From NCBI GenBank assembly GCA_965112155.1, contig OZ218105.1: DNA of 64,000 bases; one strand, given 5' to 3'. The DNA is from Podarcis liolepis. Lineage: Eukaryota. Below, piece by piece: positions 1 to 64,000 of this stretch (within the stretch, counting starts at the first letter, position 1; every line of letters starts with the position of its first letter). Both the position numbers and the translations under genes were made by a program. The notes beneath the pieces were generated by a model. The model saw only the letters and a program-made list of their open reading frames with translations. It made no database searches and was not told where the DNA came from.

Positions 1-9
1 ACAAGTATA

Positions 10-130
10 GGGTGGTATTTAATGCTAATGCTACTCAGAGTAGACCCATTGAAGCTAATAGAGATGACCAACTTAGGTTTGTTAATTTCAGTGGGTCTAC
101 TCTGTCTAGAATTTAATTGGATAGAAGCCA
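10..130. repeat. Palindromic MITE-like repeat (related copies near 37380-37440 and 57466-57570)
   Basis: Inverted arms cagagtagacccattgaa (36-53) / ttcagtgggtctactctg (87-104) with one mismatch. Confidence 0.7.
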
Positions 131-141
131 TAATCTCAAAC

Positions 142-450
142 TACCATTTTTTTGTGTATAAGACACCCCCATGTATAAGATGACCCCTATTTTTTTTAAA
201 CCCAACATTAAGAAATTAAGTTCTTTGGCTTTTGGGGCATGGAGGAGGTCACTTCCAACAATCGCTCACCCGCCTGCCTGCCACTGTCAATTGCTCGCCA
301 CAGCCACTGCTAATTGCACACCTCGCTGCAGCCGCCAATTGCAATCGCCTGCCCAATTGCCACAGCCGCAGCCAATCGCCTGTAGGCCTTCCCGCAGCCA
401 CCAATCACCCACCCAATGGCCGCTGCCAATCTACTGCTTGCTGCTGCACA
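142..450. mobile_element. Mariner/pogo-like MITE left end followed by degenerate GC-rich subrepeats
   Basis: taccattttttttgtgtataagacacccccatgtataaga with a duplicated tgtataaga motif. Recurrent cgcctg/aattgc units at about 260-450. Confidence 0.5.
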
Positions 451-1115
451 TCCCCCCCTCTGCATTCACTATCCATGTATAATTTCTGCCTAATTTTTTT
501 TTTAGCAAAAAGCATCATCTTATGCACAGAAAAATACAGTAAATTTCTTATATTGCCTCTTTGAGCTAAAGATGGACTAAAGTTAGAGTCCTGCGAAGTG
601 TCTTCCATAGTCTTTCTCCTCTCACAGCACACTGGGCCTTTAGTTCTAGTCTTGCTGTGGGCAGTTTTGTTGACCACAGATTTGACCACGGACGCTGCCC
701 ATTAACAAACCTGTGTGAATGTCTGATGCTACCGTGTACAGAGTACCTGCCTTCACTTTGAGATCAGCCTCAGAAGCCCTGCTTGTGTGTCTGCCAGTGA
801 CAGCAGTGTTAGACCCATCAGCACAAGGGGTAGGGCCTTTTCAGCTGGGCCCCAACATTTGTAGAACACTTTCTAGGCTGAGATATATGGTCCCATCAGT
901 AGGAATGACATGAAAAACAGCAGCAGTGAGGGTGGGAGGATCACTGTGTTGGTGCACACCCAATGCCACCACCCAATGCTTCCTCCACCCTTACATCTGT
1001 CCGTGCGTGCCCCCTCCACAACTCCAGTGTGTGGGAGCACTGCCATGGCCAGGAGGGTGTTGCAGCAATTGTGACCCACCTCATATCATGTGGAGCTTCT
1101 GCCCTAATAGCTACA

Positions 1116-1312
1116 CAGGGCCAGCCCACCCTTGAGGCAAGATGAGGCAACCGCCTCAGGTGGTAGGATTCACAGGGGCAGCAGATCCCAATGTAGATCT
1201 TTATTTCCATCTTGTTCCTGATGTGCAACTTCAGACACACCCCTTTCTCTATGGTGGGGAGCAAATGATTTTGTGGTTGCCTCAAGGGTCAAAGTGTCTT
1301 GAGCCTGCCCTG
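1116..1312. mobile_element. hAT (Tip100-like) MITE, old
   Basis: Ends cagggccagccca / tgagcctgccctg, with internal tgaggca and gcctca repeats. TSD is decayed. Confidence 0.6.
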
Positions 1313-2492
1313 GTTTTACATTTTGAAACCCCATCAAAAAAATCTACCCTCATAGAAGACGCATGTTCTTTCAGAAATGCCATTTTGGAAGAAATCTCTC
1401 AGGTCAGGAAAAATCCATCATATTCCATTCTCCCCAAATTAAGCTTCTACAGCCATTAAATACTTATCATATAATTAGAAGTGTCTGTGCTTTCTGACTG
1501 GGAAATTGTATCTGCCATGTAACCTCAAGGTGTATTTTTCATAAAGTTGAAATTCTTTATTCCCCACCCACCAATTATTTTTAATCAGCTGGCAATCAAC
1601 CCCATATTTTGTTTATTTAAATATCAATCTGGATAGGTAGAAAAATTAGTACCGCTAAGATCAACGCAGGCTGCAACCCTTCGCACACTTACCTGGGAGG
1701 AAGTTCTATTGAACTAAGCAGGGCTTACTTCTGAGTATACAGATAGGAATGCACTGTAAGTCAATTATTAGTCTTCCCTTGCATTTTCGACCCTAAGTGC
1801 TTTTTAATTGCCTTAATACAGTACAGTACACATAGGTGTTACAAAGATGGTGCGTAGCAATCAAACCAAAAAGAATACATTGAATATATATATATATATA
1901 TATATAATGCAATCTCCTAGGTACTAATTTGCCATGGATTGTATTTAAGTCCTCATCCATTATGTGAATTAGAAGTGAAACAAACAACTGGCATCAATAC
2001 TCTATTGCAGCCAGCCTGGCCTGTGATCCGTGTGTGTGTGTGTGTCTGTGTGTGTCCCGGACAGTTTGTATTGATGCTGTCCTGAGTATCACATTCATCA
2101 ATAATGGAAATAATTGCATTTTAATAATTAAAACCTCCCCATCATTTTCACAAAGCTAAAAATGATGACTGTGTTTCCTCCCCGCAGTTTATCTACCTTC
2201 TAAATGAAGGGACAGATTCACCAACAAACAGCTCATTTATGAACAGAAGGAACTAAGCTTTTGATTTTCCTTCTCCAATTCTCTCTTAGAAACAACTTCC
2301 GATGATCCAGGAAGTCACAGGCTTCTCCGAGGCAAAATCAGAGCTCATGTGTACACTTAAAAGGACATCTTTTTTCAACTGTCACCCTTCAGCTTGTTCT
2401 AAAAGTTGCAACGTCATGTTCCAGTTCTTCGTTTGCATGTGCATCCTGATCTTGCAGGGCAATATTACTTCATTGTCTCCAGTTTTGAACTA

Positions 2493-2718
2493 CAGTGGTA
2501 CCTCGGGTTAAGTACTTAATTCGTTCCGGAGGTCCGTACTTAACCTGAAACTGTTCTTAACCTGAAGCACCACTTTAGCTAATGGGGCCTCCCGCTGCTG
2601 CGCCGCCGCCGGAGCACGATTTCTGTTCTCAACCTGAAGCAAAGTTCTTAACCTGAAGCACTATTTCTGGGTTAGCAGAGTGTGTAACCTGAAGCATATG
2701 TAACCCAAGGTACCACTG
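2493..2718. mobile_element. Tc1/mariner (pogo/Tigger-like) MITE, complete
   Basis: TIRs cagtggtacctcgggtta / taacccaaggtaccactg with TA on both sides. Internal taacctgaa subrepeats. Confidence 0.9.
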
Positions 2719-3065
2719 TATTCTATAACTGTACTAGGGTGTCATGAAGGAATGGAGCACTGTGACCCGGAAACAGTTTGCCTAGGTAGGGCAAAGCCAC
2801 TTCACTAGCTTCCTGGCTGGTAAGGTTGTGTTGCTTTCAAGGAGGGGAATGGCAGTGGGGAAGTCAGCATTGTGCAAATGCAATGGCATAGCCAATCCAG
2901 TGCTCCTGCTGATGCATTTGCAATGTGTTAATCTCCCTGCCACCTCTCCTCTCCCCCACCCACAAGTTAGCAACAGTAGCCCGCCTGCTAGGAAGCCAAG
3001 AGCATAGCAGTTCTGCCCCACTGACTGAGCCACTCTGCTCTGACCCGCAATGTTCAGTGCTTTCC

Positions 3066-3066
<1 letters not shown>

Positions 3067-3114
<48 letters not shown>

Positions 3115-3335
3115 TTATTTATACCCCACCCATCTGGCTGGGTTTCCCCAGCCACTCTGGGCGGCTTCCAACAGAATATTAAAATACAATAACCTATTAA
3201 ACATTAAAAGCTTCCCTAAACAAGGCTGCCTTCAGATGTCTTCTAAAAATCTGGTAGTTGTTTTTCTCTTTGACATCTGGTGGGAAGGCGTTCCACAGGG
3301 CAGGTGCCACTACCGACAAGGCCCTCTGCCTGGTT
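3067..3335 (-). mobile_element. L2-clade LINE 3' end with (AAT)n tail
   Basis: (AAT)n at about 3067-3113 followed by ttatttataccccacccatctggctgggtttccccagccactctgggcggc. Same family as 23045 and 51153. Confidence 0.8.
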
Positions 3336-3471
3336 GCCTGGTTCTCTTTTGCAAATAAACCTGTTCACCGGGGGTAAAAAAATAAGAATGATTTCAAAAT
3401 TATGGATGCACCAGGAACCACCACTAGAATAATTAGAAGTGCAGTTAATTCAGTAACACTTCATGGTAGGT

Positions 3472-3479
3472 GCACATAC

Positions 3480-3542
<63 letters not shown>

Positions 3543-3566
3543 GAGCCCTATACATACATACATACA
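3472..3566. repeat. (CA)n microsatellite with (CATA) flanks
   Basis: Direct inspection. Confidence 0.95.
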
Positions 3567-4437
3567 ATTGGCTGTTCCTTACTCAACTGCTCCCTCAGAT
3601 TATAGTGAAAAAGAACAAATAGAAAGAGGGAAAAATTGAAAATACCTGAAAAGAAAAGAGAACAGGGTGATGGGGTAAGATGGATTACTTGAATTTTCCA
3701 CCAATCACTGAATAACACATTGGCTAAAGCATTGATTGATGAAGTATTTAAGTCGTCAATCTCGCATCACAAGCCTTTTTACAAATGGCTGCAGAAAGGG
3801 TTGACAAGACGGTGGTATCAATGGAAGTTGGCTTTGCTACAAAATATAAGAAAGACCTCTAGTCCACAATTTGCTCTCTGGCAAGATGTTCAATAACCAC
3901 TTTCGACGGCCACTTTGCCAGCAAATGTTTCACTTAAAACGTCGGTATTCTTTACTCAGGACTGCCGTCCACCTCCAAATTTATAGGCCTTTAGGATGAG
4001 GAGATTTACTTTCCTTTCGTTTGGGGTTGGATGATGCTTTCTCCACTCATGGAGTCTACTACTTTTCCATTTGAATGGGATTTGTTCTTTAAAACAAAAA
4101 TGAGAACCAGCTTTTGCACCTTTCAAATGTCTTAGGATATATTAAACTGGGGTCTGCCACCACAAAAACTTAGCAAAATGTAAGAAATAAGCATCTACTG
4201 GGGAAAGCTTAGCTTATCACATGAAGCCCAACACCATTTAAGATGCCCCAAAACAACTGATAAGTAACATACCTACAGATAGAAGTTATGTGGAAGAAGC
4301 ATTCTCTGGCCCAGCACAACCGTGTTGACAGATACCACTTCCTGGAGCAATTCCTGTGTATATGGTAGGTCAAAAAAATATACTGCCAATACTCAAGTGA
4401 ATCATGGCTGGAAAGTCCCAGCTGAAAGTGTGATTAT

Positions 4438-4600
4438 GGGGAAGGGATGTAGCTTTTGCTTTGCATTCAAAAGGTCCAAGATTCAGTCTCCAGCATCTCC
4501 AGGAAAGGCTGGAAAGACTCCTGTCTGAAACCCTGGAGAACTGCTGCTAGTGTAAACAACGCTGAGCTAATGTAAGTGGACTGTTCCTACCATATAAGGA
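4438..4600 (+). mobile_element. Squam3-type SINE, degenerate
   Basis: gctttgcattcaaaaggtcc...ctgaaaccctggagaactgctgc...ctgagcta...tataagg matches the other copies. Confidence 0.7.
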
Positions 4601-5094
4601 CACATCAAGAGCACTGTAGCTGGACGGCCGTGGAGTTACCTTCCTGACCTGGATGGGGTAGCAATTGAGGTTTGGCCTGTACAGATGTCCTGACAGAAGT
4701 GCTGGATGTCCGGACAGAAGCATTGGCATGTTCACACAGCCGCAACCTCAATGCCAATCCTGCTCTCACTCCAGCACTGTCCAGGTAAGCTGCAGTAAAG
4801 CTGATGTCTACCCCAGAACACTGGCCACTACTGATCAACAGGGACATTCCACGTGTGGGATTCTAAAGCATTTGAACTGAACATAGAGTTTGCTGCCACT
4901 TCAGAAGCTGGTCTTTCTACTAATTTGCCATTTTATGTGTCATTTCAGAGATTGTTTCCATGCTACTCTAAGGGTGAGTTCATGCCAAATGTAACAGCGC
5001 CAGCTTCCATGAAGAAAGTACATTTCTTGTCACGACAGATACATCTTTATTTCAAGCCTTATTGAAAAACCTGTTGTTATTTTGTGGGACCACA

Positions 5095-5220
5095 CAAAAT
5101 GGGCTTCTGGCAAGAGATCAGTTGTACCTCACAGCAGTTGGAAAGAATGTGTTTGCTAAGAGTCTCACAAGCCTGATCAGGAAGTTTTAAACTAAATCCT
5201 AAGGAGGAGGCAGACAAAAT
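5095..5220 (+). mobile_element. CR1 ORF1 (SGNH esterase-like) C-terminal remnant
   Basis: Translates GLLARDQLYLTAVGKNVFAKSLTSLIR followed by tttaaacta, resembling the DGLHL...ALN* end of CR1 ORF1. Confidence 0.65.
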
Positions 5221-5263
5221 AAAACATTACAGGGGAACACCTGATACTAGAGATAATAACTTC

Positions 5264-5420
5264 ACTAATGAGGCCTCCTGCCACCAGTGTCCTTCCACCG
5301 TTCAGATTCTGTTCTTAGACCGAGGTAAAGTTCACAAACCAGGACACTACTTCCGGTTTTGTGGAGTTCATAAACCGAATAGTTCGTGAACAGGGCTGTT
5401 CTTAAACTGAGGTACCACTG
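5264..5420. mobile_element. Tc1/mariner MITE, partial related copy
   Basis: ctaatgaggcctcc...gattctgttct...gaggtaccactg followed by TA; only one TIR is present. Confidence 0.75.
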
Positions 5421-6299
5421 TATGTCTTTAACTGACAAGTTATTCTTTTTCTGCATTTATGTAAAAGAAGTTAAAAGAAGATGTATCCTTCCTCCACTCC
5501 ATCTTTTGATATATTTGGCTAAATATTATTCTATCATTTCCAACACCAAAGACAACTAAACCTTTCTCTACAATGGACTTTCATCCAAACCAGCAAGACA
5601 ACCCTGATACTCTTGCCTGGTTCATTTTATGCCAAGCAAATCTGGAACATAAAGTTTCTAAAGAGGCACAATTTCTTTTTGCGTATCTTTTTAAAACATC
5701 TTATAATGTCTTGGGGGGGAGTAGGGGGAAGTGAAACAGAATAAGCAAAGGTAATATTGATGTAATTGCTTCCACTGTTTTGAGAAGGAAGTGAAAGGCA
5801 AAGTGCTGTCTTTAAATTACCAGGAATACCTCTCTCTCATTAACTCAGTCTCTCTACTATATCCTGTATACGCCTGAGTTTTCCGCTGAAACCAGAGAGG
5901 AGGTGCATGGTTTTGTAGAAAGGAAGATGTGAGAAATTTGCATGCATTTGTGCATAAAAATCACTGTCAGCATAAAAGAAACCCACTTAGTTCCTAAATG
6001 AAATGCATTTTGGCAGATGAGTGACCACAAGAAGCAAGAAGATCTGGTTACTAAGGGATGTCTGTCTAAAGTTTAGTTACAGGAAGGTCAGAAAGAGCTT
6101 GATTGACTAAATGATGGATCGTAAAGCCCTTTTCACACTTAATGGGCTATGGAAGCCATTCAAACAAAAGGAGACCCTCTGCTAGGATGCAGCCCTTGTT
6201 TGACTCTCAGTGAGAATCTACTAAGATGCCCCGAACCATCTTCCTTTCCCAACAGTTCCAAATACGGTCCGAAAAATAAAATAATAATTTGATACTATT

Positions 6300-6700
6300 G
6301 TTTCATTGTTATTGCCTTAAAAAAAGTCTGTCTAGTTTTATTCTCTTCCGACACAGAAGTAGAAATTGAATAATCTGTCAATTTTGGTTTCTCTCAGTTT
6401 CTTATTTTTATTCCAATCTTAAGCTTAGCTTTCCACATGTGATTTATTTGACAGCACTATAGTGTGCATTTCTCCTCATATACACATTTTAGTATGTACT
6501 TTTCCATAATACACACATTTTTTTGCAACGGAATTCCCCTCATAAAATGCATTTTGTGCGTTATTTTCATTGATATGTGCATTTAGATGCATGCATTTCC
6601 CTAATATATGCATTTTTCTAAACATTTTTAGTCAGATGGCCACACTACAAAATTCAGAGACGTGAGAATTTCAAATAACAGCTGCATTTTGGTTCACACA
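6300..6700. repeat. Degenerate repeat with tandem tgcatttt/taatata subunits; reverse copy at about 14780-14995
   Basis: Recurring acacatttt and gcatttt units; reverse-complement similarity to ttaggagaaattcacactaaaatgc at about 14875. Confidence 0.5.
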
Positions 6701-6742
6701 TATGTGACCAGGCCACTCACACCAAGGCATCATGCAGTACAA

Positions 6743-6963
6743 GAGCTAGTGTGGTGTAATGCTTAAATTATTGGACTAAGTCTAAAGAGACACCGTTTCA
6801 AATCCTCATTTGGCCACAAAGCTCCTGTGGTAACCTCTCAGCCTATCCTAACATATAGTTTTTGTGAGGGTAAAATGGTGGGTGGAAGTGAACAGAACCA
6901 TGTAGCCTGTCTTGAACTCATTGAAAGAAAAGCAGGATAAAAATTGTGTAAGTAAATAAATAA
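6743..6963 (+). mobile_element. MIR/CORE-like tRNA SINE (Squam2-like), old
   Basis: Head gctagtgtggtgtaatg..ttggacta..ttcaaatcc, CORE-like ctcagccta..ttgtgagggtaaaatgg, tail taaataaataa. Confidence 0.6.
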
Positions 6964-8029
6964 GTTACAATGGCGGAAATCTATACATACACAGAAAACC
7001 GCTGCCAGAATTCCTTGGATATCATTTATTATTACATTTCTAGATCACCATTTCCTCCAAGGAGCCCAAGGTGGTTTCACATAGTTTTCCAACTCCCAAT
7101 CATGTCCACATAATCCTCACTTTGTCTGTATGTGAGGCCTGTCTTACATACAGTACCAAACTCAGTACCAAACAGAGTAATATGGAGGAGATGGAGGAAA
7201 TGTCTGTCAACACAACCCCAATAGAGCCTTGGAGAACCAGTGAGGCAGTGAAGATTCCCTCTCTTCCCCAAAACACTCTCTGCTAAAATATCCTCAGCCA
7301 TCACTTGCAGACTTCATTTCTGAGTTTGCACAGCAATGATTGGCTGCTGGAATTCCATCAATGAGCCAAACGCTAGCTAGACTGCCATTTTTACAGCTGA
7401 TGTTTATTCTGAGGCCAGTTCACAGAAGGAATTCCAGCTTTGTATTGTTTGTCACTGACGTGCGATGAGACGGCTGCCATTTCTTGTTTGAAGTTGTATT
7501 ATGGTTGTTTTCTTGGGCGTTCAAGGTCACAGGCCTGCTGATGATGTCTTGTGAAGCATAGCTGGTGCCATGTATCCAAAGCTGTTTGGAAGAAGAAGAT
7601 TTATGTCTCCAGCCATGCAATGTGAAATAACTTCAATGGTAAAAAAACGAAGACAAATGTTTGCTTGTTCAAGCTAGACTCTTATGAATCTCCCAGCTGA
7701 CTAAATCCATGAAGGTAAACATAGCATGACTTCCCCAACCCAACAATGATTACATATTGTCTTTGAATAAATGCTGTAATATTGTTCTTCCATGTTTTCT
7801 TCAGCATTGGCAAGTTATGTAAACAAGCTAAAGTCACATCCCAAGAAGCAATGTAATGCCATCCCAGTGATTGTTATTCCGTGGCAGAGAAGAATAAATG
7901 ATTCAGAAATTTGATTTGCTACCTTGCCACCTCTCCCAAACATGACTGGCATCTGACACTCTTGTCCCAATCCTTAAAATGTATTAACCAGCTTTGATTT
8001 TCCAATGCAAAGTCCAATCGAGTTTCAAG

Positions 8030-8191
8030 GAAGAGAGTGTAGCTTAGTGGTAAAGTGCATGCTTTGCATTCAGAAGGTCATAGGTTCAATTCCCGGTAGA
8101 ACTGAGAAACAGCCCCATCTGAAACCCTGTTGTGGACAAAATAGGGGCATGGGTCACTTGTCTGACTCAACATAAACAGCTTCCTGTTCCT
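8030..8191 (+). mobile_element. Squam3-type tRNA-derived SINE
   Basis: A box tagcttagtgg, B box ggttcaattcc, then ctgaaaccctg and tail cagcttcctgttcct. Confidence 0.8.
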
Positions 8192-9083
8192 AGGCAAGAG
8201 CTCTTGGACACCCTAAGGTTCATTTTACCCATCAAAACAGTGAGTGTGAGAATGGGTAGAGGGTGTTTCATGGGCAATATGGAAGATAACACAAAATCAC
8301 TGAGTCTTTAAAGTAGCCAGGACATGATAATGCTTCTTGTAAAAGTAGTATGAAAAAAAGAAATCAAAGTTAATGGAGGAGTTTATTTTCCTGGAGATGG
8401 AAACAGATCACAGGGGTGATTAATCTCACCCAGATCAATCAGGATCAAACTTTCTTCATAAATATGGAGCTAGGAAATGGACATGGTGGACATGTCTTCT
8501 TGACATTAACTTATAAGCTATACCTGCAAGCATGTGTTGCAACTGCAATCAAACCTCGGATGCAGAGATGCAAAGTTGATAATGTAGCCTAATTCCGGCA
8601 TTCAAGCACGATCAGGGGGTAGGGAGTACCGGGGCATGTGCAACATCCCCCTTCAATGTCCTTGTCTGCTGTGCACCACCCAAATCATTCTACATTGAGC
8701 AATGGGCTTTTGAATTGCATTTAGATATCAATTTCACCAAGTTCCTGAAATTTAACAGGGCCAGTTCATACATGCATGTTAAAATCACTGGATAGCTGGC
8801 TGCAACATACAGTGTGGACTCAAATGTGTGAATGGGCCTTCACAAATGGAACTTTCATGTGGTCTTAAATCCTCTCAAATGTAATGCTTTTTAGTAGAGT
8901 CAGTTCAGAAATTCAGCTGTCAGTCATCAAAGTTTGGTATTCATGCACCTGGTGGCATTCTCTCAGGCATGGGGGGGGGGGCAAATATAGGAACTGAATC
9001 CGAAATTCACAATAAGCCAATATGAAAAAATTATGAAGCATATCCGAAAGTGTAGAACATCCTTTTCCATCCTAGGACCCATT

Positions 9084-9267
9084 CAATGCTGTTTTTCTGG
9101 GGGGGGGGGGACACAGGGGTACGCATAACCCTAAACATTTTGTGAATCTTTCTACTTTTGTCCATTTACTGTATTTATTTTTCCTAATTTGAACTATAAA
9201 ATGGTGGTTTTCTTGAGTCAAAATGAGAGTACCCCTAAACATTTTTTTATATATATAAAAAGCACTG
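9084..9267. mobile_element. hAT MITE
   Basis: TIRs caatgctgttttt / aaaaagcactg. 8-bp TSD gacccatt / gacccact. ccctaaacatttt subterminal repeat occurs twice. Confidence 0.8.
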
Positions 9268-10169
9268 GACCCACTTATCCACTGTCATACAGGCACCTCT
9301 GGCATGATGCAGTTCATTTCATTGCTTATAATAAACCACTGTCTGAATTTATACTAGAAGAGCATTGTTGCAGAGGATACAGCTTCATTCCAGAGGATTG
9401 TGTTGCTAGTAGTGGTGGTTGTAGGTGGGATAAAAGCTGAAGCACATAAATCAGCTGACTCATGCAATGTAGCATAAATTGCTGAGTGTGTGTGGCACAG
9501 ATATAAAGTTTCATTATTCTCCTATATGTAAAAACAAACAAGCAAAAGCATCTGCTTGTACATACAAAAGCAGCATGTAAAGCAAATCTCGCAGGCAGAA
9601 ATCCCAGTGGCTTGTGTCATTTATTCTCTACTCAGCAAATCTTTATCATACAAAAGCATGGTGTTTTTGCTCAAGATTAGTCTTTTCCAAGCATAGGTAT
9701 TGCATTTAATCTACTTTAAAAGAAAATGTATTTTTCCCCACTGTGACTCTCCAGCGATAGTGATATGTTTATCTCTAGAGCTTGCCAGTGCATTGCACGA
9801 TAGAAGAACATACAGTGAAGCGGGATCTTTTATCACTCACTCTAAGTTCTGAATGCCCCCTGTTTATCCTGCTTATGGGAATTCCTGTCAGAAAAGCAGT
9901 CGTCATAACAGTAAGATGCACATCCAGTAGAATGGGATAGAAACTTCATCTCTTGCATGCTTTTCGCTTCAGTTCCATCAATACGTTTGACACCAGGAAA
10001 TGAATTTTATTGACCTTTTAGAGTCTTCCCCTGAAATGCCACTCCTAGTCTTAAAGGAAAGATTCAGAGGGGGGGAATTTCAAAAGATCCCTCTCTCCAG
10101 AATTGCAATTGTTCTTGCAAAGGTGAAAAACTTTAATCTGCTTTTTAACAGCTTTCAGAGGATCATCTA

Positions 10170-10399
10170 CAATGGTACCTCGGGTTACAAACACCTTGGG
10201 TTACAAACACTTCGGGTTAGAGACTCCGCTAACCCAGAAGTAGTACCTCAGGTTAAAAACTTTACCTCAGGATGAGAACAGAAATCGCACACCGGCGGCA
10301 GCAGGAGACCCCATTAGCTAAAGTGGTACCTCAGGCTAAGAACGGTTTCAGGTTAAGAACAGACCTCCGGAAAGAATTAAGTTTGCAACCAGAGGTACC

Positions 10400-10403
<4 letters not shown>
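10170..10403. mobile_element. Tc1/mariner MITE, same family, opposite orientation
   Basis: TIRs caatggtacctc / gaggtaccactg. Internal sequence is reverse-complementary to 2493-2718. Confidence 0.9.

Positions 10404-10486
<83 letters not shown>
10402..10486. repeat. Compound (TG)n(AG)n microsatellite
   Basis: Direct inspection. Confidence 0.97.
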
Positions 10487-10489
<3 letters not shown>

Positions 10490-13007
10490 TGTTTCCAGAT
10501 GTTTATTGTGGGATTGATGTTCCTCATGCATACATTATTATTTTTGCAGTGACCATACTGTTGGTGGTTTGTTTGTTTTTGTGGGTATTTTTGCAATTTG
10601 GTTAAATAGAAAGGAGAATTCTCTGGATCCCTAGATCCAGGTTTGAGGCAAGTACTCTTTGGTGAGAGAGCCCCAACAAAGATTTAAAATCATTAAACAT
10701 GCAGCAAAGTAAAGCGTGGAACTATAGGATGTTAGAAGGGGGCATTTTCAAGGTCTAAGTCATTTCCAAAGTTCCCTATTTCCCTTAACATAAAAAGAGA
10801 CTGCACGTTTGGTAAGATAAATTTGGTTTACTTACAAATTCCTCAAAGGTCAGACTAATGAGCTTTTCCATACAGCAGCAAGAAATGGCAGGCAGTTTAA
10901 CTTACTTTCAAAATTAGTAAATGTTTCAAAATTATTTGTATAGAAGCACAAAGATGGCTTGCTAAAGGCATGCAGTCTAAGCTTGCAGCATCCAGCTTAG
11001 ACATCCTTACTGGTCAGGTTCACATGATGGAGAAAAATGGCAGTCCATATTGCTTTCTCATTTAATCCCGATTTACTCTTTCAGGGAGAAATCCAAGAAG
11101 TTCTGTTGCTAAGAAACTATACATAATATCTCAATGCCTTGTTTACAAATTAAGCTCCCACCCAGAAGCACCCAAAAATAATAAAAGAATATTGTTGAAC
11201 TTCCCACAGAGCATGGAAGAGGAAAGGTTACTGAATGGCATTACAACTATATACAGACGTTTTCATGTATATTCTTTTATCTAACCAGACTACTTTATTA
11301 CTTTCTCACCTGTAAGCCTCTCTTTGATTACAGTGGTTTCTTCCATCAATCTATCTTCAAAGGAGCAGTGATTGTACTCTGTTGCTGGTGAGCTTGGAGA
11401 CACTGGTTTTTTCACATGGCCCAACAAAGACAGTTTTATGGCACTGTAATTCCACTGTTTGCATAGCAATGGCAATGAACCCTCCCCCCCCCCAAAAAAA
11501 AATCCCCTGGAATGTCTTGCACCTATATAGGCATAAATACAACCAAATACAAGCCCCCTCTCCACCTGTTTTCTCCATGTCCCTGCTGCACTCTATAGAA
11601 AACAACAGGTGTATACAGCAGATGGTAAGAGTACAAGGAAACAGCAGCCACTACATTGTATTTGCATATCCATTGGCCAGTGTTTGATTTGTTTCCAAAA
11701 TCAGTATTTTATGTGCTCTTGAAGTTTCTGACAAATTACACTCCCAAAATATTCCAGAACCAAGAGGTTAGCACTAGTTACGAACAAGCTCGCTCTGGTC
11801 ACATATAGAACTGGGCTCTAAGAAATACAACAACAACAAATGCTTTCCCCTCAAACTCAACACTTAGCTCAGTTCTTCTGAACCTAGTTCCAGGCCTCTT
11901 TCAGATTCTGTTGTGCCCTCAATGCAGGGCCAGATTTAGATGAAGAGAGGCCCTAGGCTACAATCCCCTTCTCAATTAAGTAATCAAATTTAATCTAGAA
12001 TTTAAATTCTCAAAACTTTCTTATTTGTTAATTCGAGCAAGTAAACGACTGCTCTCACTTCATTACAAACAGTATTTCTACCTGCAACACACTTGAGCAA
12101 ACCTGCTCCTCTTCCTTTCATGGATATTTTGTTGTCATTTGCAACTGTAGCTGCCTCTGATTAGTTATCATTTCACTCTTTGGGGAAATAATTAGCATCA
12201 CACATCATCTGCATGGAAGTTGCCAAACCAATTAACCAACTAGAAGGATTACAGCTTTCCTATAACTTGATATTGCTGGATAGTTTTACAAAAGCATTTT
12301 TGGTTTGCTTTCTGTTGCCACCCTGGAACTTTTCTTTATTAGTTCCACTTTGTTCTGTACGATTCCTTGCAAATGAAGGAAAACAATTTTTCTTCTTGTA
12401 TATATTGATAATATAATTTTGGTTACTGAGAACAAGATTATACAAAAACAAGATTGGGCGCAGGCCCGGCCAGGACATAGGTGTCCTGACTGTGACAAAA
12501 GTGAGCTGTGTCCCTGCTCTCTCTTCTTATGGTCTTTGTACTGGACGGGGAAACTCCAATAGAGAGCATTCCATGTCAAGAAGGAGAGCAAGTGGGCACC
12601 CTATCAAATGACAGGGCAGGAACTACACAGAGCAGGGCCTTTTCACTGGTGGTGCCCATTGTATGTCTCGCTCTTCCCATACCTGTTCTCTTTTGTCCTG
12701 TATTTTGGAGTTTTATAATTTAGGAAGACTTTGGAAGAAATGGTTGACAAGTCTTATCAGTCACTGACGTATGAGCGGATTTTATTTGCTACTATTTTGG
12801 GCTTCTGGTGCACCAGGGTTTACACCAGCATAATAGAGTTGGATGCCAGAAGGGATACAATTTATGAGCTTTCTCTATTATCTGCACAGCACGGGGTGTT
12901 CAGTCAACAGTGCAAAGGCTGAGCTGAAGCGTTCCCTGCTGGTTACCTGCTTTCAGCAATAGGGGTCGCTGTTTGGTAGTACCCAATTCGTTAGCTGTCA
13001 GATTCTA

Positions 13008-13350
13008 AAAGGTAAAGTAAAGGGACCCCTGACCATTAGGTCCAGTCGTGGCTCACTCTGGGGCTGCGGCGCTCATCTCGTTTTATTGGCCGAGGAAGCC
13101 AGCGTACAGCTTCTGGGTCATGTGGCCAGCATGACTAAGCCGCTTCTGGCGAACCAGAGCAGCACACGGAAATGCCGTTTACCTTCCCACCAGAGCGGTA
13201 CCTATTTATCTACTTGCGATTTGATGTGCTTTCAAACTGCTAGGTTGGCAGGAGCAGGGACCGAGCAATGGGAGCTCACCCCGTCGCAGGGATTCGAACC
13301 ACTGACCTTCTGATCAGGCTCTGTGGTTTAACCCACAGCGCCACCCATGT
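13008..13350 (-). mobile_element. Sauria SINE (Squam1)
   Basis: (ACCTTT)-type tail seen as aaaggtaaag, tRNA-like head with B box ggttcgaatcc on the minus strand, typical body. TSD tcagattcta at 12998-13007 and 13490-13499 (across the gap). Confidence 0.95.
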
Positions 13351-13489
13351 NNNNNNNNNNNNNNNNNNNNNNNNNNNNNNNNNNNNNNNNNNNNNNNNNN
13401 NNNNNNNNNNNNNNNNNNNNNNNNNNNNNNNNNNNNNNNNNNNNNNNNNNNNNNNNNNNNNNNNNNNNNNNNNNNNNNNNNNNNNNNNN
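13351..13489. other. Assembly gap (139 N)
   Basis: N run. Confidence 1.
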
Positions 13490-13855
13490 TCAGATTCTAG
13501 AGCTCCCTATTGGTGGCTCTTAGGTAATTCACAAAATACAGAGTCCATTCATAAAACAGTGTTCATTCATAAAGCAGTAACATAAATCTCCATTGCTACA
13601 TATTGGTTGAATATTTCAGTGGTTGAACGTACAGGTTTATTGCCATGCTGTAGTGTAGTGCTTATGTGACTGTGAATAAAAGGTGGCTGGGCTCATTGTT
13701 TTGGGGTTTGCAGGGGGGAGAGGTGACAAAACTGATTTCCAATAAGTGCCCCCCCCTTTATTTCCATAACAAGTCCTTGAGTCTGTACTCTGAATAGTGA
13801 CACCAGGGACCTAGGAGGTACAACGCTTGTCAGTCCAATCCCTGCACAGTTTCAT

Positions 13856-14060
13856 CAGGGCTGACCTTATGGCAATTGAAGCAATTTGGCCAAATTGGGC
13901 CCCATGTGCCGCTCCTAAGGGGGCCCCTGCACCAGGGCAATCTAGATGGATTTTATTTATAAGATTTTGCAGACTTTGGCTGTGAACTGGGGCCCTACAA
14001 AAAAAAAAAAATTCAAGTTGCACCCCACTACTTCAAATGGGGCCCCACTGGCTAGCCCTG
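13856..14060. mobile_element. hAT MITE
   Basis: TIRs cagggctgacc / ggctagccctg. 8-bp TSD agtttcat / agtctcat. Repeated ggggccc motifs. Confidence 0.8.
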
Positions 14061-15925
14061 AGTCTCATAGTTGCTGGGCCTGAGTTGCCCTGATCTTGCA
14101 TGAAGTCTTGGGTTTACAATTTTGGGAGAGGAGAGACTTCCAGCTGGGGAGCAGGAGGGCTGGTGAGGCCCCCTAGATTTAGAGGCCCTAGGTTTCAGCC
14201 TACTTAGCCTATACATAAATACATAAACACTGCCTCAATGATATCAATGGGAGAACAACAAAGTATGATTCAACTGCCAAATTCCCTATTAGCATCCAAT
14301 GCACCATATTTGCTCATCCGCTGATCTACCTGCACCCCTAAGACCCTAATTCTCTGCATTTAGCTTTGGTGTAGCTCTGGGGGCAGTGGTGAGAAGAGAG
14401 GAAGGGAAGAAGCAGTGGTGGACTTCAACGGTACCTTATGTTGTGTTAATATTTGGCACTTCCCGCCACCTCTCACCCTTTGTTCTACAGCATTGTTGTG
14501 ATGCCCCATGCAGCTGCACCGGTCATGCTACCCTAAAACCACCTCTGGAGGGAGGCCCTCTCTGAGGCCTGACACATTGTTACGGTCCCTACTCTGGGGG
14601 GGTGTAGGGGTTGTTGTTTTTTAGTACTAATAACATTATTCAGAGCTCCTTGTCGCATATCTTTCCTTTCTTTTCCTTCCTTTCTTGGGGGGAAAAAGGC
14701 ATTTTAAATCAAATAACTTAGAGAGTTGTGATATTTGCATTTCTTTGAGGGTATGAGCATTATACCTGGATTCATGAACATGCAGTGAAATAACATGCAG
14801 AAATGCATTATATTTTGGGAAATTGCTTGCAGAAATTTGTTCACGTGTCCAAAGCACATACAAAAATATATTCATTAGGAGAAATTCACACTAAAATGCT
14901 GGTGGAGTGTTATGTGGGTTTTAAAAAGAATTTGCAAAGCTGAACTTAAGGGTGGGGAAATGAGAGAACCAAAATTGACATATCCTTCCATCTCTAACAT
15001 CAATCACCTGTTATGTCACATAGCTGTTGTGTAACCAAAGACACTGTTTGGTAAGAGATGTGAAGCAATGATCCTAGTTCATTTGGCGTACTCAGAGTAG
15101 CGTTTGAGGACCACCACTTTCATTTCTACCAGGCGTGAACATAAGCCATCCTAAATAAAAGCAGAATAAATTTATTTCTAAAGGTGCCTCCTGTCTATCC
15201 TAGCAATGATAACCAAGGAAGACAATTTTTTGGAAATGGACCCATTTAGTTCCACCACCCTTTCCCTGCTCCCCTCCAACAGTCAGACTGTCAGTGTCTT
15301 GAGCAAGTACATGTAACATCTGCCATACGGCCAGGAATCCTGTACCAGATGTGTGTACCACTGGAACATTAAATTGGGCGGGGAGCAAGGAAAAAGTTTC
15401 AGATTTGATAGAAATTCCCTGTCTTGTGTTGGTTGCAGCCATATATTTAGTGTGACTTCAGTACAGTGGCTTTTGTGAGTTTAATAACTATTATGTACTC
15501 CTTATGATTGCTGGGTAATAATGAGTAATATTTCAGTCATTTATATTCTAAGAGCTACACGTTCGTGTATCAAGCACACCCTTGACTGCACCTTTTTAGG
15601 CTTTCATTTGGCCAGAATCACAAAAGCTTAATGTCAGATTATTATTTCTGGCATTCAGTCATCAGCAAATAACATTTTACCTTAAGATGTGATTCCCAGA
15701 TACTAAACACCAGAAATAATTGATCATCATGACATTCCTTTGTGAATTTCAACTTTCATTTTCTTCTCTGAACAACACATTTAGTCAGTTACATGTACCA
15801 ATTACTATGGTACATAAAAACAGGGTTGCTCTCGCTATTGTGTTCTTCAATAGAAGATTTACTCTCAATGCCCTTTCCAGGACAAAGCCAGTGAATTAGA
15901 ACTTCTAATGCTGCAGCGGTGTGTT

Positions 15926-15947
15926 TCTCTCTCTCTCTCCCTCTCTC

Positions 15948-15990
<43 letters not shown>
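15926..15990. repeat. (CT)n microsatellite
   Basis: Direct inspection. Confidence 0.95.
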
Positions 15991-15994
<4 letters not shown>

Positions 15995-17555
15995 CTGATT
16001 TGGACTATAAGTTGAAATGCGCACTGTTGTAACACCCTCTTAGAATTTTACCATGATTTGAACAGGGGCTATGTTTCCACCATTTCATTTCTTGTCACAT
16101 TTTACTGTTTCCCTGAACCACCCAACATAGAATTTCGGGGGTGTGTGTGTGTTAAAATCAGGATTTAAGAAGCAAATTGAAATTATTATTTTTTTTACAC
16201 AAATCGGTCCAACGGAAATTAATAATGAAGTTTTTTTAGTTTTTTTTAGGGGGAGGATTAAAATTGCTGAGGAATGAAAAGAATACAGAACAAAGAGCTC
16301 AGATTCAAGAGCGAGTTTGAAGATTTAGAAAGCACAGAAGCATTCTTGCATAGAACTGAGAATAAAAGCACTTGAGCAGTTACTGGAACAGAAGGCTTGC
16401 TTTTGCCTACTGCTGTGGTCCGTATATCAGTGCTGAAATTGGACATTAATTAGCACTTTATTTGCTGTTGTGCTCCTTTTCTTCCAAATATTTCCTTTGG
16501 GGCCATGACAGCCATTTCCTGCCCTTTCATCTTTTTTCCCCCTAGTGATTGAACTATTAGCCTCCTGTACCTGTGAGAGAATGAATATTAGCTACTTATG
16601 GAAGAACCAAAGAGCTAAATAGCATGCACCACATGTAGGTATAAGGATGCAATGAAATTAAGGTTACGTCTGTCAGGCCTTAGGGAGAAAAATATCACAC
16701 CATTAAAAAAAGAAAGAAAGAAACTCAGAGGAAGAAGGAGAAAAAGCCCTCAAAATTTCAAATCAGAAAGTGGCATGTGAAAGGATTTTTATTAAATCCT
16801 GTTGTACCTTAAAGATATGCTTAAGTTCTTGGTGACTTGGGATGAACTTCATCATTTATGTAATGGCTTTTTAAAACCTAGATCCAAAAGGAGTTAAAAT
16901 TAAAAGGATTCATGACTCTCTTTTTTTGAACCGGGCTGCAAAGTGTGGAGCATTGTAGCATATTCCAACAAACCACTTAACCATGTAATTAAATCAGAGG
17001 CATTAGAGTAGCTCATTTGAAATTAACTGGAGCTGCTTAAATGCTAGGCCTTATCATTATTATTCATTTATATAGTGCAGTGAGCATTCAGAGTACTATA
17101 CTCCCCTTATCAGGGTCATCCTTGTAAGGTGGGTCATTATTACCCCCATTTTGCACCTCAGGAATTGAGGACGAAGCACACTGGTGTCACTCAAGTCTAC
17201 CCATGAAAGCTCAGTCTCACCAGGGATCAAGCCCACTGTACAATCACACTTTAAGTGCCTTGCTTGTTAAATGACAGCATGCCGTCATATACACATTTCA
17301 AAACACAGAGACTAACTTTGGTTAGGACATGGTTTTACAGACTGTGGTGCCATTATAGATTATACGTAATGGTGAGCCCATACTGAATCTAATTGAATGA
17401 ATCCGTGTTTCATCTAAATCCTCTACAATAACACATGATTCTCATATGTATTTGAGACATAGATATAGATACAGATACAAAGATAGATTACTATGCTCAC
17501 AGAGACACACATATATATGCAGATTAAAAATATATTGTATGAACCATATATGAGA

Positions 17556-17558
<3 letters not shown>

Positions 17559-17608
<50 letters not shown>
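17559..17608. repeat. (GA)n microsatellite
   Basis: Direct inspection. Confidence 0.97.
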
Positions 17609-17610
<2 letters not shown>

Positions 17611-20600
17611 CTCAAACCCATATATATATGGTTCATGTGAAATATTGTACTCTGCATACAGTCACCCTGGACATTGAATACAGTAATATCATTGAGGAGT
17701 ACTTGTGTAGGCAGGTGAGCTCCAGTTTTGAAGGAGCTCTCTATGTGGACCTTCCAGAATCAGTGGACTTGCTTAGCATCAGTAGCACTCTGATCAGCAC
17801 AAGTGGGGAACTGAGAGCCGCTACGTTAACTTCCCACAATTACCCAGAGTGGTGCTACATCAAGGGCATTATGGTTGGACCAGTGTCATTTTAAAAAAAC
17901 ATTTTGGATAGAGCAGGATAGACAACAGCACTGGTAGCAGCCTAAGGAGGGCTGGCCCTGATGCCAGGCTTAAAAGTTCTTCCCAATGGAACATCCTGCA
18001 AACATCCTCCATCTGTGGAAGCTTGCACAAGGACTTCCATTTGCATGATGGGGCTTTGCCTCCTCTTCTTCACCGGTGTACTCTCCACGCACCCCAAAAT
18101 TGCTTCATGGAGGTGAGGGGAAACCTCAGAGCAGCAGGCAGGAGAAATTATTGAACGAACATGGCATTGAATTCCACTCACTTTGGTGGGTTTTCCTGCC
18201 GGGGCTTTGGATGTTTTTAAACGAGTTGCAATTTTCACCCTGAACAGATATTTCAGCAGCTGTATGGATAATGTCATTGGATTATAATTTGATGTTCTTT
18301 TAACTGGGTTGTTTTGTGCCTTTATTTCTATCCTGCAGTGTCATTTGTATACCCATTAAAAACCCACATGGGCATGTAAATTGGAATTCTTAGAACTGTT
18401 CATCTGCAGAATCAATTGCAGCTCAAAAACCCAATACCTTACAGAATGGCTTTTCCCATTTGAGCCTGACTGGACCCTGATGTCAACATCAGTGACCCTT
18501 CTCTTTGTGCCCTTATGAGCAGAAATCTGGAGGGCAGCAACAAGAGAACTGACCGTTTCAAAATGGACTCCCCTTCATAGAATTATCTCTTGGCCTGGCA
18601 CTGATGTGGACATCTTTTGGTGCCAGGCCAAGACATTTCTCTTCTGCTTGGCATTTAAGTATCAATATTCTTTGCAGCAGTTGCAGAAATTGGGGGGGGG
18701 TTTCTCTGGTGGTTAGGGAGATAGTTGGTGGAATTGTTTTAAGATTTGATTGCTTTGGGTTGTGTATTGATTTTAAATATTTTAAAATAGTATATTTTAC
18801 TATCATTTTGTAAGTCGCTTTGAGTCATTTATTAATAAGCTCATTAATAAACAAACCGACAATATTCTGTAAAAGAACCCTAAATCAACAGTTTCTTATT
18901 ACTCTGAGTAAAATGATACCACTTTTGAAGTTCAGGGCTACCATCATTTTGCCTTGTGCCCAATTCTCATTCCATTTTCTCTGAATCTCATGCAACAGAT
19001 TTTATTTTATTTTATTGAGTTATTCCTGCATGCAATTTGTGTCCTGTGTGGCCACATTTGTGCTACTCAATCCCAAGATCCCCATCTGAGGGCAATTAAC
19101 TTATTTAATCAAACTCAGAAAAATAGAACAAAATGATTGTTCCCAATTCTGCTGCTTCCTGGATGAAAACTTAAGTAGAACTACTAAAATAGAACAAAAT
19201 GTGTATTTTGCCTTTGTTCCTGTGTGCTCATACGCTGTACGCAAAAGCCCTTGGAGGAATTTCAAGTAGGTGATTGTTGGTAATCATTTTGTTTAAATGT
19301 GCAAGGTTGCACAGAACCTCAGTCTATCAGGAAACAGAATGTTCTTGCTCAATTATATTAGCAATCATTATTTCAATGGTGGAAAGTTCCACAGTAAATA
19401 ATACAGACTCTTTATCATGCTTAAAAAGAAGTGCTTCTCTTTAAAAATCACAGGAGATTTCAAAACAGTCAGGAGGGAGGAAGAGACAGTCTGTTTGCTC
19501 TCAAACAAGTAAAATTAAGCTATTCTCTTGTCCCTGAGACTATTTTACCCTGTAGATAACCCGGGACAATGCTGTGCCTGTCAATAGGAGACAAGGAGAA
19601 AAAGCTCCAGGATGATCTTGTAATCGTTATGTTCATATGCATTGCAATTTGCAAATATGTTTCTGAATGACAATTTAAAAGGATATGTGGCATGATTCAT
19701 CTTTCCCTCTTATTTTTTTTCTTAGCAGGAGGCTTCTGTTCATAGAATTACACAGTGTGACTCCCAGGAAAACAGCAAGATTTGATAAGTATTTGTTTCA
19801 TAGGGCGAGTATTTAGCAGGGTCCTTGGGGATATGTCCCTTCTAATTTTTGACATTCTGATTAGGGCTATTCCTGACTAGGGTTTATTGTTTTGATAAAT
19901 CCTTCCTTTGTACCTTCTTTCTGTCCCCAGGGTAAAATGATATCCCTGGGACCAGATTCTGCTTTCCAGATTGATAGTGTAAATCCTGAGCAGGATTTGG
20001 ATTTACAGAGTACACATGGATACTACACTTTATAGTTAAAACTGGGTTGGTTCTGGGAGTTGAAACTAACACCATTTTAAAAGCCCATTTGGTGTACCTT
20101 GGAGTTAATGAAAGTGCACTCACAGAATTGAAACCATAGGACCATTATCTTAGGTTAGGGAGGAGAAAAGAGTGACGCTCCAATGTTATAAGATTATGAC
20201 TCCCATTATCCCTGTCAATTAAATTGAAAGGATGAGTGTTGAAGTCCACCTTCATATGGACCATCACAAGCTCCCCCTTCCTGTATTTGGTAGAGTTGGT
20301 TTGGTGTAGAGATAATGAAGCAAACGATGCCCTTGGAAAGTGACCCCTTTCATCCTTTGTCCTGTCTCAGAGCCATAGGATATTTGTTTACCTATTACGC
20401 CATGGCAGGCCCAGAGGTAGCATGACCCAATTATTGATCTACCAAGTGTGTTCTTCCAAGACAGCATCTGTCTCTAAGCTTGGTGGGCTGGGGCAGCTGA
20501 AGCTCAGCAAGGAGATTTGTGTCCTGTTGACCAGGCAAGGCCAGAATATCAGGTTCATAGTACCGGTAGCAGGCTTGGCCAATCAAGAGACTTCCTGTCT

Positions 20601-20894
20601 GCCATTCTTGAAGGCCGGTATTTCACCCTCCAGTTCTCATCTGTGATTAAAGAGGGCTCTGAGGACTGAGTGGGGCCTAGAGAAGCAAGTAGCAATGAAC
20701 CACAAGGGCCAATCTGACTAGATTTGCATTCCCTTGAAGTTTATACCTTCAACTACTATGGGAACAAGTACTTGCAGCTATAGGGATTTGAACTCTTGTC
20801 AATAGTGATGATGGGGTGACAAAAGAAAGCTTATTTCTTTATAATAAATAAAAAACCCACAATGAGCACATATTATGTATTGCTAGATTAATAA

Positions 20895-21255
20895 AGCTAG
20901 TTTATTTTATTTAACAAAATTTATATACTGCTTCATTCTAATTAAATCACTTTACTATAAATATTATAATTATCCATAGAAAGAGTTAAAATAATTAAAA
21001 ACATTTAAAAATAACCAAAATTAACAGTAACATAGATACGTCAATATCTACAGCAAAGATGCCTACTTGATGCCTATTGGCAGGAGGTTCCAAAGCTCTG
21101 TCACACTAAAATATTGATTTCTTGGAACTGCATGTCAAGTGGGTACATATGAGGTAAGGCAATCCTGCCAGTAAACTGCTCCTAAGTCGTTAACAGCTAT
21201 ATACATTGAACTTGGCTTGGTAGCAAATCAGCAAAACAGTGCACATCTCTGCAGA
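20895..21255 (-). mobile_element. Old L2 LINE 3' fragment
   Basis: AT-rich tail, then ggcaggaggttccaaag and ttgaacttggcttggtagcaaatcagc, typical of L2 ORF2 in reverse. Confidence 0.55.
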
Positions 21256-21594
21256 GAGATCAAGAAGGAGGAGCAAGGTCACACTCCCACTGTCCCATGT
21301 TAATCCATCAGGGCAACCCAGGGCAACTCAGTTACTGAGAAGAATTCACATAAGTTGTGTTGGTGGAATCTTCCAGGGGTTCTTCTCCTCCTGAACTGGC
21401 AAAAGAGGAAAGATAAATGAGCCTAGAGACGTCCATGAACCATGAAGCACCAGGTGGCAAACATGAGTATTAAGACAAAAGCATGCAAGCCTGGCAGAAG
21501 GAAGGTCACCACCCCATGAACCTTCTCTGAGTTATAGCAACTGACCAGTCATACTAGGAAATGAAGGCTCCAAATTTTGGTAGCTTCTATGATG

Positions 21595-21969
21595 AGGATA
21601 TTATGCACTGTGGTCTAAACCACTGAGCCTCTTGGGCTTGCCGATCAGAAGGTTGGTGGTTCAAATCCACGTGGCAGGGTGAGCTCCTGTTGCTCTGTCC
21701 CAGCTCCTGCCAACCTAGCAGTTCGAAAACACACCAGTGCAAGTAGATAACTAGGTACAGCTGTGGCGGGAAGGTAAATGGCATTTCTGTGCACTCTAGC
21801 TTCCGTCACAGTGTTCTGTTGCGGCAGAAGCGGTTTAGACATGCTGGCCACATGGCTGTCTGAGGACAAACGCCGGCTCCCTCAGCCTGAAAGCTAGATG
21901 AGCGCCGCATCCCCATAGTCGACTTTGACTGGACTCAACCATCCAGGGGTCCTTTACCTTTTACCTTTT
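21595..21969 (+). mobile_element. Sauria SINE (Squam1)
   Basis: B box ggttcaaatcc, body cccagctcctgccaacctagcagttcgaaa, tail cctttaccttttacc. Possible TSD tatgatg. Confidence 0.95.
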
Positions 21970-23044
21970 TATGATGCAGTCCTACCTCTTCATGTTATAC
22001 TTTTGGAAAATTAGTACTGGAGGCACCTTGTGGAGACTTTGACCATTATCAAAGTGGTCTCTAGGTGCAGCCTCTGACAACACTGCTCCATCTTTCTGAG
22101 AGAGAGAAATAATGGAATCCTGCTTCATAAGGTGATTCCTTTGCCTCACAATGATAATTTTAAAAAGAGTTAAAAATGTTATGGGCTTTCAGCAGGACAC
22201 TGCAGGATATGAGCTGACTGGAAACAAAGTGGTGTGACTACTCCAAAACTTTTGTACGTGCATAAAGTATTGAAACCAGGGTCACACGTGATCACCTCAA
22301 AAGCATCATGAGTACAAATCCATAATGAAAAGGATGTATGGGGGTTCTGAAGCTTGGTTACCTCATCAACCAATCAAACAGCTGATGAGGTCACAGCACA
22401 GACTTACTCCATGTCTTTTTTTTTATCAAGAGAAACCAACTTCACATCCTCGTCACATTGGATACTGTATCAAAAGCACCTATCTGGGGGAGGAGGCTGA
22501 ATCTGTACTAAACTAACTTATAAAAGTAGTTCAGATTTTCATGGCCACTAACATTGTTCTTGCCCTGTTTACTCAGCTGCTTGATTGTTTTGTCATATTA
22601 AATACATAACATATGTCCCTGATGGAGTCAGAGAATAGTATGAAAAAGTAGCTCTATGCTGCTCGTTCGAGTGCTGTGCATTAGTTGCTCATTTGCAATA
22701 GGGTTAAAATACGGGCTCTAAAAGTGACTGGAATATTTTTTAAAGAATGATTTCCATTTGGAAGCTTCACTATGGAACCCTTTTCCTGTTCATCTCAATA
22801 ATCACATAAAGTTTTCCAAATACAAACTGAACACAGTTTGCTGAAACTAGTGGCCCGACGAAAGAAACTGCTGGTGATAAGGGTTGTGAAGAGTCTGTCA
22901 TCCTCCTCAGTCTGTGGGCGTTCAAGGCACTGCACTCTGGTCTCTGGGTGAGAGCTGCATTGCTTTTCTACTCGCTATGGGCAGACCAGCTATAAAGAAG
23001 CAAGTCAACCAGAAGGGAACCGGAACAGGAAATGCTGTTTTAAA

Positions 23045-23248
23045 GCCCTGTGGAACGTCCTCCCATCAGATGTCAAGGAAATAAACAACTATCTGACTTT
23101 TAGAAGACATCTGAAGGCAGCCTTGTTTAGGGAAGTTTTTAATGTTTGATGGTTTATTGTGCTTTTAATTCTGTTAGGAGCCGCCCAGAGTGGCTGGAGA
23201 AACCCAGCCAGATGGGTGGGGTATAAATAATAAATTATTATTATTATT
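23045..23248 (+). mobile_element. L2-clade LINE 3' end
   Basis: Encodes the end of ORF2 (LWNVLPSDVKEINNYLTFRRHLKAALFREVF), then the 3'UTR and a (TAT)n tail. Confidence 0.8.
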
Positions 23249-23744
23249 AAAAATGAGTAGACTGCTGGCTATATGTGTGTTGTATGTGTGTAGAAGGTGT
23301 TTAGTGTGAGTTCCCACAAATTTGTGTGATGTTCAGGGGGTACGATTTGAGCAACTTCCATTTTGCGCCTGCCCCTCCCCTTGCTGGCTTTTTTCCATTG
23401 GTTATCCATAGCTTGGACCAAAACAGCAAACGCAAGAAGTTCCTGCCGTCTAATCTCCTAATTCCTCTCCTGAACAGAATTTCAGAACACCAGGTGTTAA
23501 ATAAATAAACAAGAATGCAAAAGAACGCATTGTATGCATGCTCATAACTTGGAGCTCAAACCTTGTAGGCATGCTCATAACTCCAGTATTTACTGGTTGC
23601 AAGAACATTTCTCAGTCCAAACACATCCCAACATGGGTGTGGACAGGAAAAAGTGCAACCAACCTCCCGAAAACAGCAACTTGGGAGTAGTGGTGTAGAA
23701 GGCAGAAAACATCAGAACTAAACAGCAGCTATAGTGTTGGAAAT

Positions 23745-24107
23745 GGGACGCGGGTGGCACTGTGGGTAAAGCCTCAGTGCCTAGGACTTGCCAATCGTAT
23801 GGTCGGTGGTTCGAATCCCCGCAGCGGGGTGAGCTCCCGCCGTTCGGTCCCAGCTCCTGCCCACCTAGCAGTTCGAAAGCACCCCTAAGTGCAAGTAGAT
23901 ACATAGGGACCGCTTACCTAGCGGGAAGGTAAATGGCATTCCATGTGCGGTGCTGGTGCTGGCTCGCCAGTGCAGCTTCGTCACGCTGGCCACGTGACCC
24001 AGAAGTGTCTTTGGACAGCGCCGGCTCCCGGCCTCTAGAGTGAGATGAGCATGCAAACCCTAGAGTCGGTCACGACTGGCCCGTACGGGCAGGGGTACCT
24101 TTACCTT
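23745..24107 (+). mobile_element. Sauria SINE (Squam1), full-length, distinct subfamily
   Basis: Starts gggacgcgggtggc, B box ggttcgaatcc, tail acctttacctt. 14-bp TSD tatagtgttggaaa (23730-23743) / tattgtgttggaaa (24108-24121). Confidence 0.95.
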
Positions 24108-24324
24108 TATTGTGTTGGAAAGACTCCATGTCAGAAAAACCTTCAAAGCATCATTCATAGAGGGTGAAAACTTTCAAGGATTTGGCAGACAGTTTTCAGC
24201 ACAGTTTTCAGTTTGAATGGTGACCAAATGCCATGTCAGGGCTATGGGATGCAAACTTGTCTGGGCTTCTGATACAGCATAGACTCAGCGGTACAGTTTG
24301 TGAGTTGCATGCAGGGGGCTAGAC

Positions 24325-24470
24325 TTTTAGAATTTCCAGTTTAAGCATCTCAAGCAGCAGGGCTGGGAAAGCCCTCTGCTCAAGTTCCTGGGAGAGCAAT
24401 TGTCAGTCAGCCAAGATAGTATCAACCTAGATTGATCATGGCTCTGATCCCAAATAAGGTAGTTTCTTAT
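24325..24470 (+). mobile_element. Squam3-type SINE 3' part
   Basis: gcatctc...gggctgggaaagccctctgc...gtcagtcagccaagatagtatcaacctagat. Confidence 0.55.
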
Positions 24471-25194
24471 CACACATGTAAGTAGCAAGGGATGTCGGTC
24501 TCTTTCCTGAGAGGGACTTTGAGGCCGGTAACAGAAAAACCTGAGCCAACAAAAGTGTAATTTGAAAGCCACAGAAGTATCCACAGTATTTATGTTCCTT
24601 TATATACCTATCAATTTTGCAGCTACTCCTGAGGCTTTCAAATGACACAATGTGGGTAGAGACACCTTTCCCAAGGATCTTAACATCCAAATCATATTAG
24701 TATTTGTCATATTTATCCAAAGACCTTATCATCCCCTGGAAAATTCTCAGGTTAGTCTCACAACAAGGATTACTTTTGCATTTCCTAGTTGGAGAAACGT
24801 TTGATCAAAGTTGTCCTAATCTTAGCAGAACACTGTATGTGACTCTGACCCTTCACCGCCCTGGAAGCGGCCTCCTGTCCCTCTTAGAATTCAGCTGTGT
24901 GACCCAAGAGGGACATCATCTGTGGCATCAAAGTGCATGACAGTTGAATGGCCTTGATATTTTGCTTTTGCAATAAAGCAGATGATTCTGATACTACAGG
25001 TGATGACCATTTCACAAGGGGGGTGATTCCGCCTAAGTGTGCCCACACCCCATCAGGTCATGCTCCCATTATGCCACACCTCCATTACACCCCTGTTCTG
25101 CCCCCAGTCTTCCTTCTTCTGGGTCCAAAAGGACCCATGAGTCTGTGATCACACATCATTTGGACATGCCTAAAATGGCCGCCTCCTGTGTAGA

Positions 25195-25337
25195 AGAAAT
25201 GGACCATTGATCTGATTGGCAGCGGCTGAGGCTTTTCAGATCCCCTGCTACCTGACACTTCAATTGTTGATGCCATGGATTGAACATGGGTCCTTCTGCA
25301 TGCAAAACAAGTGCTCTACTGAGCTACAGTCTCTCCT
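25195..25337 (-). mobile_element. Squam3-type SINE
   Basis: Reverse-complement tRNA head: ggattgaacatgggtccttctgcatgcaaaacaagtgctctactgagctac. Confidence 0.7.
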
Positions 25338-25496
25338 TGTCTATTGCCTGCCTGTTTCATTTCTTTTTTTCCCTCCAAACATGTTTAAGTTAGCTAAAAA
25401 CATTTTTGCTGAATAGGCATTCTAGGAATAATTTAAGCATGGCCTGGGCCGGATTCTTCCACTGCTTATCTATTTGTACTTTGTTGCAACTATGAA

Positions 25497-25636
25497 GCCA
25501 GGCTTGAGGAACTATTGGCCCTCCAATTGTTGTTGGACTACATATCCCATCGGCTGCAGCCATTGGCTCTGATGGTTGGGCCTGATGGGAGTTGGAGTCC
25601 CACATCAACTGCAGGGCCACAGGTTCCCCACACCTA
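25497..25636. mobile_element. Short palindromic hAT-like MITE (further copies near 37152, 47594, 62447)
   Basis: gaggaact...ggactacatatcccatc / gatgggagttggagtcc...aggttcccca inverted structure. Confidence 0.65.
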
Positions 25637-26149
25637 AATTTTGCTGTAAGGCTAGCAGGGTACAACAGGGGTGAGGAACGGTAGCTTGTAAATGGCGCTT
25701 ATTTTTCTTTGATGACATGAATGGCAATAATTTCACCACAACACTTTGCTAAATATGGAGGTGGTTACAAGGGCAATTGTGTCGATCGGCACCCTGTTCT
25801 GCAGAGACTCCCCCCATTCACCTCCGAATCAGTGGGAAGTTGCATTTCACTGGGCACTCATCCTAACTTCCCACTGCTGCGAACAAATGGCATCGCCCTC
25901 TTTAAAAACTGTACTTCCTAGCAACATGTTTGAAACTACAGCTGCCTGATATGGCTAATGAATTTTACAATCAAAAGCTAAAGTGAATTAGCTGTAGCAG
26001 ATGTTTTTTCTCTGGGAACCACCAGACCTTTCTGGCCGCTCATTTATCCTTCAAGAGGATAAAACTTTGCACTTCTATTATGTGTTGTCATTGGAGCATT
26101 GCACAACTTTATCAAACTTTTTTTTTTTTAATCCTGGAAACTGAATTAA

Positions 26150-26910
26150 TTTTCTGCAAAGGTTTTTTTTTTTAATATGTGTGTCTCTCTCTCTCTCTCT
26201 TTAATCACATTTGCTGGGGAACATGTGTACTGTAAAGTTGAAGAGAGCAGATTATGGCTTTCAGAAAGGCCATTTTCAAAAGAAAACTGCCCTCTCGCTC
26301 CCGAGGCCTCCATCTGAAGGTCCTCTGGTTTTGTGAAGAGGAAAAAATTAATTACTATTTTAATAATGAAGCCAAGCCTGCTGAAAATCCTCTTAGAAAG
26401 TAGCTGGGTGATGTAATGGCTAGCAGGGGGGATATTGAAAACAGTGACCACACAGTCTGCTGTTCGCTTTTTCTATTCAATCCCTGTAAGATGATACGGA
26501 CTGCTGGATCGCACATTAGGGAATTAAAAGCATAACACTGGCTGGCTGGCGAAAGGGGTGATACAGAGATAGCAGGTCACTCTAATATTAACATTTGCTT
26601 TAACCTTTCAAGTGACCTGCTGTCATCGGAAAGGGGCACAGCGGGGGGGTTGAGGGGGGAGAGAAGAGGACAATGATTTAGTCAGAGTGTTATGCAAAGG
26701 GACACCAGTTTCAGTTGTGGTTTTTGGTCGCTCTCAAATGATCCTGTTCCAAACTGGACACTGCGAAAAGTGAAAGCAGACCCTTCATTCATTCATTCAT
26801 TCATTTGAGAGCCAAATTGTTCTGATTACATAAAGACTGCAGGCAATGGTTAGGAATGGAGGAAAGCATCTAGTCAGAGCACTGAGCATCGTTGATTAAT
26901 TGTGACTCCC
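26150..26910. promoter_or_regulatory. Candidate conserved non-coding element
   Basis: No recognisable TE. TAAT clusters, MEIS-type CTGTCA (26620) and TGATTAAT (26893-26900). Inference only. Confidence 0.35.
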
Positions 26911-27293
26911 TTTGTACACAAGATATTTTGTGTGTGCGCACATGCATTTGCTCCGAGATATACTGTGCTGACTCAAAATCTATGGGACATTGATAGTGTT
27001 TTGTTCTCAAGATGGTCAGAGGCAGTAAGAGGGAGGGGGAAAGAGAGAGGGGAGAGAATTTTTATCTCCAAATAGAAAGCTCCTTTCCGACAATGCCATT
27101 CCCACTCTTAGGTAGGGGCAAATTTGTTACACCCCTATCATCCCAAGGGATGACTAAACTCTCCCTAGGGAGGAGTTTTGAGGTGGTGTGAGAGGACAAC
27201 TGTACAATCTGGATATATAAGCCTGCTTCATAGCACACAGAACAAAATATAAGAGCTGTAGGGCAAGAAGTTATCTTATAATTCTGCTGTAAC

Positions 27294-27423
27294 CAGGGCT
27301 TTTTTCCCCAGCCGGAACTCGCTGGAACTCAGTTCTGGCACCTCTCGGGTGTCATTGTAAAAGAAAGAAGGGAGATGTTCATGATGAGTTCAGGCACCTC
27401 TTTTTCTAGGAAAAATAGCACTG
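27294..27423. mobile_element. hAT MITE
   Basis: TIRs cagggctttttt / aaaaatagcactg. TSD gctgtaac / actataac. ggcacctct is repeated. Confidence 0.75.
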
Positions 27424-27904
27424 ACTATAACCATAACATTGCCATCACCAGCCTCTTTCTTACTTAGGATTAGAGACACCCCACTGATCTGTATACCTTA
27501 GAGTGTGTGACTTCTCTTCTGCAGCCTCTGAAACCTCAATCTATTGTGTCTTTGGTTCTTTTATTTAAAAAAACATGCACACATAAAAATCAATGGTATC
27601 AAGAACATAACCAGCAGGAGAAGTAAGCCATCAAATATATATTAGCAAGAAATCAAATGTATATAAGTTGCAATCTGAAGCCATGATACATCTAAAGCGC
27701 TCTTGCCAACTTTGAAAAGCCATGGCTTCAATCAAAGAATCCTGGGAACTGTAGCTTGAGAAGAATGCTGAAAGATATTAGGAGATCCCTATTTCCCTCA
27801 CAGAGCTACAATTCTTAGAGTGGTTTAACAATCAAACACTCTTCCCAGGGAACTCTGGGAATTTTAGCTCCGTGAAGGGAATGGGAGGTTCCATTTCAAC
27901 TTCT

Positions 27905-28810
27905 GGATGGGAGCATTTATCTCAGAATGCTGCTTGAAAGGGTATATCTTTAGTTGAAGTCTAAAGGCTACCAGTGAGGGGGGGATGTGCTTCTTCAAGG
28001 AGGGAATTCCATAATAAATATGCCACCACCGAAAAGGCCTGGCCTCATGTAATTGCTCCCCCAGGCCACCTCCAGAAGCAGGGCTTTCCCTGCCAATTTC
28101 ACAGCATGGACTATCACACACTGATTGGAGGAGATGATCCCTTTAATTCATATATTGAATGTTTTTATATACTTGCTTTAACTGTTGTTTTTTTATTGAG
28201 AATGACCGCTCCATCCTTAAAACAGGGGGCGCCCTTTGCGTGGACGCACGCAGCCCCTAGATCTGGAGCGGCTCCAACAGCATAGGCTTGGCTTTGTCTT
28301 CACTCAGGTGGGATACCTGGAGGTCTCCGCCTACCTCAGTCAGTTGTCCAATCCCACCTGGGGGAAGCGTTGCCAAGGAGACCAGGCCAGGTAGGGGAGG
28401 GATTACCTGCCCACACAATAGAGGGAGGATCTTACCTGGGAATCCTCACTTGGCTCCAGAGCCCACACACACACTGGATAACCCTGATGCTCCCTAGGTC
28501 CCTGGCTGGGGACTGGGGAGGGAGAACGCCCAATCCCTGAGCCAAGGTCTACCCACATTTGAAATTTAATAAAGTTGTGGCCAATTTAATCCCATAGCAC
28601 ATTGTCATGAGTCGTTATTTCACATGACGGGGGGGACCGCGCGGGATCTGGGGACTCCGCCTGTCCACGCAATGTTAATTTGCCAACGTATGATCTCATC
28701 ACACTGCCTTAATCAATTGCTGGGCAGCCACCTTCTTCATCAGCTGCAGCTTCTGGACCATCTTTAAGGATAATTCCACACAGAGCACATTGCAGTAATC
28801 CAGACGTAAG
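27905..28810 (-). mobile_element. Old L2 LINE fragment split by a younger insertion
   Basis: About 28715-28806 translates on the minus strand to RLDYCNVLCVELSLKMVQKLQL. About 27905-28060 is the degenerate end of ORF2. Confidence 0.65.
28203..28672 (+). mobile_element. CpG-rich LTR-like terminal repeat, probably DIRS/Ngaro (tyrosine-recombinase retrotransposon) type
   Basis: Inverted decamers ttgcgtggac (28236-28245) / gtccacgcaa (28663-28672). AATAAA at 28568-28573 in aataaagttgtggcc. No TG..CA ends and no evident TSD. Confidence 0.45.
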
Positions 28811-30866
28811 ATTATCAGAACATGATGCATGCGATGATCAAGTTACATAGAGAAGCATCACCGTCCATGAATCTCTGCACGGATGCTAGCATTTGCTGTG
28901 TGAATTTGCCCCACATTACATCCATGTAATGTACATGCATCACATGCTAACAGCAGGTAATTCAAAAGACAGAGCTATAAACTTGGTTTCATAACATGAT
29001 TCACCCGCAAGTGCTTATGAAGGAGGTTCAAAGACTAAGCCTTACATCACAATGACTCATATTAGCCACCTCAAAGCCAGCATAGATTTATGTGCTCAGA
29101 GAAATGTCTGAAGGCATCTGATGTAGTTCCATCATTGAACCTAGGGAGCCAATCAATGGGTGGGAAACTCTTGGAGATCCTATGTACATATGTATCAAGG
29201 CTGCACATTGGTCCTCCTTCCTCTGAGCAGTGCAGAGTATGTGGCATACAAGAGGAAGGTAAGTTCCAGGTAAGTTCATCAACTCTGGTGTTCTGTTATA
29301 TCAGTAAAGTATAATGGTGCCTATAATGAAACAGATGAAATCAGCAAGCACTCGGGCAATAACAAGCACCATCCAATATACAGCTGCCCACAGAAACTTT
29401 GGCTCAATTTATACATTGTTTTGGTGGCACTGAAACTGTTGCCTTGGGGCTGGGTGATGTTTGAATGGGAAAAGCAGGATGCCACCCCATGCACGGGTTT
29501 CTTCCACACAGAAATTTTAAAGATGATCAAGACAAGGAGCAAGATGGAATTTTCATGTGTGGAAACGACAGACAATTAGGCCACAGCAAAGGCCCAAGTG
29601 GTCTGGGGCACTTCTCTGAAGAGTACTTGGAATAATGGTTAATTCAGCCTCGGGATAATAAGTCTAGTTAACAAACTTTGGCAACCCAGGTAGTATCAAT
29701 AAACGCCAAGAGGGTTTTGCCCCTTAGAGAGCACTTTATATGACATCAAAATGGGCAAAAACAGAAAAGAAACAGAATTGACAAAATGGGGAGCCCTGAA
29801 CAAAGCCTGACTTCATTCTCTATTTTCCCTTCCTTTTTTCAAACTTTGATATGGGGGGTGGGGGGCAACAGTAGTGGAAATTACTAACCATTCAGATGAC
29901 AAAAATTACAAAGCAAATGAATATGTAATATTTCAAGATCATTAATGATGCGATTATACTTATTTTTATAACCCACCTTATCTTTCACCTTGGAAATGCT
30001 GCAAATGTTATACAGATTGAAGATTATAATACACTAATGAGAGATAGGAGGTTTATTTCAGTTAAGATTATGAATTTTGTGACAGTTCAATTGCTTTGAT
30101 ATCAATATGGCTTTTTTTAATGAATTCCAGCAGAAAGCAGGTGAATAAAAAAAAGGCGCTCATAAAATATAAATGATCATTGTGCAAGTTAATGCTAGCC
30201 TCGGGTTACAAATGTTTGCATATTTCCTATTTCTACAAATGTTTCTACACTCTTAAAAGGCACTGTATGTTGCTAATATATAAAATGTATGCATTTATGG
30301 AAGGCAATGCTATCTCTTGGCTACAGCTTCTACACTGCATTGCTTATTCAGACACATTTTTTTCCTGCAGTATATCTATGTGCATGAAATTCACTCCTTG
30401 TTCACAGGAACAAGTTAGTAAAAAGCATTTCACTGGAGTTGTTCCAGCCCTTTTCAGGTTGGGGTCTATTTGGAGAGTGGGGTATTGCTCACAATACCTG
30501 TCAGCAGTTGTTCTGGCCCCTCACTACCACTGCTCTCCATCATAATATAGCTTTGTTCTGGGAATGTTGTGGAGAAGCCGGGGGGCACTGTTGAGCTTTG
30601 TGTGCTACCCTTGGAATTTGCCCCCATACACCCTGAAATGCAAAATAATAATAATAATAAATGGGGAAGCAATTCGCCTCCCATTTCACAATGGACTTCT
30701 CCACCACCACCTCCAACCACAAATTGACCCAGCCCAAATACTGAGCAATGGGAATCCCCACAACTGGCCAATCATGTGGAGGGCCAAGCTCACATGAGAG
30801 GTTATCTGTGTGGTGAAGGGGCATGCACCACACTACCATCATTCTCTTGTAGTGCTGGCCCTCACA

Positions 30867-31030
30867 GGAACATAGAAAGTTGATCCATCTAGCTCAGAAT
30901 TGTCTATACTGACAGCTGTCCAGAGGTCCAGGCAGAGAACCTTTTCAGCCTACCTGGTGTGGCTGGGGATCAAACCTGGTACCTCTTACATGAAAAGCAA
31001 AAGCTCTGCCAGTGAACTACGGCACTTTCC
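30867..31030 (-). mobile_element. Squam3-type SINE
   Basis: ggaacatag...ccatctagctcagaattgtcta...gggatcaaacctgg...gctctgccagtgaactacggc. Confidence 0.7.
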
Positions 31031-33471
31031 TACATGAAGGTGCTATAGGTGCTTAGGCTGAAGTATACCTTCTATTCAGATCAAGCTACTTGCTTTTCCT
31101 CTGGCAAATATTGTTTCGTGTCTCCCATACAGTGTAGAACCCGTTCTCATGCCTGGGTGTGTTTGTTTGCCAGGCAGGGAGGGGGTGATCTTCCATACAG
31201 CTTGGGATGGGTGCAGGAGAGGGATGGGAAATTCTGAAAATCTTAACGTTAACCTCATCAGCATGAATCCCCACCCCTGCAATTCCCCTCTTGCTCCCTC
31301 ATCTTGATGAGAAATGACTTATTTCCCCCAGTTCCGTTAAAAACACAACCATGATATGCAAGGATATTGTGAGGAAATAAAACTGGTGGAAAGGCCCAAC
31401 AGCTGTTGCCACCAGATAAGTCCATCTGGACCCATCTGTAGAATATGGAGTCCACCAGAGGGCATTTTGAGCAGGGCTCCCACATAAGAACATTTAAAAG
31501 CCCTATTGGATCAGGGCCAAAGCCAATCTTGTCCACCATTTTGTTTTTACAGTAGCCATCCACATGGCAACAACACTCTCTCCCACTTTCTCCCTGTTTG
31601 TTGGGGTGCTTTCTTTGTGCTGTACACCACCTCAAATTGGTAATTTTTTCAGCCCAGCCCTACACCAAAGCCAGCAGCACTGCCTCAGGGCCCTGCAAGG
31701 TTGTATCCACTGCTTCATTCTTGTTCCCAAGGGAGTATTTTCAGTCATTGGAAAACTGTTGATGCTACAGAAGCTTACAAAGGGATTTCTGTGGTTGTAT
31801 CAGCTCTGTGTGCAACACTCAGATCAGAGGGGGAAGCTTTAACTACCCTCCACCGTTTATGTATCTTTCAGTGTGTGATCTGTGTGCACTACAGAACAGC
31901 TTGAGAAAATAAATTGGGAGGCCAATAGAAGTAAGAGCCAAGTTGCTCAAAAATACAAAAACTGAAGATGTGCTGAGGTTCAGACTTCTGACTGAAAGAA
32001 ACAAAATCACTGCCCCTGCCTTCATAATAGAGTTATTTATTTATTTGGCAAACTGGAGCTGGCAATGTACATATGCCAGGCCTTAAAAACACATCAATGT
32101 TTTCAAAACATTTACCAGAAGATGGAAGCCAGAACAAATGAAAGAGACAAAAGCCGCTTGATAAATTTATAAGCAGATGATGGTGATGATTTTGCATGTA
32201 TCATTTCCTGCTACTGTTTTAACTGTGTTACTGTTGGTAGGAATCTCTTGTAATTTTAATTGCTACTTTATGGTTCTGTATACTTGTAGAATTTTAAGGA
32301 CTGTTGCTAGCTGCCCTGGACTCCAATTAAAAGGAAGGGTGGAGTGTAAGGACAACGACAACAACAACAAGAAGTTGCTAAAATAATATGCTAAACTGTG
32401 AATAGGAACCTATTTTTTATTTAGCAGCAGCAATTTCAGGCAGCCGTTTTGGGCGCAAGCAAGCCCTACATAATCAATCACATGACACAGCACACACACA
32501 CACTATTTGAATGCCAATGTCTATCAACTATGTGGGGGCCTGGGCCCCTCAAATATTTTATGGGGGAGCCAAAGGGGCGTTGGCCTCTAGGAGTTGGCTC
32601 CTACGTACATACCATACTGTACTTTTAAAGTACTCTCTCAAAGAACCCTGATAATGTCAATGGTGCTGGGAACTGTAGCTCTGTGAGTAGACTACAGTTC
32701 TCAGGATTCTTTAGCTAGTGCAGCACTGGAGCTATGTTTCTTAAACATCTTCCTGCCTTCCCACGGGGCAAGCCTCTTTTGAAACCTTAGAAATAAGTTT
32801 GTGAGGGGAATTGTGGTTTCCTGAATCTGACATCTCTAACAAAAAATTCCCAGAACATCACCAAAGTGCAATTCCCATAGTTCTTTGTGGGAAGCCATGG
32901 CTGTAAAAACGGTACATATTAGATAAATTAGATATAGGTGTTTAGTACACACGCGTTCATAAAAAGAAGAGAGCTGTGGATAAGTAATTTTGAGTAACAG
33001 CCATATTTTGCCAGCAAATTCTGTTCTAGGCATGTAAATCATGCCTTTAGAAGTTATGGATTAGCTTTTGTACTTGCTGTTTGGCTATAAGTATTGGATC
33101 TGGGTCATTTGAAGTGGGTCATCACACATGACCACATCACACATGGTCAACTTGCAGAATCATGGGGGCTGAGGGGCACCCTGTATTCCAGAGCCCTTCA
33201 GACATCCCAGAACCATGTGGCTCCTAACACACATTGGAAAATTCCCCATATGGTGGGAAAAACTTAATCTTTTTTTGGTAGGGGGAACAGAAACAAAAAA
33301 CCTATATTCAGAGCAGGTGTTCCCAGACATTAATTCTTTTCCCCCAATTAAAACACTGTGTCTCAAGCCTACACTGTGAATAATAGGCTATGGAACATTA
33401 AAGGCCATCAAAGAAAGTTCTTTCACTTACTTGCAAAGTTTTGCTCCGAGGGCTGTGTAAACAGAGCACTG

Positions 33472-33872
33472 NNNNNNNNNNNNNNNNNNNNNNNNNNNNN
33501 NNNNNNNNNNNNNNNNNNNNNNNNNNNNNNNNNNNNNNNNNNNNNNNNNNNNNNNNNNNNNNNNNNNNNNNNNNNNNNNNNNNNNNNNNNNNNNNNNNNN
33601 NNNNNNNNNNNNNNNNNNNNNNNNNNNNNNNNNNNNNNNNNNNNNNNNNNNNNNNNNNNNNNNNNNNNNNNNNNNNNNNNNNNNNNNNNNNNNNNNNNNN
33701 NNNNNNNNNNNNNNNNNNNNNNNNNNNNNNNNNNNNNNNNNNNNNNNNNNNNNNNNNNNNNNNNNNNNNNNNNNNNNNNNNNNNNNNNNNNNNNNNNNNN
33801 NNNNNNNNNNNNNNNNNNNNNNNNNNNNNNNNNNNNNNNNNNNNNNNNNNNNNNNNNNNNNNNNNNNNNNNN
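33472..33872. other. Assembly gap (401 N)
   Basis: N run. Confidence 1.
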
Positions 33873-34635
33873 TAAATGTTCATGAACTGAAAATGATTTG
33901 GAGGGTATTCATGCATCGATTTATGATATTTGAACACAATAGGCATGCATAATTCAGGTGACCATGTTAGCACCCCCACAAGCCCTTATTACAGATATTA
34001 GGCAGGATTCTCATTTCATGTCCTTTCCCTCCCTCCCCTCTCCTTCCATATATGCTTTGTGACAATCACTTTGCACCTATTTAAAGAGGAAGCATTGTAT
34101 GTCTGCGGTGGCTCATTGAAATCACCACCAAACATTTAAATAACATGCAGGGGTGGCCAGAGGAAACGAATATTAAGCACTTTGAAAAGCACGACGGGTT
34201 CACTCAATTAAAGTTTCTGGTCCCGATCCAAAGGTCCTTATGCTCAGCGGTGGGTATGCAAGCAACTGCTGAGTGCGAGCAACTCCCCTGCCAAACAGAA
34301 AGTTGTCTCTGTTAGATTTGACAGCAGTGACTACTTTTTAGGGGCAAGGGAGAAGGAGGCGATTAGAATATTCTTCTGTTCAGCCCTCAGACAGGTGATC
34401 ATGCTGCCAACGCTGTTAGCAGAGTTCATACCTGCTTTTGCACACATGTTCCTAGAATCATAGCATTGTAGAGTTGGAATCATAGCATTGTAGAGTCATC
34501 TAGTCCAACCCCCTGCAATACAGGAATTATTAATTTTTGTCCCACTGGACTACTCAGCGTGCTGGATAAGCATGTGTTCTCCTTTCAAACCTCCACATAT
34601 ACACACAGCCTCATCCCAAAGACAATCTTTATTCC

Positions 34636-34969
34636 CAGTGGTGGAGGAATCCTCTCCGGCACCCAGAGTGGGATGCCAAGGGGTGGGGCGGACTGCCCGG
34701 TGGTGCATGCATGATGTCCGCATGGACTGTGCATGCGGGGCATCCTGTATGGACTGCGCATGCATGGCAGCCCATACAGTCGCCCGTACAGATGGCGTGC
34801 GAGAGTGGCAGCCCATACGGACACCACGCGAGCGGCGTCCATATTAACTGTGTGCATGCCCTTGGCCGCTCTACAGCTGATGGGGGGAGTAGGCCATCTT
34901 GTCAACCCCCCCCCCTGGAGTGGTGGCTGGGGCGGCCCGCCCCCTCCACCCCACCTTCATACACCCCTG
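34636..34969. mobile_element. GC-rich DNA-transposon MITE with internal tandem subrepeats
   Basis: Ends cagtggtggagg / catacacccctg. Internal atggactg(t/c)gcatgc and tggcagcccatac repeats. 3' part resembles about 39095-39177. Confidence 0.55.
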
Positions 34970-36169
34970 CCCCATCCCTGGCAAAGAAATAAGAATGTTC
35001 AATTGTGCAACATCACATTAGGTTCCAGAAATATGAAGAGAAGAACCATTGGAGCATTTTGTCACTAAGCTGAATATTCTGCATGGAAATCTCTGTGTAC
35101 ATAGTCCTTTTTCTGCTGGCACGTGTCTGCAGAATGTGCAGCTCGTTCCACACATGCAGCAGTTTCTGTAGATGACAACCTGCATGTTGTTGTGGGGTTT
35201 TTTTAATGTTTTAAACATATATTGGAAGCAGTCTTTTAAGCAGGCAGCTTGGCACAGACCAACCGCCCCTGAAGGTGGCATTCACCTGCAAATGAACCTG
35301 TCTGACCGACAACCCATAAAAAACTTGCGCTCGATTCCATATAATGTACTGCAGATTTACCAAATGAGTTTGAATTGCATCACTAAAGCCAGAAAATCTT
35401 TTTAAAAAGGGAAAGGAGAAAAAAACCTGGCAGCATCTTAAACTTCAGCCAACGAAGACTCGACTGTGTTGCCTTTGCTCATTTAACTCTTCTGATGGGT
35501 CTCCCAAAAGGCGCAGCAAATCTTGTTTAGAAAAGCGTTAAAAACTAAACACGCCATTGTTCCTATTAAGCTTTCGCTCCAAATCTCAACTGCAAATATA
35601 TCTTTTCTCCCTTGCATGTACCTGTTAATTTGTCTCTCCCTCTGCTATTGTTTATCTCTCTAATTGTATTGTTTTGCTCTGGTAAAGCAGGCAGGGGATA
35701 TACTGGGTAGGAGATATCAAGGCAAAATACAGTGGTATTTTCCTTGCACAAGCCAACATTTATTTATACACATATAAACCATGGTTAGAATATCTGGTTT
35801 TCTGGTTTCTTCCCAGCTATATTTTCTCCAATATTAGCTCATTGGTTAAGCTCAACAGACCCTTAAATATCTTTGCCACTGAATACATGTGCCATTTTTT
35901 TTTTCTTATTAGGGATATTTATAACAAGGAAAGGAAAGGACTCTGAAAGATTGTATTGAGTGATCAGATCAGTGGCATTGACAGCAATAGCATCTAAATG
36001 TCACCCAGGACCAAAATAATAAGTCCCGATATTGAATGCCTGTGCTGGATAGTTTTAAAAGCTCGAAATCTATTTTGATTTCAGAAGTAAACCAGAGTGA
36101 TTGATGCTGGGAACTTAGTGCCCAATATGAGCCTTTCTGTATCCCTAGTCAAATAAAGCAAGCAGGTGC

Positions 36170-36790
36170 AAGTCATAGAAGTTACTGATTATTTATGGCT
36201 TTCAGATACTTTGTGGGTTTAGCTGGTGAGAAAAAGTTTTAGTCCACTCACATGGACAAAACCCAACCAACTGTCTAGCCTGATTAAATTCGCATTGTTG
36301 CATGAGCACATGGTAGGCAGGGGGAAAATTATGAAATCTCACCGCCTGTGCCATGGCAACTGAGCAAACAGCTCATGGGAAGAATGTGAATAATAGAAAA
36401 TAGCAATATTTCTCTTTGTGTTTTCACACTTGACAGTTTTATCCCCGCATCTGCCCGGTGTCCAGTGCGCAAGCTGTAACCAAGAGCTTCTCAGAGTTTG
36501 CCACTTGCCTCGTCTCCCACTTTTGAATTGTCCCTGCCGGTGATCAATAGGCGAGGGAAGTTTTTATACAGCAAGTAACTGGAGGGAATAGATTTTATAA
36601 CTATCTATGGCCCGAATAGCAATCTCATTGCAGGCTTATAGATTTCTGTCTGTGCACTGAGACTGATTATTAAAAAACACTTTGAATGGCAACAGAGTGT
36701 CAGGCCAAACCTCTGCGAATTCAGTTAGCAGGCAGTGAGGAATTTCCACGCTAATCTATTTCAGCATTTTTAATCTCCTTTATCAAGACT
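36170..36790. promoter_or_regulatory. Candidate conserved non-coding element
   Basis: No recognisable TE. TTTATGG, TGACAG and CATTGT motifs with several CpGs. Inference only. Confidence 0.35.
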
Positions 36791-37089
36791 TTGAGTAGTT
36801 AAAAAAAAGAAAAGAAAGAGAAAGAGAAAACAGTCAACTGGTTTACTTAAAGGTAGCTCACGGTACAGTCATACTGGCCTTGATAATCAGTATGCTGGTG
36901 TATCTGGTAATGGCCATGCTATGCAGGCGGAAGGAATATCAGGCTATGGATGCATCAGTCCATTCGCACCACCTTTTAGTATTCATTTAGAAGCTGCGAA
37001 TAGTAGGACCAATAAAGATTGCACCAACTAATTGTTTCATAGTTGTTAACTGAATAAACGCCATTGCTGTTGCATAATGGGGGGGGGAG

Positions 37090-37375
37090 TGTGTTAAGCT
37101 CAAAGAAGAGACAATTAAGCGGCGATATGACAGCCATCTTCAAATATTTAGAGGTCTGGGGAACCTTTGGCTGTCCAGATGTTACTGAACTACAACTCCC
37201 ATCATTCCTGGCCCTTGGCTAATCTTGTTAGGCCTGACATGTCAGTGCAGCAACATCTGGAAGGCCATACCAGAGTTAGAGGGCTGTTACAAAAGGTGGA
37301 ACAAGTTTGATCACTGCTGCTCCAATGGGTAGGGTTCAAACCAATGGGCTCAAGTGACAAGAAATTGGATTTAAA
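37090..37375 (+). mobile_element. CR1 ORF2 fragment interrupted by a MITE (about 37152-37275)
   Basis: KRQLSGDMTAIFKYL before the MITE and a GC..accaatgggctcaag continuation after it. ttagag is duplicated at both junctions. Confidence 0.6.
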
Positions 37376-39180
37376 CTCTTTAAGTCCATTTATTTCAGTC
37401 TATTTATTTCAGTAGGTCTACTCTGAGTATAACTAAGCATATGAACAAGAAGCCGAAGATCATTCAATGAGGCCCTCCTGGTTGTGCTGCAATATTACTA
37501 AGAAAGCATTTCTAATGAACATCACTTTCAGTATACATAACAGAATCACGAACACACACATACAGAAATCCTCTTTCAGATGCCTCTAATAGGCAGGGTG
37601 TATTAAGCCAAACTGCATTGCCAGGTTACCCTGGTCCAGGCTGTTTCCTAGGGATATGTTTTATATGGTAGGAGACAGGTATTGTTGCTTCAGACAACAT
37701 TCACATTTTTTTGAAAGAGCATATTTGGATGCAATTCTTGGACATATATCCTAGAAGCGCCCTCCTCCCTGATTACACCATGTGCAACGGCATGGCGTCT
37801 GCACTGTTGTCTTTTGTATTTCATCTGCACTGACTGGCCTAGCGGATGGCAGCATGTGAAATGGTAACCCCTGCTGTGTAACGTTTTTAATAAATACAAA
37901 TGCACTGGCAGAATTAAAGGAGCAGTTCAAACCACTGCAGCATTTTGTCCATATTAATCACAATTAACTATAATCACTACACCGATGGACCCGAATTGGT
38001 CTTGTGTTCCCACAGTGATGTTGTGGCCCTCTACTTTGCTAATAGTCTTCTGTGCGCGGCACTGCGTTTCACCTGCCAGGAGTACACTTTCAGCACGTTT
38101 GATTCGTGCCACTTGCAGCGTTTCCCTGCCAACTTTCACAAGGCGGCATACAAACCCGCCGTAGCTTTTACAATTGAAACTATACCAGTGAAACCCAAAT
38201 TTAAACAGAAATGTCAGGGGTTTGCCAAGCCAAACCCCAGAACCAGCAAATAAATGTTTGTGATGTGGTACGAAGCTGGACTGCGCATACGTTGTGCTGA
38301 ATGCACGCAGAGGTGGCAAACAGGATTGTACCAGCTGGCTTTCCCTCCATGCATTCAGCTTAGCTTCTGAAAGAGCCTAGATGTGTATACAGACTGTATA
38401 CACCTGGAAAGCCTGCCTTTTCTTGGGTTCCCATTTGCACAGGCAAAGCTAATACACTTCTTATGCACTCAGGCTCTTTCAGAAGTGATGTGGAATATGC
38501 ACAGAAGGTGGGTCCTGAGCCAGTATACAGGATCCCCTTGGCATCCCTCTGCACCCCTTACTGTAATCTGTGTACAGTCCTGCATTGTGATGCCAATGCA
38601 ATATCACATTGCATAGCTGAGATATTGTGCCGGCGTGCCAATGTTACAGAAGAAACAGACACCATCACCGCTGGAAAAAGGATACCAGTGAAATACAAAG
38701 CTGTTACTCGGCAGGGAAATAGCCAGGAGGACGTGAAGAAGTGAACAGTTGTGGAGATTCCATAACAAACACAGCGGCAGGAAGACCTTTGAGTGTCTGC
38801 AGAATCAGCCACATTGGTTCAGCTTTATCTAATGGACTTTTGCATTGCAGTTGGTAATATGGAACATTGTGGATTTGCTTCATGCTTTTCATCTTGTTTT
38901 TAAAGTTAACCCTCTTTATCTAACATTCCTTGGCACAGATGTATTGGTGCACATCACTCTGGACATTATCACAAATATTTTAGGATGGGGTGGGGGACCT
39001 TATTCAACCTGAGGACCATGTTCCCTTTCGGGCAGTATTCTGGAGGCCACATGCCAGTGGACAGGGCCAAAGGCACGGTGCGGGGGGTGTCCGGGGGGCC
39101 GCTGCATTGGCACCCTACCAGAATAGTGGTGCCAGGGGCGGTCCGCTCCCTCCGCCCTCCCGTTCCTCCGCCAGTGGTCA

Positions 39181-39582
39181 GAGGCCAGTAGCTCAGTGAG
39201 AGAGCATCTGCTTTGCATGCAGGTAAGGCTGGTAAGGCTCCTGCCCACCTAGCAGTTCAAAAGCATGTCAAAGTGCAAGTAGATAAATAGGTAAATGGCA
39301 TTTCCGTGCACTGCTCTGGTTTCTCCAGAAGCGGCTTAGTCATGCTGGCCACATGACCCGGAAGCTGTCTGCAGACAAACGCCGGCTCCTTTGGCCTATA
39401 GAGCGAGATGAGCGCGCAATCCCAGAGTCGTCCATGACTGGACCTAACGGTCAGGGGTACCTTTACCTTTAAGGCTGGTAAGGCTGGGGGAGACCCATGT
39501 CTGAAATCCTGAACAATTGATCCCAGTCAGCACAGATAATACTGAGCTAGATAGACCAGTGATTTGATGTTATAAGGCAACC
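39181..39582 (+). mobile_element. Squam3-type tRNA-derived SINE, interrupted
   Basis: Head gtagctcagtgagagagcatctgctttgcatgcag. Resumes after 39485 with ctgaaatcctg...aatactgagctagat...tataaggca. Confidence 0.8.
39240..39469 (+). mobile_element. 5'-truncated Sauria SINE inserted in a Squam3-type SINE
   Basis: Sauria body and acctttacctt tail. Perfect 16-bp TSD taaggctggtaaggct at 39224-39239 and 39470-39485. Confidence 0.93.
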
Positions 39583-40119
39583 CACATCAATTGGTAAAAC
39601 TGAGACATTTCATTGCTTCTTGGCTTCTCCATGCCACAACAGTGCAATGACAATGAAAATCCAACTGCTGGATGCCATTTGTGTACAACTCTACTGTACA
39701 ATTCTAAAAGGTGCAGCAATCCTGCCAAGGCGTAGATCAGGGCTGGGGAACCTGTTTTTGAGATTGAGGGCCACATTTCCTTCTGGACCATCTTCCAAGA
39801 GCCATATGGTGGAGCCAGAGGCAACAGTGGGTGGAGCAACAAATGTGATTTTTATCCTTCAATAGGCTAGTTTTATACATTCACCAATTCATCTGTAGCT
39901 CCAAGAAGCTGTCAGCATGTGACAGCGGCCAAAACCTTTGGAAACAGCTCTGACAGGCCGGCTAAACCAGGTCTGGATCTAGATAATCAAAAAAGCATTT
40001 CAGGAAAACGCAGTGTAAACTTTATTGTGGAAAATCATGTTGATGAAAGACGGGACTTCACAGCGCCATCTGGTGTCACAGTGTTATAACGCATATAAAA
40101 CGCCTTTTCTTTGCTAATG

Positions 40120-40590
40120 TAGCTGAGTCCCAGTTGAGGGTAGCCAATGGGTCTCAAACCCTCAATGAGTTGGGACTTCCCCTGCATGCGAAGACAGGCT
40201 CCAGTGAATTGAGCGAACAAGACCAATAGCAGGTCCAATGGTCAAGAAAGCAGTTACTGCACATGTAGTAAAGGAAAATGAAGGGCAGATGTGGCTCTTC
40301 AACCTGGAAAGATAGCCTATCTAAGAGAAGGAAAACTCTGGTATCCTCGTGGAATATCTTCAGGACAAGAAATGGCTAAGGATTAAACCCTGCATAAATC
40401 CAGTGTAATCCCTAAAAAGGTTGCATGGTGCCTTGTATGTCTCTTTCTGGCAACTCCTGCAGCCAAGCTGGTGTCAGGTGCATTGCTCTGCTTTCCTTTG
40501 GACCACGCCAACGAGGCTGAGAAGGGGGTCGTCATCTGGGCAGCCCAGAATCTCCACACACACTGCCCAGGTGCTGCTAATGCAGCAAAG
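40120..40590 (+). mobile_element. Second copy of the RTE-5'UTR-like element, longer at the 5' end and lacking the 3' tail
   Basis: Homologous to 47885-48235 (shared motifs include ggcaactcctgcagccaagc, ttgctctgcttt, tcatctgggcagccca). 5' part has a stem-loop agtccca..ttgagggt / accctcaa..tgggact. Confidence 0.6.
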
Positions 40591-40739
40591 ACAATATGGG
40601 AGGCAGCATTTACTGGTCTCTGCAGCCACAGCAGGCGCTGTGATTCTCCAGCACATCTCCTTATCCCCTAAGCCCATATTTGCTTGAGATCCTACTTTTC
40701 ATCTAACAGTCCACTTTGTACCACTTGGGCAATCTCTTT

Positions 40740-51400: not shown

Positions 51401-54289
51401 ACTGTCATAGAGACCCTTCCACCACATTCTGCATTTCTCTCAATGCAAAATATTGCCATTTCAGTACTGGGAAAATGCAATGATATTCCCATAACAGCAG
51501 CCCCTCCTTAAAGAAAGGCATTTAATCATGCATGGCAAATAAAAGAAATAATTTGCTCATATAACACAATCTGAATTCACTTGGCATTGGGGAGTCTCCC
51601 TGCAATTTCTCTCTTGTTAATTCAGATCAATCCTTCAGTGGTAATACTGCCCTTGGGTTACATGCCAGTCTATGTTTGAACATAGGGCCAAGCCAGCAGC
51701 TATTCCCTTGCCACAAAAGGTGAAAAGGTTCCCAGTCAATCAGGTTACTTTTCCACAGGGTAAGCGATTGTTAAACACAGTCCTTCTGGATACTTCATCA
51801 ATATGATTAACCTACTAGCATCATGGTTATCAAATCACAGTATGAAAAGTGGTGCAGTTAAGAATAAACCTGCTTTACATTGATGAAATCTCTTCACGGG
51901 GCAGTCAGTGTGTTTTTGCAACATAACAGAAGCCAGTCCGTTAAGAATGATCTCACCAGAACATTTTCAAAAGGAAATCATTTTCTATGAAAAAAGCAAC
52001 AGATTTAAATGGTGATTCAGTTGCTAAAAAAAAAAACAACCCAAACTTAAATAGCAAACTATATGTGTGGTCCTATAATTATTAATGGTCTATACATGGT
52101 TGTATGACCAGGTTGTTTATATGACCATGCATAGAAAGAGCACAGAAATACCCAATTTCTAGGTTTAGTGTAGAGAAATAATGCCATGCAAATTTGCAGG
52201 TCACTAGTGGCAAGTCATTATTGACTGCACTGCCTGTGTATTATAAATCAGAGTGTTTTCCCCACACTGTTAATATCCTATATATGATTAACTTGAAAGA
52301 AGGAAGACAAAAATATACTTTATACTATTCATTTAATGAAGCTAACCTCAAAAAGGCAAATGTAGGGGGGAGTCATAAAAAGCAGTTTTGAAATACTGCT
52401 AATAAATAGTAACTGGGGGGGGGATGGGGGAAACGACAAGTTGTCATACAGAAATTTTGTGTCATTTAGCCGTGTGTTAGAGAAACATAGGCATCTGTCT
52501 TGACTAATGTTACACTTTATTCATTAGCTCATTTGCCAGAACATGATATGATAATGTGTTTAATCAGAAATATTTGTTTTATACTACATTCCTCAATTTT
52601 GTTATCTTGTTATTCCAGCAAATAACTGTTGGATTTACTGTAATGATTTCATTTTTGATATATTAGCAAGATAGCAAACCTAATAAGATCTAGGCGCTAA
52701 ATTGTATAACCTGTTTAAGCTGCATTGAATCAATTAACCTCATTATACTTTGTGTTAATGTGCCAATAAAAATGATTGACTTAAAATATCATATACTAGC
52801 AGGCCAACAGAATGACAGACCAATATGTATAATAGCATAAGGACATAAATTGCTGGCATTTCCTCCGATAAGAAGTCCATCATGATTTTAATGCCTCGAA
52901 AATATAAGGACCTGTATGAGCTACAGCTATTGATGGGGTCCCCTTCCACAATAGCTTTAACTGGAATTGCACCTGTAACTGAAGGCTGAATTGAAGTAAA
53001 ATGTGATCTGCTGAGAAGAGAAACACCTTTAAGCATACCCTAGTTGATATACCATATCATTGCAGGCATATTTTTCCTTAGTGCTAAACCTCAATGTGCC
53101 AAAACTACTAGGACTTGTTTATATGTGGTTTGACAAATCCAGAAACTTGTCAGTCACTGAGCCCAATATGGTATATCCCAATGCCCTACTGCATCTGAAG
53201 AGAACTCTGGGGATTAAGGGCACATGGTAGCCGATCAGGCTAGGCCAGTGGTTCTCAAAGGGTGTTCCGTGCCACACTGGTGTGGCACGAGATGACAAGT
53301 GTTGCTGAAAGATTCAAGGACAATCAAAGAAACACTGAAACATTTCAGTGTAGTATAGTAATATATATATATCAAAATATGGATAGATATCTTTTCAAAA
53401 TGAGAGCAAGAGAACAAGTCATACTGAGGAAAATCCTAGTTGTGTTTTGCAATGTATTTATTGGTTAAAAAAACATGGTGTGTTGCGAGCAAATTTTTAT
53501 TCTCCAAATTATATTCTCAAACTTTGCTTGCAACTTGATATTCACATTTGGCAGGCCGAATGGCTCGCTATTGATTTGGGGAAATGGCATTGATGAACTA
53601 ATCCCTGAGGCCTCTTGGTCAGTTGTGTGGGCTCAACCCCTTTTCAGGGCTATTTCTGCAACAGGAAGAGAAGGTTCTCTTAAGCTAACTGGTTATGGGT
53701 GCCTTGGAACAGTTAAGCTCCATGAACCCCTCAGCATCTCCTGCAAGTGGGAGGCAACATGAGGGCAAGGCACTTACATTCATAAGTGGTAGCTTTGCCC
53801 CTATGTTGAGCATAACTGAGATAAGAGAGTTAATCATTTATCATTAATAACTAAACAAACTGTTCCTAGACTCTTGCACTTGCTCTATAATTGTTGTTTA
53901 CTGGCCCTAAATTGGTCCATTGGGATCTGGTGAAATTTCTCCTTGTGGCAACCTGTAGGACTACTGCAGGAGGATGCAAAATGTTCCCAGAATTTACCAT
54001 TGAGAGCTTGTATAGGCGCATTTGGCACATAACTTGATCTGAGAAATTGACTCACTTCATCTGGCTTGCTACAAACTGTGCCAAACCAGATGCTTTTGTG
54101 ACAACTTGGTTCCCCTTCCTCTCCTTCATCAATGACTCTGCAGAGAGAAGTCTTCCATTATCATCTCAGATAAGCTTCTGGAAAGACTCTGTTCAGGGAC
54201 AAACTCAAACTGTTGCATTATCCTCCTCCTGATCTCCCCCTCCCCGTTTTCACCCAACCTTACTTTAGGTTATCTGTCAACTATTGACT

Positions 54290-54299
54290 CTTTTCTTTC

Positions 54300-54351
<52 letters not shown>

Positions 54352-54353
54352 TC
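54290..54353. repeat. (CTTT)n microsatellite
   Basis: Direct inspection. Confidence 0.95.
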
Positions 54354-56171
54354 CATTCTGGCTGGGTTTTCTTACCCAATTGTATTTAGGTTTCTTATAT
54401 TATGACTTATTACATTGCCTGCATTAAACTCAAAATGTTTTAATGTTTCAATAAAAATAAAACATTTGGCATGCAAGTTTGCCTAGAGTTCTTTTACTAG
54501 TATTACAACTTCAGCTCAGTTCAATTACTGCTCAAAGTAGTTCCTCAGATGTCTCCTCCTGCCCCCCACCAACCCCCACAAAACTGGAATTGGATTTGGC
54601 AAAGAATACCATATGCAAACTCTTAAGGTACAACTTAAGGTACTATTAACTGGGAATCTCTGCAACACGTACCCCATTAAATGGAATGGGATGGGAACCA
54701 TGCAAGTGAGCATAACTGTGTTCTTATGCAGGACTCATTTCAATGGAACATGCGTGGAAAACATGTGCCCTTGGTTTCTTGTGGTCAAAAGAAATGGTGG
54801 TCAATTAGATACTATAGTTCTCTCCGTGTATGCTTAGGATGAGAACTATATGGAAGATTTTCATGCAACTATCAGGAAAATATTGTCCTGATTAGGATAA
54901 AAATAATGATTATCTGATATATTCACCAACTAGCAACTGAGCTATCCCTTGGGATAAAACAATCATAGCATTGATTGTACTATTCTATACGCCCACAGAG
55001 AAAACTAGAGTACAATGGTTATTGCACCATAAGACTCAAGGAAATATCACATGTTATATAGTTCAGAACATACATATATAGATGCCAGTGCCAAACCTAC
55101 AGCTTTTGTTAATGGGCCTTGCTTTACCCTGTGTTAATGGAATCCCCAAATGACAGAGCGAAACATGGTCACTTCATAGTAAATTTTCATAATGTGATTT
55201 AACACACGTCACCTGTTTTTTAGGGGACAATTTAGATAATCCCTACAACCCCTCACATAGCTAAATGCTGTTAACGAGGCAGGCAAGGCAGATAAAGTAG
55301 GGGGTGTTTAATGAACAGCAGACAGAGGAGGACACACGTGGCCAAGAAGGGTGTGAGGAGGGAATCGTTTTGGCTGCTGAAAAACTTATTCACACAAAAT
55401 ATCAATGTGTCTTTATCACCTTTTCTTTTCTTTTGTATAAGCCTCGTTACTAATGAAGAGTATTCAATCTACTGGAAATTATGATTGATCCTCAAAAGGA
55501 CCAAGGAACAATCTGCTTCAAACCAGCCTTGCTTTGCTGATGTGGGCTCTCATTTACAAAAGAAAAATCCAAAAAGGGGAAGAAAAGTTCAGTAAAACCA
55601 GGACTCAATGCCCATATAATGTCATGTTTTGTAACTTTTCACTGATGCATCTGTTGAACCATTCTATACTTCAGCTCTTTAGAACTGGACCATTCATTTA
55701 GTTGCATGGAGCATCTAAGAGGGGCTGTATCCTACTCCAGAGATCAGTGGTCATAGCTAACCAACCGCTGGCATCTCCCGCTTCACCTCTTACTTTCTAA
55801 CCTTAATTTGGATCAGAGTTTAAGTGCTGGAAATATCATCTGTTCAGAAGTCATTAAATGCCTCCTGGAAAGTCATTTAAGGCATAAGAGTCACAATGCC
55901 TCATCAGCAAAATTAGTATTTATGAAATTAGTGATGGAGCATAACTATCATCCTGATTGCATAGCACTTGAAATGTTGGGGGAGGGAACCAAGATCTTGT
56001 TCATTTTCCCTCCCACTGCTAAAGCACTGTATTTAATTGACTTACATTTTTCCCCTAATATATTTCTTTATGAAACCTGCCTTGAGCAATGGATACATGA
56101 TTGTTCACTGAGGGCTGTGCCTCATTTGTTCCTGTAGATTGTGCCTAATTAACGCTAACTTGTCTGTACAT

Positions 56172-56375
56172 NNNNNNNNNNNNNNNNNNNNNNNNNNNNN
56201 NNNNNNNNNNNNNNNNNNNNNNNNNNNNNNNNNNNNNNNNNNNNNNNNNNNNNNNNNNNNNNNNNNNNNNNNNNNNNNNNNNNNNNNNNNNNNNNNNNNN
56301 NNNNNNNNNNNNNNNNNNNNNNNNNNNNNNNNNNNNNNNNNNNNNNNNNNNNNNNNNNNNNNNNNNNNNNNNNNN
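56172..56375. other. Assembly gap (204 N)
   Basis: N run. Confidence 1.
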
Positions 56376-58854
56376 ATCATATCACTGACGATTTCAGGGT
56401 GAGACACATTTTTACAAAAGAAATTAAATTAGTTCAACAGATATTTTAAGCACAATCTGGTTTTTAAATCCCAAATGAAAGAATTCAAGGCAGAATACCT
56501 CCATAAGCTGCCTGGCAGTTTCACGTCCCATCACAACACTCTCTCATTATCTTGCCGTATTGAATTCCAGTACAAAACCATGCTCCTCTGCGTAGCACAT
56601 GGAATCGAAGGACTTTGTTTATGTAAACAATTTGGAAAATGGCACACCAAAATAATACACGGTTCAGATAAAATAAGACCGGTACCCTGGCAAGGAACTC
56701 TGTGGGCGAGTAGATGGCAAATCTGTATAAATGAATGATAGGAGGCATATTCAGACATTTGCAAATGGCCACATTGTGAATGAGGGCAGCGGTGCACATG
56801 CGAGCTCCACCGCCAGTGTCCTCAAATGTGTTGTACTCCACTCAATATCCTTGTACTGAGCAGGTAAGGTCTGCAGAGGACTTCTATTAGAATGCTTCAC
56901 ATAAATGGGAGGACCCCCTATATTCATTCTGTGGAGAACCTTCTCACATTCAACAGAAAGTGTGCAGGAGCCCCCTGCAAACCTCCCTCACTCAACGCAA
57001 GTATGGTTGGAGACTGACTGCTCGGTGATGTGCACATGGATGTTGAGGGTGGAGCTTGTGCCCACATGCCACCCCCTACCCTTGAATATAGAGTTCACAT
57101 GTTCAGGCAAATTTCTAAACACACCTATCAATTATTAGGTTGGGGAGTCTCCACTGTCTAATCTTAGCACATTTGAATTTTATCAACTATGAACTAATCC
57201 ACATTTTTAGACAACTCTCATAAAAGTCTGTGGTGTGTCAGGTTTCTGTTTGAGACTGTAAGCTGCTTTGTGGAGAAAGTTCCTTAAAAGCTGGAGATGA
57301 TATAGATGATATAGCTATATGAGATGCATAGGATGAAATAGTCAATTATTGATGGTAAAACAAAATATGGCTGTTCAGTATCAGACCAAATGCTTAAAAC
57401 CGAATGAAACCCTAAATAAACACATTGAGTTGGTTCTAACATGATGTTCCCAATCTTCCTAACCACAGGCTATATGCAAATTAAGTTTTACTCAGAGAAA
57501 ACCAATGGGAATTAATGGACCTAAGTTAGTCATGTCCATTCATTTCAAAGGATCCACTCTGAGTATAAATAAAGACAAAGTGCTCAGACTGATAAGCTGG
57601 CTTGACTGCAAGGGCTTTATGAGACTTGTGTCCTAAATGAGGACTATTGCCTGGCTGCTGAGGAGATCCTCTTCAGACTGGAACTAGAGGGCATCTTTTC
57701 CCTTAGGCCTAGTCTATCTAGCCTTCTAAGGACCCAGAATGCTAGAGCCAGAGTAGTCAATTTGGTGCCCTCCAATTGCTGCTGGAGTACAGCAAGGCCA
57801 GTCTTCAAGGTCCAGAGTGCTGGTGGAACCAGAAGTCAAGGGCTAAAGACTGGCTGCTGGATGTCTCCTCGGGGACCTTCCCTTGGAGCGTTACAGAAAG
57901 TTCCCAATACTGTTGGAAAATATATACAAGTAAAACACGACAAATTTGTGGCCAATAGATGTAGTCAATGATGAAAAATATGGTGGCCAGGTCACATTCA
58001 GTCACTGAAAAGCATGCAACGCTGTGTCTGCCATAAAGTATTGAAAATTAAAGAAAGACTTTCAAAAAAAATGCACCCTTTCACTTTAGTAGTGTTACTT
58101 TTAAACCTCCTAATTGTATTCATTTCTCTTTATTTATGTACTGTCAAAGGTTGTTGTGTGAAGACTGCTGGAGCATTGCTGATAAAATTGATGATGACAG
58201 TCACCAGTCTTCTTATCAGCCATTTTAAAGAAAGCAATACAGATCACTTTTAATATATTTTAATATGCCTTTCTAAAATCCATAAGCCAAGTATAGATCA
58301 AAAATTAAATCCCGACCTCATTCCTGCCAACCAACAATAGATTCTAATTTTCTCGCAGCCTATTTTACATGTTGAGAAATTAAAGAATCTGCTGCAGTAT
58401 ATAATGATATATTGATAAAAGAAAACTCCTTAGTCTAGTATTTGAAAGGGGAGGGGGAGAGTGTTTTTAGAAGTCTGCTGATGCTTTGCATTGTATTTAT
58501 TGTCATGATGCAAAAGGCTGAGGGACAAGGCAGGGTGGATCCATTTAACACACTGCCCAGATTTCTACGTGAAAAGCACTCCTGTGTGTGAAGGTGAAAC
58601 CTGCAGTAGATCATATTGTGCGGTATCCTACAGAAAAAGAGAGAACACATAAACCTAGGAACTATGGAGGGTTGTCAGGGAAGTGGGAATCTTCCCAATA
58701 TGCCTCCCCCATTGTGATGTCCATCTCAGTTATGTAAGGATACCCATAACTTTAGTGCAGCTCCCTGTCAGTCCCTTTGAGCCAGAGGTTGTTGGGCTGG
58801 CTGGGTTCATGGTGGACAGATAGCACAAAGGAAATACAAACGTGCACCAGTGCA

Positions 58855-59170
58855 TAGTTAAACTATGAAGCTAACTCCCACAGGAGGCAGTGATGGCCAA
58901 CAACTTGGGTGGCTTTAAAAGAGGATTAGACAAATTCATGGGGGACAAGGCTATCAGCGGCTACTAGCCGTGACAGCTATGCTCCAGTCTCCACAGCTGA
59001 AGACAGTAATGCTTCCAAGTACCAGTTGCTGGAATCTGCAGGAGGGGAAAGAACATTTGTGCTTAAGTACTGCTTGTGGGTTTCCCACAGACATCTGGCT
59101 AGCTACTCTGAAAACACAATGCTGGTCTAGGTGGGTCATTGGCCTGTTACAATGGGCTCTTCCTATGCCG
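58855..59170 (+). mobile_element. CR1 LINE 3' end
   Basis: gtgatggccaacaacttgggtggctttaaaagaggattagacaaattcatgg (FKRGLDKFM) followed by a CR1-type 3'UTR. Confidence 0.8.
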
Positions 59171-59448
59171 TTCCCTGATATATAGCACAGATGTTGGCAG
59201 AGTCACTATAAGGGTGTGCAAGGCTTCTCTGTGTGCAAAAAGAAACCCAGAATTTAGACCTTGTGGCCTTGCAGAGAGGGCCAAAGCAATAGGTCCAGTG
59301 GTTGGGGGGCACCATGAAGGAAGAGACAGAAAGGAAATGGATATGTCTGTTGTCACAAAGAGGGAAAGAAGCCCATCCATAACTGGTGAATATCTAAATA
59401 AAAAAATTCCTTCCAGTAGCACCTTAAAGACCAACTAAGTTATTTCTT

Positions 59449-59487
59449 GGTATGAGCTTTCGTGTGCATGCACACTTCTTCAGATAC
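59449..59487 (-). ncRNA. Minimal type I hammerhead ribozyme (intact core)
   Basis: Minus strand reads GUAU-CUGAAGA-A-GUGUG-CAUG-CACAC-GAAA-GC-UC/AUAC. It has helix I GUAU:AUAC, the CUGAnGA and GAAA core boxes, a helix II hairpin and a palindromic AGCU mini helix III. Predicted cleavage falls between 59454 and 59453. Confidence 0.85.
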
Positions 59488-59498
59488 ACTGAAACAGT

Positions 59499-59537
59499 GT
59501 ATCTGAAGAAGTGTGCATGCACACAAAAGCTCATACC
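59499..59537 (+). ncRNA. Minimal hammerhead ribozyme copy with core G-to-A change (probably inactive)
   Basis: gtatctgaagaagtgtgcatgcacacAaaagctcatacc is identical to the minus-strand copy except that GAAA becomes AAAA at 59525, a CpG site. Confidence 0.7.
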
Positions 59538-60771
59538 AAGAAATAACTTAGTTGGTCTTTAAGGTGCTACTGGAAGGAATTTTTTTATTTTGACTATGGC
59601 AGACCAACACGGCTACCTATCTGTAACTGGTGAATATCTGTCAGTGGTAGATTATTGGATAATGCCAACAATAAGCGGGACCTAACAGGTGCCTGCCTAA
59701 TTATTGGCTGGGGGAGGCAGCCATTGCCAAGGGAGCAGTAAGGAGGGGCTCATCAAAGGGACTGTAGAATTCAATAGTATATAATATCAGAACAAAAAAT
59801 ATAGAACTCGTCTCAAAAAGACCGAGGAGTCATTTGCTCAGGAGCAAGTACATTTATTACCAGGAGACAGCCACTGTGTTGAGGCACTTGCTCCTTTCTG
59901 TCCATTGAGCATATATTCTACCAGTTTCACTGAGAAGCCCCTAGATCAGCACAGCACTTCATAGGATCCAGTAGAGAAGACTTGGCACTAGTGAAAACAT
60001 ACAGCTGTCAGCTAAAGCTAGAAACAATGGCCCCCTAACAATATCCCCACACCCCCATCTCCAATTTCATGTGGAGGGAGTTGCCAATTTCCCCCGTTCA
60101 TTTGCACAGGACGTAGTTATACCTAAAATGGTTGAAATTAATGTGTTGTTGCAGTTAATGCGGCTCCTTCTAATCAGACTCCCTGACAAACAAAAGATGT
60201 CAGAGTATTAGCACAAACATTAAACATACATTAAACAGTCATAGATTGCTGCCCACAAACTTCTTCACTGGTGCCAGTCTTAATCATGCTCCTGGGGTTG
60301 GCACTTACTGGCATCTCCCTATGAGGACTGGGTGGGTGATGAGGACTCTGGCTATCTCCTAAAGTTTCCTGTTCCATTTAAAAGTCCTAAATATCCGTGC
60401 ATAATGATTTCTCCAGGCTTGTTAAATTAAGTTAATTTGTTTATACAGTATCTATCTGATTTATGTCTATATTCTTTCGTAATTGCCTTTATGGTTGTTT
60501 CTGTTAATTATGGGATCAATAGAAAAAGATTTTTAATTAAACTAAATATAGTGAAACACTCCACAATATGATACAGTGTTATTACTATAATCTAATATCT
60601 ATATCCGATATGATATCCACTCTGGATATAGGCTCTCATTACAAGTGTCTTTTCCTTTTACATGCTACACTGACCCCTGAACCTTTCAGGTTGTTAAGTG
60701 CAAAATTGCATGATAGGGATGTTGCTTTGGATTTGGGAATCCACTTCTTTGAAATTCCACTTACCTGTCCC

Positions 60772-60773
<2 letters not shown>

Positions 60774-60814
<41 letters not shown>
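60774..60814. repeat. (CA)n microsatellite
   Basis: Direct inspection. Confidence 0.95.
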
Positions 60815-60815
<1 letters not shown>

Positions 60816-61423
60816 CTCTTAAATTCTTTCTTGGTGTTTTAATTTCTCCTTGAGTTTTTTAATGCCATCAGATTTTTTTATGGAGTTTGGAGGCAAATCA
60901 GATACAGAACAGAAAGATGAGCTAAAGAGCTTATCAGTGTGTGGGAGGGGAACCCCAGGATGCTTTAAATTATGCTTCTGTAGGTCAGGGATTATTTTTT
61001 TCTCCTACAGTGGTGGCTAGCTAATGCTCAAATTAACAGCTTGGGTCCTCTTTATTCCACATAGGCTTCTTGATTCTTATTCTAAAGTTTTACTATGAAT
61101 CCCTAAGGCATTTCTTTGAATTATCAGCGGTCCTCCTGATACAAAGAAGTCTGTAACTCAATGCAACCTTGCAGTTAGTTAAAAGTCACAAGACAGAAAA
61201 AGTTTCAACAACTGGCTCTATCCTTGCCTCTTTATTTTCTTCTCAAGAAAAATAAGAAGTCAGTTTGAACTTCAAAGACATTAAGCTGGGTTCTCACTTA
61301 TCACATGGAAATGACAGTCATTTGGTGTGTCCCCCACGCCAATTAAAATCTTTGGGAAGTTATCACCCACATTATATATGGGGGCAAATTACAAAATGAA
61401 AATTATCTGAAGTTATACATCAA

Positions 61424-61678
61424 ATGTGAAGCTGAGGCTCCAATACTTTGGCCACCTCACGAGAAGAGAAGACTCCCTGGAAAAGACCCTGATGTTGGGA
61501 AAGATGGAGGGCACAAGGAGAAGGGGATGACAGAGGACGAGATGGTTGGACAGTGTTCTCGAAGCCACCAGCATGAGTTTGACAAACTGCGGGAGGCAGT
61601 GGAAGACAGGAGTGCCTGGCGTGCTCTGGTCCATGGGGTCACGAAGAGTCGGACACAACTAAATGACTAAACAACAAC
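61424..61678 (+). mobile_element. Bov-B LINE short 3' fragment
   Basis: Closely matches the reverse complement of about 40745-41000. Ends gactaaacaacaac. TSD atacatcaa at 61415-61423 and 61679-61687. Confidence 0.95.
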
Positions 61679-62481
61679 ATACATCAACATCCATCTAAGA
61701 TGGTCCTTTGTTATCTTTCATGGTCAACCTCTGCCGCAGAGCTGAATTTGGGCTCCACTACTGCAACTCAAATATATAAGGCTTTGATTTTGCTTATGGT
61801 TCAAGAGACATCAGATGCTGGAGGAAAATCTTCCCCCAAAATGTCTGCCTGAATAGTCAACTTCATGCAGTTAGAATCAGCAGTGCAAAACTTTGCTTTC
61901 AAATTACAGTCTATCCAGAGACAATTTGAATGCTGTCAAGTCTGGGATTCAAAAGAAGTCAATCAAAGGCAGAATTTATTGTAAGGATTCCCAGCTGGAT
62001 ATGGAATCTAATACTAAGTTTTCATTATGCTATCAGTTTATGAAGGTTGACAAATGTGTGTTCATTATCCTATATTTTACTCCCCAATTCAGGCATTTGC
62101 ATGGCTTCATGGCCAAACTGTGCCATATGTTGATGGCAAAAATAAAAATCCAAAGCTTTATATGTCTGTGGTCAGAGAGCATACGTCATTGCATGCCCAT
62201 TATATAATGTTCCTGGGAACAAATCTTTGTCAATATTTTTCTGTACCTCCCTGGGATATAATATTTTGGAATATATGTATTTGGAATATATATATTCTGC
62301 TGTCAATCAGAGAAATCAGCCCACTGGTGCAAAAAGATTGATGACCCCTGAACTAGCCCATCCCATTGGATTGCTCTGAAGATATATAGTGGGTGCTGCA
62401 TCGCACATTCATCAAACATGTGCTGTTCTGGCCATACATTCCAGGACAAGTATGGGAAACCTTTGACTCCCCCCCCCAGTT

Positions 62482-62804
62482 CATCGGTAGGCAACCTAAG
62501 GCCTGGGGGCCGGATCCGGCCCAATCGCCTTCTAAATCCAGCCTGCAGATGGTCAGGGAATCAGCATGTTTTTACATGAGTAGAATGTGTCCTTTTATTT
62601 AAAATGCATCTCTGGGTTATTTGTGGGGCCTGCCTGGTGTTTTTACATGAGTAGAATGTGTGCTTTTATTTAAAATGCATCTCTGGGTTATTTGTGGGGC
62701 ATAGGAATTTGTTCTCTTTTTTTATTTCGAAATCTAGTCCAGCCCCCTACAGGGTCTGAGGGACAGTGGACCAGCCCCCTGCTGAAAAAGTTTGCTGACC
62801 CCTG
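62482..62804. mobile_element. hAT-Charlie-like MITE with internal 63-bp duplication, nested in another MITE (about 62447-62910)
   Basis: gtaggcaacct..ggccggatccggccc ... aaagtttgctgacccctg. Repeat units at 62567-62629 and 62638-62700 differ by one base. Confidence 0.8.
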
Positions 62805-63049
62805 CATTCTTGCTGAACTGCAACTCCCATCATCCCTATCCACTGGCTGTGCTTGCTTGGGCTGAGGGGAGTTGTAGTTGAGCAAAGGGCCAAAGGTTTC
62901 CCACTCCTGCTCTAAGATAAAAATACACATGGATAATGCAGCTCTGCAAAAACTACATGTGATGTATTATTTGCATCCAATAATCTCTCCTGATTTAATT
63001 TTATGTCCTTTATAAAGCCTTTTTTATTTCATTTATGTGTGTACACAAG

Positions 63050-63370
63050 AGTACACAATCCATAAAATACAACAATGAAACCTGAAACCAACATTAAAAA
63101 TCACACACAGCAGACAGCCCTGAAAGTGCAGCAGCAGTCTAGTACCCAAAGATGTATCCCATTGTCAACTCTCCCCAAAAAGCCTGAATGAATAGAAACA
63201 CCATCAGGGCTGTGTGTGTGATCAAACTGCCAAAGGAAGGAAGTTCCATAGTTGAGGTGCCACTGCAACGAAGGCCCTCTCCTACACCACTGCAAAACTT
63301 ACTCATCCATTGGTGGGACCGACAACAAGGACTTCCCTGCTGACCTTAAGAAATGAACCAGCACATACCA
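63050..63370 (-). mobile_element. Old L2 LINE 3' fragment
   Basis: ggaaggaagttccatagttgaggtgccactgcaacgaaggccct encodes RAFVAVAPQLWNFLP on the minus strand. Confidence 0.6.
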
Positions 63371-63514
63371 GACTATAGCAGTAATCTTCTAAATGGGGGG
63401 AGGGAGTGACAGACACAAGTCTTCAGTCATATATTCAAAGCTATGTATATGATATAAATGCTTATTGGTATATGTATGCTTGTTAAGTCCCAATTCCCAC
63501 AACAACCCCTTTTT

Positions 63515-63672
63515 ACAGCACATGGCTTCTCCCAAAGAATCCTGGACCCTGTAGTTTACCCCTCAGAGTTACAACTCCCAGCACCCTTGGGAAACTACAT
63601 TTCCCAGGATTCTTTGGTGGAGGGGGTTGTGCTTTGAATTTGCTTTAAATGTGCTCTAAATGTATGGTGTGG
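63515..63672. repeat. Palindromic aaagaatcctggga..ctgtag MITE family (related near 27690-27890 and 32620-32950)
   Basis: caaagaatcctgg / ccaggattctttg inverted pair with internal ctgtagttt / aaactaca. Confidence 0.6.
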
Positions 63673-64000
63673 ACGAGACCATAGGTAGTGAATTGCACTT
63701 AAAGTGACAAGCCCTGCGCCCTCATTTCTCCCAAGCCCTATGTAAACACCATTCTCTCTAATCTGAATTCCTGATCCCCATTGTCCTAGATGTTATCCTC
63801 CCACTCCAACCCACATTGCAACATGAATAACATGGGCGAGCCTCTGAGCATTGATCGGTACAAACTTTCTTGCCACATTAAAAAGGGTTCATATTAGATA
63901 TTACGGCCAGTGGAAGTATATTGTTGTATACTCCCAACCCCATGAAGCATTTAGCTAAAATGCCTACTAGGCTTTTGTGAACTGTTTATTAAAGGGGCAT

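What the first reader, a model, noticed from the sequence alone, without database searches (positions are those of the whole stretch)
59380..59639. Miniature palindromic mobile element carrying back-to-back hammerhead ribozymes
Seen: a 228-bp insert between perfect 16-bp direct repeats (taactggtgaatatct). It consists of two 96-bp inverted arms separated by only 3 nt, plus a 33-nt tail. Each arm reads outward from the centre as GUAU-CUGAAGA-A-GUGUG-CAUG-CACAC-GAAA-GC-UC-AUAC, a minimal type I hammerhead with a palindromic AGCU helix III. Established: Penelope-like retroelements carry such minimal hammerheads in their pseudo-LTRs, often have an inverted 5' pLTR copy, and these ribozymes are thought to cleave as dimers. 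Inference: this is a young PLE-derived insertion with no RT or GIY-YIG coding sequence. If the same architecture recurs at many loci it is a ribozyme-bearing non-autonomous (retrozyme-like) family in lizards rather than a one-off truncation.
Basis: partly seen in the sequence, partly recalled or inferred. Interest (0 to 1): 0.85.

Follow-up and report, generated by a model that had tools for sequence, protein, structure and literature searches.

The report
Tiny head-to-head Penelope retroelement insertion
A young 228-bp insertion in this lizard genome is a dead-on-arrival fragment of a Penelope-like jumping gene, laid down as two mirrored copies of its ribozyme-bearing end; this layout is already described for these elements, so it is a clean example, not a discovery.

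Summary
There is a 228-bp insert between perfect 16-bp direct repeats. It has two 96-nt inverted arms around a 3-nt centre and a 33-nt tail on one side. Each arm carries a minimal Penelope-type hammerhead motif.

Contigs from two related organisms cross the site with exactly 244 bp missing. That is an empty site with one copy of the 16-mer, so the insertion is real and young.

The sequence belongs to a very high-copy family found in all three organisms tested.

Every structural feature matches published Penelope-like element (PLE) insertions: an inverted 5'-truncated copy, a 30-40-bp tail at one end, a TSD, and a min-HHR with an extra base before helix II and a palindromic 15.2-16.2 pair.

Only the minus-strand hammerhead has an intact core. 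The plus-strand copy has A at G12, at a CpG. Both are masked by a hairpin of about -170 kcal/mol, and neither has a same-strand partner for dimer cleavage.

Other copies turn or truncate at other positions and some continue upstream into a TATA/Inr-like sequence. I therefore read this as a by-product of PLE integration, probably priming from both strands, not a self-propagating retrozyme-like unit.

First readers of this scan noted many similar PLE hairpins on other pieces of this genome. I could not test linkage to an RT/GIY-YIG ORF.

The parts
59380..59395 (.). Left copy of the 16-bp target-site duplication TAACTGGTGAATATCT
   Evidence: Relatives carry a single copy at the empty site (records 10 and 26).
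59396..59491 (-). Left arm, 96 nt. Its PLE sense strand is the window's minus strand. It ends at the proximal end-point and has no tail.
   Evidence: Inverted repeat. Very high-copy family. It shares the private variant at 59443 with its mirror position 59543 (table 3).
59450..59487 (-). Minimal type I hammerhead motif with an intact core. The predicted cleavage is between 59454 and 59453 on the minus strand.
   Evidence: Sequence parse. Descriptor hit. Features compared with PMC4209133.
59489..59497 (.). Inversion centre CTG-AAA-CAG. The spacer AAA is 59492-59494. The same mini-palindrome is native to longer copies of the family.
   Evidence: In one search table 7, contigs of other copies match through 59497 and then continue with a shared upstream sequence.
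59495..59590 (+). Right arm, 96 nt. Its PLE sense strand is the window's plus strand.
59499..59536 (+). Second hammerhead motif with A instead of G at core position G12 (59525). This is the CpG partner of 59461. The nominal cleavage site is between 59532 and 59533.
59591..59623 (+). 33-nt tail, present on the right side only. It contains an ATG (59600) and the AC-rich CCAACAC.
   Evidence: Depth in the tail bin is as high as in the arms (table 2). It matches the 30-40-bp PLE 'tail'.
59624..59639 (.). Right copy of the 16-bp target-site duplication

Best explanation
This is a severely 5'-truncated, non-coding insertion of a very high-copy Penelope-like retroelement (PLE) family. It arose in the lineage of the sequenced lizard after that lineage split from two sampled relatives.

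Shown:
- It is an insertion with a 16-bp TSD.
- It consists of two mirrored copies of the same 96-nt stretch, plus a 33-nt tail on one side.
- That stretch carries a PLE-type minimal hammerhead.
- Both arms come from the same source variant.

Inferred mechanism:
- The PLE endonuclease made a staggered break.
- Each of the two 3' ends primed reverse transcription of PLE RNA at one of the element's two start sites. The top strand used the proximal site (left arm, no tail). The bottom strand used the distal site 33 nt further on (right arm plus tail).
- Both cDNAs ran about 96 nt to roughly the 5' end of the RNA, a few bases upstream of the hammerhead.
- They were joined head to head at a native CTG-TTT-CAG mini-palindrome.

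Role of the hammerheads:
- They are cargo of the parent's pseudo-LTR, not a function of this locus.
- One has lost G12 at a CpG site.
- Both are locked in a 96-bp hairpin in any transcript that spans the insert.
- They sit on opposite strands, so they cannot form the same-strand dimer these minimal ribozymes need.

The insert has no ORF and lacks the TATA/Inr-like sequence seen upstream in longer copies, so it is most likely dead on arrival.
For: Insertion and age:
- Contigs of organisms B and G join 59379 directly to 59624, so 244 bp are absent (records 26 and 10).
- The flanks differ by about 2.3% (B) and 4.2% (G). I computed this from the other-letter counts in table 8.
- The arms differ by one CpG transition.

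Family:
- About 16,500 to 25,400 contigs per DNA run were laid on the 1.2-kb stretch, which also holds a second high-copy repeat.
- Summed depth over the insert is about 10^6, against about 10-54 on the unique flanks, in all three organisms.
- Nearly all family contigs differ from this copy at 59443 and at its mirror 59543. Both arms therefore share one private variant (table 3).

PLE identity:
- The hammerhead has CUGANGA, an extra base between positions 9 and 10.1, a G10.1-C11.1 pair, a long helix II, a 4-bp helix I and a palindromic 15.2-16.2 pair. These are the features listed in PMC4209133.
- That paper also reports dual min-HHRs 100-700 bp apart on opposite strands and attributes them to truncated PLEs.
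- An inverted 5'-truncated copy plus a 30-40-bp tail at one end is the published PLE layout.

Mechanism:
- The Anolis PLE protein cleaves and extends both strands. It starts RT at two sites, and the sequence between them is the tail.
- From figures, the distal start in that element lies 85-92 nt past the hammerhead cut. Here the distance is 91 nt.
- A tail on one side only is not what simple snap-back copying of one cDNA predicts.

Inner end:
- 55, 34 and 46 contigs (X1, X3, X11) match to 59497 and then share an upstream sequence. Its complement has TATATATAA about 19 nt before TCAGTG (table 7).
- Many joints have their right side at 59497-59501 (table 5).

Masking: the full hairpin folds at -168 and -178 kcal/mol, against -107 and -112 when the hammerhead is enforced.
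Against: - No copy of this family with an RT/GIY-YIG ORF could be fetched. PLE origin rests on architecture, not on a linked ORF.
- The TATA/Inr reading rests on a 30-nt consensus with only 0.69-0.73 agreement, and on no RNA 5'-end data.
- The left arm matches the native sequence 7 nt beyond the Inr-like A. That fits a snap-back at the mini-palindrome on a longer RNA better than run-off at a transcription start.
- The joints table shows only 15 of 365 joints, and it comes from short collapsed contigs. The frequency of each architecture is therefore unknown.
- Rfam's hammerhead models do not score the motif, and its monomer fold is no more stable than shuffles.
- Precise deletion between the 16-bp repeats in the relatives cannot be formally excluded.
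Confidence: 0.75

Rival explanations
1. A distinct non-autonomous, retrozyme-like family. Under this reading, the 228-bp hairpin unit, or its 96/129-nt half, is itself the transcribed and trans-mobilised element, and the hammerhead processes its RNA.
For: - The family is extremely abundant in three organisms.
- Unchecked first-reader notes list several units of recurring size elsewhere in this genome: about 100, 129, 132, 196 and 250-263 bp.
- Joints cluster at 59497-59501.
Against: - The insert lacks the TATA/Inr-like sequence that lies upstream in longer copies (table 7), so it has no evident promoter.
- Retrozymes are head-to-tail tandems that allow same-strand dimer cleavage and circularisation. 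This insert is head to head.
- Other copies show many different junctions (table 5).
- Recurring sizes are equally explained by a fixed RNA 5' end plus two fixed RT start sites of the parent PLE.
Confidence: 0.12
2. The PLE origin is the same, but the palindrome was made from a single cDNA. That cDNA folded back on the CTG-AAA-CAG mini-hairpin and copied itself (self-priming). One outer end was later trimmed by the endonuclease or by repair.
For: - Every base of the centre is templated under this model. The left arm matches native sequence through 59497 (table 7).
- Self-priming at palindromes was proposed for rotifer Penelope inverted junctions.
- Craig et al. attribute the tail to EN-mediated resolution of the intermediate.
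- Both arms share the same private variant (table 3).
Against: - Self-copying predicts symmetric outer ends, but here only one side has the tail.
- The tail-less end falls at a position that matches the published spacing of the second RT start site, not at an arbitrary trim point.
- A 3-bp stem is a weak primer.
Confidence: 0.2
3. A cut-and-paste DNA transposon derivative, either a MITE or a foldback element, whose terminal inverted repeats happen to contain hammerhead-like motifs.
For: Long inverted arms flanked by direct repeats.
Against: - The 16-bp TSD is longer than the 2-10-bp TSDs I recall for DNA transposon superfamilies.
- The asymmetric 33-nt tail breaks the terminal symmetry.
- Arms occur singly and extend upstream into non-inverted sequence in other copies.
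- The motif matches PLE min-HHR features point by point.
Confidence: 0.02
4. A locus-level function. Either the hairpin has been exapted as a small-RNA or dsRNA precursor, or the intact minus-strand hammerhead cleaves a host transcript.
For: - The near-perfect 96-bp hairpin scores against many miRNA precursor models, all below their gathering scores.
- One hammerhead core is intact.
Against: - The insertion is absent from two close relatives, so there is no conservation.
- All miRNA hits are far below threshold and only reflect the generic hairpin shape.
- The hammerhead is masked by about 60 kcal/mol and has no same-strand partner.
- No RNA evidence is specific to this locus. The 'RNA?' run holds only contigs of other copies embedded in longer records (table 8).
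Confidence: 0.03

Closest known systems
Canonical EN+ Penelope-like element insertions with an inverted pLTR and a one-sided tail (for example Pen2a_Av of Adineta vaga, Penelope of Drosophila virilis, Naiad)
   Same: An inverted 5'-truncated copy abuts the element head to head. A 30-40-bp tail (31 bp in Pen2a_Av, 33 bp here) sits at one end only. The whole is flanked by a TSD. There are palindromes at the inverted junction, and a TATA plus Inr-like pair about 20 bp apart in the pLTR.
   Different: Nothing lies between the inverted copies here: no ORF and no direct pLTR. The insert is just the last 96-129 nt on each side. The TSD is longer (16 bp versus 8-10 bp in the rotifer examples).
Poseidon_Ac (PAc) of Anolis carolinensis
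   Same: It is a lizard PLE with a minimal hammerhead of the same architecture: CUGANGA, an extra base, G-C closed helix II, GAAA, and a palindromic 15.2-16.2 pair. This is my reading of the consensus. It has two RT start sites that define the tail, with the distal one 85-92 nt past the hammerhead cut (91 nt here). The protein cleaves and extends both target strands.
   Different: The sequence is unrelated at the nucleotide level. PAc's ORF starts inside helix II. Here the loop II ATG is closed by a stop after 9 codons (ATG at 59517, TAA at 59544-59546). The only other ATG of the sense arm plus tail lies in the tail, at 59600.
PLE minimal hammerhead ribozymes (Cervera and de la Pena 2014; Lunse, Weinberg and Breaker 2017, the latter known to me only through citation)
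   Same: All conserved core bases and the family-specific extras are present on the minus strand. The earlier work also saw pairs of motifs 100-700 bp apart on opposite strands and ascribed them to truncated PLEs.
   Different: Helix II is a perfect 14-nt palindrome, and helix III is the 4-nt AGCU variant. Activity has not been tested.
Metazoan non-LTR retrozymes
   Same: Short, non-coding, hammerhead-bearing, PLE-related repeats with TSDs.
   Different: Retrozymes are head-to-tail tandems with canonical type I hammerheads and give circular RNAs. This is a single head-to-head pair with min-HHRs on opposite strands.
L1 twin-priming inversions (from my own knowledge: Ostertag and Kazazian 2001)
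   Same: The second target 3' end primes on RNA instead of on the cDNA, which gives an inverted 5' segment within one TSD-flanked insertion.
   Different: In L1 the two segments are different parts of the RNA. Here both primers copy the same 96 nt, which gives a true palindrome.

Membership tests
Hammerhead ribozyme, PLE minimal type I (min-HHR) | Core C3-U4-G5-A6-N7-G8-A9 and G12-A13-A14, A15.1/U16.1, and H17 at the cleavage site | tested here: met
   The minus strand at 59450-59487 has every base. The plus-strand copy at 59499-59536 fails at G12, which is A at 59525.
Hammerhead ribozyme, PLE minimal type I (min-HHR) | Family-specific extras: an unpaired base between positions 9 and 10.1, a G10.1-C11.1 pair, a longer helix II, a 4-5-bp helix I, and a palindromic 15.2-16.2 pair with no loop 3 | tested here: met
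   A after CUGAAGA; GUGUG/CACAC closed by G-C; GUAU/AUAC; AGCU. Compared with the feature list in PMC4209133.
Hammerhead ribozyme, PLE minimal type I (min-HHR) | Recognition by curated covariance models | tested here: inconclusive
   No Rfam hammerhead family scores near threshold. The best is HH10 at 17.7 bits against a gathering score of 75. To my knowledge the Rfam hammerhead models expect a closed helix III, which min-HHRs lack.
Hammerhead ribozyme, PLE minimal type I (min-HHR) | Self-cleavage, as a dimer or assisted by protein | not testable with these tools
   No raw RNA reads were available. In this locus the motif is masked by the hairpin.
Penelope-like element insertion | Target-site duplication and absence from an orthologous empty site | tested here: met
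   16-bp TSD. Organisms B and G lack exactly 244 bp (records 26 and 10).
Penelope-like element insertion | A 30-40-bp tail, optionally present at one end | tested here: met
   A 33-nt tail at 59591-59623 on the right only. Definition taken.
Penelope-like element insertion | An inverted 5'-truncated copy joined head to head | tested here: met
   Arms 59396-59491 and 59495-59590, with the hammerhead ends facing the centre.
Penelope-like element insertion | The parent element encodes an RT plus a GIY-YIG endonuclease | not testable with these tools
   - No such ORF among the eight longer window ORFs scanned against Pfam.
- No copies in the searchable collections.
- Unchecked notes report PLE ORF palindromes elsewhere in this genome, but they have not been shown to carry this leader.
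Non-LTR retrozyme | Head-to-tail tandem units that place two hammerheads on one strand | tested here: not met
   The two motifs are on opposite strands. There is no direct repeat of the unit in the window.
MITE / foldback DNA transposon | Symmetric terminal inverted repeats reaching both ends, and a short TSD of fixed length | tested here: not met
   The 33-nt tail makes the right end asymmetric, and the TSD is 16 bp.

The most novel reading that the evidence does not exclude
The short units of this family may be run-off cDNAs of the PLE's leader, from its transcription start to its two RT start sites. These units are a single arm of about 96 or 129 nt, or head-to-head pairs of about 196 or 228 bp. 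If so, each young TSD-flanked copy with an empty ortholog would be a natural record of one integration event in which both target strands primed independently. A genome-wide census of tail sides, spacer orientation and inner ends would then give a direct readout of how PLEs build their so far unexplained inverted repeats.
Probability: 0.35. Interest if true: 0.45.

Novelty: new member of a known kind. Interest (0 to 1): 0.2.

Why it matters
For this locus, very little: it is a recent, non-coding, probably inert retroelement fragment.

Its value is as a very clean specimen. It has a perfect TSD, an empty site in two relatives, and near-identical arms. Its asymmetric tail agrees with the two RT start sites and the double-strand cleavage and extension reported in vitro for an Anolis PLE.

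If thousands of such young mini-insertions exist in this genome, they could be used to test models of PLE integration. The published work itself calls this integration mechanism undefined.

Tried and rejected
- **Rfam scan:** no hammerhead family. The only hits were sub-threshold miRNA models driven by the hairpin, which I rejected as generic.
- **Looking for more copies:**
  - None elsewhere in the window.
  - Exact-pattern scans found nothing in metagenome contigs (two scans), viral contigs or prokaryote genome contigs.
  - The scan's sequence look-up was blank.
- **Looking for a PLE ORF in the window:** 20 ORFs of 110 aa or more, eight tested against Pfam, no RT or endonuclease.
- **Thermodynamic support** for the monomer hammerhead, the tail stem-loop and the arm-tail pairing: z-scores from -0.07 to -0.8, not informative.
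- **Dimer cofold:** the minimum-energy dimer pairs the palindromic helix II between molecules instead of forming helix III. This gives no support for, and no test of, the active dimer.
- **Comparison with Poseidon_Ac** from a paper supplement: same architecture, no usable nucleotide similarity.
- **Papers not held:** Lunse 2017 and Pyatkov 2004.
- **RNA evidence:** the one 'RNA?' run is only guessed to be RNA and holds contigs, so it says nothing about transcription, ends or cleavage.

Full report
**1. What is in the sequence**

Window 59380-59639 reads as follows:
- a 16-mer, TAACTGGTGAATATCT;
- a 96-nt arm (59396-59491);
- the spacer AAA (59492-59494);
- the reverse complement of that arm (59495-59590);
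- 33 further bases, the tail (59591-59623);
- the same 16-mer again.

The repeat finder gives 99-nt arms because three bases of similarity run into the left 16-mer. Inside the insert the arms differ at one position, 59461 C against 59525 A. No other part of the 64-kb window resembles the insert.

**2. The hammerhead motif**

Read outward from the centre, each arm carries these parts:
- GUAU (helix I)
- CUGAAGA (core)
- one extra A
- GUGUG-CAUG-CACAC (helix II)
- GAAA
- GC
- UC
- AUAC (helix I)

On the minus strand (59450-59487) every conserved base is present. The predicted cut is after the C at 59454. On the plus strand (59499-59536) the G of GAAA is an A at 59525. Its partner in the other arm is the C of a CpG (59461-59462), so this looks like ordinary CpG decay after insertion.

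The 2014 description of PLE hammerheads lists an extra base between positions 9 and 10.1, a conserved G10.1-C11.1 pair, a long helix II, a 4-5-bp helix I and a palindromic 15.2-16.2 pair. All are present here. A descriptor I wrote from those features hits once in the window, twice if G12 is relaxed, and never in 200 shuffles.

Rfam's hammerhead models do not score it. The only Rfam hits are sub-threshold miRNA models that respond to any long hairpin. The monomer fold is weak, at -6.8 kcal/mol, and no better than shuffles. That fits ribozymes said to need a partner or a protein.

**3. It is a real and recent insertion**

I laid contigs of four public runs on 58900-60100.
- In organism B a 2090-nt contig covers 59071-59379 and continues without a break at 59624-60100.
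- In organism G a 1505-nt contig does the same.
- Both therefore lack exactly 244 bp, the insert plus one 16-mer.
- Counting other letters in those contigs, the flanks differ from the window by about 2.3% (B) and 4.2% (G).
- The two arms differ by one CpG transition in 96 nt.

The insertion is therefore younger than the split from organism B. Precise deletion between the 16-mers in the relatives cannot be formally excluded, but it is less parsimonious.

**4. It belongs to a very large family**

About 16,500 to 25,400 contigs per DNA run were laid on the stretch, which also holds a second high-copy repeat. The summed depth over the insert is about 10^6, against 10-54 on the unique flanks. The tool warns that this is not a copy number. 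I take it only as 'very highly repeated, in all three organisms'.

Nearly all family contigs carry a different base at 59443 and at its mirror position 59543 (table 3). The two arms of this copy therefore share a private variant and came from the same source.

**5. Other copies differ in architecture**

- In 55, 34 and 46 contigs (X1, X3, X11) the match runs to 59497 and then continues with a shared sequence that does not turn back. On the element's sense strand that continuation reads TATATATAA, about 19 nt, then TCAGTG. This is a TATA-like and an initiator-like motif with the spacing noted for a rotifer Penelope pLTR. Longer copies therefore exist, and the native sequence already contains the CTG-TTT-CAG mini-palindrome that forms the centre here.
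- The joints table shows many different junctions between an antisense arm cut at various points (59422-59483) and a sense arm. The sense arm often starts at 59497-59501 and sometimes elsewhere (59533-59552).
- Summed depth over the central 80 nt is less than half that over the neighbouring arm bins. This is as expected if many copies are 5'-truncated, although contigs that fit both arms confound it.

Breakpoints are therefore variable, but with a preferred inner end a few bases upstream of the hammerhead.

Unchecked first-reader notes from other pieces of this genome describe PLE palindromes of 0.15 to 4.4 kb and single units of about 100 and 129-132 bp. I use these only as leads. They fit the same picture.

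**6. Comparison with published PLE biology**

- The standard description of a PLE insertion is a partial tandem that forms pseudo-LTRs. It is often joined at the 5' end by an inverted 5'-truncated copy, with a 30-40-bp tail at one end only, and with the hammerhead in the pLTR.
- The rotifer example Pen2a_Av has an inverted pLTR, a 31-bp tail on one of the inverted pLTRs, a 9-bp TSD, palindromes at inverted junctions, and TATA plus Inr motifs 20 bp apart.
- In D. virilis the commonest form is flanked by inverted repeats whose size varies from copy to copy.
- The 2014 hammerhead paper already reported pairs of min-HHRs 100-700 bp apart on opposite strands and attributed them to truncated PLEs.
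- For the Anolis element PAc, purified protein cleaves and extends both target strands. It starts reverse transcription at two internal sites, and the sequence between them is the tail.
- From that paper's numbers, the distal start lies 85-92 nt past the hammerhead cut. Here the tail ends 91 nt past the nominal cut and the tail is 33 nt.
- PAc's own hammerhead, read from the consensus, has the same architecture but an unrelated sequence. This window's element is therefore a different PLE family.

**7. Most likely mechanism**

Shown: insertion, TSD, two copies of one template, one-sided tail, PLE-type hammerhead.

Inferred:
- A break was made with a 16-nt stagger.
- The top-strand 3' end primed at the proximal start site and made the left arm.
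- The bottom-strand 3' end primed at the distal site and made the tail plus the right arm.
- Both cDNAs reached about the same point near the RNA's 5' end.
- They were joined at the CTG/CAG microhomology.

A single cDNA that folds back and copies itself would explain the fully templated centre, and has been proposed for PLEs. But it predicts symmetric outer ends, which is not what is seen. I keep it as the main mechanistic rival.

The idea that the inner end is the transcription start is weaker. It rests on a 30-nt consensus, and the left arm matches native sequence 7 nt beyond the initiator-like A.

**8. What the hammerheads can do here**

- Any transcript spanning the insert folds into a 96-bp hairpin, at -168 and -178 kcal/mol for the two strands.
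- Forcing the hammerhead helices costs about 61-66 kcal/mol.
- The two motifs are on opposite strands, so neither has the same-strand neighbour that dimer cleavage needs. One has also lost G12.
- The insert also lacks the upstream promoter-like sequence.

I conclude that the ribozymes are passengers and the insert is not itself mobile.

**9. What could not be done**

- I could not fetch other copies. Scans of metagenome, viral and prokaryote collections found nothing.
- The window holds no PLE ORF among the ORFs tested. Linkage of this leader to an RT/GIY-YIG gene therefore remains untested.
- No raw RNA reads were available, so transcription, RNA ends and cleavage are untested.

**10. Verdict**

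- The PLE reading is supported on architecture.
- The 'miniature mobile element / retrozyme-like family' reading is not supported.
- It is a textbook-clean but ordinary PLE by-product.
- Modest extra value would come only from a genome-wide census of such copies as records of PLE integration.

Noticed in passing
window 58870-59150: A second, unrelated, very highly repeated element lies about 230 bp left of the insert. Summed contig depth reaches 4x10^5 against about 21 on unique sequence, in all three organisms. From memory it looks like the 3' end of a LINE. It was not classified.
   Followed up: no
window 59551-59558 and 59608-59615: GTTGGTCT in the arm is perfectly complementary to AGACCAAC in the tail. 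In the RNA this stem would bracket the proximal end-point (59590) and present the AC-rich stretch. It recalls the 'AC-rich stem loop' where the Anolis PLE starts reverse transcription. The fold z-score is not significant.
   Followed up: partly
window 59624-59632: Contigs of other family copies in run X19 match the window 6-9 nt into the right TSD (TAACTG...). This hints at microhomology between the target primer and the RNA just beyond the distal start site. The support is weak: 7 contigs, agreement 0.47.
   Followed up: no
window 59462-59475 and 59511-59524: Helix II of the hammerhead (GUGUGCAUGCACAC) is a perfect 14-nt palindrome. Two copies prefer to pair helix II between molecules (-30.6 kcal/mol). 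An unchecked note elsewhere in this genome describes a PLE palindrome centred on this stem, so it may serve as an alternative turning point.
   Followed up: partly
window 59372-59379 and 59616-59623: The 8 nt before each 16-mer are 5/8 identical (CCCATCCA versus CCTATCTG, the end of the tail), so the repeat finder reports a 24-nt repeat at 88%. This is probably chance.
   Followed up: partly
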